NCBI GenBank assembly: GCA_963698075.1 | Contig: OY969116.1 | Coordinates: forward strand, 734,131 to 798,130 | Source of the DNA: an uncultured Candidatus Berkelbacteria bacterium | Lineage (GTDB): Bacteria > Patescibacteriota > UBA1384 > UBA12157 > JAENIV01 | Reading direction: 5' to 3' | Length of the DNA: 64,000 nucleotides | Shown here: positions 1 through 64,000 of the stretch, one piece after another | Layout: each line of letters begins with the position of its first letter | How positions within the stretch are numbered: position 1 is the first letter of the stretch | The notes under the pieces: model-generated | Told to the model about the DNA's origin: nothing | The model's database searches: none | What the model saw: the letters and a program-made list of their open reading frames with translations, nothing else | Program-made: the position numbers and the translations under genes

Positions 1-331
1 GACCCGTTTTGTCACAAGCGGTGGCGACGATAATCCCACATGGCGTGTTCGGATCAGTATTATCCGTGCAGTCCACTCCCCGCTCTACACCCTCGGGCAA
101 ATCCGAGACAGGCGCAGGAGGGAAATGAACGTCGGTGATAACACCATCGAAACGATCGCGCATCCAATATACGTATTGGCTGCCGTCGTACGATTTCGTC
201 TGTATTTTTGGCAAATGTTCCATTGCCTCATACAGATTGGTAGCCTGCAGGACTTCATGCCCTGCTGCTTCCATCACCGAAACCGCTTCGGCCATGTGCT
301 GTGGATCATCCTCGACGATGAGGATACGCAT
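1..331 (-). CDS. response regulator receiver (REC) domain protein, partial (continues past window start)
   Basis: Minus-strand ATG at 329-331 preceded by GAAAGG RBS; translation MRILIVEDDPQHMAEAVSVMEAAGHEV...FDGVITDVHFP is a CheY-like receiver; no stop before position 1; GC ~55%. Confidence 0.55.
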   Translation of the reverse strand, partial: MRILIVEDDPQHMAEAVSVMEAAGHEVLQATNLYEAMEHLPKIQTKSYDGSQYVYWMRDRFDGVITDVHFPPAPVSDLPEGVERGVDCTDNTDPNTPCGIIVATACDKTG

Positions 332-573
332 TTGGCTTTCTACCTTTCATTTCCTCAATTCTTACTGCCAGCCTTCGGGCTACTTGCTGAAAATTGATGC
401 AAAACTTGCCATCTTTTCCCAGAAGACCACCCTGACTGGTTCGCCAGAGACGTATTGGAAAGCGCCCATTTTCGCTTTCCTAATACTCCCAAGGCGATCG
501 GAATGGAAGAATTAAGATGGGCAGTACTCCGCTGCCAGGCTGTGCCATTTAACGTGCGTCAGCCACACGTGCT

Positions 574-651
574 TATGTTCAACTCTCGAACCTCGATATT
601 GCTATCGAAGCTCGAGGTTGACCCCGTTAGATGTAATGTTATCTAACGGGG
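574..651 (-). repeat. cassette-boundary element copy A: imperfect inverted repeat (GTTCAACTCTCGAAC / GCTCGAGGTTGAC) fused to hairpin CCCCGTTAGAT-N7-ATCTAACGGGG
   Basis: Read directly; same arm sequences recur at 22874-22989, 23270-23341, 25132-25205; hairpin arm CCCCGTTAGATA recurs at 24670 and 53641. Confidence 0.5.
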
Positions 652-659
652 GAAAGTCG

Positions 660-1235
660 TTACAACGGGATACTGAAAGATGCTTCCCAGTACCAGCAGT
701 CCTCCTTGGAAAGACTTGGCGCGGCGTAGAGGGAAACGTTCTTATCGCGCCAGGTGGGGCCAAGGTAGACGTCACTGTCGTAACCAGGCATCGCCAGGAC
801 CGCCGCCATCGCGCCGAGCTTGCCTCCAGGTTGATAGTCCCCGAAGACATAAACTCGACTGGTAGTGTTGTCCTTGGCGGCGAACAATGGTCGGACAACT
901 AGGGTTAGTTCGCGGGTGATTGGCTGAACGTGATTCACCCCGATCCAGAGACGGCTCAGACTGTCGTAGCGGATGGCCAGAGAAGTCAGTGATCCGATTT
1001 TGCTTACGTACAGGGTCTGACGAGAGGTGTCGTCGGAGAAGGACTCGTCGGTAAGCCTGAGGCTCACCTTGTCGTTGCCGACGCGGATGTCGGTCATTCT
1101 GAAGAAGGTCGCGCAGTCGGCCGGGTTCATCTCGGTGCCGACAGTTAGGCTCAGCGACTTCAACTCGATAGGCGCGGCCTGGGCCAGGGAAGCAACCAGT
1201 ACGAGAGCAACCAGAGAAGCCAGGACGAATTTCAT
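660..1235 (-). CDS. secreted hypothetical protein (signal peptide MKFVLASLVALVLVASLAQA)
   Basis: 191-aa ORF, N-terminal hydrophobic signal with AQA cleavage-like site; GC ~55% (foreign-like). Confidence 0.5.
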   Translation of the reverse strand: MKFVLASLVALVLVASLAQAAPIELKSLSLTVGTEMNPADCATFFRMTDIRVGNDKVSLRLTDESFSDDTSRQTLYVSKIGSLTSLAIRYDSLSRLWIGVNHVQPITRELTLVVRPLFAAKDNTTSRVYVFGDYQPGGKLGAMAAVLAMPGYDSDVYLGPTWRDKNVSLYAAPSLSKEDCWYWEASFSIPL

Positions 1236-1461
1236 TGTTTTCTCCCGCGTTTAAGGTCCGCCGACCATAGTTTTAAGGTTCAATACCCCTGAAGCCGCTT
1301 TTTGAAGGGCCTCAGGGGGTTGAACCAAGTTGTCAATGTACGTTTTAACCTGTTAGCAACCGATTTATCTGGTCGAAATCATCTCTCTCATTTTCCGAAC
1401 ATCATAGTATACCACAAAACAATACAAATGTCAAGTCTTTTTCGTCATTATTGATATAAGG

Positions 1462-1539
1462 TGTATATCTTGACATTTTAATATAAATATGGTATGATGT
1501 CAATAGTGACGACATATAATCGTCAACATCAGGAGTAGG
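1462..1539 (+). promoter_or_regulatory. sigma70-like promoter of TrmB paralog 1 (TTGACA 1470-1475, 17 bp, TATGAT 1493-1498) with palindromes TTGACAT..ATGTCAA and TGACGAcatataatCGTCA, RBS AGGAG
   Basis: Hexamers and inverted repeats read directly upstream of ATG 1540. Confidence 0.4.
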
Positions 1540-2307
1540 ATGGACATCAAATCATCATTAGAGCAAATTGGACTTCGAAAAAGACAAATTGATATTTACC
1601 TTGCTCTTTTGCAAATGGGCGAGGCAACTGTGCAAGAGATCGCTAATAAAACCAAAGTTAAACGAACTACCGTTTATAGTATTTTAGATGTTTTAATCGC
1701 CAATGGTTTAGCCACTTTTATTGAAAAAGAAGGCCACCGAACTTACTTTGCCGAGAACCCAAAAAAAGTTATTTTATATTTTAAAAACCAAGAGCAGGAA
1801 TTAAAAACCAAATTAAATAAATTTAGTGAGATAATCCCCGAACTTTCTTCGATTTATAATATTCAAGCTACCAAACCAAAAATTCGTTTTTACGAAGGCG
1901 TTGAGGGCTTAAAACAAGTTTTTGAAGAAACTTTAACGATTAAGCCACACGAAGAAATTTTGGCGATTGCCACGGCGGCTTTGATCCACGAGGTCCTTGG
2001 CGATGAATGGGTCAACAATTATTTAACCCGCCGCGTCGGCGGGAAAATCAAACAGCGGGCGATTGTTGAAGATTCGGCCTGGGGTAGAGAACATCAAAAA
2101 AATGATAAAAAAGAAAATCGGGTCACTCGCTTAGTGCCCAAAGAAAAATTTCCGTTTTCCAATGAGGTCAATATTTTTGGCAATAAAGTCATGATCGCCT
2201 CATTCAAAGATCAAATCGGAGTAATAATCGAGAGTGCCGATGTGGCCAGGACCCAAAGGGCGATATTTGAACTGGCGTGGCTGGGAGCCGATAAGTACAG
2301 TAAATAG
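1540..2307 (+). CDS. TrmB-family transcriptional regulator (wHTH N-term + TrmB C-domain), paralog 1
   Basis: N-terminal LEQIGL..IYLALLQMGEATVQEIA..TTVYSILDVLIANGL wHTH; paralogous to ORFs at 23916, 25751, 29992. Confidence 0.8.
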   Translation: MDIKSSLEQIGLRKRQIDIYLALLQMGEATVQEIANKTKVKRTTVYSILDVLIANGLATFIEKEGHRTYFAENPKKVILYFKNQEQELKTKLNKFSEIIPELSSIYNIQATKPKIRFYEGVEGLKQVFEETLTIKPHEEILAIATAALIHEVLGDEWVNNYLTRRVGGKIKQRAIVEDSAWGREHQKNDKKENRVTRLVPKEKFPFSNEVNIFGNKVMIASFKDQIGVIIESADVARTQRAIFELAWLGADKYSK

Positions 2308-2601
2308 TATTTGTATATGGTTATTAGTGATTAGTATAAGATAAAGATAAGGGAAAGGCGGCCTGATGGCCGCCTTTGAAATAGACGGTATTACAGGTTC
2401 TAGAAACGGTTCCAACTTCCAATCTTGGAGAAGGGCGCCGAGATGAAGGGCGGCAGCAAAGGGACCAATGCCCCCCAGAACGTATTCATCGTGAGTTGAT
2501 TCGCAGTGCGGCTTTATTAGCTTGAGGACTTGTTCGGCTTTGGGGATGCTAACTCCGGCTTGGGCGTAAGTCAGACCTTTCTCTGGTGGTTGCTGGCTCA
2601 T
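2200..2601 (-). pseudogene. remnant of PurM/AIR-synthase-superfamily gene (N-terminal fragment only)
   Basis: Translation GLTYAQAGVSIPKAEQVLKLIKPHCESTHDEYVLGGIGPFAAALHL matches the PurM-like N-terminal motif (LTYKDAGVDID...GGFGGLF) but diverges after ~70 aa; high-GC (2378-2610) patch; frame runs through the TrmB terminator hairpin into the TrmB gene 3' end. Confidence 0.4.
2355..2378 (+). terminator. hairpin AAAGGCGGCC-tgat-GGCCGCCTTTG downstream of TrmB paralog 1
   Basis: perfect 10-bp stem read directly; weak T-tail. Confidence 0.4.
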
Positions 2602-2707
2602 CCTCATCTCCTCGGACTTCAGCGCTATTTCATAAATATTATCTTTAGATTCAAAAGTCAAGAAAAATTTGACAAGAAGGGATATTTTTCCTCAAAATGA
2701 ACTCGAG

Positions 2708-3583
2708 ATGAACAAATTAATTCTTTGTATTGATTTGGATGAATGGTATCATGGTCGTTGGGCAACCGGATCAAAAAGGTCACACTGGCAAAACACCGAG
2801 GAGTTGTTTAAGGAATATTATCAATCCGATAGGCCTGCCGGGGAAATTATTAGACCGACCCAAGATATTCTTGAAATCTTGGGTAAAGAAAAAATTAAGG
2901 CCACTTTTTTTATTCTTGGGGAGGTTGCCCAATGGTATCCAAAACTTATCAAAGAAATTGCCAAAGAGGGTCATGAGATTGCCTGCCATGGTTTACATCA
3001 TGAGGATTTATCCTTAAAATCAAAAAGCAAGTTTATCCGGGAGCTCCGAGAAACTCGCCAAATTCTTGAGGATTTGTCAGGTCAAAAAATAATCGGTTTT
3101 AGGGCGCCAAACCTAATCGTCACCGATTGGTTGGCCCCGGTGCTTAAAGCGGAAAAATTTAGCTACGATTCCTCTGTTTGTCCGGCCAGAGCCTTTGGGG
3201 GCAAATATCAAAACCAGGCCAATATTCAACCCAATCCTTATCGGGTTGGTCAAACACTTTTAAAAAAAGGTAATTCTGGGCTTTTCGAAATCCCCATTCC
3301 CACTTTTCCGATCCTCAAACTCCCTGGCGCCGTCTCGATTGCCACGCGCATCTTTGGTTTAACTTGGACGAAAATTACTCTCAATCAAGCTTTAAAAACC
3401 GGTGCTACCTGTTATTATGTCCACCCCTATGAATTCAATCGTCCTCCGAAAGTGCCAATGACTTATCATGAGAAAATCTTTTTCAGACGCTCTGGCCCTT
3501 GGATGAGAAAGGCTTTTAGCAAAATCTTAGCCGACTACCGTTCAAGAATTACCTCGGCCAAGAACTATTTAGAAATATTTTAA
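2708..3583 (+). CDS. polysaccharide deacetylase (CE4/NodB-homology) family protein
   Basis: Motifs LILCIDLDEW (Asp-Asp motif 1) and ACHGLHHEDL (H-x-x-x-H motif 2), GFRAP; alternative TTG start at 2669. Confidence 0.75.
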   Translation: MNKLILCIDLDEWYHGRWATGSKRSHWQNTEELFKEYYQSDRPAGEIIRPTQDILEILGKEKIKATFFILGEVAQWYPKLIKEIAKEGHEIACHGLHHEDLSLKSKSKFIRELRETRQILEDLSGQKIIGFRAPNLIVTDWLAPVLKAEKFSYDSSVCPARAFGGKYQNQANIQPNPYRVGQTLLKKGNSGLFEIPIPTFPILKLPGAVSIATRIFGLTWTKITLNQALKTGATCYYVHPYEFNRPPKVPMTYHEKIFFRRSGPWMRKAFSKILADYRSRITSAKNYLEIF

Positions 3584-3588
3584 AGAAA

Positions 3589-4263
3589 ATGCCCCCAAAA
3601 ATTCCTGAATCAGAATTAGTCAAAAAATATTACAATGGCTGGGCCAGTAATTATAATTTAGCCCTGGAAGAAGAACACGAAAAAAATGTTCGGCAAAAAC
3701 TGATTAATTGGCTGTTTCAAAGAAAAAAACTTTTAGCTGAAAGGGATCAAGCGATTATTAGGGCCTGTCAAAGATTTTCTCTCAAAAACAAAAAAATTCT
3801 TGATGTTGGTTGCGGCACCGGTCAAAATAGTTTTGTCCTGGCCCGTTTGGGAGCCAAAGTCATTGGCTACGATTTTTCGGCCAAACTCGTCAAATTTTGC
3901 CGGACTAAAGCCAAAATGTTAGGTCTCGAAGATCGCGTTCACTTTGAAGTCAGAGATTTAACCAAGGATCGTCTGCCCCCAAGTGATCTGATTTTATGCT
4001 CAGCCGTGATTGAATTCTATCAAGATGTTCAGCCGATTTTTAAAAAATTTGCCCTTTCTGCCAAAGAGGCCATCATCATCGCTGACGCTCGTTTTCGTTG
4101 GCCAAGGTCGCCGCTGAGGATGATTTTGGGTCGGCTGAAAAACTTTCCGGTTTACTTCCACCAGCCGGATAAAATCAAAGCGATCGCTAAAAAATCCGGT
4201 TTTAAATGCACTTATCTTAAAATTACTCAAATCGCCCGAGTGTTTGTTTTTGAAAAAGCCTAA
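3589..4263 (+). CDS. class I SAM-dependent methyltransferase
   Basis: LDVGCGTGQNSFVLARLGAKVIGYDFS glycine-rich SAM-binding motif. Confidence 0.75.
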   Translation: MPPKIPESELVKKYYNGWASNYNLALEEEHEKNVRQKLINWLFQRKKLLAERDQAIIRACQRFSLKNKKILDVGCGTGQNSFVLARLGAKVIGYDFSAKLVKFCRTKAKMLGLEDRVHFEVRDLTKDRLPPSDLILCSAVIEFYQDVQPIFKKFALSAKEAIIIADARFRWPRSPLRMILGRLKNFPVYFHQPDKIKAIAKKSGFKCTYLKITQIARVFVFEKA

Positions 4264-4299
4264 AGATAGAAAAAATTCTTGATATGTTATACTAAAACT

Positions 4300-6528
4300 A
4301 TGGCTTTACAAACTCGAAAAAGTCACCTTTGGCTCTATTTATTTTTTGCTGCTTGGATAATTTTAATGTTTTTGCTAGGGTTTTATCTTTCACCGGTGAG
4401 CATTTTCATTATTTTTTTGGGTTTGATCTTTATTCCTGGCTTTGCTTTATCGAGGATTTTTAAAATCCAATACCAAAATGATCGTTTCGGTCAGTTGATT
4501 TTAACTTTAGTTTTAGGATTGGAATTTAATTTTACTCTTATCTTGGCGGCGATTTTATTAGGTTTGACGATCGCCGTTTTATTGAAAATATATCTTATTT
4601 TCTTTGGCCTAATTTTTATTTTAGCCTTGATTTTAGACATCTTAAAACCGCCGGAGACTAAACCTCTTTCATGGCGAGTAAAAGATTTGTTTAAAGCTGA
4701 ATATCTTGTCTATGTCCTTTTGGCCATTCTCATTCTTGCCGTTTTAATCACCGTTGATTATCTGGGGGCGAATTTTGTCGCTGATCCATTTTATAATTTG
4801 GCGATTATTCGCAAAGCCTTTGAAGGTCAACCACTGTTGATGCAAAACTTAAGCTATAATAAATATTCCCTTCATCCGGCTTTTGCTCTGCCAATTTGGC
4901 ATGTTTTTTTGGCCTTATTTACCAAAATTTTGGGGACGAATATTTTTGTTGTTTACCGAGAAATTCCGACCAGCTTAAGTCTTTTGGCTTTTCTTGTTTG
5001 GTATTGGTTATTCTTAAAAATCTTACCCAATCGTCGAGTCGCAGTGCTGGGTACGTTGTTGGTAATAATCTATTATCTGACCACCAGCGCTTATCTTTAC
5101 ACTCGGCTGCCAGTCCCGGATACCCTCAATGAATTATTTCTCATGCCTTTGGCATTTGCCGTGACTTTAAAATATATCTTTGCCCACTCCTCTAACTTTA
5201 AACATCTCATTGTTTTGATACTTTTCACCCTTTTCATGGGCATTATCCACTGGAATCATTACTTCCAATTTTTGTTTACCATGGCGCTTTTTACGATTAT
5301 CTATGCCATTTTGCAGTGGCGCTCAGGTGATTTTAAAAAAGTTTTTAAGAAAATTTTTATCGCTTCTTTTGGAAGCGTCATTTTGGCTGGCTTGGTTTTT
5401 CTACTTTTTGAGTCAAAGGGAGGGACGATCTCAGAGCATTTACAAATTTTTCCCAATTTGAAAATGCAATACCGTTATATTCGATTTGTCCAATTCGATC
5501 AATTCTTAAAATATGCCTATATATTCTTGCCTTTTCTGGTTTTGGGCATCCGTAAATACCGCCAATTGATATTTACTTTAGCTTTATTTTTGATCGGCCC
5601 GATTATTTTTAATTTTCCGGGCGTCAAGGATTTTTTAATCAATCATTTAAGCAGCGTTTTTGTTAAGCGTTTTTATGCCAATAACGGCTGGCCATTTGTC
5701 GTCTGGGCGATTGTTATTGGTTTTATTTTTGTTTTATTTGATCGCCTAATCTCAAAGATAACCCAAAAATTGATTTTTTGGCGCTATTTAATTGATGGCA
5801 TCTTGATTGCTCTGGTAATTATCGCCTTCTATACTCAGCTTAAGTTCGCCACCGCAAGTCAAATTTATCAGAGAATATTTTCACCCGGAGCTGACCAGTG
5901 GTTAAACCATTATTATCAATGGTTAATACCTATCGTTCTTATCATGGTTTTAATAATTTATTTCTTAGCCAGATATAATGCCAAAATTAATGATTTTTTT
6001 GTTTTTTCTCATTATCAAGATGAGGTTTTTATTTTTGGCCTAATCGCCCTTTTAACTATTTTACTGGCCAGTCCAGCGATCAGTCTTTTTCAAACCAACG
6101 TCAAGAAAGACCTGAGCCAGAAACATTTTATTAGAAGCCAAGAAGATCCAACTTTCTCGATCGTCGATACCAATGATTTTGGGGGAATGGCAACCATTGA
6201 TTTTATTCGCCAAAATATTCCGGCCAAGGCAGATTTTGATAGCAATTCGGCAAATTATGTTTTACCCTTGATGGTCGATGTTTTTACCATCTATACTTTT
6301 GACCCTGATCCAATCAAGAAATATAAGGATCTTTACGAAAATATTCCCATCCAAAAGAAGTTGGCCATTCTCAAAGAGGGCAAGATCGACTATATTCTCT
6401 ATGTTTTCCCCGATCCAAGTGGGAGTTCGCCCTTTGATTCTTTTGGTCAATATTTTATGAAAATCTACGATAATGGCCAGGCAGCGATTTTTAAGATAAA
6501 CAAAACAACGGTCAACGCCGCCAGCTAA
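4300..6528 (+). CDS. large polytopic membrane protein, GT-C-like (paralog 1 of 3); candidate lipid-linked glycosyl/oligosaccharyl transferase
   Basis: ~15 predicted TM helices plus soluble C-terminal domain; first-loop motif DPFYNLAIIRKA and PIWHVFLALF conserved in paralogs at 7362 and 9547; ATG 4300 (tool ORF starts at TTG 4279); extended -10 TGTTATACT just upstream. Confidence 0.6.
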   Translation: MALQTRKSHLWLYLFFAAWIILMFLLGFYLSPVSIFIIFLGLIFIPGFALSRIFKIQYQNDRFGQLILTLVLGLEFNFTLILAAILLGLTIAVLLKIYLIFFGLIFILALILDILKPPETKPLSWRVKDLFKAEYLVYVLLAILILAVLITVDYLGANFVADPFYNLAIIRKAFEGQPLLMQNLSYNKYSLHPAFALPIWHVFLALFTKILGTNIFVVYREIPTSLSLLAFLVWYWLFLKILPNRRVAVLGTLLVIIYYLTTSAYLYTRLPVPDTLNELFLMPLAFAVTLKYIFAHSSNFKHLIVLILFTLFMGIIHWNHYFQFLFTMALFTIIYAILQWRSGDFKKVFKKIFIASFGSVILAGLVFLLFESKGGTISEHLQIFPNLKMQYRYIRFVQFDQFLKYAYIFLPFLVLGIRKYRQLIFTLALFLIGPIIFNFPGVKDFLINHLSSVFVKRFYANNGWPFVVWAIVIGFIFVLFDRLISKITQKLIFWRYLIDGILIALVIIAFYTQLKFATASQIYQRIFSPGADQWLNHYYQWLIPIVLIMVLIIYFLARYNAKINDFFVFSHYQDEVFIFGLIALLTILLASPAISLFQTNVKKDLSQKHFIRSQEDPTFSIVDTNDFGGMATIDFIRQNIPAKADFDSNSANYVLPLMVDVFTIYTFDPDPIKKYKDLYENIPIQKKLAILKEGKIDYILYVFPDPSGSSPFDSFGQYFMKIYDNGQAAIFKINKTTVNAAS

Positions 6529-6540
6529 ATTTCCAGTTCT

Positions 6541-7287
6541 CTAATATTGATAATCAGCCAAGTTGATATAATTATATTTATCTATTTTGGCGGTATATCC
6601 CTGTCCCAATTTGAGCATAAAATCTTTGACATTAATGACCCGAACAACATCTTCTTGAGCTTTTTCATTTAATTGGTCACCTGCTTTTAGGAAAAATTTC
6701 TTTGTCTCACGTGGCTGACCGGCCATTAATTCCTCCGCACTTTTATTTATCCAAACATTAATCGTCGGATCAAGAATTTGCCAATGACCGTCAAATTTGA
6801 TCTCGACAAACCCGTGGGACCCATTATTGGTCGAGATAGTTCTAAATTCATAGCCGCCAGCTCTGTCTAAAAGCATGGCCAAAAAAAGAGTATTCGTTCC
6901 GCAATGAAAGTACTCACTGCCCCAGAGCACTTCTTTGAACGTATTTTCTTTGAGTTCTCTTTTGCCGTAAAACCCGAACATATGAACAAAATTCATCATA
7001 AAGAGGGCTCGTAGTTTATATTCATCAGAGGTGCCTGCCATTTTGACAAAAGTGGAGTGATATTTCGCTAAACGCTTATCTAATTTTTGGACAACGACGG
7101 CGGCTGAATCTTCGTTGCCAGCAAGAATCTCATTTTTGTCAAAGATTTTGTAATAAGTTTCTGATGATTTGGGGTTTAAGTGGGTTGAATTATATTTGAA
7201 CCAAGCAACTCCACCGACCGCCAAGATTAAAAATATAATTATTCCCCAAATTAAATTCCTGTGTAAAAATCCCTTAGAGCGTCTCAT
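6541..7287 (-). CDS. transglutaminase-like (Cys-His-Asp) superfamily protein, membrane anchored
   Basis: CGTNTLFLAMLLDRAGG...HGFVEIKFDGHWQILDP catalytic triad arrangement; N-terminal TM; probable leaderless start MRRSKG (promoter TTGAGA-18-TATATT), longer ORF to 7323 possible. Confidence 0.6.
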   Translation of the reverse strand: MRRSKGFLHRNLIWGIIIFLILAVGGVAWFKYNSTHLNPKSSETYYKIFDKNEILAGNEDSAAVVVQKLDKRLAKYHSTFVKMAGTSDEYKLRALFMMNFVHMFGFYGKRELKENTFKEVLWGSEYFHCGTNTLFLAMLLDRAGGYEFRTISTNNGSHGFVEIKFDGHWQILDPTINVWINKSAEELMAGQPRETKKFFLKAGDQLNEKAQEDVVRVINVKDFMLKLGQGYTAKIDKYNYINLADYQY

Positions 7288-7361
7288 GATTTGAATATAC
7301 CACATTTCTCTCAATTTTCTCAAACTTCTGCTCGGGCAATATATGTTATACTAAAAATAGA

Positions 7362-9550
7362 ATGCGAAACATTAGTTTAGAAAACTTCCGACGAGGTTTC
7401 ATTTTAGAATATATTCTTTGGATTTTATTTGGCTTATTATTTTTGATCTTAGCAAAGACTGCACCCCAGATTTTTGCCAATCCTTGGTTTTTCTCCATGG
7501 CTTTTTTATATTTATTGCTTTTGCCGGGCTGGTTGCTTTTTGGAATTTTGAAAATTAAAATCGAAGATTTTGCCGGTCTTTTCCTTTGCTACTTGACCTT
7601 GGGTTTAATTTTTTATCTTATCCTGGCTTTGTTGGCAGTTCTAGCTGCTTTGAGCCTGGCTGCTTTAATTAAAATTTCCTTTGGACTGCTGATTCTTTTA
7701 TTTGTTTTAGGCTTCCTCTTAGCCCTTTTTAGACCCGCCAAAACACCAACTCTCCCCAAAAAAATTACCGAGGCTGATCTCTTCTTGTTATTGCCAATTA
7801 TTTTTGGGGCATTCATACTCTATGTCGTTTATCTGAAGGGACCCGGTTTAGATGGTGATCCCTATTTACACCTTTCAATTATTCGTAAAGCTTTTTTGGG
7901 AGATTCATTGTCGCCTCGGGCGCTGGCTTTCGCCAAAACTGGGCTCATCATGCCAGCTTATAATTATCCGATTTGGCATGTTTTCTTAGCTTTTTTAAGC
8001 AAAATCTTATCCTTGGACCCACTCATTGTCTGGTCCAATGTTTTATTTGCTTTGACAGCGATCATGCTCTTTATCTGGTACTGGTTTTTTAAGAAAATTT
8101 TTGTCCAAAAGGGCTGGTCGATTTTGGCTCTTTTAATTTTTTTGGCAGTGACCTTTTATGTCGGCACTGGTTATTTATTCACTCGCTTAGCGGTTCCGGA
8201 TACGCTTGCTCAATTCATTCTTTTGCCTCTTTTAATTGCCTTAAGCCTGGACTATATTTTCGCCCAAAACCAAAATCGAAGCCTGCTAGTTATTATTAGC
8301 TTGTTGGCCATTATTTCCCTTATCATTCATGGCCCTCATTATTTTTACTTCTTATTTATCTTTCTAATTTTCGGCCTCCTTTACACCATCGTTGGTCTCA
8401 AAGATAATGCCTACAAAATCATTTTAAAAAAGATCGGTGAAGTCATTTTCATCTCTTTAATTCCCCTTGTACTTTTTGGGATTATAGTTGAAGCCCTAAG
8501 TGGCTCTTTGTCTATGATTCTAGCTGAATTTTCTAAAGCTTCCCCCCCAGAACTGAGGACGCAATTTTCAAGTTTTGGCTTGCTGACGAGATATGGATAT
8601 TTTCTTATTCCCTTCACCATTCTTTTTGTCCGACAAAAAAGAATTCTTTTTGTCATCAGCTCAATGGCCTTAGTGCCGTTAATCTATTGGACACCACTGG
8701 GAAATTTTTTGGGAAAAATTTTAAGTTTTGTTTTTGTCGAAAGATTGCGCGATAACACCGCCTTTTATTTCCTAGTTATCACCTTGATTTTGGGCCTTTT
8801 TGTTTTGGCCATCGACCGTCTCGCTAGTCTTTACTCGCGTTATCGCCATCTCTTGGAAATAATTTTAGTTGCCTTATTTTTCTTTCTTGTCGGATTGGAA
8901 GTTCGATCCCACAAAATTACCTCCTTTTCTTATAAGATTTTTTATGATAAATCAACCGCGGCCTATCTTGATAATCATTTAATTTGGCTTGTTTTTATCA
9001 GCTTTTTTTGGCTTTATTGGCTTGCCTGGTTCGGAAATTTTTGATTAAAAAAGAGATCATCATTAGTCAACAAATCTTTCAAAATCAATTAATCTGTTTT
9101 TTGGTAATCGTAATAATTGCTTTTTTCTTTTTTGCGCCATCATTGGAATATCTCCCGGTCGACTTACATCAACCAATGAAAGAAACTGCCCAGGATTATT
9201 TCCTAAGAAGGCTTAGTGGTGACCCGGGGGCTTTGTCTTTTGTCCAAAAAAACCTACCAGCAAAGTCGGTTATTTTAGCTGACGAAAATGCGACTAAAGT
9301 GCTCTCGGTGATGACCGGTAATTATATGGCTTACAACGTTGGTTCTGCTTATGAAGAGAGATTTAATTGGGTTTTTGACCCAACCACTCCAGATTCCGAG
9401 AAGGTAAATATCGTCACCTCTCCCGAATGGGCGATTGACTATATTTATTTGGCCGATCCGACCGCTGAGGGCCAGCATTTTCGCCTCCATCCAGAAATTT
9501 ATCAGAAAATATATGATGGACAGACAATAATTTATCAAGTGACTAAATGA
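7362..9550 (+). pseudogene. GT-C-like membrane protein paralog 2, interrupted by -1 frameshift at T7 homopolymer (9004-9010); possible phase-variable gene
   Basis: ORF 7362-9044 (560 aa) and ORF 8984-9550 (188 aa) overlap in different frames; together colinear with paralogs 1 and 3; T8 would give an in-frame fusion (...SFFLALLACLVRKFLIKKE...). Confidence 0.55.
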
Positions 9551-11763
9551 AAATTAAAGCTTACTATCTTTATTTATTGTCACTTATTTGGTTAGGTGTT
9601 TTGGCCGCCTTGCTTAGGTTTACTCATCTTAATGTCACTGGTCTTGGAATGACGTTGACGGTTTTGACCTTAATCTTTTTACCAGGGATTTTTCTCTGGC
9701 GGTTAATTAGGTTTGAAAACGTTAATTTATCGATTAAATTACTCTATATTATTGGCTTAGGTTTTGTTTTTTATTTTTTTCTCAATTTCTTGGCCCTCAT
9801 ATTTAAAATGACGCTCGGGCAACTTTCTTTTGCCATTGGGTTTTTTAGCCTGGTCTTATTTTGCTTAAGTTTTTGGGAAGACCGTCAAAATCTTTTCGAG
9901 ATAGATTTTATTTGGATTAAGAAACAAACAATTGGCGATTGGCTTTTGATTGCCCTCCTCCTTGTCGGTGTTATCGCCGCTTTTTTGGGAGTTGATGCCC
10001 AATCGAATAAGGTTATCGGTGATAGTAGTTTCCATTTGGCCATCCTCAAAAAAGTCCTCACAGCCGAAAACCTCTCTCCCCATAATCTCTGGGTTACCAA
10101 GACGACCAGCCTTAATCTTGTCTACTCTTTTCCTGTTTGGCATATCTTCCTCGGTTTTTTGAGTAAAATTCTTAATTTAAATACAATTACTACCTATACG
10201 GAAGTCCTTTTGCCTCTAGTCGTTTTAGCGATCATGGTCGTTTTGGGATTCATTAAGGCGGTTTTTCAAAATAAATATCTTGTCATCGTCAGTTTTTTGA
10301 CTTTTCTGGCTCTTTCTTTTAGCGCCGGAATTTTTTACAACCTGGTGCCGCTTCGGTCACCAGATTCCTTGGTCAGATTGTTACTTTTCCCTTTAGTTTT
10401 AGGATTAACAATTAATTATTTAATCGATACCAAACCCGTCAAGTCAAAAATTTTTGCCAATGTCTTTTTCATTTCTTTTTTGGCGATTTCGATGGGATTA
10501 GTTCACTTTCCTCAACTGATCGAATATTTTTTAATTTTAGGCCTCTTCTTAATTTTTTGGCTCATTTTTAACCGAGGAAAAGAAGCTTTGAAAAAACTCG
10601 CCTGGTTATTCTTGACTCTAGCTGTCTTAATCTTGCCGTATCTTTTAATTTTCCAATTGATGAACTTACGCCATTTTTTTCAAAGCAATTTAGCCAATTT
10701 TACCGATGATCATTTTCGTAATAAGTCTTACATCGTTTCATCAAATATCTATCTTTATACTGTCTTTGCTTTGCCGCTGATGGCCTTATTTTTCAAAAAG
10801 GAACGTCGGCTGATTTTTGTGGTCGCGATTGCCCTCGGTCTCTTGATGATTAGTTGGCAAGTGTTCCAATTACGCCTATTTTTTCTGAAATATTTCGGAG
10901 AAGTTTTTACGATTAGAGCCATCACTGACATTCCCAGTTTCCTTTATGTGGGTTTTATTATCTTTTTATTAATTCTTTTGCTAAATCTTTGTTTCCGAAA
11001 AAAAATCTTTGCCTACTTATCTTCTAGCGTTTTGATCGGCGGCTTTTTATTGATTCTTGCTTTCCGAGCTGCTCCAGTGAAAAATTTTATTGACACCGTG
11101 ATCATTTCTGCCAAGAATCCATTTTTTTATGACTATTTTGTGCCTATTTTAATCGTTCTGGTAGCGGTATCGATAGTAATCTTCGTTTACCAAAATTTTA
11201 TCCGGAAGAAAGATTTAACTATTCAAGATCCTCCCAATAAAATTAATTTCGTCGTGATAACTTTCATTTTATTGGCAATTTTATCCATGCCTTATCTGAG
11301 TGATTTTAGATATGTCTTAGCTCATAATCCCAATGGCTCGCTCATAAATAACCGAGAAATTCAAGCTGTCGGTGATATTCAAAGGGTCGGCGGCAAAGAA
11401 ACGATTGATTTTTTACAAACCCTGCCACCCAGGGCAGTCCTGATTACCTCGAGCATTACCGTGGCTCAGATACTTTTGCCCAATATCAGTCAGTATTTGG
11501 CAGAATATCCCTACGGCATCAACGAATTTAGCTATAGTCAAAAGCTTTATGACCCCAATCTTTCGCCCGAGGGTCGCCAAGAAATTTTGGACAAACACCC
11601 AGTTGATTATGTTATTTGCCTTAGATCTTGGGAGACTGTTCTTTTCGAAGGCCAAACGGGATTTGAAAAAATTTATCAAAAAAAATATTCTTATACTGTC
11701 CAAAGTGGTCAAATTTCTTATCAAAAAGAAGCCGAGTTCACCATTTTTAGCTATCTTCATTAA
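9547..11763 (+). CDS. large polytopic membrane protein, GT-C-like (paralog 3 of 3)
   Basis: 738 aa, motifs DSSFHLAILKKV, FPVWHIFLGFLSKIL, C-terminal soluble domain similar to paralogs; start overlaps upstream stop (ATGA). Confidence 0.6.
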   Translation: MKIKAYYLYLLSLIWLGVLAALLRFTHLNVTGLGMTLTVLTLIFLPGIFLWRLIRFENVNLSIKLLYIIGLGFVFYFFLNFLALIFKMTLGQLSFAIGFFSLVLFCLSFWEDRQNLFEIDFIWIKKQTIGDWLLIALLLVGVIAAFLGVDAQSNKVIGDSSFHLAILKKVLTAENLSPHNLWVTKTTSLNLVYSFPVWHIFLGFLSKILNLNTITTYTEVLLPLVVLAIMVVLGFIKAVFQNKYLVIVSFLTFLALSFSAGIFYNLVPLRSPDSLVRLLLFPLVLGLTINYLIDTKPVKSKIFANVFFISFLAISMGLVHFPQLIEYFLILGLFLIFWLIFNRGKEALKKLAWLFLTLAVLILPYLLIFQLMNLRHFFQSNLANFTDDHFRNKSYIVSSNIYLYTVFALPLMALFFKKERRLIFVVAIALGLLMISWQVFQLRLFFLKYFGEVFTIRAITDIPSFLYVGFIIFLLILLLNLCFRKKIFAYLSSSVLIGGFLLILAFRAAPVKNFIDTVIISAKNPFFYDYFVPILIVLVAVSIVIFVYQNFIRKKDLTIQDPPNKINFVVITFILLAILSMPYLSDFRYVLAHNPNGSLINNREIQAVGDIQRVGGKETIDFLQTLPPRAVLITSSITVAQILLPNISQYLAEYPYGINEFSYSQKLYDPNLSPEGRQEILDKHPVDYVICLRSWETVLFEGQTGFEKIYQKKYSYTVQSGQISYQKEAEFTIFSYLH

Positions 11764-11776
11764 GAATTGAGGTCAA

Positions 11777-12706
11777 TTGCCCAAATTGTTAAAAAAAGTA
11801 ATTCTAATAGTCCTGGTTTTAAGTTTAGTCTTTGTGATCGGGTTAAATTTTCTTACCCCTAAGAAAAATTCCCAATTTCGGGTCAGCTCTTTTAAAATTA
11901 ACCAACTCGACCAAGATGAAATGCCGTTTACCTTCGACAAGATTGCCCCTCTTGAAAATGATTTTCCCACCGATCAAGATGGCATCATTCTATATAATAA
12001 TCAATATTATCACCCCGGTCAGATTGCCGATGAGGGCTTATTTTTGGTTGATACTTATCGTCAAATCAACAACCAGGAATTCTTGCTTCGAGCGGAAAAA
12101 TACGCCCATAAACTTTTAGAGTTGTCGCTTAAATCAAATGGGGCGCTTTATTTTCCTTACCCCTTTGATTTCCCTTTACATGGCTTAAAAGATGACGTCA
12201 TGAGAGCTCCCTGGTATTCAGGAATGACTCAGGGCGAGGCCCTTTCCCTTTTTAGCCGACTTTACGGGATAACTCACAAAAAAGAATATTTGATGGCCGC
12301 CGATCAGACATTTCAAAGTTTCGTAAATTTTAATCACAATCCCTGGATAGTCAATGTCGACGACAACAATTATTATTGGATTGATGAATACCCAGAAGAA
12401 AACCCCGACCAAACTCTTAACGGTTTTATTTTTGGGACTTTCGGTTTGTATGATTATTATCTTTTAAAAAAAGATTCCTCATCAAGAAAAATGCTCATGG
12501 CAGCTTTTACCACCATCAAGCACTATTTACCAGCATTCAGGAATCCAGGGAAAATAAGTTTCTATTGTCTTAAACATAAAGTCCAGAATGCACCTTATCA
12601 TAAAATTCACATCAGGCAGCTGAATCAGCTTTATAAAATAACCGGGGATTCATTCTTCAAAACAATGGCCGATAATTTTTATCAAGATTATCATGAATCA
12701 ACTTAA
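11777..12706 (+). CDS. D-glucuronyl C5-epimerase C-terminal domain-like protein, membrane anchored
   Basis: RAPWYSGMTQGEALSLFSRLYGIT resembles the WYSAMAQGQAIS motif of Glce-type C5-epimerases; N-terminal TM helix. Confidence 0.55.
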   Translation: MPKLLKKVILIVLVLSLVFVIGLNFLTPKKNSQFRVSSFKINQLDQDEMPFTFDKIAPLENDFPTDQDGIILYNNQYYHPGQIADEGLFLVDTYRQINNQEFLLRAEKYAHKLLELSLKSNGALYFPYPFDFPLHGLKDDVMRAPWYSGMTQGEALSLFSRLYGITHKKEYLMAADQTFQSFVNFNHNPWIVNVDDNNYYWIDEYPEENPDQTLNGFIFGTFGLYDYYLLKKDSSSRKMLMAAFTTIKHYLPAFRNPGKISFYCLKHKVQNAPYHKIHIRQLNQLYKITGDSFFKTMADNFYQDYHEST

Positions 12707-12711
12707 AAAAG

Positions 12712-13917
12712 TTATCTTACGAAAAGAGATTGCTCCAAAACTCGATAAAAATTTTCATCAGAGAATTTTTCGATGGCCAATCTACGGGCATTTTTTGAAT
12801 ATTGGCTGACGATTTGAGGGTTATTATAAAGCTTTAAAATAACTTGTGAAAGTTCTCTGGAAGCTCCAGGTCGTACGACTAAACCAACATTATTTGATTC
12901 AATTAGTTCTTTTAAGTTTTTGCCAGCACAAGCCACAATCGGCTTACCACACCCGAGATATTCGCTAGTTTTTGTCGGTAAGGCATTATCAGAAAAAAAT
13001 TTGTTTGGGGAAAGAGAGATTAAACCAAGATCTGAAGCATTAATCAGCTCGATAATTTTTTCCGTTGGTTGGCCATCAATGAAAATAATATTTTTTAATT
13101 TAAAATCTTTGGCTTGATGAATGAGGTTTTCTTTGTCTTCACCTTCTCCAACAAGGAAAAATATAATTTTAGGATATTTTTTAAGTAATTGGGCGGTTTC
13201 AATGACAGTTTTTAGATTTTGAACTTGGGTTAATGAGCCAACATAAATAACGACAAAATCATCTGGGGAGAGTTTGAATTTTGGTCGCGAGACTTCTGCG
13301 GGTTTAAAAAGATTAATGTCAACGGTATTAACTAAAGTAATTACCTTTTCTTTAGGGATTCCCATTTTAATAATAGTTTTTCTGATTTCCCCCGTCGCCG
13401 AGAAAATTTTTTGCGATCGGCGATAGTAAAGTCTCTCGAGGCCCTTCAATGTTTTTTTAATCATCTTGTTTGGTTTATAACCTAATTCGAAAGCAGAATC
13501 TGGCCAGAGATCACGAACATCGAAGATAAAATTACCCCTGCCCATCCAGATGGCAAAAAGACCGGCTAGCCCTGAAAAAAAGTTTGGTGAGGAAACAATT
13601 ACTAAATCGAAAGGTTCCATAAAAAAGATCGTCAAACAAGCCGCCAAAACGAAAACAAGATGGTTGATCGTTCTTCTAATAAAGCCCTTATTAGGAGTTG
13701 GCAAGTCCCAAACCCTAATGATATTTATTCGTCCGTCACGTTCTTTAGTCCAAAGTTTGCCACGATATTCCGGTGGTAGAATACCGGTTGGGTAGGAGGG
13801 CAGACTGGTGAGTACTGTTGTTTCATATCTTGAGGCCAAAAATTCAGCAATCCGGGACATCCTTTTGACTGGCGACTTCACTGGTTTGTACCAATGACTA
13901 ATAAGTAGCGCGCGCAT
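12712..13917 (-). CDS. glycosyltransferase family 4 (WcaI-like)
   Basis: GT-B fold length (401 aa), C-terminal LVGEGEDKENL...EYLGCGKPIVA nucleotide-sugar binding region. Confidence 0.7.
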   Translation of the reverse strand: MRALLISHWYKPVKSPVKRMSRIAEFLASRYETTVLTSLPSYPTGILPPEYRGKLWTKERDGRINIIRVWDLPTPNKGFIRRTINHLVFVLAACLTIFFMEPFDLVIVSSPNFFSGLAGLFAIWMGRGNFIFDVRDLWPDSAFELGYKPNKMIKKTLKGLERLYYRRSQKIFSATGEIRKTIIKMGIPKEKVITLVNTVDINLFKPAEVSRPKFKLSPDDFVVIYVGSLTQVQNLKTVIETAQLLKKYPKIIFFLVGEGEDKENLIHQAKDFKLKNIIFIDGQPTEKIIELINASDLGLISLSPNKFFSDNALPTKTSEYLGCGKPIVACAGKNLKELIESNNVGLVVRPGASRELSQVILKLYNNPQIVSQYSKNARRLAIEKFSDENFYRVLEQSLFVR

Positions 13918-14281
13918 GGCCTCTCTTTCTGACTGCCGCTCCTTTTTTGATATTTTTTAAGGCCAAGGCTCTGACTAATCGAGTGATTTCTTTTTCTTGC
14001 TCATTGGATTTGACATAGAGTCGATAAGTGGCATAAAAAAGCGCCACGATTCCTAAAAAGAACATGGCATCATTGCCGCGTTCCATCCCTAGGATTTTGG
14101 CTAAAAAATTGGTTTTGCCGGGAATAAAAACTAAAATAATCATTGCCAACCAAAGAAATGACCAAAAAATTAGTTCTTTTAAGTTTAAATCTTTAGAATA
14201 AAAACGAATCACCGCTCTCGACCAGGCAAAGACAGCGAAAAGGGTAAAAAGAATTTTGATTAAGGCAAGAGAAAGATGCAT
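13898..14281 (-). CDS. DUF2304-like small membrane protein (GT2-associated)
   Basis: 127 aa, three TM segments, basic C-tail; typical partner immediately downstream of Dpm1-like GT2. Confidence 0.5.
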   Translation of the reverse strand: MHLSLALIKILFTLFAVFAWSRAVIRFYSKDLNLKELIFWSFLWLAMIILVFIPGKTNFLAKILGMERGNDAMFFLGIVALFYATYRLYVKSNEQEKEITRLVRALALKNIKKGAAVRKRGHARATY

Positions 14282-14302
14282 TGTTTTGACCTCGTCAACT
14301 AG

Positions 14303-15013
14303 CTATTTAGTAAAAAATCTCCTGTAAATTAACTTGGAAATGATGCGCAAGGCATTGATATTTTTTTGTCCTTTTCCTAATGAGTAATCAGTATAAACAC
14401 TTTTAACCGGGACTTCAATTAATTTTAATTCGTGGCGGCCTATCTCGTAAAAAAATTCGCTCGAAACCTCCATTTTATTTGACTGAATATCAATTTTTGA
14501 TAGAGACTTTTTGGAAAAAGCCCGTAGTCCTGATTGCGAATCCGTTGACCAGACCCAGAAAAAGAGAACTGTAATTAAATTAAGTCCCCAAATACCAATC
14601 ATTCGATACCATGGCATTCCTTGGGGATTTTTAAGCCGTGAACCGATAACAACGTCAGATTGGCCATAGACAATTGGTCTTAACACCGGCCAAATATCAT
14701 CACTTTGATGTTGGCCGTCGGCATCAAAAGTTAAGACCACGTCAAACTGGTTTTCGCGGGCATATTCAAAACCGGTTCCCAAGGCACCACCCAAACCTCG
14801 GTTTAAATTATGTTCGATTAAAGTGATCCCGGCTTGTAAGTGACTTTGAACAATTTCGGCGGTTTTATCAGTTGAGCCATCGCTGATAACAACAATTTCT
14901 GTTTCACGGATTCCCGGGTAACGGCGGGGGATCGATTCTAAAACCGCCTTAATGGTTTTTTCCTCGTTGTAGGCTGGGATAATGATGGCTAACTTTATCT
15001 GTTTTTTTAACAT
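14303..15013 (-). CDS. GT2 polyprenol-phosphate glycosyltransferase (Dpm1/GtrB-like)
   Basis: LAIIIPAYNEE...VISDGSTDKT...DADGQH motifs (DxD, GT-A fold). Confidence 0.8.
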   Translation of the reverse strand: MLKKQIKLAIIIPAYNEEKTIKAVLESIPRRYPGIRETEIVVISDGSTDKTAEIVQSHLQAGITLIEHNLNRGLGGALGTGFEYARENQFDVVLTFDADGQHQSDDIWPVLRPIVYGQSDVVIGSRLKNPQGMPWYRMIGIWGLNLITVLFFWVWSTDSQSGLRAFSKKSLSKIDIQSNKMEVSSEFFYEIGRHELKLIEVPVKSVYTDYSLGKGQKNINALRIISKLIYRRFFTK

Positions 15014-15035
15014 CGATTAAATTTTAATCTATGTT
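15009..15035. repeat. AT-rich 27-bp palindrome family, copy 1 (AACATCGATTAAATTTTAATCTATGTT); overlaps GT2 start codon
   Basis: read directly; related copies at 22292, 39064, 53246, 53574. Confidence 0.5.
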
Positions 15036-15132
15036 TTCCAATGGTGATTGTGACTTTACCATACAACGGCTTTGGGAACTTTGGCAAGTCCCCTATCTTT
15101 TTACCTTAAAATTTGCTAAAATATCTGTAGAT

Positions 15133-15219
15133 GGAGAGATGGCAGAGTGGCCGATTGCGCCGCACTTGAAATGCGGTATCCTCGCAAGGGGATCGGGGGT
15201 TCGAATCCCTCTCTCTCCG
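15133..15219 (+). tRNA. tRNA-Ser (anticodon TGA), long variable arm
   Basis: Cloverleaf folded by hand: acceptor GGAGAGA/TCTCTCC, anticodon stem CCGCA/TGCGG, loop CTTGAAA, variable arm, T-loop GGTTCGAATCC; CCA not encoded. Confidence 0.85.
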
Positions 15220-15247
15220 AATTGGATTTAGTGTATGATAATTTTAT

Positions 15248-15339
15248 GGAGAGGTCGCATAGTTTGGCCTAGTGCGGCACGGTGCTAACGTGCTGAGTCC
15301 GCAAGGGCTCCGTGGGTTCGAATCCCACCCTCTCCGCCA
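15248..15339 (+). tRNA. tRNA-Ser (anticodon GCT), long variable arm, CCA encoded
   Basis: acceptor GGAGAGG/CCTCTCC, anticodon loop GTGCTAA, T-loop GGTTCGAATCC, 3' CCA present. Confidence 0.85.
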
Positions 15340-15500
15340 AGCCAAAATGTCCAATTCTTTTGGATGTTTTGGCTTGAGGGTTGGTGAGAACCCACAAATG
15401 ACAGTCATGTTATAACAATGAGACATTTACAGAAAGCACGAAAAAGACATTTAAGATAGATTTAACAAAACTTGATTGAGACGTCGGTTGGACACCGACC

Positions 15501-15523
15501 TTCGAATCCCACCCTCTCCGCCA
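15501..15523 (+). repeat. 23-nt direct repeat of tRNA-Ser(GCT) 3' end (TTCGAATCCCACCCTCTCCGCCA), att-like scar
   Basis: exact match to 15317-15339, 161 bp downstream of the intact tRNA. Confidence 0.6.
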
Positions 15524-15608
15524 CGTAATAAATTTGTGAACAAATTTAAACGTGGCTGAGACGTTTAAATCTATTGATTTATTACGTCTCGCCAAAATTA
15601 AAAAATAT

Positions 15609-16457
15609 ATGAAATTTTCTTTCAAATTAAAAAAACGTTTGGGGATTACCGAACTTCAGAAAAACACTCGCCAATTGATCGAAATTCTTTCGGAAAATTA
15701 CGTCAAGGAAAATCTCTTTCAAAATCCTAAATATCAAAACCCAAAAAAACTCAACCGCTTTGAATTTCAGGTTTTTTCCCAAAACGGTGAAGACGGCATT
15801 ATCGAAGAAATTTTTAAGCGTATTGGCACAACAAATAAGTTTTTTGTTGAGTTTGGCGCTGCCAATGGTCTTTGGAACAATACCACCCACCTTCTTATTA
15901 AAGATTGGAAGGGTTTATGGATTGAGGGTGATGAGGAATGTATTGCTGAGATTAAGACCAAGTTCGCTCGTCTTATTGATAAGAAAAAATTAATTATTCG
16001 AAAAGACTATGTGACTCCAGAGAATGTTGAAGATTTATTTAAAGAAGCCCGGGTTCTCCAGGATTTTGACCTTTGCTCCATTGATATTGACGGCAATGAC
16101 TACTGGGTTTGGCAGGCGATCCGAGAATTTAAGCCCCGCGTCATGACAATCGAATACAACTCTTTATTTCGTCCGGAGACCAAATGGGTGATGAAATACA
16201 ACCCCAAACATTTCTGGAATCAAACTTGCTATGCTGGCGCCAGCCTAAAGTCACTCGAAATATTAGGAGCCCAAAAAGGCTATAGGCTGGTTGCCTGCGA
16301 CTTCCTTGGTGTCAATGCCTTTTTCGTCAGGAAAGATTTAGTCAAAGATAAATTCCTCTCTCCATTCACTGCCGAGAATCATTACGAGCCGCCCCGCTAT
16401 TTTCTTTCGCGATCGCTTGGCCACCCCCGCGATTTCGGCGATTTTGAAAATATCTAA
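15609..16457 (+). CDS. hypothetical protein (possible polysaccharide-modifying enzyme)
   Basis: ORF with FSQNGEDGIIEEIF and DIDGNDYWV motifs; ATG 15609 chosen, GTG 15552 alternative overlaps tRNA fragment. Confidence 0.45.
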   Translation: MKFSFKLKKRLGITELQKNTRQLIEILSENYVKENLFQNPKYQNPKKLNRFEFQVFSQNGEDGIIEEIFKRIGTTNKFFVEFGAANGLWNNTTHLLIKDWKGLWIEGDEECIAEIKTKFARLIDKKKLIIRKDYVTPENVEDLFKEARVLQDFDLCSIDIDGNDYWVWQAIREFKPRVMTIEYNSLFRPETKWVMKYNPKHFWNQTCYAGASLKSLEILGAQKGYRLVACDFLGVNAFFVRKDLVKDKFLSPFTAENHYEPPRYFLSRSLGHPRDFGDFENI

Positions 16458-16472
16458 ATTTTGTGCTAACTT

Positions 16473-17360
16473 TTGAAGGCCATGACTTTTCCAAACGGTA
16501 AACAATTTGCCTTTAGCATTGTTGATGACACGGACGGGGACGAAATCGAAAACACCCGTCCAATTTATGAATTTTTGGTCAATTTGGGTCTGAAAACTAC
16601 CAAGACCGTTTGGGCACAAAAATCCCGTGATGGTTTTAAGGGTCTTTCTTTAGAGGATTATCGATATCGCCAATACATTAAAAAACTCGAACGATCAGGT
16701 TTTGAAATTGCTTTCCATGGCGTCGGCTCAGGTCGATTTACCCGACAAGATATTATCGATGGCCTTGAGGTTTTTCACCAATTCATGGGTTTTTATCCCA
16801 AAATTCAGATTAATCACGGTCAAAATCCTGACAACCTCTATTGGGGCGTCAAAAGATTTTCTTTTTTGCGGCCTTTTTGGCGCTGGAGCCATTTTCGCGG
16901 CGACGATCCCGAATCAATTTATTTCTGGGGCGATTACGCCCAAAAATATATCAAATTCATCCGCAATTTTACCTTTAAAAAACTTAACTTGCTCAAGTTT
17001 GACCCATTTATGCCTTATAAAGAAACCAGAAAAGTTTATGCCAATTATTGGTTTAGCGCCACCGAAGCCCCAGATGTGGTCAAATTTAACAAAATCGTAA
17101 ATCAGGAAAGCCTCGATCGTTTAATTAAAGAGAAAGGCATGGCCATTGTCTATACTCATTTTGCCTCGGGATTTTGCCGAGCCGGGCGCCTCGATCGCAC
17201 CTTTCAGCGGAATATGGTCTATCTTGCCCGTCGAAATGGCTGGTTTGTACCGGCAGGTGATTTGTTGGATTATCTTTTAAAACAGGGTAGAGGCAAAGAG
17301 ATTAGTTCTTGGCAAAAATTAAGTCTCGAAGCCGAATGGTTGCTTAATAGAATATTTTAA
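16473..17360 (+). CDS. hypothetical protein, divergent polysaccharide-deacetylase-like
   Basis: FSIVDDTDG and EIAFHGVGSG resemble NodB motifs 1/2 loosely. Confidence 0.4.
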   Translation: MKAMTFPNGKQFAFSIVDDTDGDEIENTRPIYEFLVNLGLKTTKTVWAQKSRDGFKGLSLEDYRYRQYIKKLERSGFEIAFHGVGSGRFTRQDIIDGLEVFHQFMGFYPKIQINHGQNPDNLYWGVKRFSFLRPFWRWSHFRGDDPESIYFWGDYAQKYIKFIRNFTFKKLNLLKFDPFMPYKETRKVYANYWFSATEAPDVVKFNKIVNQESLDRLIKEKGMAIVYTHFASGFCRAGRLDRTFQRNMVYLARRNGWFVPAGDLLDYLLKQGRGKEISSWQKLSLEAEWLLNRIF

Positions 17361-17410
17361 TTCTTGAAAAAAAGTCTCTTCTGGAGTAAAATAATAATAA
17401 GTTCGATCAT

Positions 17411-17483
17411 GTCCCCATAGCTCAGCGGATAGAGCGTCAGCTTGCGGAGCTGAAGGTCGGGTGTTCAAATCACCCTGGGGACG
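17411..17483 (+). tRNA. tRNA-Arg (anticodon GCG)
   Basis: acceptor GTCCCCA/TGGGGAC, anticodon stem TCAGC/GCTGA loop TTGCGGA, T-loop GGGTGTTCAAATCACCC. Confidence 0.75.
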
Positions 17484-17493
17484 CTATTTTATT

Positions 17494-18954
17494 ATGTCTT
17501 ATACCCGCCGCGTGGCCTTCAATACTATCGTTCAAGTCATTGGTAAGGTTCTCACCACCTTGATTTCTTTATTTTTGGTTGCCGCGCTTACCCGTTACTT
17601 GGGCGTTTCCGGTTATGGCCAATACACCACGATTTTTGCCTTCACTCAATTTTTTGCCGTTTTTGCCGATTTCGGCTTTTTTTGGTTTTTGGTTCGTGAG
17701 ATTTCCAAACCCGACGCGCCGCAAGAGAAGATTTTTAACAATGTCCTCACTTTTCGCACTTTTGTGGCATTGGTGGTTTTTGTTATTGCCTTTATCGCGG
17801 CGTTATTCATTCCTCAATATCATGATTTCCGTTTCGGCATCGGGATTATTGCCGCCGCCTCTTTCTGGCAAGTTCTCAATGGTACTTATGTCGGTATTTT
17901 CCAGAATCGTCTGAGAATGGACAAAGCGGCTTTGACTGATGTCTTAGGCCGTCTTGTGATTTTGTTAATAGTGCTTTGGCAAATCAAAACTGGTACTAAC
18001 TTAAACAGAATCCTCTGGTCATATTTTGCCGGCAACATGGTTAATTTCCTCGCCAGCGCCTTTTTGGGACGGATTTATCTTCGCTTTCGACCGGCTTTCG
18101 ATTTTGGCTACTGGCGACGGATAATCACCGAATGCTTTCCGATTTTTTTGGTCTCAATCTTGAGTCTGATATCTTTCAAAATCGACACGGTCATGCTTTC
18201 GCTTTTAAAAAGTTCAACCGATGTCGGCATTTACGGACCGCCCTACAAAGTCATTGAAATTTTCATCCTTTTGCCAGGGATTTTTATGGGCAATGTTTTT
18301 CCGATTTTGACCAGTTACATTTATTCGCAAGACAAGCGACTTTTTGGCGCCTTTCAAAAATCTTTCGACTTTTTAATCATTGCCGCTTTGCCCCTGGTTG
18401 CTGCCGTCATTGTTTTGGCCGAAAGGGTTATCAGGATAGTTGCTGGCCAGGATTTTGTCAGCGCCCATACCATTGGGCCAGTTTTGGGCCTCCCGGCTAC
18501 TTCAGTTCTGGCTTTACAAATTCTCATCATTGCCGTCGCCATCGCTTATATTTCCCACCTTTTCAATTACATGGTCATTGCCTTGGGTAAACAAGCTAAG
18601 CTCATTGGTCCCAATATAATTTTTGTGATTTTTAATGTGGCCTTAAACTTATTTTTAATCCCAAGATTCTCTTATATCGGGGCCGCCCTGGTCACGGTTT
18701 TAACCGAGATAGTCGTGGTTTCTCTCTACTTTAGGGTTTTGCGTCGCTATCTGGTAATTAAGATTAACCTGGACATCTTGCCAAAAACGATTCTTGCGGC
18801 TATAATCTTGGGTCTGACCCTTTACTGGCTAAGATTTTTAAGTCTCTGGTATTTGGTGCCAATCGGGATAGTCATCTATTCGATTGCTTTATTCTTAGTC
18901 AGAGGCATATCCAAAGAAATGATCCTCGCCGTTATTAAGCCAAAAAACTCATGA
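17494..18954 (+). CDS. oligosaccharide flippase (Wzx-like, MOP superfamily) / polysaccharide biosynthesis protein
   Basis: ~487 aa, 12-14 TM, typical Wzx N-terminus; ATG 17494 just after tRNA-Arg. Confidence 0.7.
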   Translation: MSYTRRVAFNTIVQVIGKVLTTLISLFLVAALTRYLGVSGYGQYTTIFAFTQFFAVFADFGFFWFLVREISKPDAPQEKIFNNVLTFRTFVALVVFVIAFIAALFIPQYHDFRFGIGIIAAASFWQVLNGTYVGIFQNRLRMDKAALTDVLGRLVILLIVLWQIKTGTNLNRILWSYFAGNMVNFLASAFLGRIYLRFRPAFDFGYWRRIITECFPIFLVSILSLISFKIDTVMLSLLKSSTDVGIYGPPYKVIEIFILLPGIFMGNVFPILTSYIYSQDKRLFGAFQKSFDFLIIAALPLVAAVIVLAERVIRIVAGQDFVSAHTIGPVLGLPATSVLALQILIIAVAIAYISHLFNYMVIALGKQAKLIGPNIIFVIFNVALNLFLIPRFSYIGAALVTVLTEIVVVSLYFRVLRRYLVIKINLDILPKTILAAIILGLTLYWLRFLSLWYLVPIGIVIYSIALFLVRGISKEMILAVIKPKNS

Positions 18955-20027
18955 AAATAGCGATAGATACCCAGACAACTTTAGGTCAAAAATCAGGGTT
19001 TGGTTTTTACGTCAAAAATTTGGTCGAGGCCCTGGCTAAGGTTGATCACCAGAATGAATATTTTTTGATTCGCCCCAACACCGAAAAAGATTTTTCGACT
19101 CCTCAAAGATTGCTCTGGGATCAGGTAATTTTTCCTAATCGCGCCCGGCAAAAAAAAGTTGATTTACTCCATCAGCCCTGTTTTTCGGCCCCCTTGTTAT
19201 ATCCAGGCCGCGTGATTGTTACTTGTCACGATCTTATTTCCATCTTTTTCCCGGCAAATCTTCCCCTGGCTTCCCGTCTTTTTTACTCTCAATGGGAACC
19301 ATTTTCTTATCGCAAGGCCTCAAAAATTATCGCAATATCGGAGCACACCAAAAAGGATTTAATGGCTTTTTTGAAGATTCCCGAAGAAAAAATCAGCGTT
19401 ATCCAATTGGCGGCTTCAAGAGATTTTCGACCCGTTAAATCGAAGAAAACTTTAAAAAAAATTCAAAAGAAGTATCGCACCGGGCCAAATTATATTTTGG
19501 ATGTCGGTACCCTAGAACCGCGCAAGAATTTGTCTTTCTTGGTTCGTGCCTACGCCCTGGCGGTTCGCGAGGGAGCTGACGTCAATTTGGTGATTACTGG
19601 TAAAAAAGGTTGGTATTTTGAAGGATTATTTAAATTAGTAGCCGAGCTCAATTTAAAAAATAAAATCATCTTCACCGGCTATGTTGAGGAGAAGAACCTC
19701 CCTGCCCTTTATTCCGGCGCCAAAGCCTTTGTTTTCCCCAGTCTTTATGAAGGTTTTGGTCTGCCGCCGCTGGAGGCGATGGCCTGTGGCGCACCCGTAA
19801 TTTCTTCGAGTACCTCCTCCATGCCCGAGGTCATTGGCCAAGCAGGAATCCTTATTTCGCCCAAAGATGAACGGGTCTGGGCCCAAAATATTCTCAAAAT
19901 CCTCCGTGACAAAGGTTTAGCCCGGACTTTAAGCCAAATGGGTTTAAGACAGGCGAAGAAGTTTTCGTGGGAAGAGACCGCCCGAAAAACCATCGAAGTC
20001 TATAAGGAGGTTATAAATTATACGTGA
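18951..20027 (+). CDS. glycosyltransferase family 4
   Basis: [20 protein letters not shown] motif. Confidence 0.8.
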
Positions 20028-20063
20028 TACGTATATACGTGTAACTTTTAACTTTTAACACTT

Positions 20064-21209
20064 ATGAAAATTGCCATCGACGCTTCGAGGGCCATTAATG
20101 AGAAAGCAGGGATTGGTCGTTACACTCGCGAGCTGGTCAAAAAAATGATTGAAGTCGATAAAAAAGCCTGCCTGCCGGCAGGCAGGAATCAGTATCTTCT
20201 GATTTTCAGTTTTTTCCGCCAAAGCCCTCAAAAAGAAAAACTCATCAAAACCTTCGAAAATTCTAATGCTAAAATAAAAATTTTAAAAATCCCGGGTGCA
20301 CTCAAAGAAAAGGCCTGGCAATGGCGCCTATCATGGTATGAGAAGTTTTTGGAAGGCGCCGATGTTTTCTTTGCTCCCTCATTTTTTGAGGTTAATTTTG
20401 GTCTGAAGATTCCTCAAGTAGTGACGATTCATGATCTTTCAACCTTCATTTTCCCCAGCCACCGGGGGGAAAATGTCTCCCAAAGATTATCCAAACGAGC
20501 TAAGGCAGCGGCCAAAATTGCCAAAAAAGTCATCTCTGTATCGGAGTCAACCGCTCAAGACACCATTAAATATTTAAATGTCAACCAAACTAAAATCAAG
20601 GTCATCTATCCGGGAATCACTGATTTGCCAACCCCGGTCAAAAATTTACCGGCGTCTTTGAAGCCCCAATCTTACATTCTTTTTGTCGGTACGATTGAAC
20701 CAAGAAAAAACTTAATCGGTCTTTTTAAGGCCTATGCTCTTTTGCCGCCAAGATTGCAAGAAAAATATCCGTTAGTAATTGTTGGCGCCGAAGGTTGGCA
20801 GACCGGTGAGATTTTTGCCACTATTCGGCTGCTCAATTTAGAAGATAAGGTGAAGTTTTTAGGTTTGGTGAGCGATAACATTTTGACCAAGCTCTATCAA
20901 GAGGCCGCGGTTTTTGTTTACCCTTCGTTATATGAGGGTTTTGGCCTGCCGGTTTTGGAAGCGCTCTCTTTTGGGACGCCGGTGGTTACCTCAAATATCT
21001 CTTCTTTGCCAGAAGTCGCTGGCCCAGCCGCCCTCCTGGTGGAGCCCCAAGAGCCCAAGTCAATTGCTAGAGGCCTACAGCGGCTTTTAGAGGGCAAATT
21101 TGAGCGTGAAAACTTGCGAAAAAAGGCCCAAAAACAGGTTCAAAAATTCTCCTGGGACCGGGCGGCCAAAGAGACTATCAAAGTTCTTGAGGAGGTAGGT
21201 CGTGGCTAA
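20064..21209 (+). CDS. glycosyltransferase family 4
   Basis: EGFGLPVLEALSFGTPVVTS motif. Confidence 0.8.
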   Translation: MKIAIDASRAINEKAGIGRYTRELVKKMIEVDKKACLPAGRNQYLLIFSFFRQSPQKEKLIKTFENSNAKIKILKIPGALKEKAWQWRLSWYEKFLEGADVFFAPSFFEVNFGLKIPQVVTIHDLSTFIFPSHRGENVSQRLSKRAKAAAKIAKKVISVSESTAQDTIKYLNVNQTKIKVIYPGITDLPTPVKNLPASLKPQSYILFVGTIEPRKNLIGLFKAYALLPPRLQEKYPLVIVGAEGWQTGEIFATIRLLNLEDKVKFLGLVSDNILTKLYQEAAVFVYPSLYEGFGLPVLEALSFGTPVVTSNISSLPEVAGPAALLVEPQEPKSIARGLQRLLEGKFERENLRKKAQKQVQKFSWDRAAKETIKVLEEVGRG

Positions 21210-22275
21210 ACCTGTCCTTGCCATTCTAACTGAATCTATCAGATACGATAATCAGCATGCACTTGAGTATTTCTCTAAAATCAAACCGGTCCATTTTTAT
21301 AAAACGGCGCCTTATGGGGATTTGACGAAGAACGATCTGAAAGACGCGGTTAAATACCATAATTTCGCCGACTTAGAAAAGAAGTTACTGACTTTAAAGC
21401 CCGATATTATTCAAGGTGCTGAACCATATGGATCGAAAATTCAGTTACGGCTTTGTCATATCGCCTGGCGGGTTTCGCGCCAGCTTAATATTCCGCTCAT
21501 TTTCGGCATGCTCGAAAACCGGCCGGTTAAAGAGAGGTTTGGCAAATTATTGGCGCCAATGCTTAAAAAAGTTTTGGCGGCTTATGCGAAACAGGCAAGG
21601 CTAATATTTTATCTAAATTCCGGGGCGAAGCGGAATCTCCTGGAAGTGGGGGCTGATCCATCGAAACTGAAGAAATTACTATATGGCATCTGGGGCGTTG
21701 ATAGCTCTGTTTTTAAACCACTAAAACCTAAAACCTTGAACCTAAAACCTCACATTTTATTTGCCGGCAGAATTGATGAAGCCAAGGGAATTCCGTATTT
21801 GCTTGAGGCGTGGAGCATGATTTGGCGGGATTATCCTGATATTGAGTTGGTCATGGCAGGCAAAGGGGAGATGGAAGATAGAGTAAAAAGGGAAAAGGGC
21901 ATAAGGTATATAGGCATGGTCAAAAATCAGGATTTGCCGGCCTTATTTAATCAGGCCTTGTTTACAGTTTATCCATCAGTGACTCTAAAGCGCTGGGAAG
22001 AGCAGGTAGGGATGGTTAATTTGCAGTCGCTTTCTTGCGGCACGCCAGTTATCACCACCAAATCCGGCGCCATTCCCGAATATATCAATAGTAAAGTGGG
22101 GATTTTGGTACCAGAGCGAGATTCAAAAGCGCTGGCCGAGGCAATGCGGAAATTATTATCGGATACTAAATATCGCCAAAGATTGGGAGCTGCCGGCCGG
22201 CAATATATCTTAGAGAACTTTGATGCTAAAAAGACGATAGAGAAGGTAGAAAATCTCCTTATAGGACTCTTATAA
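21202..22275 (+). CDS. GT4-like glycosyltransferase (divergent)
   Basis: GT-B C-terminal domain region FAGRIDEAKGIPYLLEAW...CGTPVITT. Confidence 0.6.
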   Translation: MAKPVLAILTESIRYDNQHALEYFSKIKPVHFYKTAPYGDLTKNDLKDAVKYHNFADLEKKLLTLKPDIIQGAEPYGSKIQLRLCHIAWRVSRQLNIPLIFGMLENRPVKERFGKLLAPMLKKVLAAYAKQARLIFYLNSGAKRNLLEVGADPSKLKKLLYGIWGVDSSVFKPLKPKTLNLKPHILFAGRIDEAKGIPYLLEAWSMIWRDYPDIELVMAGKGEMEDRVKREKGIRYIGMVKNQDLPALFNQALFTVYPSVTLKRWEEQVGMVNLQSLSCGTPVITTKSGAIPEYINSKVGILVPERDSKALAEAMRKLLSDTKYRQRLGAAGRQYILENFDAKKTIEKVENLLIGLL

Positions 22276-22291
22276 ATCAATCATCCATTCA

Positions 22292-22317
22292 AACATCGAT
22301 TAAAATTTAAGTTATGT
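22292..22317. repeat. AT-rich palindrome family copy 2 (AACATCGATTAAAATTTAAGTTATGT)
   Basis: read directly, at junction between GT4 operon and high-GC islet. Confidence 0.45.
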
Positions 22318-22440
22318 GTGCTAGAGACTTCTTTATATTTTATAATATTTTTTATTTTTAACCTGAAAAATATACTACTTTTTCTACTCGAGTAATCAAA
22401 GTGATATAGTTTTCCCTGTTAGACTATTAATTTGTAAACA

Positions 22441-22480
22441 AAAAGCCCCGCCGGTTTTCACCTTTGGGGCTTGGTGGTGG
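22441..22480 (-). terminator. rho-independent terminator AGCCCC-N-GGGGCT with T-run on minus strand
   Basis: hairpin AGCCCCGCCGGTTTTCACCTTTGGGGCT followed (minus) by TTTTTGTTT. Confidence 0.5.
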
Positions 22481-22508
22481 TGCCGTTGTGCCTGTTGGGG
22501 CGCGAGGC

Positions 22509-22871
22509 CTAGTAATACATCTTGGCATACTTGATCTCCAGAAGTAGTTCCTCCAGCGCTTTAATTCGCGGCTTGTCATCGGGGTAGTAGCGTTTCTCTG
22601 CTGCCAAAAGGGCTTCGACGGGAGCGGGAGCTTCGAGAATTTGGCAGTTAATGCGGATTTTCTCCTTATCTGTTTTGTCCTTTGATTCCTTGGCGCTGGA
22701 AATTCTGGCCTCATCGAACGCCCGATAACATTTGGCGTACTCCTCGGGCGTATCTTCCCCGATTCCGACGTAGGCGTATGCCGCCATTGCCCGAAAGACA
22801 GCTCCTGTGAGCTTGAGTCCGGTCTGCCAATCGGGGGACAGCACTCTAAACACGTCTTCCCATCCAGGCAT
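22509..22871 (-). CDS. hypothetical protein (high-GC islet cassette gene)
   Basis: 120-aa ORF, RBS AAAGGAG, GC ~52%. Confidence 0.5.
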   Translation of the reverse strand: MPGWEDVFRVLSPDWQTGLKLTGAVFRAMAAYAYVGIGEDTPEEYAKCYRAFDEARISSAKESKDKTDKEKIRINCQILEAPAPVEALLAAEKRYYPDDKPRIKALEELLLEIKYAKMYY

Positions 22872-22873
22872 CT

Positions 22874-22989
22874 GTTTTCTCCTTTCTCAACGCTCCAATC
22901 CCGTTAGATAACGATGTATCCAATGGGACTCGAGGTTGACCATGTTAAATCTGAAAACTATTTAACAGGGTTGAGCCCCGCCCTCACGG
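22874..22989 (-). repeat. cassette-boundary element copy B (GGAGCGTTGAGAAAG ... CTCGAGGTTGACC ... hairpin AGCCCCGCCCTCACGGACGGGGCT)
   Basis: read directly; shares arms with copies A, C, E. Confidence 0.45.
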
Positions 22990-23250
22990 ACGGGGCTGGT
23001 TGAAATTGCGGCGGATAAGCCGCAGTGCTTTGCCCTCTAACTGCTTGGTTTGCCTCCGTGTTTTGCCGAGCAGCCGACCCGCTTCCTCGAGAGTCATGAG
23101 GTGGGCGGAGAGGCCGAAGCGATAGCTCAGAACCATCCGTTCAGACACATCAAGGGCGGCGTAGGCTTGGCGGACTCGTTCTTGGTCTTCGGCGGTCACA
23201 TCCTTCAGCTCTTTGCCTGTTAGGGCTCGCGCCAAATGCCTGAAATCCAT
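22984..23250 (-). CDS. sigma-70 region 4-like HTH small protein (88 aa)
   Basis: LDVSERMVLSYRFGLSAHLMTLEEAGRLLGKTRRQTKQLEGKALRLIRR matches sigma70 region 4 (LSERER.VL.LRFGL...TLEEIG..LGVTRERIRQIE.KALRKLR); RBS CTAGGAGG. Confidence 0.55.
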   Translation of the reverse strand: MDFRHLARALTGKELKDVTAEDQERVRQAYAALDVSERMVLSYRFGLSAHLMTLEEAGRLLGKTRRQTKQLEGKALRLIRRNFNQPRP

Positions 23251-23269
23251 GAGTTCCTCCTAGGAGATA

Positions 23270-23341
23270 GATTCAACTCTTGAACTCCCATATCTCTATA
23301 GAAGCTCGAGGTTGAGCCGGAAAGTCACCCAACCCTCCGGC
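23270..23341 (-). repeat. cassette-boundary element copy C (GATTCAACTCTTGAACTC ... GCTCGAGGTTGAGCC + hairpin GCCGGA-N-TCCGGC)
   Basis: read directly. Confidence 0.45.
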
Positions 23342-23462
23342 TATTTTGATCTTACCCATGGCTGTTTGAACGGGTTTGATCGGTTGTCGTGTGGTTGCCT
23401 TCTGGTTCTTGCCCAGGCGCCCCACACAGGCTGAGCCGTTCTCGGCTAGCGAACCGCTAGAG

Positions 23463-23759
23463 CTACTCCTTCACCAGGAATGCTACGGCTTGGATGATAA
23501 ATCCTGATGGTTGGAGCCAGTCTAGAGTGAAGTAGCCGCGATTTGGTTCGGGATACTCCCTAACCTTGACGTCCTTCATCTTGGTGGGTTTATCCTGGCC
23601 AGGAAAAGTAATCTCCTTGGCCTCCAAATCGGCGACGTACTCCTTTCCCGCAGGGAGGGTATGTTCGAGAACGTAGAGGGTATCTGGCGTTCTCGCATAC
23701 TGGCCACTGCGGGCGGTAGTGGTAAGGCGGATCGGTATGGTCTCACCTCCTTTCAGCAC
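23463..23759 (-). CDS. hypothetical protein (cassette gene)
   Basis: 98-aa ORF in same orientation as neighbours, GC-rich. Confidence 0.45.
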   Translation of the reverse strand: MLKGGETIPIRLTTTARSGQYARTPDTLYVLEHTLPAGKEYVADLEAKEITFPGQDKPTKMKDVKVREYPEPNRGYFTLDWLQPSGFIIQAVAFLVKE

Positions 23760-23915
23760 AGGTTGTCAAAAACAGGTTAACAGGTATAACTTATCTTCAG
23801 AACGTAATATTATAGCACATTCCGACTGATTTGTCAAGACTTTTTACATATATATTGACAAAATAAAAGATTTGATATATAATATAATTAATAAATGTAA
23901 AAAAAATTTACAACA

Positions 23916-24662
23916 ATGAATCTAGAGAAACTTTTAGAAGAATTTGGGTTAAATGAGAAAGAGGCAAAAACTTACCTTGCCTGTTTGGAATTGGGGCCAT
24001 CGAAAATTCATGACATTGCTGACTTATCGGGCGTTGGTCGAGTGAATACCTACTATATTATTGAGAAATTAATCCAGCATGGTTTGGTCAGCCGCACTTT
24101 CAAAAAAGAGAAAATGCTTTTTGTGGCGGAAGAGCCGGAAGTTTTAGCGGAAATTGCCCAACGCCGGGCCAAGCGTTTTAAAAATTTATTACCCAATCTT
24201 AAAGCCCTCTCAAAAGGAGAGAACAAACCCTCGGTCAGGTATTACGAAGGCGAAGAAGGAATCAAAGCGTTATATGAAGATTCTTTAACCAGTAAAGAAA
24301 AAATATATGCTTGGAATAGCGCCGAAAATCTTGAAGCAGTCATGCCGGAATATTTTCACGATTATTACAAGCGCCGGGCAGCCAAAAATATCTTTATTAC
24401 AGGTATTTTGAATGATTCTCCTGAAGCGCGGGCATACCAAAAGCAGGATAAAGAGTTAAAACGCGAAATTCGACTGGTGCCCGAGAATCGAATGAATATT
24501 AAGCCTGAGTGCTATATTTATGAAAATAAGGTCTCTTTTATGTCTTTACGGGAGAAAATTGGGGTGATGATTGAGTCTAAAGATATCGCCGATGCGATGA
24601 AACGGCTATATGAACTTGCTTGGGAAAGAGCTGGGGAATATCAAAAAAAGGTCTCGAAGTAA
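23916..24662 (+). CDS. TrmB-family transcriptional regulator, paralog 2
   Basis: LEEFGLNEKEAKTYLACLELGPSKIHDIADLSGVGRVNTYYIIEKLIQHGLV; promoter TTGACA-16-TATAAT with TTGTCAA/TTGACAA inverted repeat at 23831-23862. Confidence 0.8.
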   Translation: MNLEKLLEEFGLNEKEAKTYLACLELGPSKIHDIADLSGVGRVNTYYIIEKLIQHGLVSRTFKKEKMLFVAEEPEVLAEIAQRRAKRFKNLLPNLKALSKGENKPSVRYYEGEEGIKALYEDSLTSKEKIYAWNSAENLEAVMPEYFHDYYKRRAAKNIFITGILNDSPEARAYQKQDKELKREIRLVPENRMNIKPECYIYENKVSFMSLREKIGVMIESKDIADAMKRLYELAWERAGEYQKKVSK

Positions 24663-24669
24663 AACAAAA

Positions 24670-24732
24670 CCCCGTTAGATAACTCTGTATCTAACGGGGC
24701 AGGAGCCCCGCAGCCGATATGGCTTTGGGGCT
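24670..24732. terminator. tandem hairpins CCCCGTTAGATA-actctg-TATCTAACGGGG and AGCCCCG-N-GGGGCT between convergent genes
   Basis: perfect 12-bp palindrome arms read directly. Confidence 0.5.
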
Positions 24733-24741
24733 TGGGGCGAT

Positions 24742-25098
24742 CTAATCGACATTAGGCGTCTGGATTACAGCAACAATAACTGCTGCTGGAATCCACATCG
24801 GTACAGGTTCATCTTCCCAGTCGTATCCCGGATGATAGGGGAACCAAGCGTCTCTCAGAAAAGCTCCTTTTTCATTCAAGCTTGCAAGGTTTCCTCTAAC
24901 CACCAGGTGTTCCTCCAGATCATCTTCCGGCTGTTTTTTCTGGTTCCGATAAGTACCGCGTGGTAACTTGATGTTGGTGATGATATGGAACGTTGGTCCC
25001 TCTGGGGAGTTCTTGAAAGGGCCAACATGGCCAAGTAGCCAGTACCAATTCTTGATGTCATCCCAGATTTTCTTAATCTTTCTCCCTAGCTTCTTCAT
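24742..25098 (-). CDS. hypothetical protein (cassette gene)
   Basis: start MKKLGRKIKK with RBS AAGGGG; longer ORF to 25176 unlikely. Confidence 0.45.
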   Translation of the reverse strand: MKKLGRKIKKIWDDIKNWYWLLGHVGPFKNSPEGPTFHIITNIKLPRGTYRNQKKQPEDDLEEHLVVRGNLASLNEKGAFLRDAWFPYHPGYDWEDEPVPMWIPAAVIVAVIQTPNVD

Positions 25099-25131
25099 TG
25101 TTCCCCTTGCGTTTAAGGGCCGCCGCCCGTA

Positions 25132-25205
25132 GATTGTCAACTCTCGAGCCATCCAAGTCAAACCTGAATGGCTCAAGGTTGACCCCGCCCCTGATTGGGG
25201 CGGGG
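25132..25205 (-). repeat. cassette-boundary element copy E (GATTGTCAACTCTCGAGCC ... GGCTCAAGGTTGACC + hairpin CCCCGCCCC-tgatt-GGGGCGGGG)
   Basis: read directly; arms pair as ~15-bp imperfect stem with 20-nt loop. Confidence 0.5.
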
Positions 25206-25211
25206 TGAGTG

Positions 25212-25577
25212 TTACTTTTTCCTCCAGTGCTCAATGTCAAGCTGGCGAATGTAGACTGTACACTGACCCCTGCCAGCCGGCTGTTCGATGATGACGACGA
25301 TGTCATCCCCATCCACAGCCCCTCGGTAGACCAGGAAGTCATACTCGAAGACTTCATCTCCTCGTTTAGTGAAAACCCAGAAACACACAACAGGAGGTTT
25401 GAAATGGACCAGGAGATGTGAGCCACTCCAGTCCCTACTAGAGCGGCTCTCCTCAGGGATCAATTCCCAGGTTGCCTGGGAAAGATCCGCCAAGAATTGG
25501 GACCTCTGACAGATCAACTCTGCCCACTCCTCGGCAGTCTCTGGCCTCGGATAGCCGATTTTGCGAACTTCCATTTT
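25212..25577 (-). CDS. hypothetical protein (cassette gene)
   Basis: start MEVRKIG with RBS AAGGAGAGG; tool ORF extends to 25670. Confidence 0.45.
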   Translation of the reverse strand, partial: KMEVRKIGYPRPETAEEWAELICQRSQFLADLSQATWELIPEESRSSRDWSGSHLLVHFKPPVVCFWVFTKRGDEVFEYDFLVYRGAVDGDDIVVIIEQPAGRGQCTVYIRQLDIEHWRKK

Positions 25578-25750
25578 CCTCTCCTTGAGTTTTAAGCTTC
25601 GTTCCAATGGGCGATACCTGTTATCAGGTATGCTTCCCATCGTGAACGTCCTATTATAGCATATATGCAAGCAAATGTCAAGTCTGTATAGACATATATT
25701 ATGGACTATTGACCAAATATAATAAATAGTGTATAATAGAATTAAACAAT

Positions 25751-26509
25751 ATGAATAATGAAGAGTTAGTAAAATTGTTGGCAGAATTAGGAATTACCGG
25801 CAATGAGGCGAAGGTTTATCTCGCCTGCTTGGAGCTGGGGCCGACAACAATTACTAAAATCGCCCGTAAAGCGGAGGTTGAGCGGGCAACGGTTTATGCG
25901 ATTTTGGATCGTTTGAAAGAAAAAGGATTAGTAGGCATCGAAGTCAAAGATTATGACCGGCATGTTCAAGTTGAGACACCCGATAAATTATTGGTTCTTG
26001 CGCGGCACAAAAAGAGGGCCATCGAAGAAAAAGAACATCAATTTAAAGAAATTTTGCCAGATTTGTTGGCTACGGTTAACCAGCGCGGCAAACAGCCAAA
26101 AGTGCGGTTTTATGAGGGGAAAGAGCAATTTATGGCTGTTTTTGATCAAGCATTAGATGAAACCAAAGAAAAAATGTATTTTTTTGGCGCGGCTTCGCTT
26201 TTTGTTGACCTTATTTCTTATCAGTTTGAAAAAGAATGGATTAAAAGAAGGGTACGTAAGAAAATCCATATTGATATTTTGGTCCACAAAACCCCATTAA
26301 CCGAGAGATTTAAAATTGACGACGAGAAAGAAATGCGAACCACTCGATTTTTGCCATCGAATATGAAATTCGAGGCCTCATATCTTTTATGGGGTAATAA
26401 AATTGCCCTCTGGAACCCCGTCGTTCCTTTGGCAATAGTTATCGAGGACGAAATTATCGTCAAAATGTTTAAGGAGATGTTTTTCGGGTTGTGGGCAAAG
26501 GCAAAATAA
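25751..26509 (+). CDS. TrmB-family transcriptional regulator, paralog 3
   Basis: LAELGITGNEAKVYLACLELGPTTITKIARKAEVERATVYAILDRLKEKGLV; promoter TTGACC-18-TATAAT. Confidence 0.75.
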   Translation: MNNEELVKLLAELGITGNEAKVYLACLELGPTTITKIARKAEVERATVYAILDRLKEKGLVGIEVKDYDRHVQVETPDKLLVLARHKKRAIEEKEHQFKEILPDLLATVNQRGKQPKVRFYEGKEQFMAVFDQALDETKEKMYFFGAASLFVDLISYQFEKEWIKRRVRKKIHIDILVHKTPLTERFKIDDEKEMRTTRFLPSNMKFEASYLLWGNKIALWNPVVPLAIVIEDEIIVKMFKEMFFGLWAKAK

Positions 26510-26673
26510 TATGTTAAATTAAAAAAAGAATATTAAAAATTGAAGGCCCATCCAGCGCTTAATCTCTTAGAGAATTAGATGATTATTTCTCTTCTCTAAA
26601 TAGATATCGCTTAGGAGGGCTTCCTGTTCTTTGCTTCCGTGTGAGGAGCGCAAAAACAGGAGCGGAGGGATTT

Positions 26674-28353
26674 ATGAAGAAAAAGGCACGGAATTTACTA
26701 TTAGAACTCTTATTGGTTTTCTTTTTTATTGCCAATGTGGGCGTTTGGTCAACCGCTCAAGGTTATTATGGCTCCAACACCTTGTTTGTTATCCGCGGGA
26801 TTCAGAACCTTAGACAAGCCGGCACCTCGCGCATCAAATCAATGGGCGGTGAATGGGTGCGCGAAGAATTCAATTGGCAAACGCTCAACCCACGGCGTGG
26901 CCGCTACGATATTGCCAATGCTGACCACGCGGTCTCTATCTATCGCCGCAATGGCGTCAAAGTTTTGGGGATGATTTGTTATTCATCGCTTTGGGGTTCC
27001 TCAAACCCCCGCGCCGGCACTGACGCCCAGTTTTATAAACCCAATATCAATGACTGGAAAAATTACGTTGGCTTTCTGGTGCGGCGCTATGGCAACTACG
27101 TCAAAGATTGGGAAATCTGGAATGAGCCGAACGCGATGTGGAAACCTAGCCCCAATGCCGACGAATATCGCGAGGTCTTAATTGCCGCCTACGATACGAT
27201 TAAATCAATTGATCCAGGAGCCAAAGTCGGCTCGGGCGGCACGACTTACATTGACAATGGTTTTATTAGTGCTTATTTGGATAACGGCGGCTGGGAACAC
27301 ACTGATGCCATTTCCGTTCATTACTACCCGCCCGGTAACATTGGTCCCGATGGCTTTGACGCGCCTTTGCGGCCCGAGTTGACGGATCTAGTCTATAATG
27401 TCTTAATTCCTCGCGGTAACAAAGAAATTTGGATTACCGAAATGGGTTGGCAATCGAGACCTATCGGCGAAGAAGCCCAAGCTTCAAATATTGCTCGGGG
27501 CGTGATTTTAGCCCGGACGATTAACGAAGTCTCCAAGATTTTAATTTTTAACATGCGCGATGAAACAGGGAACACTTATGGTTTAATGACCGCGGGGCTT
27601 AGACCCAAAAAGGCCTACAATTATTATAAAAAAACCATCGAAATGTTAGGTGGAAAACGCATCTCTCAATGGTTTGATTTAGACAATAATTCGAAATTCT
27701 ATATCTTTTCTGATGGTGGCGGGGCCGTGGCTGCTGCCTGGAATCCGTCGGGCGGTCAAATTACCGGTTTTCACGTCAATGCTTCCGGCATGCATTGCTT
27801 CGATATGGACGGCAAAGACGTTTCTTCTTCGGTGATTTTGGCCTGGAATGGTGGCGATACGACGCTCGCTTTTGGCCAACGGCCGATTTTCTGTCAGCTG
27901 GATAATTACTACGTCGCCGAAAATGATAAGCTTCAAGGTGAGCCGAAAGTCGCCAATATTGCCCAAGTGGCCGGCGTCTCGGATATGGCGATTTTTTCTG
28001 ATCAAACTTTAGCCGCCCCCACGGTTTCCGGCCAAGTGATGGGATTTTTAGGCGGCAAAGTTAACGGCCAGGTGATTGCTTATCAAAAAACTGATTCGGG
28101 TTGGCAGGAATTTAGCCAGGAAAAATTGACTAATTCTTCCTATAGTCTGGATTTACCTGACGGTCAATATTATCTGGCCTATGACGTGCCAGGGTTTGTT
28201 TCCTCGTCAACCCAGCCATTTGGGGTGGCCGGGGATACGACCGTTAATTTAGAAACCAAGTTGCTCAACTTATGGCTGCCAATGGTCCTTTTGGCCGGCG
28301 GAATTTTGGTTTTAGTCTTATTGGTCTTGAAATATTCGCGGAAGAAAAAATAA
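26674..28353 (+). CDS. glycoside hydrolase, clan GH-A (GH5-like), secreted with C-terminal TM anchor
   Basis: EIWNEPN (acid/base NEP) and ITEMGW (nucleophile TE) motifs; N-terminal signal/TM and C-terminal LWLPMVLLAGGILVLVLLVLKYSRKKK; RBS GGAGCGGAGGGA. Confidence 0.7.
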   Translation: MKKKARNLLLELLLVFFFIANVGVWSTAQGYYGSNTLFVIRGIQNLRQAGTSRIKSMGGEWVREEFNWQTLNPRRGRYDIANADHAVSIYRRNGVKVLGMICYSSLWGSSNPRAGTDAQFYKPNINDWKNYVGFLVRRYGNYVKDWEIWNEPNAMWKPSPNADEYREVLIAAYDTIKSIDPGAKVGSGGTTYIDNGFISAYLDNGGWEHTDAISVHYYPPGNIGPDGFDAPLRPELTDLVYNVLIPRGNKEIWITEMGWQSRPIGEEAQASNIARGVILARTINEVSKILIFNMRDETGNTYGLMTAGLRPKKAYNYYKKTIEMLGGKRISQWFDLDNNSKFYIFSDGGGAVAAAWNPSGGQITGFHVNASGMHCFDMDGKDVSSSVILAWNGGDTTLAFGQRPIFCQLDNYYVAENDKLQGEPKVANIAQVAGVSDMAIFSDQTLAAPTVSGQVMGFLGGKVNGQVIAYQKTDSGWQEFSQEKLTNSSYSLDLPDGQYYLAYDVPGFVSSSTQPFGVAGDTTVNLETKLLNLWLPMVLLAGGILVLVLLVLKYSRKKK

Positions 28354-28393
28354 GTTCTCGAAAAACTTCTCGACTACGCTCGAAGTAAACAAA

Positions 28394-28452
28394 AAGCCCC
28401 GCACCCGCTTGTCTCGAGTGAAATCGAGAGATTGGGTTTGGGGCTGGTTAGG
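28394..28452 (-). terminator. imperfect hairpin AAGCCCCGCACCC...GGGTTTGGGGCT downstream of methyltransferase
   Basis: read directly; shares AGCCCCGC arm with other islet terminators. Confidence 0.35.
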
Positions 28453-28457
28453 CTTCT

Positions 28458-29192
28458 TTATTTCCGGGCACAGACAACGTCATAGTTCGGCTCGTGGGCC
28501 AATTTAGGTTGCCAGATTCCGGTCGGCTGAAGACTTCGCAAGATCTCTACGAGCTCGTCTGCCGTCAGTAGGTAACAGATGGAATCACCGCAGAATTCCT
28601 GACCGTGGACCATCCCGGAACCTGAAATATAGCGCGCCCTTTTTTGCCAGTCGTGCTCGATGCGGCCGACAAGTTCAATGTCGGGCAAGCTTATTGTGAC
28701 CGCTCGGCTACCCAGAGCAATTTCTCCCTGAGAGACCGTGTCGAGATAAAGTATTCCGCCTGGCTTGAGCTGGCGATACATTATTCTGATGCTTTTTTCG
28801 ATCAGGATACTTATGGTGTCAGAGTCAAAATCGTGCTTTTCTTTGTCCCAACTATTCACGTAGGTGAGACTATTACCTCGGCAGATGACGGCATCAAAGG
28901 TCTCGCCCAGTCGGCCCAAATTCAGCCAGTTCATCAGAATGTAGGTTAGGTTAGTATGGGCATGTTCTTGTTCAGCCATTGCGATCATCTCTGGCTCGGC
29001 ATCGATTCCAATGCCACAAAACCCCCGTCTGGCTAAGCCTTCCAGAAAGTAGCCATTGCCGCAGCCGCACTCGAGAATCCTCTGCGCCCCATTCTGGCGG
29101 AGAAAAGCAGCTAATTCAGCGATGAAATCCTCGCCGTACATTGCCTCCGAAAGCGCTGACCACTCCTGGGAAAGGGTCATTGATGGTCTCAT
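28458..29192 (-). CDS. class I SAM-dependent methyltransferase
   Basis: RILECGCGNGYFLEGLARRGF SAM-binding motif; GC ~52%. Confidence 0.75.
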   Translation of the reverse strand: MRPSMTLSQEWSALSEAMYGEDFIAELAAFLRQNGAQRILECGCGNGYFLEGLARRGFCGIGIDAEPEMIAMAEQEHAHTNLTYILMNWLNLGRLGETFDAVICRGNSLTYVNSWDKEKHDFDSDTISILIEKSIRIMYRQLKPGGILYLDTVSQGEIALGSRAVTISLPDIELVGRIEHDWQKRARYISGSGMVHGQEFCGDSICYLLTADELVEILRSLQPTGIWQPKLAHEPNYDVVCARK

Positions 29193-29193
29193 C

Positions 29194-29844
29194 TTATATC
29201 TCCTTATATCCGATTATTCTTATGCCGCCAGCCGGCTTGTCCTCTGGCAAGAAGCCGGGGATGATCCAGAGGAATTTTCCGCCACCGGCTACCCGGATGT
29301 AAAAAGCCAAGGTTGGATCAGTCAACAGTATTTCATCCGTCGGGAATGGGCCACCGGCCAAATAACTGTCAAGCGCGGCTTTCAGTTCCGGATTTTGTCT
29401 GATCTGTTCTTCTTTCGCCACGCTGCCATTGTAGGAGGATGGTCGGCCGTCAACGACAACGTAAGTGCAGCCGTCCTTCTTTGCTCTTTCAAACATCGCT
29501 CTAATCAGCAAAGAAGCGGCTTTGCCTCCCCGGTAGTTGGGGATGACATCAAGGTTATAGACAAAAACAGTGTTATATCTTTCTGGCCGAGGCTGATGAG
29601 AGAATTCTTGGAAAGTTTTGGGAAAGCCTTCGAAATCATTGGGGGAGAAGTTGGCATAGGAAAAGCAAATCTTCCCGATCAGTTTTCCGGCCATTTCAGC
29701 CCCAAGCATGATATGCCCCAGATGCAACCTTAGCCGGACGGACTCCTCACTAGCCTGGATAGCGGGGATAAAGGACAGTCTCTCGGTATGCATGATTCTT
29801 TCGATGTCCTTAAGACCGAGGGTGACGATTGTAAAGGTGTTCAC
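29194..29844 (-). CDS. GNAT-family acetyltransferase-like protein
   Basis: VIPNYRGGKAASLLIRAMFERAKKDGCTYV resembles GNAT motif A; start/stop overlap with downstream methyltransferase. Confidence 0.5.
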   Translation of the reverse strand: MNTFTIVTLGLKDIERIMHTERLSFIPAIQASEESVRLRLHLGHIMLGAEMAGKLIGKICFSYANFSPNDFEGFPKTFQEFSHQPRPERYNTVFVYNLDVIPNYRGGKAASLLIRAMFERAKKDGCTYVVVDGRPSSYNGSVAKEEQIRQNPELKAALDSYLAGGPFPTDEILLTDPTLAFYIRVAGGGKFLWIIPGFLPEDKPAGGIRIIGYKEI

Positions 29845-29991
29845 TCTGATCCTCCTTGCCAGAGCGTAATTAACAGATTATCGGTGGATATCTATAAATA
29901 GTCAATCAATTTAACAAATATAATAGTATTTACAAAAGAATAGTAATCTGATATATTTGACTATGTTGTTAAAAGTTTTAACAAAACAATT

Positions 29992-30756
29992 ATGAATCTT
30001 GAAGAAGTTTTAGAAGAATATGGGCTTACCGAAAGACAAGCCAAGGTCTACTTGGCTGCTTTGGAATTGGGCGAATCCGACGTTTCGGATCTTGCCCAGA
30101 AAGCCCAAATCAGAAGAGCAGGCGCTTATTATTTAAGCGAATCATTGGTTAAAGACGGTTTGTTTTATAAAACTAAAAAAGCCAATAAACTCTATTATTC
30201 CGCCGTTGAACCAAAAAATCTATTAGAGCAAGCCAAACGCAAAAAACAAATTATTGAAGAAAATTTCTCAGAACTTCAAGCTTTAGCAAGGTTGTCAATC
30301 AAAAAACCCAACATCCATATTTATGAAGGAATTGAGGGCATAAAAACTGCCTATAAAAGAACTTTAACTAAGAAAAATGCCAAAATGTATGCCTTTTCGC
30401 CTTATGCGACCGCCCAAAAAACCGCCCAATTTCACGGTCGGGAATATCTCAAATGGGGTTTAGAATATATTAAACAAAGAGCCAAAAAAAACATTTTTGT
30501 TTATGACATTGCCGAAGACTCCTCAGAGGCGCGGGAAAGAAAAAAACGTGATCAAGAAGAGTTGCGAGAAACCCGTTTAGTGCCTAAGGAAAAGTTTCCT
30601 TTTACGAACGAAATTGATATTTTCCAAAATTTGGTCATTATAATCTCGTATAAAGAGTTATTGGCAATAATAATCGAATCTCAAGATATCGCTTTTACTT
30701 TAAAGACCATTTTCAACCTCGCCTGGGAGGCGGCAGCTAATTATAGTAAAAAGTAA
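29992..30756 (+). CDS. TrmB-family transcriptional regulator, paralog 4
   Basis: LEEYGLTERQAKVYLAALELGESDVSDLAQKAQIRRAGAYYLSESLVKDGL; C-terminus near-identical in pattern to paralog 1. Confidence 0.8.
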   Translation: MNLEEVLEEYGLTERQAKVYLAALELGESDVSDLAQKAQIRRAGAYYLSESLVKDGLFYKTKKANKLYYSAVEPKNLLEQAKRKKQIIEENFSELQALARLSIKKPNIHIYEGIEGIKTAYKRTLTKKNAKMYAFSPYATAQKTAQFHGREYLKWGLEYIKQRAKKNIFVYDIAEDSSEARERKKRDQEELRETRLVPKEKFPFTNEIDIFQNLVIIISYKELLAIIIESQDIAFTLKTIFNLAWEAAANYSKK

Positions 30757-30817
30757 AAAGTACAGAGTTATTAGTTATCAGTATAGATAATATAGTATAA
30801 TTCAAATTGAGGTAAAA

Positions 30818-31840
30818 ATGGGTGAATTTAGGCCTTATCCGGTGCCGGAATATACTCATGAGCAAGTTTTTGGCCCAGAAAGAATGACTGATGGCGAAAG
30901 CATCAGCCAAGAGAGAGTCGAGGAATTAGCTTCTTTAATTGAATCAGACGCTCAAAATTTTCAAAGATTCCAAATAAGTGAGGCCCAACGTGGGCTAAAA
31001 ACCTGGGATGAAGTTTTTAGCCAAATGGGGGAGATCCACAAAGCCGAGGCCGAAGATTTTGCCGAAAGCCCTTTGGAAGGGAAAATGATGTCGGTTTATT
31101 GGGGAATGGGCGAGATTTTAAGCCAAACCAGAGAAAGAAATAGTTTGTCGCGGGCGCTTGAGGCGATTGAAGCCCGCCCTAATCCTGATAAACGACATCG
31201 CGCCGAAATAAAAAAACGATTTGACGAACTTAATATCCCCTTAGCCGATTGGCAAAATGACATCGCTCGAGTCACTTTGGCCTTGGCGAAGATGGAGGCC
31301 GGCCGTAAATTTTTAAAGTTTTTTTGGGACTCATTCCATAAACTTTCTCGCCTCACTTTTGAGGAGAGCGAAGACCAGTCGGGAAGCATCAGAAGTGGCG
31401 TCTTAGGAGTTATAACGACGATCAAAATTATGAACGCTTTGAGTTTTGAAACTGCCCTGCCTTATCCAGAGCAAGATGCCATTCATAAGATTGATCTTTT
31501 TGCTCGGCGCGGTGAACAAACCCTGGCGATTCAAGTTAAATCCCATAACGCCCCGGTTTTAAGAGTTCGTTGTTTTCCTTTGAGAAGTCTAGAAAGAACA
31601 GATGGTTTGGAGGGTCGCGAAAAGAAAGAAGCGGAAAATCGCAATCAACTCTTGACAAATAGCCGAAAATATGCAGATAATTGGGGAAAGCCGGTGGTGC
31701 CGCTCTGGGTTGATCTAGACCGCTACGGCGGTCTGAACCTTTACCAAGACGAGTTGACTGGTGAGCCCGCCCGCGACTTTACGCTGGGGAAACTTGCCCA
31801 AGAGGTGGAGGCCAGTCTCAAAGGAGGCACCGATGTCTGA
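30818..31840 (+). CDS. hypothetical protein (340 aa, high GC)
   Basis: long ORF with coding-like composition, no recognisable motif. Confidence 0.5.
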   Translation: MGEFRPYPVPEYTHEQVFGPERMTDGESISQERVEELASLIESDAQNFQRFQISEAQRGLKTWDEVFSQMGEIHKAEAEDFAESPLEGKMMSVYWGMGEILSQTRERNSLSRALEAIEARPNPDKRHRAEIKKRFDELNIPLADWQNDIARVTLALAKMEAGRKFLKFFWDSFHKLSRLTFEESEDQSGSIRSGVLGVITTIKIMNALSFETALPYPEQDAIHKIDLFARRGEQTLAIQVKSHNAPVLRVRCFPLRSLERTDGLEGREKKEAENRNQLLTNSRKYADNWGKPVVPLWVDLDRYGGLNLYQDELTGEPARDFTLGKLAQEVEASLKGGTDV

Positions 31841-32036
31841 TAGGTCTTCTCAAGATCCCTTCCGAGATAAAGCTTATCAAACCCGCACTTGGGAAGGGAT
31901 GGTTAAGCAAGATCCTGCTGATTCATCAGGTTGCGCCCGATGTGCCCGTCTCATCAAGAGAAAAGGGGTTCAACATCCCCACGTCCAGCACCATCTTCAG
32001 CGCTGCGAGCGCTGTCGAGCCCGCTACGCCCATTGA
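31836..32036 (+). CDS. small zinc-ribbon protein (CxxC...CxxC)
   Basis: ATG overlaps upstream stop (ATGTCTGA); C-terminal CARCARLIKRKGVQHPHVQHHLQRCERCRARYAH. Confidence 0.4.
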   Translation, partial: SDRSSQDPFRDKAYQTRTWEGMVKQDPADSSGCARCARLIKRKGVQHPHVQHHLQRCERCRARYAH

Positions 32037-32070
32037 GCGCCCGAGGCACGTTGCCCGGGCGCTTTGCTTA
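32037..32070 (+). terminator. rho-independent terminator GCGCCCG-N12-CGGGCGC + TTTGCTT
   Basis: 7-bp GC stem and T-tail read directly. Confidence 0.5.
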
Positions 32071-32109
32071 TACTGGCCGCATTATACTGGCCGCATTATA
32101 CTGGCCGCA
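32068..32109 (+). repeat. perfect tandem repeat 3 x 14 bp (TTATACTGGCCGCA) plus degenerate 4th unit
   Basis: read directly; lies 40 bp upstream of ATG 32151. Confidence 0.75.
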
Positions 32110-32150
32110 TTGTCCCTTGAAAAATTTCCTCCTTAAGGTATACTCAAGAC

Positions 32151-33581
32151 ATGGCTAAATTAAGCTTGAAGGAAAATATTATTTGGTTAGGCATCGCTAT
32201 TTTTGCCGCTCTCTTTTTTGCCTTTGTCATTGGCAAATTCGCCAGTCTTTCCATCGCCATTATCCCCGTTTTATTGGCCGGTCTTTTTTTGGCTTATTAT
32301 ATAATCCGTAATCCCGAGCTTGGCTGGTTTTTAATCATCTTTTTCTTGCCTTTCGAACGAGTGCCAACGGTTAATTTCGGCGGGATTGATGTCAAAATTA
32401 ATACCGCTTTGGGCTTTATCACTCTTTTAGCTTGGATCCTCGCCTTGGCGTTTTCCCCCAAGAAATACAAAGTTTCCCCCAATGCCCTCGCCATTCCTTT
32501 GTCTATTTTTGTTTTTGCCTTGGTGCTTTCTTTGTCCCACGCGGTGGCTCTTACGAGAGCCCTTGAGGTTTTGGCTTTTATTGGCTTTACCATTACACTT
32601 TCAATTTTGGCAGTCAATATGGTCAATTCTAAAGAAATTCTCAACAAAACGATTATTGTCCTCTTTGCCTCCAGTTTGCTCGTGGGCATTTTTGGACTTT
32701 TTCAATTTGGCGGGGATGTGGTGGGGCTGCCGCAATCAATGACCTTCCTTAAAGAAGGTTACACCAAAGCTGTTTTTGGTTTTCCCCGCATCCAGGCTTT
32801 TTCAATGGAGCCGTTATATTTGGCTAATTATCTTTTAATCCCCTTATTTATCGGCTTGGCCTTTTTCTTTAATCGTACCGGGCCTTTAAAACGCTGGCCG
32901 TTGGTTGGTCTTTTGGCTTTGCTTTTAATGATTTTTGTTTTAACCGTTTCTCGGGGCGGCTACCTTGGTTTTGTCGGGGCATTTCTGGTTTTGGCGATTT
33001 TTCTTTTCCGGAAAGTTTTTACTTGGCGAAACATCGTTTTTGCCGTCTTGATTATTGGCGTGGTCGGCTATGGCGTTGCTTTTGCCTTATCCAAGGGAGA
33101 TTACAAAGCGACCAATGAATTTATCGGTCATGTTTTACTTTCGGATATTAATCGTGGGGAATCGATTCAAGGAAGACTTCAAACCTATGAGCGTTCTTTG
33201 CAGGCCTTTCACGAAAGCCCTATCTTGGGCATTGGCATTGGTAACTACGGTCCCTGGAATAAATTTTACCCGCCAATGACGCCGCCGAAGGGCTGGGACA
33301 TTGTTAACAATCAATATCTCGAACTTTTGGCGGAAACGGGAATCATTGGTTTAAGTGCTTTTGGACTAATAATTTTCGTTCTTCTTTTAAGGACACTGGT
33401 TGCCCTAAAACATGCCAAGGACACCTATCTGAGATCGGTTTTAATTGGTTTGGCCGCGGCCTTTGTGGGGATTTTAATCCAGTATAATTTTATGTCTACC
33501 CTCTATATTATTCATATTTGGGTGATGATCGGGTTATTAATTGCGGTACAGAATATCATTTTAAAAACAAAAAATGTCTAA
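32151..33581 (+). CDS. O-antigen ligase/polymerase-like (Wzy_C domain) membrane protein
   Basis: ~12 TM; periplasmic loop motif DIVNNQYLELLAETGIIGL resembles WaaL/Wzy HNxxLExxxExGxxG. Confidence 0.65.
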   Translation: MAKLSLKENIIWLGIAIFAALFFAFVIGKFASLSIAIIPVLLAGLFLAYYIIRNPELGWFLIIFFLPFERVPTVNFGGIDVKINTALGFITLLAWILALAFSPKKYKVSPNALAIPLSIFVFALVLSLSHAVALTRALEVLAFIGFTITLSILAVNMVNSKEILNKTIIVLFASSLLVGIFGLFQFGGDVVGLPQSMTFLKEGYTKAVFGFPRIQAFSMEPLYLANYLLIPLFIGLAFFFNRTGPLKRWPLVGLLALLLMIFVLTVSRGGYLGFVGAFLVLAIFLFRKVFTWRNIVFAVLIIGVVGYGVAFALSKGDYKATNEFIGHVLLSDINRGESIQGRLQTYERSLQAFHESPILGIGIGNYGPWNKFYPPMTPPKGWDIVNNQYLELLAETGIIGLSAFGLIIFVLLLRTLVALKHAKDTYLRSVLIGLAAAFVGILIQYNFMSTLYIIHIWVMIGLLIAVQNIILKTKNV

Positions 33582-34803
33582 TCTAATTGCTTTAATTTTT
33601 CTTCTGCTGCCGACCTATCTTATTCGTTTTACACCTTTTGGTATCCCAACTACCGTCTTGGAAATCTTAATATATATAGTATTGCTGGTCGGTCTCTGGC
33701 GGGCGTATCGAAGTGGCTTCAAAAAGATACCCCTGAAGATATGGTTGCCAATCGGATTATTGATTATCGCTCTTGTTATTTCGACCATTGTTTCCCCAGA
33801 TAAACGCACCGCCATGGGCGAATTTAAGGGCTTTTTTATTGATCCAATGCTGGTGGGCTGGCTGATTTTCCAATTTATTAAAAAAGAAAATTTAACTAAA
33901 ATTTTTTGGGCGCTAATTTTAGCGGGCGCTTTTGTGGCTGGTCATACGATTGTCAAAAGATTTCTCGGAATCATTGAGCCAGGCGGTCGAGTAGTAGGCA
34001 TCTTTGGTTATTCGCCAAATTACACCTCGTTGTTTTTAGCGCCGATAGTGGTGCTGTTGGCATGCTTATTGCTTAGCATGCGCTGTGACTACAGACTATT
34101 GTTGATAAGAAATAAATATTTGCGGTGGTCAGTAGTCTGTGGTCTGTTAGCGATTTTGTTACTCGCTATCTTTTTTTCTGGGTCGCGTGGCGGCTTTTTG
34201 GCCATTATCGCTGGTTTAGGAATTTTTGCAGTAGCTAATTATTGGGGATGGATTAAAGAGCGAATTTCTGCCAAAATTATCATTGCGATTTTAATTATTG
34301 CCGGCATTTACACGGCTTGGACGGTTTTTCGACCTAACTTTTCTGCCTCGCCTGAGGCCGGCCGAGTCGCCTCATCAAATAATGTTCGTTGGCAAATTTG
34401 GCAGGAATCAATAAAATTAGGGTTTAAACACCCTATTTTGGGCGTAGGTTTAGGCAACTTTCAGCCGGCTTTTGGGAAATTTACCCAAAATATTGCCAAT
34501 TTTCCTGAATTTATCACTCCCTTGGCCCTAACGCCGCACAATAATTTTTTTATGTTTTGGCTTTCCACTGGCCTCTTGGGTTTAGCCGCCTTTATCTGGT
34601 TAATCGTGGCCTTTTATTTTCAGGCGCTCAAAAATTCAGCAAAAGTTTATGCGCCGATTATTTTAGCTTGTATGAGTGCGATTCTTCTTTATGGTTTGAT
34701 CGAAACCTCAATCTGGAAGAATGACTTAAGCATTATTTTTTGGGGATTCTGGGCGATGATTTGGATAGATAATGCAAAATTCAAAAATCAAAATGCAAAA
34801 TGA
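33574..34803 (+). CDS. O-antigen ligase/polymerase-like (Wzy_C domain) membrane protein, second copy
   Basis: LTPHNNFFMFWLSTGLLGLAAF motif; polytopic. Confidence 0.65.
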   Translation: MSNLIALIFLLLPTYLIRFTPFGIPTTVLEILIYIVLLVGLWRAYRSGFKKIPLKIWLPIGLLIIALVISTIVSPDKRTAMGEFKGFFIDPMLVGWLIFQFIKKENLTKIFWALILAGAFVAGHTIVKRFLGIIEPGGRVVGIFGYSPNYTSLFLAPIVVLLACLLLSMRCDYRLLLIRNKYLRWSVVCGLLAILLLAIFFSGSRGGFLAIIAGLGIFAVANYWGWIKERISAKIIIAILIIAGIYTAWTVFRPNFSASPEAGRVASSNNVRWQIWQESIKLGFKHPILGVGLGNFQPAFGKFTQNIANFPEFITPLALTPHNNFFMFWLSTGLLGLAAFIWLIVAFYFQALKNSAKVYAPIILACMSAILLYGLIETSIWKNDLSIIFWGFWAMIWIDNAKFKNQNAK

Positions 34804-34948
34804 CAATTAAAAATGTAAAATGAGCGAGCCATGTATCCTCAAAAGCAAATCGCGCAGCCGAGCGGGCAGGTGTCCCGCCTGTGGCGGGACGAGCGAGGCG
34901 AGCGTTTAGACCTGATTTTCTCGCTGGGAAAATCAAGGTCGGTGTCTT

Positions 34949-36544
34949 TTGACGGGTACTGGCGAGCGAGGTGTTTTGAAAAAATATTGGATTCAAATAA
35001 GTCTGATTATTATCATCATCATCGCTTCTTTTCTATTGATGATTTTTTCAGCGCGAACGGATTCTCTCACAGTCGATGAAAAAGTCCATATTACCGCCGG
35101 CTATTTGCATACCTGGTATGGGAATTACACCTTCAATAGCGAACATCCGCCCCTTTTAAATGATTTAGCCGGTTTTTTTGCCAAATTAAGCCGGCCCAAT
35201 CTTCCAGCTGCTTCTTTATCTGATTTCGAGGGTGGCGATCAGTGGCAATATGGAGATTTGTTTTTCTATCATTCAGATAATAATGTTGAAAAACTGGTCT
35301 TTTCATCCAGACTACCATTTATTTTATTGACCCTTGGGCTGATTTATTTGGTTTTTATCTGGGCTAAAGAAGTTTTTGGGCCAAAAGCCGGGCTTATGGC
35401 GGCGGCGCTAGTAGGTTTTTGTCCCAATATTTTAGCCCACGGTCGATTGGCAACGACCGATGCAGTGGCTTTCTTTTTTGTGTTGGCAGTTTGGTTGCTT
35501 CGAAAATACATTTTAAAATCGAGCTGGTCTAATGCTTTACTTTTGGGGACAGCAATCGCTTTGGCAATCCTTGCCAAATTTTCCGGAGTTTTGATTTTGC
35601 CGGTCATTGGTTGTGGGTTGCTTTATTTTTGGATTGCCAAGAGGCCGAAATTTTTGACTGCTTTCGGACAATTACTTGTCATCTTGGGAACCGCCCTTGT
35701 TTTATCTTGGTTGGTCTATCTTTTCTCGATGAGAGGGGAACTTACTTCGCCAATATTTATGGCGCCGATTAATAAATTTATTCAAGGCTACAATATCCTC
35801 GCTGACCACAACCAGGTTGGCCACTGGAACTATTTAAATGGTCAAATTAAATTCACTGGTTGGTGGTATTATTTCTTGCTGGTTTTATGGTATAAACTGA
35901 CCATACCATCACTTCTTCTCATTGGGCTTTCAATCATTTTTTATATCTACTCGAAGCATTCAAAAATCAATAGCTTTTTGGATGAATTTTTGATTGCCTT
36001 TCCGTTGTTATTGTTTTTGGGCTTTTCTTTCACCTCCCATATTGATATTGGCATTCGTCATATTTTGCCAGTCTTGCCATTTTTGTTTCTTTTCGCCTCA
36101 AGGCTGGGAGAAACTACCAATTTCATTCTCAAACCGATCGTTGCCGGTTTGGTGATCCTCCATGTGGCTTTTGGCATTTTGGCTTACCCGAATTTTATTG
36201 CTTATTTTAACCAAATTGCCGGAGGACCGAAGGGTGGGATTAATCATTTAATTGACTCCAATTTGGATTGGAATCAAAATATGAAAAGATTCGCTGCTTA
36301 TGCTAAAGATAAAAATATTAAAGAAGTTTACACTTATTGCTGGGATTTAGAATCTTTCGAATATTATGGAATCAAAGCTAATTTTTTACCAACTACGCCG
36401 GTAAACGGGGTGGTCGTCGTCTGCGCCCACCAACTGAAGATTAAATATGATTATGACTTTAGCTGGGTGACGAAATATCCTTTTGACGACGTTGTTGCCC
36501 AGGGGATGTATATTTGGCGTTTTGACCAAAAACCAGTACAATGA
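34949..36544 (+). CDS. GT-C glycosyltransferase, family 39/83-like (PMT/ArnT-type)
   Basis: first TM followed by loop TDSLTVDEKVHITAGY (DE..H motif), ~11 TM, 531 aa; start uncertain (GC-rich 5' region). Confidence 0.6.
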   Translation: MTGTGERGVLKKYWIQISLIIIIIIASFLLMIFSARTDSLTVDEKVHITAGYLHTWYGNYTFNSEHPPLLNDLAGFFAKLSRPNLPAASLSDFEGGDQWQYGDLFFYHSDNNVEKLVFSSRLPFILLTLGLIYLVFIWAKEVFGPKAGLMAAALVGFCPNILAHGRLATTDAVAFFFVLAVWLLRKYILKSSWSNALLLGTAIALAILAKFSGVLILPVIGCGLLYFWIAKRPKFLTAFGQLLVILGTALVLSWLVYLFSMRGELTSPIFMAPINKFIQGYNILADHNQVGHWNYLNGQIKFTGWWYYFLLVLWYKLTIPSLLLIGLSIIFYIYSKHSKINSFLDEFLIAFPLLLFLGFSFTSHIDIGIRHILPVLPFLFLFASRLGETTNFILKPIVAGLVILHVAFGILAYPNFIAYFNQIAGGPKGGINHLIDSNLDWNQNMKRFAAYAKDKNIKEVYTYCWDLESFEYYGIKANFLPTTPVNGVVVVCAHQLKIKYDYDFSWVTKYPFDDVVAQGMYIWRFDQKPVQ

Positions 36545-36578
36545 TATTATCCAGATTAAAACATAAGGAGGATCGAAA

Positions 36579-37640
36579 ATGAAGAATTTTCTCATTATTT
36601 TATTCGCTTTAATTATCGGGGGCGGCGGTGGTTATTTTGCCTGGAAATATCTCACCGGTCAGGAAGGCGGTCAGTCAAAGACTCAAGCCGTCACCGCCGC
36701 AAATTATAAGGAGCCGTTTATGTGGGGAATCACCATGCGGCCAACCTCGCTGGGTCGATATATTGATGAACTTTGGCTTAAACAAATTAAATTGCAGGTC
36801 AATTTAGGTGCCAAGTGGGTGCGTCTCGCCTACAGTTTCGATGCTCCGGACCAATTTCAATACAATGATGAGGTTGTAAATTATCTTAAAAAGTATGGTG
36901 CAGAAGTTTATTTAATAATTGAACCTTCTGATAAGTTTGATAAAATCAAAGATCCCTATAAGGATGGTTATGACAACGCTTTACGGATCGTTTCTCATTA
37001 TAAAGGGCAAATTAAATATTATCAGATTATGAATGAAGCCAGCGGCAATGCCATCAAAGATGGCACATATTCAGGTGAAAAGGATTCTGATTATGATCCT
37101 CAAAAATATGAAAGAACGCGCGATTGGATTAAAGGCGCTTTAGCGGGAACCAGAAAGGCAGACCCTTCAGCTTATACGATTATTTCTGCTCAGTGGCTCC
37201 ATTTTGGTTTTTTGGATAAACTCAAAGCCGATAAAATTGACTATGATATTATCGGCTGGGATTGGTTTTCCGACATGGGTTTAATGGGTGATAAGAAACT
37301 TTCCGATGGTACCCTTTTGATTGATAAGCTCAAAAGCTACGATAAACCCTTGATTTTGGCAGAAATAAATTTTCGACCCGAGGGCAAAAATGGTCAAAAG
37401 GGTCAACCCGAAGCCAAACAAGCGGCTTTTATTCAACAAATGGCTGATTGGTCAGTCACTGCCGGTCTCAAAGGTTTTTTTGTCTTGGAGCTTTTGGATA
37501 ATCCTAATTCCGGCAATGGCTATACTGACTATTACGGGATTGTTTCGGCCCAAAAGTCTAAGTCCGGCGTTTGGTCGATTGGTGAGCCCCGCGAAGCCTA
37601 TTCTACTTATCAAGCAATTATCAAAAAATATACTCAATAA
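36579..37640 (+). CDS. membrane-anchored glycoside-hydrolase-like TIM-barrel protein
   Basis: strong RBS AAGGAGG; YYQIMNEASG and LILAEINF resemble GH-A acid/base and nucleophile strands. Confidence 0.45.
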   Translation: MKNFLIILFALIIGGGGGYFAWKYLTGQEGGQSKTQAVTAANYKEPFMWGITMRPTSLGRYIDELWLKQIKLQVNLGAKWVRLAYSFDAPDQFQYNDEVVNYLKKYGAEVYLIIEPSDKFDKIKDPYKDGYDNALRIVSHYKGQIKYYQIMNEASGNAIKDGTYSGEKDSDYDPQKYERTRDWIKGALAGTRKADPSAYTIISAQWLHFGFLDKLKADKIDYDIIGWDWFSDMGLMGDKKLSDGTLLIDKLKSYDKPLILAEINFRPEGKNGQKGQPEAKQAAFIQQMADWSVTAGLKGFFVLELLDNPNSGNGYTDYYGIVSAQKSKSGVWSIGEPREAYSTYQAIIKKYTQ

Positions 37641-37652
37641 ATATTATCTATT

Positions 37653-38375
37653 TTGAGCATGCGATTAACGGTCATTATTCCGGCTTTTAATGAAGAAGGG
37701 CGCTTGCCGGAAACTTTAACTAAAGTCCGGAACTATTTGAATCACCAGCCTTATAGCTGGGAGGTTTTGGTAGTTAATGATGGCTCGAAGGATGGGACTG
37801 CCGCAGTGGTGACAGATTTGATTAAAGAATGGAGCGGATTCCGTCTCATCGATAATAAAGAAAACAAAGGTAAGGGTGGCGTGGTCAAGCAGGGGATGAT
37901 GGCGGCGAAAGGCGATTGGCGGCTTTTTATGGACGCCGATAATTCAACTGATATTTCGGAAATTGAAAAATTATGGGCTTATACCAAAGATTATGAAGTT
38001 GTTATCGGCTCCCGTTATTTAAAAGCTGATTCTATCAAAATCAAACAGTCGTTTTTAAGAAGAATGGTTTCGCGAATGGGAAATTGGCTAATTAGGGTGT
38101 TATTGGGATTAGATATCGTTGACACGCAGTGCGGTTTTAAGCTCTTTTCCGCTAAAGCCGCCGAGGAGATTTTCTCCAAACAAACTATCATGCGCTGGGG
38201 ATTTGATATGGAAATTTTGGCGATTGCCGTAAAGCACGGCTACGAAATCAAAGAAGTCGCGGTTGACTGGTATGATGCCGAAGGTTCTCAAGTCAAAAAA
38301 TCCGCGGCATTAAAAACTTTAAAAGAACTCTTGATTATTAAGTGGAATCTAATTCGGGGAAAGTACTCCAAGTGA
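37653..38375 (+). CDS. GT2 polyprenol-phosphate glycosyltransferase (Dpm1/GtrB-like)
   Basis: LTVIIPAFNEEGRL...VVNDGSKDGT...MDADNS. Confidence 0.8.
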   Translation: MSMRLTVIIPAFNEEGRLPETLTKVRNYLNHQPYSWEVLVVNDGSKDGTAAVVTDLIKEWSGFRLIDNKENKGKGGVVKQGMMAAKGDWRLFMDADNSTDISEIEKLWAYTKDYEVVIGSRYLKADSIKIKQSFLRRMVSRMGNWLIRVLLGLDIVDTQCGFKLFSAKAAEEIFSKQTIMRWGFDMEILAIAVKHGYEIKEVAVDWYDAEGSQVKKSAALKTLKELLIIKWNLIRGKYSK

Positions 38376-38473
38376 ATAAAAAGTAATTTCGTTCTATCAA
38401 TTTTCTTGACCGAAATTATATTATAGTGTACTATTAGTGGCTGATTCCAGTACGCGAAGAAAGGAAGCCGAGC

Positions 38474-38974
38474 ATGAGCAATTCGACTGCAGCACCCGAA
38501 GTGACGCAGGAGGCGGCCGGCCATTTCGGCATCGGAACGAAACATCCTGGTGGCGACATGACGCTCTTGATGATACCAGCCGTCCCGGAGCAGTTCGATC
38601 TGGATTCTCTGAACGCACGGATCGACCCCAATGGTTATCTTGTCATCGACGCCGAGCGAGGTGAGTCGAAACTTCACTTGGTTCTACCGGCTGATGAGAC
38701 GAAGATGACGGAAGTGACAATGTTCACACCGCAGCCCGAGACCGAGTTACAGTGGGTTCTCCACGCGAGGTGGAGCGGTGAACATTTCACCTTCGTGCTC
38801 AACCCAAACTTCATGAAGCTGTGCCAGCCTGGCTTGGCGCTCTACGTGCTCACCGAGCATTTGGCCAAGTGCTTGACCAAAGCCATGATCGACGACATCG
38901 CCAGATTCTGTACCAGCAGGTCTGGCTACTACGCAGACTTCGGTCGGCTTATTTCAGAGCTGTCGGCGCGGTGA
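38474..38974 (+). CDS. hypothetical protein, orphan high-GC (~58%) gene with own promoter and terminator
   Basis: promoter-like TTGACC/TATAGT and RBS AAAGGAAG upstream; perfect terminator downstream. Confidence 0.5.
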   Translation: MSNSTAAPEVTQEAAGHFGIGTKHPGGDMTLLMIPAVPEQFDLDSLNARIDPNGYLVIDAERGESKLHLVLPADETKMTEVTMFTPQPETELQWVLHARWSGEHFTFVLNPNFMKLCQPGLALYVLTEHLAKCLTKAMIDDIARFCTSRSGYYADFGRLISELSAR

Positions 38975-38992
38975 GGAATCGAAGTATGCATT

Positions 38993-39030
38993 GGCGGCGG
39001 AAACGCAGTTTCCGCCGCCTCTTTTGTTTA
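38993..39030 (+). terminator. rho-independent terminator GGCGGCGGAAAC-gca-GTTTCCGCCGCC + TCTTTTGTTTATT
   Basis: perfect 12-bp stem and T-tail. Confidence 0.7.
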
Positions 39031-39063
39031 TTAGGTGCATTTGATTCGGGAAAAATATTCATA

Positions 39064-39090
39064 AACATCGATTAAAAATTAATCGTAGTT
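39064..39090. repeat. AT-rich palindrome family copy 3 (AACATCGATTAAAAATTAATCGTAGTT)
   Basis: read directly, immediately after orphan-gene terminator. Confidence 0.5.
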
Positions 39091-39157
39091 GGTAAAAGAC
39101 ACTCTAAGTACAAATTAATCTCTGGTAAAAAGGAATCGTTTCTGGTATATTTGCCCT

Positions 39158-39565
39158 ATGAGAGAGCTTATCCACCGTCGCGGAGTGCGGCAGTTTGTTA
39201 AATTTGGCATTGTCGGGGCGTCGTCGACCATAATTGATTGGGGAATCTATTTATTATTAACGCGAATTTTCGGGCTCTTCTATCTTATGGCTAAAATCCT
39301 CTCATTTGGAGTGGCGGTTTTGAATTCTTACATCTGGAATCGGCGTTGGACCTTTCGTTCTAATGATCCTCGTAAACTCAAGCAATTTATCAAATTTTTG
39401 ACTATTTCGATGGTTGGTTTAGTTTTGAATTCAACCATCATGTTTATCGCTGTTAGTAAAATTAAGCTACATGATATTTATGGTCTTGTTTTGGCTACCG
39501 CGATAGTTTTAATATGGAATTTTTTGGCGAATAAATATTATACCTTCAAGGAGTCGCAGGCATGA
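39158..39565 (+). CDS. GtrA-family small membrane protein
   Basis: FVKFGIVGASSTIIDWGIYLLL; four TM; typical partner of GT2/GT-C. Confidence 0.7.
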   Translation: MRELIHRRGVRQFVKFGIVGASSTIIDWGIYLLLTRIFGLFYLMAKILSFGVAVLNSYIWNRRWTFRSNDPRKLKQFIKFLTISMVGLVLNSTIMFIAVSKIKLHDIYGLVLATAIVLIWNFLANKYYTFKESQA

Positions 39566-40692
39566 GGATCGGCATAGACGCAAGAATGTTTCGTTCAAGC
39601 ACGGCCGGCATTGGCAGATATTCTCAGAATTTAATCAAAAAACTATTAGAGATTGATCATAAAAATCAATATGTTTTATTTATGACACCGGCCGATTATG
39701 AAGAGTTCAAAAATCAAAAATCAAAAATCAAAATGACAAATCAAAATGTAAAAATTAAAGTCACAAATATACCGCATTATAGCATCGCGGAGCAGACAAA
39801 ATTAGCGAATATTATCGCCAAAGAAAAATGTGATCTTGTCCACTTTCTTAATTTTAATTATCCGGTGAAATATCGCGGCAAGTTTATGGTGACAATTCAT
39901 GATTTGACGTTGCTTTTTTATCCGGAGGCAGCCAACAAAACCAACTTGACCAAAAAGTGGGCTTTCAAATATGTTTTTGCTAAGGCCTGCCGAAATTCAA
40001 GCCGGATTATCGCGGTGAGCGAAAACACGAAAAATGATATCGTCAAGACATTTCATATCGCGCCGGAAAAAATCAAGGTTATCCACGAAGCGGCAGATGA
40101 TAAATTACATAAGGACATAAAAACCGAAGACATAAGAACTTTAAAACAAAAATACAATATTAAAGGACCAGTTATCCTTTATGTTGGACAATTTCGTAAG
40201 CATAAAAACATCGAGGGATTGCTTAAAGCGTATGAAATTATTAAAAAGAAGTTGTCAGTTAGATTAGTTTTGGTGGGAAAAGTCACCGAAGAAATTAAAA
40301 ATTACATTGACAGCAAACCTGAAATAAGAGATACTTTAATGCCAGGCTTTGTTTCGGACGCTGAATTAGCCGCTTGGTATAAACTGGCGTCAGTTTTTGT
40401 TTTCCCTTCATTATATGAAGGTTTTGGTCTGCCGGGATTGGAGGCAATGATTGCCGGCGTGCCGGTTGTTTCATCGAAGGGGGCATCTTTACCCGAGATT
40501 TATCAAGACGCCGCTTTATATTTTGACCCCTTAAAACCGAAAGAGATTGCTGATAAAATAAAAACAGTGATAAGTGATAAAGTGATTAGTGATCAGTTGA
40601 TAGAAAAAGGCAAAATCCAGGCGAAGAAATATTCTTGGTCTAAAACTGCCGAAGAAACATTGAAAATATACCAAAAATTACGGGAGGAATAA
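39562..40692 (+). CDS. glycosyltransferase family 4
   Basis: [20 protein letters not shown] motif. Confidence 0.8.
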
Positions 40693-42683
40693 TGTCTATT
40701 GACAACCTGGCTTTTTTCATTGCTCTTGGCTCAGCTGGCTTAGGGATCATTTACGGTCTTATTTTAATCTGGCAAGTCCTCAAAGCTGACCCTGGCTCGG
40801 CCAAAATGCAGGAAATCGCCACGGCCATCCAGCAAGGCGCCAAGGCCTATTTAAATCGCCAGTATAAAACTGTGGCAATTATTGCGGTGATTTTGGCAAT
40901 AATTTTATGGCTGGCGCTGGGACCGAAAACAGCTATTGGTTTTTTAATCGGGGCGATTTTTTCGGCTTTAGCCGGCTACATTGGCATGAACGTTGCGGTC
41001 CGCGCCAATGTCCGGACGGCTCAAGCCGCATCGAGGGGGTTAAAACCGGCGTTGACGCTGGCTTTTCGGGGCGGCGCGGTGACCGGTTTATTGGTGGTGG
41101 GTTTGGGTCTTTTGGGCGTGGCCGGATATTATATGATTACCAAAGACATTTCCGCTTTAATCGGCCTAGGATTTGGGGGCTCGCTGATTTCGATTTTTGC
41201 CCGTTTAGGCGGTGGAATTTATACCAAAGCGGCTGATGTTGGCGCGGATTTAGTCGGTAAAGTTGAAGCTGGTATTCCTGAAGATGATCCGCGGAACCCT
41301 GCTGTTATTGCCGACAACGTCGGCGATAATGTCGGCGACTGCGCCGGCATGGCCGCGGATTTATTTGAAACTTATGCGGTGACAGCGATTGCGGTGATGC
41401 TTTTGGGCTCATTGACTTTTACTTCCGATAATGCCATTTTATTTCCCTTGGCGCTCGGCGGGATCGCCATCATCGCTTCAATTTTGGGAACATTTTTTGT
41501 CCGATTAAGTGGTCAGAATATTATGAACGCGCTTTATAAAGGACTGGCTGCGAGTGCGATTTTGGCGGCCATTGGCTTTTATTTCGCCACTCGCTATTTC
41601 ATGACTGGAATAACCGATATCAATAATCTTTATTTTACCAGTTTGATCGGCATTGCGGTGACGATGCTGATGGTGATTATTACCGAATATTACACTTCGA
41701 CCAAATACAAACCAGTCAAAACGATCGCCCAGGCCTCAACCACTGGCCATGGGACAAATATCATTGCCGGCTTAGCCACTTCGATGAAAGCGACCGCTTG
41801 GCCGATTTTGGTGATTTCAGCCGGCATTTTAGCCGCTTATCATTTTGCTGGTTTGTATGGCATTGCCGTCGCTGCTTTTTCGATGCTTTCCATGACCGGG
41901 ATTATTGTTGCTATTGATTCCTATGGCCCAATTACTGATAACGCCGGCGGGATTGCCGAAATGGCAGATTTGCCGGAATCAGTTCGTAAAGTGACCGATC
42001 CATTGGATGCGGTCGGCAATACCACCAAAGCAGTTACTAAGGGTTATGCGATTGCCTCAGCCGGCCTGGCGGCTTTGGTTTTGTTTGCGGCATATATCCA
42101 AGAACTTACCGTGGCGCATGGCCAGTTGCTATTCGAACTTTCCAATCCTCGCTTGCTCGTTGGCTTGTTTATAGGCGGTCTCCTACCATATTTGTTTGGC
42201 GCCTTATCGATGGAAGCTGTGGGCCGAGCCGCCGGCGCGGTAGTCATTGAAGTCCGTCGACAGTTTAAAGAAATCAAGGGTTTAATGGAAGGCAAAGCCA
42301 AACCGGATTATTCCAAAGCCGTAGATATTGTGACGCGCGGGGCTTTAAAACAGATGATTGTGCCGGCTTTAATCCCAGTTTTAATGCCGATTATTGTTGG
42401 ATTTATTTTAGGCCCAATTGCCTTGGGAGGGATGCTTGTTGGCTCAATCGTCACCGGTCTTTTTGTCGCCATTTCGATGACCACCGGTGGGGCCGCTTGG
42501 GATAATGCCAAAAAATATATTGAGGAAGGCAATTTAGGCGGTAAGGGGAGTCCGGCCCATCAAGCCGCAGTGACTGGCGATACGGTCGGCGATCCCTACA
42601 AAGACACCGCCGGGCCAGCGATCAATCCCATGATTAAAATCTTAAATATCGTAGCGCTGTTGATAGTTAAGTTTTTAAGATGA
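40692..42683 (+). CDS. hppA: membrane-bound ion-translocating pyrophosphatase
   Basis: [47 protein letters not shown] signature motifs. Confidence 0.92.
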
Positions 42684-42684
42684 T

Positions 42685-42921
42685 ATGACCATAAAAGGTC
42701 TTGAAGTAAAAGTTATTGCCAAAAAGGGGAAATTAGCCGAAATTGAAATTGAGGGTCCCGAAGGGGCAAGTCAAAAAATCAGCGTCCCACAAGATTTTTT
42801 ACCGGCCAATTTTGAAGTCGGTCAAATTTTTAGCCTTTATTTTATGAATTCCCAAGAAGGCACCTTGCAAGAGAAAAAATTAGCTAAAGCCATTTTGGAA
42901 GAGATTTTAAATGGCAAATAA
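42685..42921 (+). CDS. small hypothetical protein (78 aa)
   Basis: ORF tightly packed between hppA and VanW genes. Confidence 0.4.
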   Translation: MTIKGLEVKVIAKKGKLAEIEIEGPEGASQKISVPQDFLPANFEVGQIFSLYFMNSQEGTLQEKKLAKAILEEILNGK

Positions 42922-44872
42922 TTTTTACAAAAAATTTAACTTAAAAAAAATTGGCAAAATTTTGCGCCAATTTGGGCGAAGTAAATTTATCCATCGAGCC
43001 CTAATCGCCTCGGGCTTAATTGTAGTTTTTGTTGCCATTCTTTTTACTGTCTTTAACTTAATTTATAATCATCGAATCCTGCCCCACACTTACATCGGTC
43101 AGACAAATTTCGGTGGACAAAGAAGAGAAGCGGCGCTTGGTATACTCGAGGAACTCGAAAATCAAAGCGAGAATGGCCGCCTTAACTTTAACTGGAACGA
43201 TAAAGATTATGTCTTAACGAGAAATGATCTTGAAGTTGATTGGCAAGTCAGGAATCAAGAAACTTTAGATCGCTTATTTGCTGTTGGTCGTTCAGGTTCA
43301 ATCGTCCAAATTCTCAAAGAACAAACCCGCGCCGCCTTTGGTCGAAATCAGGTTTTTGCCGCCTTTTTTTATGCCGAAGAAAAGTTAGCAGATTTTTTAA
43401 AAACGATCGCCGGCGATATTGATAAACCAGAAAAAGATGCCTCAATTGTCATCAAGGATAATAAACCAGAAATAATCCCTGAAGAAATTGGGCAAAAATT
43501 TCCCCTCGATGATAATCAAAGAATTGCCCTTGAGACAATCGGCAGTTTTAATTTTTCCGCAAGAACCCCCTTTCTAGTAATTAAGATCAATCCTAAAGTC
43601 ACCACTTTGGGTGCCCAGGCCGCTTTGGCGCAAACCGAGCTACTTCTTTCCAGGCATTTAATTTTAAAAGCTGGAGATAAAACTTTTCAACTTTATCCCA
43701 AAGATGTTGCCGATTTTATTGGCTTTGTGACCATTTTCGGCAACAAGGGTGTTTTGGGAGAGCAAAGCGAGCAAAAAAACACTGCCCAAGATTTTGTTAT
43801 TCCTTATACTCTTTCGCCTGAACTTTCATCCGATAAAATCGGAGCTTATGTCCAAAAAATCGCCGCCGAAATCGACCAAGAAGCCAAAGATGCCAAATTT
43901 GAAGTCTCGGACGGCCGGGTCCGCGCTTTTCAGATTGCCCAAACCGGTTACGCCCTTGATAAAGAAAAAGCCACCTCCGTTATTATTGAAGCTTTGAAAA
44001 ATGGCGATCCCTCCGTTGAATTGCCCGTTAAGGTGACCGAGCCGGCAATCACGGAAACTGCCAGTCAGGGGATCAAAGATTTAATCGGCGAGGGCCGGAC
44101 ATCTTGGAGAGGGTCGCCCTCAAACCGCATTCACAATCTTACCCTCGGCGCCAATAATATTTCTGGAAATATCGTCATGCCTGGGCAAGAATTTTCCGCC
44201 CTTAAAGCCATTGGTCACGTTGGTCCCTCAACTGGGTTCTTACAGGAATTGGTCATTAAAAACAGCACCCGCGTCGAACCCGAATACGGCGGCGGGCTTT
44301 GTCAGGTTTCAACAACTTTATTTCGGGCGGTTATAAATTCCGGGCTGAAGGTGACTGCCCGAACGCCGCATTCATTCCGAGTTAGTTATTATGAACCGCC
44401 GGTGGGGATGGATGCGACGATTTATGATCCAGCGCCAGATTTTAAGTTTATCAACGATATGAAAACGCCAATTTTAATTTGGGCCATCGCCGGTAATAAT
44501 AGCTTAGTTTTTCAAATCTACGGCACCAAAGATGGCCGGAAAATTGAGATTTCCAATCCCGTAACCTACGATTATGTCTCAGCTGGTGACTCGATATATA
44601 CCGAATCGCCGAGCATGGAAGCCGGGGCGATACGCCAGGTCGAAAGAGCCACCTCCGGCTGTACAGCATCTTTTACTTATCATGTTACCTCGGCCGACGG
44701 AACAGTTTTAGAAAATGAGACCTATGTTAGTAAATATGTTCCAATTCCCAACAGTTATTTGTATGGTCCGGGGACAACGGGGATTCCGGGTCAGGAAACA
44801 CCCCCACCGACGCCTCAAACTTCGCCTACGCCCACGCCAAAGCCTAGCCCCACAAAAACAATTAAAAAATAG
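42911..44872 (+). CDS. VanW-domain protein with N-terminal TM and Pro/Thr-rich C-terminus
   Basis: GGGLCQVSTTLFRAV VanW core motif. Confidence 0.8.
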   Translation: MANNFYKKFNLKKIGKILRQFGRSKFIHRALIASGLIVVFVAILFTVFNLIYNHRILPHTYIGQTNFGGQRREAALGILEELENQSENGRLNFNWNDKDYVLTRNDLEVDWQVRNQETLDRLFAVGRSGSIVQILKEQTRAAFGRNQVFAAFFYAEEKLADFLKTIAGDIDKPEKDASIVIKDNKPEIIPEEIGQKFPLDDNQRIALETIGSFNFSARTPFLVIKINPKVTTLGAQAALAQTELLLSRHLILKAGDKTFQLYPKDVADFIGFVTIFGNKGVLGEQSEQKNTAQDFVIPYTLSPELSSDKIGAYVQKIAAEIDQEAKDAKFEVSDGRVRAFQIAQTGYALDKEKATSVIIEALKNGDPSVELPVKVTEPAITETASQGIKDLIGEGRTSWRGSPSNRIHNLTLGANNISGNIVMPGQEFSALKAIGHVGPSTGFLQELVIKNSTRVEPEYGGGLCQVSTTLFRAVINSGLKVTARTPHSFRVSYYEPPVGMDATIYDPAPDFKFINDMKTPILIWAIAGNNSLVFQIYGTKDGRKIEISNPVTYDYVSAGDSIYTESPSMEAGAIRQVERATSGCTASFTYHVTSADGTVLENETYVSKYVPIPNSYLYGPGTTGIPGQETPPPTPQTSPTPTPKPSPTKTIKK

Positions 44873-44940
44873 ATTAATTTAATCATCTACTCGCGGCCTC
44901 GCCAACACTTATCGGGATGAAAATCCCCCTAAGTTCTGGC

Positions 44941-45150
44941 TCAGGGGGAATCGTTGACGGGTTCGATTGCATCTTGGTGAAAGGTGAGGTGAATTTCTTC
45001 GTCTGGATAACCAGGTTCTTTTAGGATCAATCTGACGATCAAATAAGACCCTCTGGAACCAACAATCTCACCTATCCTCCCGTCGGCCCGGATCCTAACC
45101 TTTTGCGGCGACTCATTATCCTCTGGCATTTCCTCTCTCCCAGATGTCAT
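44941..45150 (-). CDS. small hypothetical protein (69 aa)
   Basis: ORF with hairpin TCCCCCT..AGGGGGA downstream; weak. Confidence 0.3.
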   Translation of the reverse strand: MTSGREEMPEDNESPQKVRIRADGRIGEIVGSRGSYLIVRLILKEPGYPDEEIHLTFHQDAIEPVNDSP

Positions 45151-45235
45151 CTCTCTTAGACTAAAAACCTAAATCAAAAAATTGTCAAATTAATTAATCA
45201 TTGTCAAATAGAGTCTTTAAATATAGTATAAAAAT

Positions 45236-46579
45236 ATGGATCCAAAAATTTTCAAAGCCTATGACATTCGCGGCATTTATCCCGAAGAGATTAATGATGA
45301 TTTGGCTTACAGAATCGCCCAAGCTTATGTGCGATTAGTTGAACCGAAGGGCAAAGTCGCCGTCGGTTTTGATGTTCGAGCCTGTTCCAAAAAGATGCAT
45401 AAAAAGGTCATTGAAGGACTAATCAATGCTAGTGTTGAAGTTATTGACATCGGACTTTCCTCGACCGAAGAAATTTATTTTAGCGTCGGTTTTTACCATC
45501 TCGCTGGGGGGATTCACGTGACTGCCTCCCATAACCCCAAAGAATGGGGCGGGATGAAAATGACGCGCGAGCAAGTCATTCCTTTAACTGGTGAGAGCGG
45601 TATTTATGAAATTCGCGATTTGATTATTGCTGGAAAAGACAAAGTTTCCTCTATCAAAAAAGGAAAAGTTGAAAAAAGGAATGTTTTAAAAGACTATGTC
45701 AAATTTTGTCTTGACTTTATTGACGCCAAATCTATTAAACCGATGAAGCTGGTTTTTAATCCCAACTTTGGTTTTCAGGGCGAAGTCTTGAAAAAAGCGG
45801 TTGAAGTCGGCAAATTGCCTTTAAATTTGATTGGTCTCAACGATACTCCGGATGGCACTTTTCCCAAAGGTCGACCAGATCCATTTCGGCCAGAGAATCG
45901 ACCAGAATTTGTTAAGTTAGTAAAATCGTCAAAAGCTGATTTGGGCGTGGCTTGGGATGCGGATGCCGACAGGGTATTCTTTTGTACCGGTTCTGGCGTT
46001 TTTGTCGAACCATATTACATGAACGCTCTATTGATTAAAGCCATGCTGAAAAAATATCCGGCTAGTAAAATTGTCTATGACCCGCGTTATACTTGGGCTT
46101 TGATTGATTCAGCCAATGAAAATGGCGGCCAAGCTGTCATTTCTAAAGTCGGCCATTCCTATATTAAAGAGATTATGCGTAAACAAGACGCCATTTTTTG
46201 CGGTGAATCCAGCGGCCACACCTATTTCAAAAATTTCTGGTATGCCGATTCGGGGATGATTCCTTTAATGATGGTTTTGGAGATGGTTTCCAAAGAGGGG
46301 GATTTAGATAAACTATTAGTGTCGTATTTTGAGAAATATTTCATTTCTGGAGAAAGTAATTATGAGGTTAAAGATCAAAATGCGTTGGTAGCCAAGCTCA
46401 AAGAGAAATATGCGGATGGCCAACAATCAGAAGTTGATGGTTTGTCAGTCGAATATCCTGATTGGCGATTTAATGTTCGTCCTTCAAATACGGAACCGTT
46501 AGTGCGCTTAAATATTGAGGCCAAATCGCAAAAATTGGTTGATGAAAAGGTTAAAGAGTTGGAACATTTGATTAAATAA
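45236..46579 (+). CDS. phosphomannomutase/phosphoglucomutase (alpha-D-phosphohexomutase)
   Basis: active-site TASHNP, four-domain length. Confidence 0.85.
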   Translation: MDPKIFKAYDIRGIYPEEINDDLAYRIAQAYVRLVEPKGKVAVGFDVRACSKKMHKKVIEGLINASVEVIDIGLSSTEEIYFSVGFYHLAGGIHVTASHNPKEWGGMKMTREQVIPLTGESGIYEIRDLIIAGKDKVSSIKKGKVEKRNVLKDYVKFCLDFIDAKSIKPMKLVFNPNFGFQGEVLKKAVEVGKLPLNLIGLNDTPDGTFPKGRPDPFRPENRPEFVKLVKSSKADLGVAWDADADRVFFCTGSGVFVEPYYMNALLIKAMLKKYPASKIVYDPRYTWALIDSANENGGQAVISKVGHSYIKEIMRKQDAIFCGESSGHTYFKNFWYADSGMIPLMMVLEMVSKEGDLDKLLVSYFEKYFISGESNYEVKDQNALVAKLKEKYADGQQSEVDGLSVEYPDWRFNVRPSNTEPLVRLNIEAKSQKLVDEKVKELEHLIK

Positions 46580-46602
46580 TATTAAGTTCTCAAAAAAAAG
46601 AA

Positions 46603-46628
46603 ACGCCACGTCAAGGTTGACGTGGCGG
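46603..46628 (-). terminator. hairpin CGCCACGTCAA-gg-TTGACGTGGCG, T-run on minus strand
   Basis: perfect 11-bp stem; minus-strand tail TTTCTTTTTTTTG. Confidence 0.5.
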
Positions 46629-46838
46629 GGGTTGGGTCGATGTGAAATTGCTTCGTTAGTGCTTGTGGCACCGATTCGATCTATCGTCTCTTTCCTCTGC
46701 TCGAGGTTTTTGGACCTTGAACAGGCGTCCAACAGCCTATAGTTCGGGGTTTGCTTTCGAGAACTTGACGAAGATGTCTTCGTTTCTCCAATTCTTCCAA
46801 CTCTGCGCGGTTGATCTCTACGTCAGTGAGTTTCCTTC

Positions 46839-47246
46839 TCATCGTCTTTTACCTCCTTTAACAAGCTGCAGATTGCGTAGTCCGGCTTGGGGGACGAATT
46901 GACCACCGACTCGAGAGCCAAAAAGATAGCGAGGATGTGAAGAACATCTAAGAACCACTCCTTCAGTATCTGCCGGCTCAAGAATGTATCTTTCGTTAGC
47001 TGGTTTTGGTGGATTGTTGTGAAGGATAACCTTGCCAGCAAAAGGCAACCGTGACTCTTCGGTGGCTTCAAGATCCAGACTAACACATCGATGTTTGCCA
47101 CCTGCCTTTGCTTCACAGATGACGTATGACCCGAAGGGATGATTATTGCGCAAGATGGTGACAGGAAACAAAAAAGGGATTTCGAAGTTTCGCCAGCAAT
47201 CAGAATCTCGAAATTGGCCTGTCAGGGTGAATGGGCTTCTTACCAT
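46839..47246 (-). CDS. hypothetical protein (high GC)
   Basis: strong RBS GAGGAGGTGAG before ATG 47246. Confidence 0.5.
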   Translation of the reverse strand: MVRSPFTLTGQFRDSDCWRNFEIPFLFPVTILRNNHPFGSYVICEAKAGGKHRCVSLDLEATEESRLPFAGKVILHNNPPKPANERYILEPADTEGVVLRCSSHPRYLFGSRVGGQFVPQAGLRNLQLVKGGKRR

Positions 47247-47493
47247 CTCTCACCTCCTCAATCTTGTTGAGGTGCGGCTATTCCAACAAGCCCATGGCTT
47301 GATGAGATCATAATATCCTGTTCGGTTTTTCCAGTCAAGAGGGATTTGATAAACCGCCCCGGTAGAGGCGGTCAGTTCGATGGTTCTAACCGAGTCTGTT
47401 TCTATTCTCCCAGAATCTGACGAATCTCCAAATGATGTAGAAAGTAATAGCGGCGAAAAGGCAAGCAATAATGGCTGCTGGTAAACGGGGCAT

Positions 47494-47625
47494 TTATATA
47501 ACCTCGTCAGGATTCTGGCCATAATAGTCCGACCAATTCCAAATGATGTGCCAGATCAGCAAAAGAAAACCGGCGATTGGGATACTCAGGAGTAAGACTT
47601 TCAGAATAATGAGTTCTCTGCCCAT
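47494..47625 (-). CDS. small hydrophobic protein (43 aa), tentative
   Basis: RBS GGGAGGAAAGCG + ATG; MGRELIILKVLLLSIPIAGFLLLIWHIIW single TM; not in ORF track (<60 aa). Confidence 0.3.
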   Translation of the reverse strand: MGRELIILKVLLLSIPIAGFLLLIWHIIWNWSDYYGQNPDEVI

Positions 47626-47676
47626 CGCTTTCCTCCCTCTGGTGGTGGTGCGTCCCCCCTGTTAGTATCGAACTTC

Positions 47677-47889
47677 TCAAATATAGGTTAAAATTACCCA
47701 GATTGTCAATAAAATAAGGATAATAGAGAGAACTGTGATCATTAAACATTGTTTTGGCGTTTTAGAGTTATAACTTTCGTGATTTTTTTTAAGGCAAAAC
47801 CAAAAAATAAAACCAATTGAGGCCAAACTAAAAATAAACAATAGCCAATCAAACCATGGCAATCCGAAAAAAGACAAATTTGCCATCAT
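47677..47889 (-). CDS. small membrane protein (70 aa, two TM)
   Basis: RBS AGGAGGGG + ATGATG. Confidence 0.5.
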   Translation of the reverse strand: MMANLSFFGLPWFDWLLFIFSLASIGFIFWFCLKKNHESYNSKTPKQCLMITVLSIILILLTIWVILTYI

Positions 47890-47950
47890 CCCCTCCTAAA
47901 ACAATAACAATTATACCACTTCCGTATCACAACGGGAACTTCCGACGCAA

Positions 47951-48517
47951 TTATTGATTTACCATTAAGTAATTTAATTGATTTGTTTGAGTGCACCAAC
48001 CGAAAGTTGCTTCTTTGCCAATTTGGATATCTGATTGAGAAATTTTTTGACCTTGAGCATTATAAGCATCTACCGAGGAAGTATAAAAGGTCGTTGTGCC
48101 TGTTTTACCTGCTTCTTCCCAGTTAATTGTTATTGAAACATTTGGCTGGATGGCAGCGACGGTACCAGTACCGGTACCAACAGCCGGAGCTGGCCCTGGG
48201 CAAGCTCCTGATGATTTTGGTGTTGATGTTGTAGGGGAAGCAGTGTTTATAGGCGAGGGAGTTATTGAAACTGATTTAACCGGACTTGGGCTCGGGCTGG
48301 GGGTTTTATTTTTAGAATTATTGTGTAAAACCAGTACCATTGCCAGGATAATGCCGATAATGGGAATCGCTAGGATATAAATTAGAATCCGAATTACAAC
48401 CCAAACTGATTTGTTTGGATCTTTTTGTTGAGATGGTTGATTTTGATTTGGGATTTGATCCTGAGGGGAGGGATAAATATTTTGATTGGGATTTTGAGGT
48501 GATGGTTGTTGATTCAC
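47951..48517 (-). CDS. membrane-anchored Pro/Gln/Thr-rich hypothetical protein
   Basis: low-complexity N-terminus, one TM, PSPSPSP linker. Confidence 0.5.
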   Translation of the reverse strand: MNQQPSPQNPNQNIYPSPQDQIPNQNQPSQQKDPNKSVWVVIRILIYILAIPIIGIILAMVLVLHNNSKNKTPSPSPSPVKSVSITPSPINTASPTTSTPKSSGACPGPAPAVGTGTGTVAAIQPNVSITINWEEAGKTGTTTFYTSSVDAYNAQGQKISQSDIQIGKEATFGWCTQTNQLNYLMVNQ

Positions 48518-48537
48518 AATGTCTCCTTAAAAAGTTT

Positions 48538-49497
48538 TTATATCTTCAATCCCATCTTTTCTTTAATTTCTCGGATATTTTTTTGGGCATCGACGGCCAG
48601 CTTTTCCGCGCCGTCTTTAAGGATCTTTTTTACCTCTTCATCAGTTATTTCTGAGCGGCGTTTTTGGATTGGCGATAGCTCTTTTATTATAGCTTCCGCC
48701 AGCTCTGGTTTCAATTCAGAATATTTAATTGTCCCTTGACGCCGGGCTTCCCAATAATGATCCGCGCGCTCTTTTCCGGCAAAAATTTCGATCAAGCCAA
48801 TGAGATTTTTAGTGCCATTACTAATTTCCGGTTCATTACCTTGGTCAGTGGTCGCAGCAGAAATTTTTTGGCGGATAGCATTGGGATTATCGTTTAAACC
48901 AATATAAGTCGAGGGAGCATTGGATTTAGACATTTTTCCTTGACCATCTAATCCTAAAATTCTTTTGGCCGGCGCCAATAAAACTTTCGGCTCGGGGAAA
49001 GTTTGGCCGAATTTTTGATTAAACCGCCGGGATAAATCTCGCGCCAATTCCACATGTTGTACCTGATCTTCACCAACCGGCACGCCTTCGGCTTTATAAA
49101 TTAAAATATCGGCGGCCATGAGTACTGGGTAATCAAAAAGCCCGACTCGTTGTTCATATTTCTCACTTTTTTCCTTGTATTGAGTCATCCTTTGGAGTTC
49201 TCCCATGGTGGTTATCGTATTTAAAAGCCAGGCCAATTCCGTGTGTTCCGGCCGATCAGATTGCAGGAATAGTATCGACTTTGTTGGGTCAATACCGATT
49301 GCCAGTAAATCTTTAGCGGCATCAATAATTCGCTTAGGCAATTCTTTCGGAGAATAGTCAACCGTAATCGCATGGTAATCAACAACACAAAAGATACAAC
49401 TATTCTCCTTTTGTAAATCTACCCAGTTTTTCATCGCCCCCAGATAATTGCCAATATGGAATTCGCCCGAAGGCTGAATCCCAGAGAAAATACGCAT
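48538..49497 (-). CDS. trpS: tryptophan--tRNA ligase
   Basis: N-terminal SGIQPSGEFHIGNYLG and KMSKS motif. Confidence 0.92.
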   Translation of the reverse strand: MRIFSGIQPSGEFHIGNYLGAMKNWVDLQKENSCIFCVVDYHAITVDYSPKELPKRIIDAAKDLLAIGIDPTKSILFLQSDRPEHTELAWLLNTITTMGELQRMTQYKEKSEKYEQRVGLFDYPVLMAADILIYKAEGVPVGEDQVQHVELARDLSRRFNQKFGQTFPEPKVLLAPAKRILGLDGQGKMSKSNAPSTYIGLNDNPNAIRQKISAATTDQGNEPEISNGTKNLIGLIEIFAGKERADHYWEARRQGTIKYSELKPELAEAIIKELSPIQKRRSEITDEEVKKILKDGAEKLAVDAQKNIREIKEKMGLKI

Positions 49498-49571
49498 AAT
49501 TTTTACCTCACCTTGATTCTATGTCAATTATGACTTGATTTCAAGAAAGGGCTGGTGTATGATTTCGGGTT

Positions 49572-50519
49572 ATGAAAAGAATTGAAAAAACTATCCTTAA
49601 AACTCTTGTTTATTTTGATATTTTAAACCGACCGTTAATTTTGGATGAAATCTGGCATTACCTTTATCAAGAAAAGGCCAGTAAATTGCAGGTTTTTATG
49701 GGGCTCAAAAGTCTCTTGAGCAAAAAGGTTATTGGGCAAGAAACCTCGCCTAAGAGCGGTCACATCTATTATTTTTTAAATGGACGGAAAGAGATAGTGC
49801 CTGAATATTTTACCAATTTCTCAATTTCTCAAAAACGCTGGCAAAAGGTGGACAAGGTTTTAAAAATAATCCGTCTGGCGCCATTTGTGAAAATGATCGC
49901 CGTCATTAATTCGCTCTCTTATAATAATTCAAATGAAGATTCCGATATTGATATCCTTATGGTTACCAAAGGGGGACGGCTTTGGACGGCAAGGACCTTG
50001 ACGATATTATTGCTCGAAATTATCGGTCAAAATAAGGATCAATGGTACAAAGCCGGCAAAATCTGTCTTGGCTTTGCTTTTGATGAAAGTCGTCTTGATA
50101 TGGGAAAGATTAAATTAAATCTGCCAGCCGGCGGAGACATTGATTTTATTTACTGGTTAGCAAATTTAACGCCCGTTTACGACCGGGGGATTTATCGTGA
50201 TTTTATCAAGGCGAATCATTGGTTACATCAAGAATTACCGAATTGGCAACCCAAGGAACTAAAAACTGAAGACGTAAAACTTAAAACAGCAGAAAAAATA
50301 TTCTTAGGGAAATTCGGAGAGAGTTTAGAAAAATGGTTGGCAAAAATCCAGATTAATCGTATCTGGCACGACCCAAAAAATAAACGCCAGGGCACTTCAG
50401 TAATCGCCGATCCGGGGATGATGAAGCTTCATCCTTACGATAAAAGAGCGGAACGTCAAAAAGCCTGGGAAAAGAAGATTATGGCACTTGACAAAAAAAT
50501 CAAAAATCGATTAAAATGA
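49572..50519 (+). CDS. hypothetical protein with nucleotidyltransferase-like segment
   Basis: NSNEDSDIDILMV resembles NTase GS..D.D motif. Confidence 0.45.
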   Translation: MKRIEKTILKTLVYFDILNRPLILDEIWHYLYQEKASKLQVFMGLKSLLSKKVIGQETSPKSGHIYYFLNGRKEIVPEYFTNFSISQKRWQKVDKVLKIIRLAPFVKMIAVINSLSYNNSNEDSDIDILMVTKGGRLWTARTLTILLLEIIGQNKDQWYKAGKICLGFAFDESRLDMGKIKLNLPAGGDIDFIYWLANLTPVYDRGIYRDFIKANHWLHQELPNWQPKELKTEDVKLKTAEKIFLGKFGESLEKWLAKIQINRIWHDPKNKRQGTSVIADPGMMKLHPYDKRAERQKAWEKKIMALDKKIKNRLK

Positions 50520-50627
50520 AATGTGATGGAAGCGTGGTTATCCCCCTTCCCGCTTCCATCATAACTTTAAGGTAGGCACTTGAAGTTTTTTTATGCTTAA
50601 TGTAAAATAATTAGTCAAAGGAGTTTT

Positions 50628-50921
50628 ATGCCAAGCATGCAAATTCAACCTTTAGCCGACCGCGTGGTCGTGAAACCCTTGGAGCAAGAATCAAAAACTA
50701 AATCAGGCATCATTATTCCTGATACGGCCAAAGAAAAGTCGCAAAAAGGAAAAGTTTTGGCCAAGGGGCCGGGAAAATATGAAGAGGGCAAGTTGGTGCC
50801 GCTTTCGGTTAAAATTGGTGACGTGGTTTTGTATAAAGAATATGGCGGCGATGAAATAAAATTGGATGGCGAAGAAGTGATGATTTTAAAAGAAGAAGAT
50901 ATCCTCGCAATTTTAGAATAA
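50628..50921 (+). CDS. groS: co-chaperonin GroES
   Basis: [14 protein letters not shown]...[11 protein letters not shown]; RBS AAAGGAG. Confidence 0.93.
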
Positions 50922-50979
50922 TTGCGAAATTTCAAATTATAAATTCTAAATTTTAAATTAAATTGAAATTTCTAATTGA

Positions 50980-52650
<1,671 letters not shown>

Positions 52651-52784
52651 GAGAATATAGCCTCGGGTCGCCCCCGTTCGCATCCAGCCACCCTAGCCAA
52701 CCTAGGCTCGAACTTCGTTCGAGCCACCGGCATTCGCTCAGGGGGCATCCCCTCGGCTCATAAAGATAATAAGAAATAAAGAAG

Positions 52785-52808
52785 ACCGCTCGAAAGGGCG
52801 GTTTTCTT
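52785..52808 (+). terminator. groEL terminator ACCGC-tcgaaagg-GCGGT + TTTTCTT
   Basis: read directly. Confidence 0.5.
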
Positions 52809-52811
52809 GAT

Positions 52812-52846
52812 ATGAAAAAGGCCGACCCCTGTATCGGAAGGGTCGA
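52812..52846 (-). terminator. hairpin CGACCC-N11-GGGTCG with T-run on minus strand
   Basis: read directly. Confidence 0.4.
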
Positions 52847-52892
52847 CCCTGTGTGACAGATTGGCACCCTGCTGGGCATAGTCAGTTGATTC

Positions 52893-53180
52893 TCAGAGTC
52901 GAGCTTCAACTCGTTTGGCTTTCCTTCGTGCAGCCTTCCTGATTTCAGAGGCTAAACCATTGGCCATCGCCTGGAGCCTGGGTGTCGAGATGCCGGTTCC
53001 GACTAAGATTGACTCAGCCTTGCTGGCTGTATGTTCTCCGATATCACGGATAGCTTGTGGCATGGTGCAAGGGATGTAGCTATCGCGGCGACGAACGAAG
53101 TCAGGATCCTTATGGGGATTCCACCTGGCGGTTGCTCGGCGGACCTTCTTCATGACAGATTCAACCTTCTGCATGGTCAT
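52893..53180 (-). CDS. hypothetical basic protein (95 aa)
   Basis: RBS AGGAGA; driven by consensus promoter TTGACA-18-TATAAT (53203-53232 minus). Confidence 0.5.
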   Translation of the reverse strand: MTMQKVESVMKKVRRATARWNPHKDPDFVRRRDSYIPCTMPQAIRDIGEHTASKAESILVGTGISTPRLQAMANGLASEIRKAARRKAKRVEARL

Positions 53181-53245
53181 CTCCTGACAGCAGAGTGATT
53201 CAATTATATCAACAATACTTTTTTAATGTCAACTTATACCTCACC
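53181..53245 (-). promoter_or_regulatory. consensus sigma70 promoter (minus-strand TTGACA 53227-53232, TATAAT 53203-53208, RBS AGGAGA)
   Basis: hexamers with 18-bp spacer read directly. Confidence 0.55.
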
Positions 53246-53272
53246 AACATAGATTAAAAATTAATCGATGTT
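53246..53272. repeat. AT-rich palindrome family copy 4 (AACATAGATTAAAAATTAATCGATGTT)
   Basis: read directly, abuts -35 of promoter above. Confidence 0.5.
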
Positions 53273-53305
53273 TGGGAAAGGTCGTTTAAAAAAATACCAA
53301 AAAAT

Positions 53306-53554
53306 TTAAAAAAGATGTGAGAACGCGTCTTCGTTAAATTGATAAAAAGTTTTGTAGAGAGTTGGCTTGGCTTTTAAAAAATGATGTTTGGTAAAGCCGC
53401 GGCAATAATATTGCACCGCGCCGATTGACCACCTAAGATCAGAAGCAACTTGGGCTTGATAGAATTCTTTTTGCTCATCACAGTAGCGTAAAAATTGGGC
53501 TTTCTTTTTGCCAAAAAGGAACTCAAATTGGCCAGTGTCTTTGATTTTAATCAT
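53306..53554 (-). CDS. small hypothetical protein (82 aa)
   Basis: RBS GGAGG; flanked on both sides by palindrome copies 4 and 5. Confidence 0.45.
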   Translation of the reverse strand: MIKIKDTGQFEFLFGKKKAQFLRYCDEQKEFYQAQVASDLRWSIGAVQYYCRGFTKHHFLKAKPTLYKTFYQFNEDAFSHLF

Positions 53555-53573
53555 CGCAAAAACCTCCTTCGGA

Positions 53574-53598
53574 CATAGATTAAAAATTAAGTTATGTT
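53574..53598. repeat. AT-rich palindrome family copy 5 (ACATAGATTAAAAATTAAGTTATGTT)
   Basis: read directly. Confidence 0.5.
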
Positions 53599-53756
53599 TC
53601 TTAAATCATCATCCAACGAGTCCATAAATTTGTCAAGCCCCGTTAGATAGCTTCGCATCAAACGGGGCGCAGACCCCGCAGACGACGCTCCTGCGTGATT
53701 GAACGTAGTTCAATAAGTCAGGAAGGAGTTGTGCTGGGGTCAAGCCCCGAAAATTT

Positions 53757-54104
53757 TTAAGCCAAGTTCGGTAGCTTGATTTTGTGTTTATCAATCACAT
53801 GGCCCTCGAGCTTTAATATCCGCTCTTTTTCTTTGGGCCCACGAGCATAACCGCCGAGATGACCATCAGAGCGGATAACCCGGTGGCAAGGGACGGGATC
53901 GAAATCCTCCAAAGGCAGTTGCCATTCGCGGGCGCGATAGTTGCGATTCAAAATTGACCCCACAGCCCGATAGGCCCGAGGGCTTCCAGCTTCGCGGGCA
54001 ACTTGAGAATAGGTCATCAACTTCCCTCTCGGGATTCTTGAGACAATATCCAGAACTCTTTTGGAGAAATCTTTGACCATATTATGCCGGGACGCCGGCA
54101 GCAC
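53757..54104 (-). CDS. ogt: methylated-DNA--protein-cysteine methyltransferase
   Basis: active-site PCHRVI motif. Confidence 0.85.
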   Translation of the reverse strand: MLPASRHNMVKDFSKRVLDIVSRIPRGKLMTYSQVAREAGSPRAYRAVGSILNRNYRAREWQLPLEDFDPVPCHRVIRSDGHLGGYARGPKEKERILKLEGHVIDKHKIKLPNLA

Positions 54105-54588
54105 CGGTGGGCGGCTCGGCTACATCATCACTAAATATAATCGCCGTGTCAATTTTCTGGACTTTTTCTGAACCAAAAACCCGGGCGTCACCGAGGAGAT
54201 CTTTGAGATAATATTTTCCCACACACTGATTATCAGTATCAATGAGTAAATCTTCAACCACTCCCAAACCTTTTCCAGATTCAGTTTTGGCCCTCATCCC
54301 TAAAAGATTAATTTTTTTGTCAAGGATTTCTTTAATGCGAATGATTTCTTCCGCGCTCACAAGATTATCAATTGATTCAGTGACAATCCCCTTCGGATCC
54401 CAATCACGGATATCAGTGATGGAAAGTACTTTTTTAGGGCTAAAAATTCCTCCTGAAGAAACTAAAAATCCGAGCAAATTGCCGTTTTCAGGATCAACAA
54501 TAATTTGGCGGATTTCGCCAACCTTTGATTGAGTATCAGTCGCCGCTACGGGCATGCCAATAAGTTTTTTGGCTTCGATGTACATCAA
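54082..54588 (-). CDS. PRC-barrel domain protein
   Basis: two PRC-barrel-like repeats (GMPV...VGEIRQIIVD, GKYYLKDLLG...). Confidence 0.65.
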   Translation of the reverse strand: MMYIEAKKLIGMPVAATDTQSKVGEIRQIIVDPENGNLLGFLVSSGGIFSPKKVLSITDIRDWDPKGIVTESIDNLVSAEEIIRIKEILDKKINLLGMRAKTESGKGLGVVEDLLIDTDNQCVGKYYLKDLLGDARVFGSEKVQKIDTAIIFSDDVAEPPTGAAGVPA

Positions 54589-54701
54589 CTACATAATAAA
54601 CTAAAAACTTAAATGTTAAAACTTAAACTTGCAGCTTAAAACAAAAAAGAAAAATTCTTTTAAGCTTTTTCTTGAAGTTTTGAGTTTTGCGCTTTCAGCT
54701 T

Positions 54702-55262
54702 TTAGTTGCCCCGCTCAACATATTCCCCAGTTCTCGTATCAATCACAATTTTATCGCCGGTTTTGATAAAGAGAGGCACTTGGATTTGGGTGCCGGTTTC
54801 GAGCGTCGCCGGTTTGAGAACATTGGTGGCCGTATTGCCACGGAATCCCGGCTCAGTATAGGTCACTTCAAAGGTCATTTTGATGGGCAAGTTAATATTT
54901 ATCGGCTTGTCATCGAAATAGACGATATCGACTTCGCCGCCTTCTTTAAGAAAATCGGCGGTTTTATCCAATTGATTTTTAGCTAAAGAGAACTGCTCAA
55001 AAGTGGCCGAATCCATAAAGTAGTAACCATTGGTATCATGATATAAATACTGGGCCTTTTTGGTCTCAAGCTCGGCTTCCTCCAGTTTTTCCGCACCAGC
55101 AAAACTTTTTTCAATAATCGTGCCAGAAATTAGATTGCGTAGTTTCGTCCGCATAATTCCGCCGCCGCGACCGAGTTTTGAGTGCTGGGAAAATACCACC
55201 ACCATGGGCTGGTCATTAAAAATGATTTTACTCCCAATTTTGAGATCGTTGATGCTAAGCAT
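54702..55262 (-). CDS. efp: elongation factor P
   Basis: MLSINDLKIGSKI...GRGGGIMRTKLRNL. Confidence 0.93.
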   Translation of the reverse strand: MLSINDLKIGSKIIFNDQPMVVVFSQHSKLGRGGGIMRTKLRNLISGTIIEKSFAGAEKLEEAELETKKAQYLYHDTNGYYFMDSATFEQFSLAKNQLDKTADFLKEGGEVDIVYFDDKPININLPIKMTFEVTYTEPGFRGNTATNVLKPATLETGTQIQVPLFIKTGDKIVIDTRTGEYVERGN

Positions 55263-55279
55263 AACTTTAGAGTTTCCGC

Positions 55280-55504
55280 CTATTGGCGGACATACGGCAT
55301 CAGCGCCATAAACCGGGACCGTTTGATGGCATCGGTAAGCATTCGCTGATGTCGAGCGCAGTTTCCGGTATCACGGGCCGGTTTAATTTTGGACCAGGCC
55401 GTTAAATATTTGGTCAAAGTGTTAGTATCACGAAAATCAATATAATCGATTTTTTTTCGACAAAACTGACACTGTCTTTTTCTAAATGTAAATTGTCTGG
55501 GCAT
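55280..55504 (-). CDS. rpsR: 30S ribosomal protein S18
   Basis: CQFCRKKIDYIDFRD...GNCARHQR...AIKRSRFMALMPY. Confidence 0.9.
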   Translation of the reverse strand: MPRQFTFRKRQCQFCRKKIDYIDFRDTNTLTKYLTAWSKIKPARDTGNCARHQRMLTDAIKRSRFMALMPYVRQ

Positions 55505-55520
55505 ATTGCTTTACGCTTTT

Positions 55521-56598
<1,078 letters not shown>

Positions 56599-56684
56599 GA
56601 GTCGCTTCGCTCCATTACGAACTACAAATCTTGTTACAAATATACGAATAAATCATAGCATAGGGAGGGAAATTAAGCAATACT

Positions 56685-57542
56685 TTAGACATTAAACTTA
56701 AAGTGAACAATATCACCGTCTTGGACGGTGTAATCTTTGCCTTCGGTGTGAAGTTTGCCGTTTTCGCGAGCTTCCTGCCAGCCGCCACATGATGTGAGAT
56801 CAACATAATGGCAGACATCAGCGGCAATGAAGCCGCGTTCCATGTCGGTATGAACCTTGCCAGCAGCTTGAGGGGCTTTGGTGTTGGCTAAAATTGGCCA
56901 GGCCTGAATTTGCTGGTGAGGGATTAAAGTGTAGAAAGTGATAAGATTGAGTAATTTATAGGACTCTTGGATTAGGCGCACCAATCCCGATTGACCGAGG
57001 CCGAAAGATTCTAAGTATTGTTTGGCCTCGTTATCGGATAAATCAGTAATTTCTTCCTCCATTTTAGCGCAGATAATAATAGTATCATCATCCTGCGCAA
57101 TTTTGTTGAGATTTGCTTCGGCAACGTTTAAAACATACAATGTCGGTTTTTTGATATTCGCGAGTTCGAGTTCAATATTAATAGTTTCTTTGGCATCAGC
57201 CGGATTTGAATCTTCGGAAAAGTTGTCAATTACGTGGATAATGGCGTCAACTTCGCTAATATGGCTTAAAAATTCATTGCCCAATCCCTCACCGCGGTGC
57301 GCATTTTCAACCAATCCGGCAATATCAATAAATTTGACCGTCGCCGGGATTTTTTTGGGCAATTTTAATATTGCGGCAATCTTATCAAGCCGTTCATCCG
57401 GCACTTCGACCATCCCGACATTCGGGTCGATAGTGGTAAACGGATAATCCGCCACCTTGGCTTGGTGGCCTTTGACTAAGGCGTTAAAAAGTGTCGATTT
57501 TCCAACATTCGGAAGCCCGACGATGCCTATACTTAATGACAT
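56685..57542 (-). CDS. ychF: ribosome-binding ATPase YchF (Obg-family), short form
   Basis: G1 GLPNVGKST, YPFTTIDPN, C-terminal TGS-like DGDIVHFKFNV. Confidence 0.85.
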   Translation of the reverse strand: MSLSIGIVGLPNVGKSTLFNALVKGHQAKVADYPFTTIDPNVGMVEVPDERLDKIAAILKLPKKIPATVKFIDIAGLVENAHRGEGLGNEFLSHISEVDAIIHVIDNFSEDSNPADAKETINIELELANIKKPTLYVLNVAEANLNKIAQDDDTIIICAKMEEEITDLSDNEAKQYLESFGLGQSGLVRLIQESYKLLNLITFYTLIPHQQIQAWPILANTKAPQAAGKVHTDMERGFIAADVCHYVDLTSCGGWQEARENGKLHTEGKDYTVQDGDIVHFKFNV

Positions 57543-57569
57543 AGCACAATTATAGCGTATTTTAACCTA

Positions 57570-57608
57570 TAGATAAAGAAGAGGGTGACGGGACAGATCC
57601 CGTCACCC
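57570..57608 (-). terminator. hairpin GGGTGACGGGA-cagatc-CCGTCACCC with T-rich tail on minus strand
   Basis: read directly. Confidence 0.5.
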
Positions 57609-57629
57609 CACGCGGCTGTGATCAGGCGG

Positions 57630-58037
57630 CTAGCTCAGGATGTGTGCTCGCAGATCTTCTGCGCGGGTAGTCCAACCCTTCCCGATCCAGATGACCTTCC
57701 CATCCGGAATGAAACCTGTCCAGACGGCGACTCGCATCCTCGGGTAGCGAGCCGCCATCTCCTCGGCTGTCCGTTCCATATCGCGGCTGACGAAGACTAT
57801 CGCGCTCACTCCCGTGCCTGTCTGGATGCGGTGCTCCGCCTCCTTGGCGGTGGCGAAAATCTCCACATCTGCCGCTTTCTGCGTACCGCCATGTAGGGCA
57901 GGCACTTCTGCCTCGAGCGTTTCCTGGAGATACTTGACCTGCAGTTCGTAGTCTTCGGGCGTTGCTTGCCCCCACTGTCCTTCCTTTACGATCAGAACGG
58001 TCGGTATCATGCCGTCCTCCTTTCCGTGGTGATACAA
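57630..58037 (-). CDS. hypothetical protein (high GC ~58%)
   Basis: 135-aa ORF; flavodoxin/CheY-like alternation of hydrophobic strands; no motif recognised. Confidence 0.45.
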   Translation of the reverse strand: MYHHGKEDGMIPTVLIVKEGQWGQATPEDYELQVKYLQETLEAEVPALHGGTQKAADVEIFATAKEAEHRIQTGTGVSAIVFVSRDMERTAEEMAARYPRMRVAVWTGFIPDGKVIWIGKGWTTRAEDLRAHILS

Positions 58038-58226
58038 CAGCTAATTGTATATTAAAACCTTTACAAATTCAAGAGAGTATTAAAAAAAGGACTCTCTAAG
58101 TCCGAAACTCATAGGTCAATTATACCTGAAAACCTAATAAAATCCAACAGCTCAAGACGTGAGCCATTGACAAAATTTTCAGATAAACTAGTATAGATTA
58201 AAATACTCAAAAATGGGTAATCGAAA

Positions 58227-59402
58227 ATGGCTAAATCAAATCTTAATCAAGCTTTAACCTTTGATGACGTGTTGCTTTTGCCCGGCTACACTGATTTTAC
58301 GCGCAAGGAAATTAATCTTTCCACTAATCTGACAAAAAAACTCAAAATCGCCCTGCCGCTGGTTTCAGCGCCAATGGATAAAGTCACTGAAAACCGTCTG
58401 GCCATCGCTTTGGGAAAACTTGGCGGCATTGGCATTATCCATCGCAATTTATCCGTCAAAGATCAGGCGCGAGAAGTTGCCAAAGTCAAAAGTCAAAACC
58501 TGCTCGTGGGGGCCGCCATCAGCTCGCAACCCGGGTTCGACGAACGCACCGAAGCTTTGATTCGGGCAAAAACCGATTGCATTGTCATTGATTCGGCCCA
58601 TGGGTTTTCCAAATTTGTGATTGATTGTCTTAAAACCATTAAGAAAAAATATCCTCGGTTACAAGTCATTGCCGGAAACGTCGCCACTTATGACGGCGCG
58701 CGGGCATTAGTCAATGCCGGCGCTGATGGTTTACGTGTTGGCATGGGGCCGGGCTCAATTTGCTCAACGCGCGTGATTTCCGGGATGGGGGTGCCGCAAA
58801 TCACCGCTTTATTGGAAACTTCACGGGCTGCCAAAACGCGCAAGATTCCCGTGATTGCTGACGGCGGGATTCAATTTTCCGGCTGCATTGTCAAAGCCCT
58901 GGCCGCCGGCGCCTCATCGGTAATGATGGGCTCGATGTTTGCCCAAACTGTGGAATCGCCGGGCAAGGTGGTTTTCTTAGACTATTCCCATGTCCCTTCA
59001 AGATTTAAAAGCATTTGGAATAATAATGCGAATCATGCGGGTCATCAGCGAACAAATAAATATCCTTTTAAAGAATACCGCGGCATGGGCTCAATCGGAG
59101 CGATGCAGGAGGGCATTAAAATTAAATCCGAAGACGAATTTCACAATAAAGAATATCCGAAAAAGAAGAATGGTCATTTGATTGCCGAAGGCATTGAAGG
59201 TTTGGTGCCGGTAAAGGGCTCGTTAAGTGAATTAGTCGAACAGCTCATCGGTGGGGTCAAATCAGGATTTTATTATGTTGGCAGCCGGACTATCCCTGAG
59301 CTTTGGCAAAAAGCGCGGTTTATTCAAATTACCCCGGCCTCTTTGGCAGAAAGTCATCCTCATGATATTTTAATTACTAACCCGGGGAAAAATTATTTGT
59401 AG
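58227..59402 (+). CDS. IMP dehydrogenase family protein (CBS-less short form)
   Basis: GMGPGSICSTRVISGMGVPQ catalytic Cys loop, TIM barrel length 391 aa. Confidence 0.85.
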   Translation: MAKSNLNQALTFDDVLLLPGYTDFTRKEINLSTNLTKKLKIALPLVSAPMDKVTENRLAIALGKLGGIGIIHRNLSVKDQAREVAKVKSQNLLVGAAISSQPGFDERTEALIRAKTDCIVIDSAHGFSKFVIDCLKTIKKKYPRLQVIAGNVATYDGARALVNAGADGLRVGMGPGSICSTRVISGMGVPQITALLETSRAAKTRKIPVIADGGIQFSGCIVKALAAGASSVMMGSMFAQTVESPGKVVFLDYSHVPSRFKSIWNNNANHAGHQRTNKYPFKEYRGMGSIGAMQEGIKIKSEDEFHNKEYPKKKNGHLIAEGIEGLVPVKGSLSELVEQLIGGVKSGFYYVGSRTIPELWQKARFIQITPASLAESHPHDILITNPGKNYL

Positions 59403-59519
59403 TTCTCTCACTTGACAAGTTGGACTCATCCAAGATATTTTGAACTTGACCTCATCGGTTCTCTTCAAAACGATGAGGTAGCACTCCACAGGAGGAAGAC
59501 GGTAGTGACCAAACAAGAA

Positions 59520-60224
59520 ATGGTCCGTCGAATCATCGAGGCTAAGGGTCTCGAAATCCATGATGTCGACGCCGGCGAAGAGGCATTTCTTTACGCCTCA
59601 GGAAACTGGGGTCCGATCTATGTTTCGATCAAGGGACTCGTCTCTGTTGTTAAGCCGGTCAAACTGATAGAGGTGCTGACTGCTCACTTGGCGGTGAAGG
59701 TTGCCGAGGCCGTACCTAACATGGACTTTCTGGCGGCCAACGTTAGCGGCGGAATGGTGCCTGGCTGGAATCTGGCAGAGATGTTGGAGCCTTTCCTTGG
59801 TCGACCAGTGCCTTACGTCTATGTCCGCGAGACGAGAAAGAAGGGCGGTCAGAAGGAGCTTATTACCGGGTTGGCGACTAATCCTGATCTTACGCCAGGC
59901 ATGAATTGTCTGATTCATGAAGAGCTAGTCAACTTCGCTGAGACGACGATCAATAGTGCCTCGGCGATGCGTGCCGCTGGCTACGTAGTTACCCATGCTT
60001 CCACGATTCTTTACTACGACAATCCGGTCGCCAATGCCAATCTGAAGGAAGAGGGAATCGAGATGATTGCTCTTCTGACGATGCCAGAACTCATCGATAT
60101 CGCCGAGCAAGACGGACTACGCACTCCTCGTCAGATTGCCGCCTATCGCGAGTTCAAAGATGATCCTCTTGGCTGGCAGGCGAAGCGAGGACTCAAGCCA
60201 GTCGCGAGTGGAGGAACTCAATGA
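59520..60224 (+). CDS. type I phosphoribosyltransferase, OPRT(PyrE)-like paralog
   Basis: FLYASGNWGPIYVSIKG (PRPP/orotate loop-like) and VYVRETRKKGGQKELITG; longer ORF from 59412 possible; GC ~53%. Confidence 0.5.
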   Translation: MVRRIIEAKGLEIHDVDAGEEAFLYASGNWGPIYVSIKGLVSVVKPVKLIEVLTAHLAVKVAEAVPNMDFLAANVSGGMVPGWNLAEMLEPFLGRPVPYVYVRETRKKGGQKELITGLATNPDLTPGMNCLIHEELVNFAETTINSASAMRAAGYVVTHASTILYYDNPVANANLKEEGIEMIALLTMPELIDIAEQDGLRTPRQIAAYREFKDDPLGWQAKRGLKPVASGGTQ

Positions 60225-60925
60225 ACAAGCCATTAGTCTTTGTTGCTTTGGATGGATTGGCTACCGAAAGAGCGAAAACCCTTAAGACAGCCGAAGATCT
60301 TTGTAAGGCAGAAGGTGGCGATTTCGGCTTCAAGATCAACCTCGATGCCTTGATCGATCTGGACATGGGACTGAGAGAGATCTTGGCGCCGATCCAAGAG
60401 CTTAATCGTCCGATCTTTGCCGACCTCAAGGTTTTCAACGGCACCCGGACCATGGCTTCGTTGTTTGGCAAACTAGCCGATCTGGGGATCAACTACACCA
60501 ATGTCTGGGCTCAGGCGGAAAGGTTACTCCCTAAGGCTATCAAAGCCGTCGAGGGAACCCAAACCAAGATTCTGGGTCTCACTGTTCTGACCCACTATGA
60601 CGAAGCCTACTGTCAGCGCCATTTCGGCCGAGATTTCCCTTCAACCGTCCGCCACTTCGCGCAAGTTGCGGTCGAGAATGGTTGCCATGGGATTATCCTT
60701 CCTGGAACTCAACTTTCGGCTGTCCGGGATCTTGACACCTTCAAGGTGGTCCCCGGTGTCCGGCCAACATGGTATCACGACGATCGCCATAGCGAAGAAG
60801 CCGAGATTACACCAAAGGAAGCGGCTGAGGCAGGCGCTGATGCCCTTGTCTGCGGTAGCCCAATCATGAAATCGGCTGACCCCGTCGCTGCCTTGAGCAA
60901 TATTCTCCTCGAAGTCAATCAATAG
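60221..60925 (+). CDS. pyrF: orotidine-5'-phosphate decarboxylase
   Basis: LVFVALDGL...FADLKVFNGTRT...GADALVCGSPIMKSADP. Confidence 0.8.
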   Translation: MNKPLVFVALDGLATERAKTLKTAEDLCKAEGGDFGFKINLDALIDLDMGLREILAPIQELNRPIFADLKVFNGTRTMASLFGKLADLGINYTNVWAQAERLLPKAIKAVEGTQTKILGLTVLTHYDEAYCQRHFGRDFPSTVRHFAQVAVENGCHGIILPGTQLSAVRDLDTFKVVPGVRPTWYHDDRHSEEAEITPKEAAEAGADALVCGSPIMKSADPVAALSNILLEVNQ

Positions 60926-60943
60926 ACCATTCACACGACTTGT

Positions 60944-60985
60944 TGCCCGTAGGGATAGAGTGCCCTGCGGGCTTGTTTTTTATTT
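60944..60985 (+). terminator. hairpin GCCCGTAGGG-N-CCCTGCGGGC + TTGTTTTTTATTT
   Basis: read directly. Confidence 0.5.
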
Positions 60986-60996
60986 ATGGATTTTAT

Positions 60997-61770
60997 ATGT
61001 TCGAAAAGACGATCAAATTGCTACTGGGGGTGAACCCAATGAAGGGCGACAAGACGATAGCAATGCTTGAAGAACGACTCCAGGCGCGTGAGCCCCTTAG
61101 TGCCGAAGAGATGGCTGACGCGCTTTGCCAGCTTGGAGCCGTCGTTTGTGCACCTACAAGAAGAACACTGGCTCACAGGATGTATTCTGAATTGCCACCA
61201 TGTCCCATTTTCATTGATACACGTATCCAACCGAAGGGGCCGTTAAGTTCGAAGCAAGTTAATCTCCTTGGTCAACACATGGCTTTAGCATTTGAGCCAT
61301 ACGCCCAAGATCGTCGAATCATTCTTGCTGGAGTTCCTCAAAGTGGACGACACTTGGCAGAGGCATTTTCCGAGCAGTGGTCGGGTGATGATAGGGAGTC
61401 AGAATGTCTTAAGATTATCAGAAGAAGCAAGGTTGAGCTGGCTCTTGCGAAGCAGCGAAAACCCAGGTTGGAGACAGATTACAGCTTGATTATTGATAAT
61501 GCCACTGAGACCGGCAACACGGCTGGTAAAGCTGCTTTGGTGCTTCAGAGAGACGGATACAATGTCGATTGTTTCGTTCTCGTAAACAGAGATGAAGGCG
61601 CTCGTGAATTGCTTGAGGCGATAAATGTTCGTCTGATAGCATTTGTCAGTCTTATGACCGTTGTCAAAAAGGCAATTGAGCTCCACAGTCAAGAAATATG
61701 GGGGAGACTTCAAGCTTTCCAGAACGCCTTACGTAATAGAATCGGCCTTCCTCGCGTTCAGCTACCCTAA
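60997..61770 (+). CDS. pyrE: orotate phosphoribosyltransferase-like
   Basis: YSLIIDNATETGNTAGKAALVLQRDGYNVDCFVLVNRDEGA matches OPRT PRPP-binding motif and VLVDREEGG tail. Confidence 0.55.
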   Translation: MFEKTIKLLLGVNPMKGDKTIAMLEERLQAREPLSAEEMADALCQLGAVVCAPTRRTLAHRMYSELPPCPIFIDTRIQPKGPLSSKQVNLLGQHMALAFEPYAQDRRIILAGVPQSGRHLAEAFSEQWSGDDRESECLKIIRRSKVELALAKQRKPRLETDYSLIIDNATETGNTAGKAALVLQRDGYNVDCFVLVNRDEGARELLEAINVRLIAFVSLMTVVKKAIELHSQEIWGRLQAFQNALRNRIGLPRVQLP

Positions 61771-61803
61771 GCACGAACTCAAACCTAACATCGCCTCCTT
61801 GCA

Positions 61804-62754
61804 TCACGCGGGAGGCGTTTCTTGATGTCTTCTTCTCCCATGAAACGCCTGGTGGACTTCGGCGAGATGCTGGTCAGTGACGTGAGTATAGATTTGGGTT
61901 GTCGTCACCGAAGCGTGGCCTAAAAGTTCCTGAACCGAGCGCAAGTCCGCTCCGGACATTAAAAGATCAGTGGCAAACGAATGACGCATGGTGTGGGGGC
62001 TAACATGTTTGGTAATTCCCGCCATTCGGGCATATTTATGAATCATCCGCTGAACCGACCGGGGAGTCATAGGGGAAGGTTTTAGGTTTAAGGGGTTAGG
62101 TTTTAAAGAGTGTCCGTAAGATATAAATAAATACGGGTTTTTATCATTCCTAATATTTAAATAATTTTTTATCGATTCTCGTGCTTCTTGATCCAAAAAG
62201 ACAACTCTGACTTTACCACCCTTACCGACCACCGAAAATTCGCTCTTTTCCAAATTAATATCATCCTTTTTAAGATTACAAAGCTCAGAAACCCGAAGTC
62301 CAGTTGAAAAAAATAGATCCAAAATTGCCTTATCGCGCCGACCCTGGATGGTTCTTAAATCTGGTTGTTTGAGGATGGCGTCAAGTTCTTCATCATCCAA
62401 AAAACTTATTTGACGTTCGCCAGTTTTGGCCAGTTCGATGCCTTCGGCAGACAGTGTTTGAATCCCGCGAGTGCCCAAATATTTCAAAAAAGCCCTCAAG
62501 GCAATCAAATGATAATTGGCGGTTGATTTGGCAATAATATCTTTTTTGGTTGAATCAGGCAATCTATGCAAAAACAGCCGATATTTATGAATTAGATCCT
62601 GATCAATTTTTTGAGGGGTTTCCACTCCCGAATCTTTAGCAAAACCGGCAAAACGCCTTAGATAATGATCATAATTTCTGACCGTCAGAACCGAGTGGCC
62701 TTTGTCCACCTCCAGATACTCCAAGAAATCAGTGATGAGACTATTAATAGTCAT
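61804..62754 (-). CDS. XerC/XerD-family tyrosine site-specific recombinase
   Basis: C-terminal RHSFATDLLMSGADLRSVQELLGHASVTTTQIYTHV (R..H..R...Y catalytic residues). Confidence 0.88.
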   Translation of the reverse strand: MTINSLITDFLEYLEVDKGHSVLTVRNYDHYLRRFAGFAKDSGVETPQKIDQDLIHKYRLFLHRLPDSTKKDIIAKSTANYHLIALRAFLKYLGTRGIQTLSAEGIELAKTGERQISFLDDEELDAILKQPDLRTIQGRRDKAILDLFFSTGLRVSELCNLKKDDINLEKSEFSVVGKGGKVRVVFLDQEARESIKNYLNIRNDKNPYLFISYGHSLKPNPLNLKPSPMTPRSVQRMIHKYARMAGITKHVSPHTMRHSFATDLLMSGADLRSVQELLGHASVTTTQIYTHVTDQHLAEVHQAFHGRRRHQETPPA

Positions 62755-62821
62755 ATTTAAAATGTACGACGCATTTACTTTCTTGTCAAAAGGCCCACTT
62801 TTCTGGTAAAGTTAAAGAGCA

Positions 62822-63397
62822 ATGTTTACAAAAATTCTGAGCGTCGATCAATCCTGGCTACTGGCGGTCAATCATTTTGCCACGAGCTCCCATTTTTGGC
62901 AGGTAATTTTTAAATTTTTGGGCACCTATTTAATTTATCTCGCGCCTTTATTTTTAGTCGTTTTATGGTTTTGGTCAGCCCAAAGTAAAAAAATAGCCCT
63001 GCGAGCCACTTTGAGTGGGGCTTTCGCCTGGTTGGTGATAGCCAATGTGCTCGGTCGAGTCATTAACCGACCACGACCATTTGAAATTGTAGGGATCAAA
63101 GAATTGCTTTTCCACCGGCCTGATTATTCTTTTCCGTCCGATCACGCCGCATTTCTCTTCGCCATTGCCATCTCTTTTTACTATTCAGGATACAAAAAAT
63201 TAGCTTTTTGGAGTCTCCTTGTTGCTCTTTTTGCTTCCTTGGGCCGGATTGGGATTGGTTTTCATTATCCCTTAGATATCGTCGCCGGCGCAGTCATCGG
63301 CTGGCTGGCTGCCTGGCTTGTTTGGCTCTTTGATCGTCCCCTAAACTATCTCTACAATTTCCTAATTTCCCTTGCCAAAAAATTAAAGTTGGCTTAA
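62822..63397 (+). CDS. PAP2-family phosphatase (BcrC/undecaprenyl-diphosphatase-like)
   Basis: PSDHAAFLFAIA (PSGH-like) motif, 5-6 TM. Confidence 0.7.
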   Translation: MFTKILSVDQSWLLAVNHFATSSHFWQVIFKFLGTYLIYLAPLFLVVLWFWSAQSKKIALRATLSGAFAWLVIANVLGRVINRPRPFEIVGIKELLFHRPDYSFPSDHAAFLFAIAISFYYSGYKKLAFWSLLVALFASLGRIGIGFHYPLDIVAGAVIGWLAAWLVWLFDRPLNYLYNFLISLAKKLKLA

Positions 63398-63407
63398 AAG
63401 GATTTTT

Positions 63408-64000
63408 ATGGAAGAAAATTACCCGCATAGAAAATTTTGGGACATACTGGCTTTTGGGATTTCCGCCATTTTCTCGCCCTATGTGACAGCGGCGATATTT
63501 ATTCTTTTGATCACCTATACTTACGCCCAAAACGTTCGCGAATTTTTACCTTGGATTGGGATAGCATTTCTTTTTGCTATTTTAATCCCAGCCAGTTATA
63601 TCATTTGGCTGATCGAGCGAAAACACGTCCGTGATATTCATCTTTCCGACCATAGTGAGAGAAAAATTCCTTTTTTGGTTACCGGTATTTCGGCGGTTTT
63701 GGGGGCCGCCGCCTTGGCGATAATCGGTGCGGCCAAACCCGTCGTTTTAATGGGGGTGGCTTATGCCGTCAATGCCGTCGCCGTTGGCATCCTGACTTTG
63801 TTTTGGAAGATTTCCGTCCATACGGCTCTTTTTAGTTCGGTGGTGACAGTGATTGTTATTCTTTATGGACCACAATATGCCTGGGCGTTTCTTCTTTTGA
63901 TTCCCTTGGCCTGGTCAAGAGTTTATCGTCAACGCCACCGCCTCGATCAGGTCATCGGTGGGGCATTAATTGCTTTTGTGCTGACATCGTTAGTTTTTTG
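63408..64000 (+). CDS. second PAP2-family membrane phosphatase, partial (runs off window end)
   Basis: open frame from ATG 63408 to end, KISVHTALFSSV and WSRVYRQRHRLDQVIGG (SR..H..D) motifs; not in ORF track because no stop. Confidence 0.55.
   Translation, partial: MEENYPHRKFWDILAFGISAIFSPYVTAAIFILLITYTYAQNVREFLPWIGIAFLFAILIPASYIIWLIERKHVRDIHLSDHSERKIPFLVTGISAVLGAAALAIIGAAKPVVLMGVAYAVNAVAVGILTLFWKISVHTALFSSVVTVIVILYGPQYAWAFLLLIPLAWSRVYRQRHRLDQVIGGALIAFVLTSLVF

What the first reader, a model, noticed from the sequence alone, without database searches (positions are those of the whole stretch)
15248..15523. tRNA-Ser(GCT) 3' end duplicated as a 23-nt direct repeat 161 bp downstream: integration scar at a tRNA hotspot
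TTCGAATCCCACCCTCTCCGCCA occurs at 15317-15339, the intact tRNA 3' end including CCA, and again at 15501-15523. This is the signature that tRNA-targeting integrases leave: attL and attR carry the same tRNA 3' core. The intervening 161 bp has no gene, so this looks like a remnant after deletion of the element. Alternatively it marks one boundary of the flanking low-GC glycosylation locus.
Basis: seen in the sequence. Interest (0 to 1): 0.55.

Follow-up and report, generated by a model that had tools for sequence, protein, structure and literature searches.

The report
Orphan tRNA-Ser end: old integration scar
A 23-base copy of the end of a serine tRNA gene sits 161 bases downstream of the intact gene in a tiny-genome (Berkelbacteria-like) bacterium. 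It is most likely the leftover footprint of a mobile element that once inserted there, which is an ordinary kind of scar at a site that is unusually busy in this lineage.

Summary
TTCGAATCCCACCCTCTCCGCCA occurs exactly twice in the window: at 15317-15339, the 3' end of an intact tRNA-Ser(GCT), and at 15501-15523, an orphan copy. None is expected by chance.

The repeat runs exactly from the first T-loop base to the encoded CCA. Its flanks show no similarity to the tRNA (10/69 identities upstream), so a decayed tandem tRNA is excluded.

The organism is a Berkelbacteria-like CPR bacterium. In seven relatives the conserved flanks (GT2 gene, tRNA-Ser pair, FkbM-like gene) enclose different DNA just after tRNA-Ser(GCT). 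The inserts are an HNH endonuclease gene, MazG, a 6.2-kb block (GIY-YIG, Fic, Bro-N), a truncated serine-recombinase relic and a protease gene. None carries this orphan copy.

In six of six viral contigs tested, the same 23-mer as an orphan lies next to a tyrosine integrase.

Best reading (about 0.62): a displaced tRNA 3' end (attR-type relic) from site-specific integration, with nearly all of the element since lost. No integrase, parent element or empty site was found, so the mechanism is inferred.

The alternative "boundary of the glycosylation locus" is not supported. This is a known kind of feature, of low to moderate interest.

The parts
14303..15013 (-). GT2 glycosyltransferase gene, the conserved left flank of the tRNA pair
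   Evidence: Pfam Glycos_transf_2. Homologues at 73-88% identity in Berkelbacteria-like contigs keep the same position next to tRNA-Ser(TGA).
15132..15220 (+). tRNA-Ser(TGA), no encoded CCA
   Evidence: ARAGORN and Rfam at 57.7 bits.
15248..15339 (+). Intact tRNA-Ser(GCT) with encoded CCA; the regenerated target gene (attL side)
   Evidence: ARAGORN and Rfam at 46.7 bits.
15317..15339 (+). Core copy 1: from T-loop base T54 to CCA of the tRNA
   Evidence: Exact 23-mer.
15338..15376 (+). 17-bp hairpin that starts inside the CCA of copy 1. It includes G-U pairs that only work on the + strand RNA. Likely a tRNA 3' trailer or terminator-type hairpin, though it has no U tract.
   Evidence: the repeat finder I6; RNAfold -24.8 kcal/mol. 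The simple terminator scan found none because the T run is missing.
15340..15500 (.). 161-bp spacer, the presumed residue of the inserted element. It has no credible ORF and 38.5% GC.
   Evidence: No similarity to the rest of the window, to relatives' inserts, to 120 viral loci, or to the phage and plasmid collections. No Rfam hit.
15483..15499 (+). Small 6-bp hairpin ending one base before copy 2; it replaces the T-stem 5' strand
   Evidence: RNAfold -8.0 kcal/mol.
15501..15523 (+). Core copy 2: orphan tRNA 3' fragment (attR-type displaced end)
   Evidence: Exact 23-mer. The upstream 69 nt share only 10/69 identities with the tRNA body, no better than shuffles.
15520..15556 (+). Hairpin that starts inside the CCA of copy 2. 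It is plausibly the original trailer hairpin of the tRNA before the insertion.
   Evidence: RNAfold -16.9 kcal/mol; part of the fold of 15340-15610 with z = -6.9.
15554..15593 (+). Second hairpin, whose stem is the inverted pair GAGACGT/ACGTCTC
   Evidence: RNAfold -20.8 kcal/mol.
15478..15590 (.). Cluster of three GAGACGT motifs (15478-15484 +, 15558-15564 +, 15584-15590 -) bracketing copy 2. They could be recombinase arm-type or operator sites; this is unproven.
   Evidence: Only 4 copies occur in 64 kb, and 3 of them lie within these 113 bp. The motif is absent from the same region in relatives.
15584..15594 (+). Possible third, much older tRNA-3'-end relic (ACGTCTCGCCA). It aligns with the block AAGGTTCTAGACC..GTCCCGCCA that L127 and L130 carry about 15 nt before the FkbM-like start codon.
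   Evidence: Alignment A2 and sequences. Weak, since only the last ~11 nt are recognisable in the window.
15609..16457 (+). FkbM-like methyltransferase-family gene (282 aa), the conserved right flank
   Evidence: Homologues at 72-89% identity in relatives follow the variable segment. Some sources name it FkbM family. No Pfam hit.

Best explanation
Copy 2 (15501-15523) is the displaced original 3' end of tRNA-Ser(GCT), that is, an attR-type relic.

Inferred sequence of events:
1. A mobile element carried an attP containing the last 23 nt of this tRNA, from the T-loop to CCA.
2. It recombined site-specifically with the gene, most likely through a tyrosine integrase crossing over in the T-loop.
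3. The element-borne copy regenerated the gene (copy 1, followed by the element's own trailer hairpin at 15338-15376).
4. The old end, with its own trailer hairpin (15520-15556), was pushed downstream.
5. Nearly all of the element, including its integrase, was then deleted, leaving 161 bp.

Shown: the exact repeat; its canonical extent; its sharp edges; the absence of genes between the copies; the hypervariability of this site among relatives; and the use of this same 23-mer next to integrases elsewhere.

Inferred: that an integrase made this particular copy; which side is element and which is chromosome; and the deletion step.
For: - The exact 23/23 repeat occurs only twice in 64 kb, with 0 expected.
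- The identity block runs from T54 to A76 (CCA). This is the T-loop sublocation described for tRNA-targeting integrases (bioRxiv 10.1101/2020.11.02.365908). The principle of a regenerated gene plus a displaced fragment is set out in PMC4383910 and PMC9897764.
- The edges are sharp: 10/69 identities upstream and 13/40 downstream, with a global alignment score inside the shuffle distribution. At that retention rate, P(23/23) is about 5e-20.
- Both copies are followed by a hairpin that starts in the CCA. This is expected if each once ended a transcribed tRNA gene.
- The site is a hotspot. Between tRNA-Ser(GCT) and the next conserved gene, relatives carry:
  - an HNH endonuclease gene (L130);
  - MazG (L124);
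  - 6.2 kb with GIY-YIG, TrmB, SWIM, Fic and Bro-N (L127);
  - a Bro-N-like gene (L131; named by eye from the translated sequence and its position next to FkbM as in L127, no domain search run);
  - a truncated large-serine-recombinase relic (L133);
  - a protease gene (L218).
- None of these relatives has copy 2.
- The recombinase-relic element of L133 recurs, with the same tRNA-proximal junction, next to a different tRNA-Ser in L219.
- Of 120 viral-contig occurrences of the 23-mer, 45 lie outside a called tRNA. About 15 of those have no tRNA-like sequence upstream. Six of six such contigs examined encode a tyrosine integrase whose nearest end is about 160-750 bp from the fragment.
Against: - No integrase or other mobile-element gene lies between or beside the copies. 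The only tyrosine recombinase in the window (61804-62754) is XerC/D-like, lies 46 kb away and has no core copy near it.
- No parent element, attP junction or empty site was found in viral or metagenome scans. The organism is absent from the genome collection.
- Copy 2's left flank lacks the T-stem symmetry that many attP sites keep.
- GAGACGT motifs lie on both sides of copy 2. This is not the simple P-arm/B' pattern expected of an attR.
- The mobile genes seen at this site in relatives are homing-type endonucleases and a serine recombinase relic, not tyrosine integrases.
- Only 64 kb of a roughly 0.93-Mb genome could be searched.
Confidence: 0.62

Rival explanations
1. Miniature non-autonomous att-flanked element (CIME-like). 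The 161 bp plus the two intact 23-nt cores is not just debris. It is a still-recombinable unit that a trans-acting integrase could excise or that could capture an incoming element by accretion. The GAGACGT repeats would be protein-binding sites.
For: - Both cores are perfectly intact.
- A CIME is defined as having lost its integration and transfer genes while keeping attL and attR (PMC6323972).
- A locally over-represented GAGACGT motif brackets copy 2.
- Logan contigs of the same sample break on either side of the tRNA-plus-spacer segment, which could reflect population heterogeneity.
Against: - No second copy of the 161-bp sequence exists in the window or in any fetched locus.
- No cognate integrase was seen in 64 kb.
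- 161 bp is far smaller than described CIMEs.
- The contig breaks have many trivial explanations.
Confidence: 0.1
2. By-product of homing-endonuclease or recombination-driven cassette turnover. Free-standing HNH or GIY-YIG genes that sit beside this tRNA in relatives move by double-strand-break repair, using the tRNA as flanking homology. An imprecise repair or cassette exchange duplicated the tRNA 3' end, and the endonuclease gene was later lost.
For: - An HNH gene sits exactly at this position in the closest relative with data (L130).
- GIY-YIG genes lie on both sides of tRNA-Ser(GCT) in L127 and between the two tRNAs in L133.
- L127 carries an orphan 16-nt 5' fragment of the same tRNA fused to the end of a GIY-YIG ORF. 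tRNA fragments are therefore generated here without a visible integrase.
- The tRNA-Ser(GCT) sequence type does not track relatedness.
Against: - There is no trace of an endonuclease ORF in the 161 bp, by tblastx against relatives' inserts.
- The repeat's extent matches a canonical integrase sublocation exactly.
- These small GIY-YIG and HNH proteins are not shown to be active homing enzymes.
Confidence: 0.13
3. Functional cis-element. The orphan T-loop/acceptor/CCA segment, with its flanking hairpins and GAGACGT repeats, acts as a processing, termination or operator module for the tRNA operon or the downstream FkbM-like gene.
For: - The region is strongly structured: z = -6.9 for 15340-15610, with three stable hairpins.
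- A motif cluster lies just upstream of the gene start.
- L127 and L130 conserve a tRNA-3'-like block at the same place before the gene.
Against: - Copy 2 and the motif cluster are absent in all relatives examined.
- There is no Rfam family match.
- No 5' acceptor partner exists to form a tRNA-like minihelix.
- No promoter-like or terminator-like consensus was found here.
Confidence: 0.05
4. Decayed tandem tRNA gene: a third tRNA-Ser once stood at about 15432-15523, and only its last 23 nt survive.
For: tRNA-Ser genes are in tandem here, and the two intact genes share 84% identity over 37 nt (D4).
Against: - The 69 nt upstream of copy 2 are indistinguishable from random relative to the tRNA body (10/69; 363 of 1000 shuffles score at least as well), while the 23 nt are perfect. 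P is about 5e-20 under uniform decay.
- Relatives have no such third gene.
Confidence: 0.02
5. Boundary marker of a horizontally acquired glycosylation island (the low-GC block to the left or the FkbM/flippase/GT4 block to the right), or an assembly artefact at a short repeat.
For: - GC is lower at 4-16 kb (0.36-0.39) than elsewhere in the window.
- The FkbM-like protein has about 60% identity to cyanobacterial proteins.
- The window comes from a metagenome-derived genome.
Against: - The left block (large membrane proteins, GT4, DUF2304, GT2) and the right block (FkbM-like gene, 292-aa gene, tRNA-Arg, flippase, GT4) are syntenic in several relatives.
- No further core copy exists in the window to close an island.
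- An independent assembly reproduces the copy-2 junction.
Confidence: 0.04

Closest known systems
Genomic islands and prophages integrated in tRNA genes by tyrosine integrases (Islander-type: regenerated tRNA gene plus displaced 3' fragment; T-loop sublocation)
   Same: An intact tRNA gene and an orphan, directly repeated 3' fragment. The identity block runs from the T-loop to CCA. The same 23-mer is found as an integrase-adjacent orphan in viral contigs. The principle is described in PMC4383910, PMC9897764 and bioRxiv 10.1101/2020.11.02.365908.
   Different: Only 161 bp lie between the repeats, with no integrase and no cargo. The host is a CPR/Berkelbacteria-like bacterium with a genome of about 0.9 Mb. 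No parent element is known.
CIMEs (cis-mobilizable elements: attL and attR retained, integration and transfer genes lost; PMC6323972)
   Same: Two intact att-type cores flank DNA that encodes no recombination or transfer function.
   Different: It is orders of magnitude smaller than described CIMEs. No cognate ICE or integrase is known, and no evidence of mobilisation or accretion exists.
Free-standing homing endonuclease genes (GIY-YIG, HNH) inserted beside conserved genes such as tRNA genes
   Same: In relatives, the very same intergenic positions beside tRNA-Ser(GCT) hold HNH and GIY-YIG genes. One of them is associated with an orphan tRNA 5' fragment.
   Different: The window itself has no endonuclease ORF. 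Homing normally leaves no long direct repeat of the target.

Membership tests
tRNA-gene att scar of a site-specific integrative element | Intact target tRNA gene plus an orphan fragment of its 3' end in direct orientation | tested here: met
tRNA-gene att scar of a site-specific integrative element | Identity block starts at a canonical sublocation (anticodon loop, T-loop or 3' end), runs to the 3' end, and has abrupt loss of similarity outside | tested here: met
   The block is T54 to CCA. Flanks show 10/69 and 13/40 identities. Sublocations as described in bioRxiv 10.1101/2020.11.02.365908.
tRNA-gene att scar of a site-specific integrative element | Integrase gene inside the repeat-bounded segment, usually next to the tRNA | tested here: not met
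   The 161 bp hold no credible ORF. The only recombinase in the window is XerC/D-like and lies 46 kb away. This fits a degraded relic, not an intact island.
tRNA-gene att scar of a site-specific integrative element | Empty site in relatives: tRNA joined directly to the sequence that follows the orphan copy | tested here: inconclusive
   Relatives lack copy 2, but each has different DNA after the tRNA. The junction scan in metagenomes hit only unrelated high-GC genomes.
tRNA-gene att scar of a site-specific integrative element | The same core sequence is used by integrase-bearing elements | tested here: met
   6/6 viral contigs with the 23-mer as an orphan fragment encode a tyrosine integrase whose nearest end is about 160-750 bp from the fragment. 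These are in unrelated hosts, so the support is generic rather than lineage-specific.
tRNA-gene att scar of a site-specific integrative element | Site is polymorphic or a hotspot among related genomes | tested here: met
   Six different contents at this site in relatives, one including a recombinase relic.
CIME (cis-mobilizable element) | attL and attR intact; no integration or transfer genes between them | tested here: met
CIME (cis-mobilizable element) | Excision or mobilisation by a related element's integrase; derivation from an ICE or IME | not testable with these tools
   No reads, no whole genome and no cognate element are available.
Decayed tandem tRNA gene | Residual similarity to the tRNA body upstream of the surviving fragment | tested here: not met
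   10/69 identities, with a score inside the shuffle distribution.
Free-standing homing endonuclease cassette | Endonuclease ORF, or a recognisable pseudogene, in the inserted segment | tested here: not met
   tblastx and blastn of 15221-15608 against relatives' inserts matched only the tRNA parts. Such ORFs are present in relatives at the same site.

The most novel reading that the evidence does not exclude
The locus records serial integrations at one tRNA in a CPR bacterium. Reading from the tRNA rightwards, there is a live gene (core 1), a young intact orphan core (15501-15523) bracketed by GAGACGT protein-binding repeats, and an old decayed core just before the FkbM-like gene (15584-15594). 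The last is shared in better condition by L127 and L130. Under this reading the 184-bp unit is a miniature att-flanked element that is still recombinable in trans. It would be a minimal CIME in a phylum where integrative elements are barely described.
Probability: 0.1. Interest if true: 0.45.

Novelty: new member of a known kind. Interest (0 to 1): 0.25.

Why it matters
In itself this is a routine footprint. Orphan tRNA 3' fragments are a well-known product of site-specific integration and a known nuisance for tRNA annotation.

Its modest value is contextual. It marks tRNA-Ser(GCT) as a recombination hotspot in Berkelbacteria-like CPR bacteria. Their reduced genomes are thought to carry few integrated elements, and here the inserted DNA appears to be eroded down to bare scars. 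Examples are a truncated serine-recombinase relic, orphan 5' and 3' tRNA fragments, and lone homing-type endonuclease genes.

It could serve as an anchor for finding CPR mobile elements and for dating gain and loss at one site.

Tried and rejected
- Exact scan of the genome collection with the 56-nt 3' half of the tRNA gave 0 hits, so the organism and its near relatives are not among the species representatives.
- A protein-profile scan of the genome collection with the GT2 alignment gave only three useful relatives (L133-L135); the rest were distant.
- Viral-contig scans for the three junctions (spacer/core 2, core 1/spacer, core 2/downstream) gave 0 hits each.
- The metagenome scan for core 2 plus its downstream flank, meant to find empty sites, gave 4 hits. 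All were chance matches in high-GC organisms.
- blastn and tblastx of the spacer and flanks were run against the window, all fetched loci, relatives' inserts, and the phage and plasmid collections. Only the tRNA core matched.
- Rfam with permissive thresholds found only the three tRNAs and antisense-tRNA artefacts.
- An apparent inverted partial copy of the core at 15370-15386 (TGGC..GAGGGTTGG) and its pairing with 15493-15503 in the MFE fold were judged to be at chance level by my own estimate (about 0.26 expected).
- The exact-protein lookup for the window's own genes returned only short Logan contigs, so the rest of the 929-kb genome could not be searched.
- Searching for full-length relatives of the L133 recombinase found mostly truncated proteins with Recombinase and/or Zn-ribbon domains. 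None had a resolvase-domain hit on record.

Full report
**1. Observation**

The 23-mer TTCGAATCCCACCCTCTCCGCCA is present at 15317-15339 and 15501-15523 on the + strand. These are the only two matches in 64 kb even when 3 mismatches are allowed, and none occurred in 100 dinucleotide-preserving shuffles.

ARAGORN calls tRNA-Ser(TGA) at 15132-15220, tRNA-Ser(GCT) at 15248-15339 and tRNA-Arg(GCG) at 17411-17484. Rfam confirms all three. Copy 1 is therefore the true 3' end of an intact tRNA-Ser(GCT), running from the first T-loop base (T54) through the encoded CCA. Copy 2 is an orphan 161 bp downstream.

An independent Logan assembly of sample ERR10755944 (L122) contains the junction of 17 nt of spacer, copy 2 and the downstream sequence.

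**2. Anatomy**

- The repeat has razor-sharp edges. The 69 nt before copy 2 share 10/69 positions with the tRNA body, and a global alignment scores inside the shuffle distribution (363 of 1000 shuffles do as well). The 40 nt after the two copies share 13/40.
- Uniform decay of a tandem tRNA cannot give 23/23 next to noise (P about 5e-20 at the upstream retention rate).
- The spacer is 38.5% GC against 63% for the tRNA.
- The spacer has no credible ORF and no Rfam match.
- The spacer has no similarity to anything else in the window, in relatives, in 120 viral loci, or in the phage and plasmid collections.
- Each copy is followed by a stable hairpin that begins inside its CCA: 15338-15376 (-24.8 kcal/mol) after copy 1 and 15520-15556 (-16.9 kcal/mol) after copy 2.
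- A third hairpin (15554-15593, -20.8 kcal/mol) follows, and a 6-bp hairpin (15483-15499) ends one base before copy 2.
- The heptamer GAGACGT occurs four times in the window, three of them within 113 bp around copy 2: 15478 (+), 15558 (+) and 15584 (-).

**3. Organism and flanks**

Homologues of the flanking GT2 glycosyltransferase (14303-15013, - strand) are named Candidatus Berkelbacteria or Patescibacteria. The window's own protein sits on a 929-kb NCBI contig.

- Left of the tRNAs lies a block of large membrane proteins, GT4, DUF2304 and GT2.
- Right of them lie an FkbM-like gene (15609-16457), a 295-aa gene, tRNA-Arg, a flippase and several GT4 genes.
- Both blocks are syntenic in relatives.
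- The only recombinase in the window (61804-62754) has the XerC/D domain pair, lies 46 kb away, and has no core copy nearby.

**4. Comparative evidence**

Relatives were fetched through the flanking proteins. Percentages are protein identity to the window: FkbM-like protein for L130 and L131, GT2 for the others. Each shows a different content just 3' of tRNA-Ser(GCT):

| Relative | Identity | Content after tRNA-Ser(GCT) |
|---|---|---|
| L130 | 84% (FkbM-like) | 195-aa HNH endonuclease gene |
| L131 | 88% (FkbM-like) | Bro-N-like gene (assigned by eye, no domain search) abutting the FkbM-like gene |
| L218 | 80% | trypsin-like gene directly |
| L124 | 78% | MazG gene |
| L133 | 75% (named Berkelbacteria) | about 165 bp, then the C-terminal part of a convergent large serine recombinase (Zn_ribbon_recom above threshold), cut by the contig end |
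| L127 | 74% | 6.2 kb with GIY-YIG, a TED/cyclase-like gene, TrmB, SWIM, Fic and Bro-N |

- None has a second copy of its tRNA 3' end at up to 5 mismatches.
- The interval between the two tRNA-Ser genes also varies. It is 27 bp in the window, a GIY-YIG gene in L127 and L133, and a methyltransferase gene in L124 and L134.
- The L133 recombinase relic belongs to a family of mostly truncated proteins with Recombinase and/or Zn-ribbon domains; no resolvase-domain hit is on record for any of them.
- In L219, a homologous relic and a homologous 130-nt junction abut the 3' end of a different tRNA, tRNA-Ser(GGA). This shows an element family joined to tRNA-Ser 3' ends in this group.
- L127 and L130 share a block, AAGGTTCTAGACC[C/A]GA[A/G]TGTCCCGCCA, about 15 nt before the FkbM-like start codon. 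It has exactly the G53-to-CCA length of a tRNA 3' end. The window keeps only ...ACGTCTCGCCA (15584-15594) at the aligned position. This may be an older relic, which would make the locus a stack of successive scars. The evidence for this is weak.

**5. Generic positive control**

The 23-mer is common in viral contigs, and the scan saturated at 120 loci.

- 75 occurrences are in called tRNAs and 45 are not. About 15 of the latter have non-tRNA sequence right up to the T-stem or T-loop.
- Six such contigs were examined, and all six encode a Phage_integrase-family protein whose nearest end is about 160-750 bp from the fragment. Several also have an arm-DNA-binding domain.
- This exact sequence is therefore used as an att core by tyrosine-integrase elements elsewhere.
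- The literature describes the mechanism (PMC4383910; PMC9897764) and the T-loop-to-CCA sublocation (bioRxiv 10.1101/2020.11.02.365908).

**6. Interpretation**

The most likely history is site-specific integration of an element whose attP carried the last 23 nt of tRNA-Ser(GCT). The steps would be:

1. Regeneration of the gene (copy 1 with the element's trailer hairpin).
2. Displacement of the original end with its own trailer hairpin (copy 2).
3. Deletion of almost the whole element, leaving 161 bp.

Confidence is about 0.62. The steps involving an integrase and the deletion are inferred. No integrase, parent element, attP or empty site could be found, and only 64 kb of the genome was available.

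The rivals are:

- a still-recombinable miniature att-flanked (CIME-like) unit (0.10; definition in PMC6323972);
- a by-product of homing-endonuclease-driven cassette turnover (0.13), which gains weight from the HNH and GIY-YIG genes at this very site and from the orphan 5' tRNA fragment fused to a GIY-YIG ORF in L127;
- a functional cis-element (0.05);
- a decayed tandem tRNA (0.02, effectively refuted);
- an island boundary or assembly artefact (0.04).

**7. Verdict**

The main interpretation is the best available but is only indirectly supported, and the alternative interpretation is rejected. This is a new instance of a well-known kind of feature in an under-studied phylum. The interest is low to moderate (0.25) and lies mainly in the hotspot revealed by the comparison, not in the 23-mer itself.

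Noticed in passing
L127:8855-9215 (- strand); L133:780-1045 (- strand): Small GIY-YIG ORFs (Pfam PF01541) sit between tRNA-Ser(TGA) and tRNA-Ser(GCT) and read into the 5' end of tRNA-Ser(GCT). In L127, an orphan 16-nt 5' fragment (ATGGAGAGGTCGCATA, 8855-8870) supplies the end and stop codon of the ORF, and the complete tRNA lies 65 nt further on. Orphan 5' tRNA fragments therefore also arise at this locus.
   Followed up: partly
L133:1-800 and L219:7800-9900: A truncated large-serine-recombinase-like gene (L133 copy cut by the contig end; Zn-ribbon +/- Recombinase domain, no resolvase-domain hit on record) and a homologous ~130-nt junction abut the 3' end of tRNA-Ser(GCT) in L133 and of tRNA-Ser(GGA) in L219. 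Many family members are only 150-290 aa, which suggests eroded relics or a stand-alone domain family in CPR bacteria.
   Followed up: partly
L133:559-586 (+ strand): An extra orphan tRNA-3'-like fragment, CAAGGTTCGAATCCCTTCCTCTACCACC, shares 16 nt with the tRNA-Ser(GGA) end of L219. It lies between the recombinase relic and tRNA-Ser(GCT), in the opposite orientation to that tRNA.
   Followed up: no
window 15248-15339; L124:4202-4294; L127:8700-8789; L130:1-77; L133:694-786; L134:1-95; L218:943-1034: tRNA-Ser(GCT) comes in at least three quite different sequence types among close relatives, and the type does not follow GT2 protein identity. The closest relatives have a different type from the window, while the more distant L127 shares the window's type. 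This suggests replacement of the tRNA gene by recombination with incoming DNA.
   Followed up: partly
window 15478-15590: Three of the four GAGACGT heptamers in the whole 64 kb lie within 113 bp around the orphan copy: two direct and one inverted, with one pair forming a hairpin stem. The motif is absent from the same region in relatives. Its function is unknown.
   Followed up: partly
L127:2448-2476 (- strand), L130:821-849, window 15584-15594: A conserved block, AAGGTTCTAGACC..GTCCCGCCA, has the exact G53-to-CCA length of a tRNA 3' end and lies about 15 nt upstream of the FkbM-like start codon in two relatives. The window keeps only the last ~11 nt, with differences from L127 that run mainly from G/C to A/T. 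It may be an older relic.
   Followed up: partly
window ~15254 and ~15484 (L121, L122): Logan contigs from sample ERR10755944 end at the start of tRNA-Ser(GCT) and restart 17 nt before the orphan copy. The tRNA-plus-spacer segment is therefore on a separate unitig. This could reflect strain heterogeneity at exactly this segment, or only coverage.
   Followed up: no
window 1540-2307, 23916-24662, 25751-26509, 29992-30756: Four paralogous TrmB-family HTH regulator genes lie in one 64-kb window, interspersed with glycosylation genes.
   Followed up: no
window 15609-16457 and 16473-17360: Two adjacent genes without Pfam hits. The first is FkbM-methyltransferase-like and has about 60% identity to Microcystis and other distant bacterial proteins, which suggests horizontal exchange of glycan-modification genes. 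The pair is always found between tRNA-Ser(GCT) and tRNA-Arg(GCG) in relatives.
   Followed up: partly
window 61804-62754 (-): A 316-aa tyrosine recombinase with the Phage_int_SAM_1 and Phage_integrase domains (XerC/D-like). It is not associated with any copy of the tRNA core.
   Followed up: partly
L218:1143-1165: In one relative, the other serine tRNA (TGA anticodon) ends in a sequence 22/23 identical to the window's core. The core is therefore shared between tRNA-Ser isoacceptors in this group, and an element using it could switch between them.
   Followed up: no

Follow-up and report, generated by a model that had tools for sequence, protein, structure and literature searches.

An intercistronic hairpin module of variable, TrmB-linked operons in Patescibacteria fits a structure formed in mRNA

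We describe a composite hairpin module found in a group of Patescibacteria. It occupies the spaces between cistrons, and in some cases the 5' leader, of operons that diverge from a gene for a TrmBL2-like regulator. The ORFs set between the conserved promoter, the modules and the terminator of these operons are hypervariable, GC3-rich orphans. The evidence fits a structure formed in mRNA, not an integron-type DNA recombination site, and on balance we favour an RNA "punctuation" module between cistrons, which would serve processing, stability and the insulation of translation within a variable-cargo expression unit. It is likely that the element acts in cis as structured RNA, while the specific mechanism of processing, stability and insulation is put forward more tentatively.

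Operons and their regulators

The initial annotation of the window (the whole 64-kb stretch analysed) described five small, high-GC ORFs on the minus strand as one promoterless array with a TrmB gene embedded in it. The five ORFs are present in the ORF list as claimed, and are GC3-rich relative to the host (0.50-0.65 versus 0.35-0.47). However, they form two operons, each with a 12/12 sigma-70 consensus promoter and a terminator of its own, and each divergent from its own TrmB-family gene.

Operon A begins at a promoter at 25653-25681 (minus strand; TTGACA-17-TATAAT, with TG before the -10) that is conserved at the orthologous loci L025, L064, L060 and L065. Its cargo ORFs are both orphans: A1 (25212-25577; 121 aa, GC3 0.61) has no homologue but itself among 5.8e9 proteins, and A2 (24742-25098; 118 aa) gave, among 1.8e9 representatives, its self-match and weak matches to repeats in giant proteins only. 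A terminator scan places the operon end at 24669-24730 (minus strand), where a GCCCCAAAG...GCGGGGC hairpin is followed by a 13-bp hairpin and T run; this terminator also serves the convergent TrmB2 gene, and the same sequence closes the orthologous L064 operon. Operon B has its promoter, again with TG, at 23809-23837 (minus strand) and holds three cargo ORFs. B1 (23463-23759; 98 aa, GC1/2/3 0.59/0.40/0.62) has an uncertain start, a GTG without Shine-Dalgarno (SD) sequence, and an independent assembly (L001) has no gene called there. B2 (22984-23250; 88 aa) encodes a sigma-70 region 4-like HTH (PF04545, E 1.9e-8), and B3 (22509-22871; 120 aa) is an orphan that returned only its self-match in a homologue search. 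The operon B terminator, read from the sequence at 22436-22470 (minus strand; GCCCCAAAGG...CGGGGCUUUUUGUUU), belongs to a family that recurs after the 28458 operon and in L025, L060 and L066. Near the window start, operon C has a TTGACA-17-TATACT promoter (1406-1434, minus strand; read from the sequence), conserved in L043, and the cargo ORF C1 (660-1235, minus strand; 191 aa), which has a signal peptide and an L043 orthologue 86% identical to it.

The regulator genes lie on the plus strand. TrmB3 (25751-26509; PF01978, E 8.5e-16) is divergent from operon A, TrmB2 (23916-24662; PF01978, E 5.7e-13; own 12/12 promoter at 23855-23883) from operon B, and TrmB1 (1540-2307; NCBIfam TrmB matches) from operon C, the last sharing 82% identity with the L043 protein and 71% with that of L028. 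The TrmB3 model (pLDDT 90) has TrmBL2 (5bpd, E 1.3e-14) as its best PDB match and TrmB (3qph) as the next. As in TrmBL2 and TrmB, the N-terminal domain of the regulators is a PF01978 winged helix, the C-terminal one is PLD-like, and a long coiled-coil helix is present; the length of about 250 aa is that of TrmBL2. Unlike TrmBL2, to which they are only about 21% identical, they are bacterial (Patescibacteria), and there are several paralogues (28-41% identical), every one of which has a divergent cargo operon of its own. The TrmB-like protein is a putative DNA-binding repressor of the operon.

Structure and distribution of the module

The module runs from the stop codon through 0-11 nt, a GC hairpin of 7-11 bp (hp1), a longer hairpin of 19-22 bp (hp2), a short adaptor hairpin (hp3) and an exposed SD to the next start codon. 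The base of hp2 is invariant (5'-UCAAC-CU...AG-A-GUUGA-3', with a bulged A) and its top is variable, covarying and self-complementary. The inverted repeats first noted here, GGTCAACCTYGAGC and TCRAGAGTTGA, are the two arms of hp2, and both sequence and fold bear out their pairing with a one-base bulge. The proposed stem of about 15 bp with a variable unpaired centre was too short, since the centre pairs with itself. hp1 abuts hp2 with a gap of 0-1 nt in 21 of 25 copies; GNRA terminal loops cap 9 of the 25 hp2 copies, and GNRA or UNCG loops cap eight hp1 copies. In both types of adaptor the SD falls immediately outside hp3. The orientation is always that of the flanking ORFs, and the module sits after a stop codon and before SD and ATG, or in leaders. 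Rfam contained no match to it.

A covariance model run over the whole 64 kb found exactly four copies, all on the minus strand (574-623, 22882-22941, 23268-23317 and 25132-25184; E 1.5e-14 to 4.6e-08), the next best match scoring 11.8 bits. The exact motif TCAACCTYGAG likewise occurs four times in the window, only on the minus strand and always at module positions; allowing one mismatch raises the count to 10, versus 1.7 expected. Six copies had been counted earlier, one after each of the five ORFs and one near the window start. The last of these stands, as do those after A1, B1 and B2, but A2 and B3 run into intrinsic terminators with T runs, so that the total is four. All four lie in TrmB-linked operons.

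In the first copy (M1), the fold gives a 9-bp GC hp1 (25183-25205) placed 6 nt past the A1 stop and abutting hp2; this hp1 is nearly identical in L025, where it follows an unrelated ORF. The 21-bp hp2 (25137-25182; base UCAACCU.../...AGAGUUGA with bulged A; 56.8 bits, E 9e-12) folds at -29.7 kcal/mol in the sense and -17.9 in the antisense strand. Its hp3 and SD, read from the sequence at 25099-25128, comprise GGGC-GGCG-GCCC and then UUAAACGCAAGGGG, the SD region before the A2 start, and the same adaptor precedes unrelated ORFs in L029, L032, L043 and L028 and at 1241-1266 of the window. M2 folds into an hp1 (23316-23341) and an hp2 with a GAGA loop (23273-23315; 63.7 bits, E 1.7e-13). The fold of the M3 hp2 (22887-22939; 41.8 bits, E 4.6e-8) has a longer top and a bulged C for A, with weaker hairpins upstream at 22943-22982. 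M4 has a folded hp1 (622-652) and an hp2 with a GCAA loop (579-621; 67.9 bits, E 1.5e-14). Besides these, one degenerate hp2 relative, M5, occupies a 5' leader (1277-1326, minus strand; GGUUCAAC...UAUUGAACC) and is followed by an hp3 at 1255-1266 and an SD. It is conserved in L043 and has a fold z-score of -4.9; the covariance model (R1) did not detect it.

Covariation and strand polarity

Alignment of 18 distinct copies, taken from the window and from metagenome contigs of Patescibacteria, bears out a hairpin family with a conserved base and variable top. Paired cells amounted to 93% in these copies versus 76% in shuffles, with compensatory changes at 10 of 19 pairs. The covariation score was 0.47 versus 0.157, a value of 0.47 being reached in none of 500 shuffles, and slid controls gave 23-44% pairing. 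Orthologous copies in the window and L043 differ by a double change from C-G to U-A. One position (alignment columns 10-73) counts against an RNA reading: 6 of the 18 copies have C.A there, and the antisense strand would form G.U instead. The initial annotation had held out, against its own reading, intrinsic terminators of incidental similarity with no covarying stem; the stem covaries, and no U tract occurs 3' of hp1 or hp2 in the modules.

The structure is also polar. The sense strand folded at -20.9 kcal/mol versus -15.3 for the antisense strand, and was the better in 18 of 24 copies (p=2e-4). G.U pairs (G.T in DNA) number 55 on the sense strand versus 18 on the antisense, and the G skew and the GNRA and UNCG loops favour the sense strand as well. 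The sense-strand advantage persists with DNA folding parameters, and a single-stranded DNA structure of the top strand may thus also fit. In real attC sites it is the bottom strand to which G.T pairing, stability and G skew point (PMC5027507). The polarity of hp2 is the reverse of that of integron attC.

Variable cargo between conserved parts

The expectation that the genes between repeats differ among relatives was confirmed. Orthologous TrmB genes (TrmB3 orthologues, 57-91% identical) head operons of unrelated ORFs, which behave like exchangeable cargo, and module copies with other ORFs were found in metagenome contigs. Similar hp1/hp2 types, in multiple sequence subfamilies, recur beside unrelated ORFs in different genomes. 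Compared with L025, the window has a different ORF while hp1 and hp2 have stayed in place, and homology between the window and L043 stops exactly at the 3' end of the M4 hp2. These breakpoints at module edges hint at a role at the DNA level too. No cargo ORF was found in two different contexts among the loci compared. A TrmB-family gene is present in every module-bearing locus with enough flank, and is the only conserved protein partner of the module. Additionally, hp2 is absent from 6 of 7 TrmB3-orthologous operons fetched independently; the module is therefore not essential to these units.

A putative punctuation element and its alternatives

In an RNA punctuation module, hp2 would be the double-stranded RNA target of RNase III, or else of an RNA-binding protein or nuclease dedicated to it, and its cleavage or binding would separate the cistrons. 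hp1 would then shield the 3' end of the upstream message, and hp3 with its open SD would offer the downstream ORF a standard translation start independent of cargo sequence. We infer cleavage, binding, partner identity and even operon co-transcription from the sequence. The length of hp2 fits a double-strand-specific nuclease; its strictly invariant 7+8 nt base exceeds the normal requirement of RNase III and suggests a sequence-specific partner. Early mRNA of phage T7 carries RNase III processing sites between genes, in hairpins of about two helical turns, and cleavage there leaves the upstream message with a stable 3' hairpin and gives the downstream one a defined 5' end ahead of its ribosome-binding site. 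The modules are likewise hairpins of about two turns between cistrons of predicted polycistronic mRNA. They differ in that cleavage is putative, the sequence at the foot of the stem is strictly conserved and includes a bulged A, the unit also contains a separate GC hairpin abutting the stem, and the setting is a cellular chromosome and TrmB-linked operons.

Alternatively, the module may be an operator hairpin for a regulatory RNA-binding protein, possibly the neighbouring winged-helix TrmB-like protein, acting by translational repression, attenuation or antitermination rather than processing. Hairpins recognised by proteins typically have an invariant sequence and a bulged A at the foot of the stem, and the leader copies and the constant TrmB-family partner point the same way. 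We nevertheless consider this unlikely: the TrmB3 model matches DNA-binding folds, no RNA-binding domain was detected, most copies follow stop codons rather than cover the SD, and no alternative terminator/antiterminator pairing was found. An operator would in any case overlap with, and not exclude, an RNA punctuation module.

Short palindromes in the intergenic regions of operons also recall REP/BIME elements of enterobacteria and Correia elements of Neisseria, which are co-transcribed and can be RNase III targets or lend stability to the mRNA upstream. Such elements are scattered over the whole genome in either orientation and are associated with RAYT or other transposases. The recurrence of hp1/hp2 subfamilies in different genomes would suit a selfish palindrome of this or MITE type, spread into intergenic spaces and merely co-transcribed. 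Such an origin is improbable, because the few copies in 64 kb are confined to one kind of operon and one orientation, keep a precise register with stop codon, SD and ATG, and have stems upheld by compensatory evolution, not neutral decay; no RAYT or other transposase was found in the window, and no target-site duplications were seen.

The initial annotation had likened the array to integron-type or other recombination-site-bounded cassettes. On such a reading, hp2 would fold as single-stranded DNA, and a tyrosine recombinase, either the host Xer or an IntI that is absent here, would cut it near GTTGA; ORF and module would move as a cassette, and the array would be a CALIN (an attC cluster without integrase). 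There is a likeness to attC and to chromosomal arrays such as the V. cholerae repeats: imperfect inverted repeats with a conserved AAC...GTT base in all copies and a variable top separate ORFs that are small, share one strand, have a foreign composition and are mostly orphans, near-identical repeats stand by unrelated ORFs, gene content varies among related genomes, and the L043 breakpoint falls at the hp2 3' end. We regard this as quite improbable. As already noted in the initial annotation, no intI is nearby, and IntI is missing from the 64 kb and every fetched locus; the window's only tyrosine recombinase (61804-62754, 36 kb away) is Xer-type and reaches 146 bits on the integron-integrase model, whose cut-off is 265. 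Of 24 copies, 3 match RYYYAAC and 10 match GTTRRRY. An attC site has two or more extrahelical bases, and its central spacer is unpaired, whereas hp2 has a single bulge, on the 3' arm, a continuous lower stem and no such spacer. Its reversed polarity, the operons' own promoters and terminators, copies in 5' leaders or in tandem without an intervening ORF (L031), the ORF replaced in L025 with its hairpins kept, and the failure to find any cargo ORF in two different contexts all argue likewise against cassettes.

Ordinary intrinsic terminators and promoters of chance similarity are a highly implausible source of the modules, even though hp1 is a strong GC hairpin right past the stop codon and one weak terminator-like call overlaps the M3 hp1 region. 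The sequence already contradicts such an origin: hp1 and hp2 lack a U tract, no promoter-like site of at least 10/12 lies between a module and the next ORF, the module sequence is conserved over many metagenome contigs (E down to 1e-14), and genuine terminators, of a different and also conserved type, close each operon.

Operon organization and cargo genes

The five small minus-strand ORFs that the initial annotation reported within 22400-25700 were all recovered in our ORF list at exactly the coordinates it gave. They form operon A (A1, 25212-25577; A2, 24742-25098) and operon B (B1, 23463-23759, whose start is doubtful; B2, 22984-23250, with a sigma-70 region 4 HTH at E 1.9e-8; B3, 22509-22871), and we refer to small ORFs between modules in such TrmB-linked operons as cargo. 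Their description as one promoterless array could not be sustained: sigma-70 promoters scoring 12/12 were found at 25681-25653 and 23837-23809, and a terminator scan identified a hairpin and T run closing each operon. Two such promoters and two terminators fall within 3.3 kb, and a divergent regulator gene splits the array. Each operon is divergent from its own TrmB-family gene, TrmB3 (25751-26509) for operon A and TrmB2 (23916-24662) for operon B. Operon C, at the window start, belongs to a third unit built in the same way, which comprises TrmB1 (1540-2307), a promoter (1434-1406), a structured leader and C1 (660-1235), an ORF with a signal peptide.

The surrounding host DNA has a GC content of ~40%, and its genes include those for glycosyltransferase, GroEL and TrpRS; the closest public relative of the host is a Patescibacteria MAG. 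GC3 of the five ORFs is 0.50-0.65 versus 0.35-0.47 in adjoining host genes, with GC2 the lowest position, and by base composition the ORFs look both coding and foreign. Searches of libraries of 5.8e9 and 1.8e9 proteins with A1, A2 and B3 returned self-matches and no other homologue, and thus gave no trace of where this cargo originated; neither A1 nor P0122 (the B3 self-match) had an exact-protein match.

Additionally, a fourth TrmB-family gene (29992-30756, plus strand) is transcribed divergently from two genes, a GNAT-like ORF (29194-29844) and one for a class I methyltransferase (28458-29192); this unit has no hp2 modules and ends in a terminator of the same conserved family as the other units. 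Three orphan ORFs (38474-38974, plus strand; 57630-58037 and 46839-47246, minus strand) are isolated, each with promoter-like sequence and a terminator hairpin and with neither TrmB gene nor module. GC3 in the first two is 0.69-0.70, far over that of the host, and the genome seems to be dotted with small, compositionally foreign insertions.

A structured module between cistrons

Folding of the intergenic regions (z-scores -3.1 to -9.0) revealed two abutting hairpins, a variable GC hairpin beginning 0-11 nt past the stop codon (hp1) and a stem of 19-22 bp (hp2) with the base 5'-UCAAC-CUYGAG...YUCRAG-A-GUUGA-3', in which one A is bulged. The inverted-repeat arms described in the initial annotation are real and form the base of hp2 with one bulge, whereas the centre that it regarded as variable is itself self-complementary and extends the stem to its full length. 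Past each copy lies one of two types of adaptor hairpin (hp3), which leaves exposed a Shine-Dalgarno sequence directly ahead of the next ATG.

A covariance model found four copies in the window (574-623, 22882-22941, 23268-23317 and 25132-25184), all on the minus strand within TrmB-linked operons, and nothing else above 12 bits in the 64 kb. Both this model and folding thus confirm the inverted repeats as such, though not their number: six copies, one after each of the five ORFs and a sixth near the window start, had been counted, but only three of the five carry a module, and A2 and B3 are followed by terminators. A degenerate hp2 relative is present in the operon C leader (1277-1326). At gathering score, Rfam 15 identified only three tRNAs in the window and no module family; it returned nothing relevant at E<=10 for 22300-25800 and no matches in seven module-bearing loci. 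That the module is a conserved structured RNA motif absent from Rfam is well supported.

A genome collection with a single representative of each species, scanned for the pattern, yielded one true relative, in the Patescibacteria MAG H43-bin058_1 (L025), and a possible match in a Bacteroidales contig (31.6 bits). Scanning JGI metagenomes added ~18 loci on contigs of ~40% GC, and the 19 single matches to a loose module pattern among viral contigs, none hairpin-supported, were judged to be chance. Searching with a covariance model, as had been proposed, uncovered further copies, and the stem covaries. Across 18 distinct hp2 copies, 93% of cells are paired versus 76% in shuffles, and compensatory changes affect 10 of 19 pairs. 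Covariation scores 0.47 versus 0.157, with 0 of 500 shuffles attaining 0.47, and sliding the 3' partner as a control reduces pairing to 23-44%. At one position, formed by alignment columns 10-73, C.A is frequent. What had been called a conserved arm is invariant only at UCAAC-CU and AG-A-GUUGA; the rest covaries, CUCGAG/CUCGAG being replaced by CUGGAA/UUCCAG or CUUAUG/CAGAAG. Same-strand arrays of two or three hp2 copies spaced 116-740 nt apart occur at five loci (L028, L031, L033, L052 and L054), and copies are also found in 5' leaders.

Strand polarity of the module

The sense strand of hp2 folds at a mean of -20.9 kcal/mol versus -15.3 for the antisense strand and is the better of the two in 18/24 copies (p=2e-4), with 55 G.U pairs in sense versus 18 in antisense. 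All copies are co-oriented with flanking ORFs. GNRA tetraloops close 9/25 hp2 copies, versus ~1 in 32 for random four-base loops, and in 8 cases the hp1 loop is of the GNRA or UNCG type. The gap between hp1 and hp2 is 0-1 nt in 21/25 copies, an abutment that would suit coaxial stacking. This polarity toward the ORF-sense strand points to the transcript. A structure formed in single-stranded DNA of the top strand is formally possible, because the sense strand also folds better with DNA energy parameters (-8.6 versus -7.5, p=0.009; sense GC skew +0.10). The 5' arm of hp2 might instead pair with the Shine-Dalgarno region (CCUUGAG/CUCAAGG, as in L025 and type II adaptors), but this pairing was inconsistent across copies and was set aside.

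Alternative readings as recombination sites, terminators or repeats

In integrons, IntI adjoins the array, although it can be missing in CALIN clusters; cassettes are promoterless and driven by a common promoter, and attC core sequences read RYYYAAC ... GTTRRRY (R''/R'). We found no integrase among the window ORFs, in line with the remark that no intI is nearby, and none is called in the gene tables of L001 (an independent assembly) or L058-L067. The sole tyrosine recombinase of the window (61804-62754, minus strand) lies 36 kb off, matches XerC/XerD best (248 and 244 bits) and scores 146 bits on the integron-integrase model TIGR02249 against a cut-off of 265. Its score of 236 bits on the model for archaeal XerA (cut-off 220) is consistent with an Xer system that uses a single recombinase. 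AAC/GTT triplets occur in nearly all hp2 copies, with a full R'' in 3/24 and R' in 10/24. Unlike integron cassettes, the operons here have their own promoters and terminators, and hp2 copies also sit in leaders.

In attC sites, two or three bases are extrahelical near L'' and the central spacer that separates the R and L boxes is unpaired; their bottom strand, which is antisense to cassette ORFs, is the better folder and is richer in G:T pairs and purines (PMC5027507). In contrast, hp2 has one bulged base (in the 3' arm), an otherwise continuous lower stem with seven invariant pairs and no unpaired spacer, and its polarity is reversed, with the sense strand favoured. Thus, the integron-type mechanism suggested by the initial annotation is unsupported.

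Comparison of related loci bears on whether module edges act as junctions. L001 is 100% identical to the window and so is uninformative on variation. Between the window and the syntenic L025, homology covers the TrmB gene, promoter and first 18 nt of the leader, is lost across unrelated ORFs (A1 versus an 84-aa zinc ribbon) and returns 5 nt ahead of hp1, continuing through hp2, hp3 and the Shine-Dalgarno sequence. The ORF has been replaced and the module kept, which is not expected of an attC-type cassette. Operon C and its counterpart in L043 share ~85-90% identity over a stretch that begins at the promoter and takes in C1, hp1 and hp2, and diverge completely directly past GTTGA. This breakpoint at the hp2 3' end would be compatible with an ORF and its downstream site moving together, and favours a junction role. 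No cargo ORF was seen in two different contexts among the compared loci. With most integron features absent and the L043 breakpoint favouring a junction, we rate a recombination site as improbable, though not impossible.

Intrinsic terminators consist of a GC-rich hairpin with a U tract directly after it; the sequence after hp1 is UCAACCU and that after hp2 is A-rich or mixed, and the terminator scan flags the operon-end hairpins instead, so this reading was rejected. REP/BIME elements and MITEs are scattered in many copies through unrelated intergenic sequence, in either orientation, and have a RAYT or another transposase as their cognate enzyme; they are an unlikely explanation here, given four copies in 64 kb, in one orientation and only in TrmB-linked operons, and no transposase ORF in the window.

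TrmB-headed units with variable cargo

A TrmB-family gene was present at every module-bearing locus with enough flanking sequence, usually divergent from the module operon, and loci share no cargo ORFs except orthologous C1. The regulators of operons B and A carry an N-terminal PF01978 winged helix (E 5.7e-13 and 8.5e-16, respectively). A PDB sequence search with TrmB3 gave no match; its predicted structure (pLDDT 90.4) is closest in Foldseek to TrmBL2 (5bpd, E 1.3e-14), an archaeal chromatin protein and repressor, followed by TrmB (3qph, E 1.2e-9). A nuclease or recombinase role was dropped, as inspection by eye of the PLD-like domain of the TrmB paralogues found no HKD catalytic motif. Because the modelled fold matches TrmBL2/TrmB and no HKD motif is conserved, TrmB3 is most likely a DNA-binding repressor.

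Variable cargo between related genomes, anticipated under the cassette reading, is evident here: TrmB3 orthologues are 57-91% identical, and the operons they face carry quite different ORFs. These are A1 and A2 in the window, 84 aa in L025, 147 and 55 aa in L058, 75 and 86 aa with a Bro-N protein in L060, 380 aa in L062, 52 and 118 aa in L064, 128 aa with a radical SAM protein in L065, a radical SAM protein with a ~180-aa ORF in L066 and a decarboxylase in L067. Kept across these units are the promoter, leader start and terminator (GCCCCAAAG...GCGGGGCUUUUU). A radical SAM gene is cargo in three TrmB3 units. Since hp2 occurs in only 1/7 loci fetched through TrmB3 orthologues (L066), and a scan with its covariance model found none in the orthologous units of L058-L065 and L067, the module is frequent and not obligatory. 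The units lie either between dciA and recF-dnaN-dnaA or within a glycosyltransferase cluster (L058-L061, L065 and L066 versus the window, L025 and L062), two contexts that indicate that the whole TrmB3 unit relocates between related genomes. Three TrmB units stand in tandem in the window versus one in the syntenic L025.

Proposed function and significance

RNase III-type intercistronic sites are stretches of dsRNA, ~20 bp or longer, that separate cistrons of a single transcript, and hp2 stems of 19-22 bp lie between promoter and terminator on the same strand. The module is similar to the RNase III sites of T7 and, to a lesser degree, to REP and Correia elements, but differs from all three in its fixed register, single orientation, restriction to one operon type and strong structural selection. 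We suggest that the module most likely serves as intercistronic RNA 'punctuation'. hp1 would cap the upstream message, hp2 would be a dsRNA recognition site for RNase III or a specific protein, and hp3 with its open Shine-Dalgarno sequence would offer a standard translation start to whichever ORF comes next. The invariant base and bulge of hp2 suggest sequence-specific recognition. Our analysis establishes the structure of the module, its polarity and position, and the turnover of cargo; cleavage or binding at hp2, repression by TrmB and the way in which cargo is exchanged are inferred. Such punctuation suits operons with foreign, constantly replaced cargo.

Overall, the conserved RNA motif belongs to a variable-cargo unit that recurs in Patescibacteria with a TrmBL2-like regulator at its head. 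A broader proposal, which we regard as improbable, is that the units form an integrase-independent platform for gene capture and expression: a TrmBL2-like repressor would guard a consensus promoter, with foreign or newly arisen ORFs slotted between RNA modules that process and insulate cistrons in RNA and serve as cargo-exchange junctions or homology anchors in DNA. If true, such a platform would be a functional analogue of integrons made of different parts.

Patescibacteria have tiny genomes and are mostly known from metagenomes, and their expression control and gene gain are very little understood. The motif is tied to a recurring arrangement of TrmBL2-like regulator, consensus promoter, orphan cargo that differs completely among close relatives and conserved terminator. 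If it is a processing and insulation element, it would be a natural counterpart of the RNA 'insulator' parts of synthetic operons; if its edges are also exchange points, it would reveal a new way in which an ultra-small symbiont lineage turns over gene cassettes. The literature searched contained no account of this arrangement, and no papers on TrmB with Patescibacteria or 'candidate phyla radiation'.

Further elements near the units

A conserved micro-ORF with its own Shine-Dalgarno sequence ends TrmB3-type operons, running into the terminator or hp1. Examples are MVPRGPPSPKAISAAGLLPR (L064 ~20-82, minus strand), MAPRGPPQAPRE.. (L058), MVSRGPPTPTP.. (L065) and MVSRGPPTSPAG.. (L066 1880-1922, minus strand). 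At 24690-24741 (minus strand) in the window the same frame goes on past the A2 stop codon (IAPSPKAISAAGLLPR), and a 33-aa ORF at 22427-22528 (minus strand; MPRCITRPRAPTGTTAPPPSPKGENRRGFLFTN) overlaps the B3 end and crosses the terminator. The proline runs of these peptides (RGPP/PPP) suggest possible ribosome stalling coupled to termination.

An ~80-nt element (AAUGUGCAGGUCUAAGUCCC...GGACACGUGUUAAAUCUACACAUUAUACAC...ACUAAAA), highly conserved and able to form a long hairpin, directly follows the last module and adjoins recF (minus strand; L031 ~3430-3512, L046 ~900-979, L054 ~2380-2475); it is absent from the window and had no Rfam match at these three loci. TrmB units in both the window (30818-31840, plus strand) and L025 (302-1318, minus strand) are adjoined by a 340-aa protein that belongs to no Pfam or NCBIfam family (23% identity between the two genomes); on visual inspection, a D...(E/Q)xK pattern is seen in its C-terminal part, putatively PD-(D/E)xK nuclease-like.

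Operon leaders are ~50-350 nt long and structured (1340-1440, 23760-23808 and 25578-25652 in the window, minus strand; also L028, L031, L033 and L054), the longest being in metagenome loci. They have in common the conserved transcript start (A/G)YGTTCACRATGRGA, ACCUG...CAGGU hairpins and UUAACAAUUUAAUUUCUCCCCUG, and may contain RNA elements in addition to hp1-hp3.
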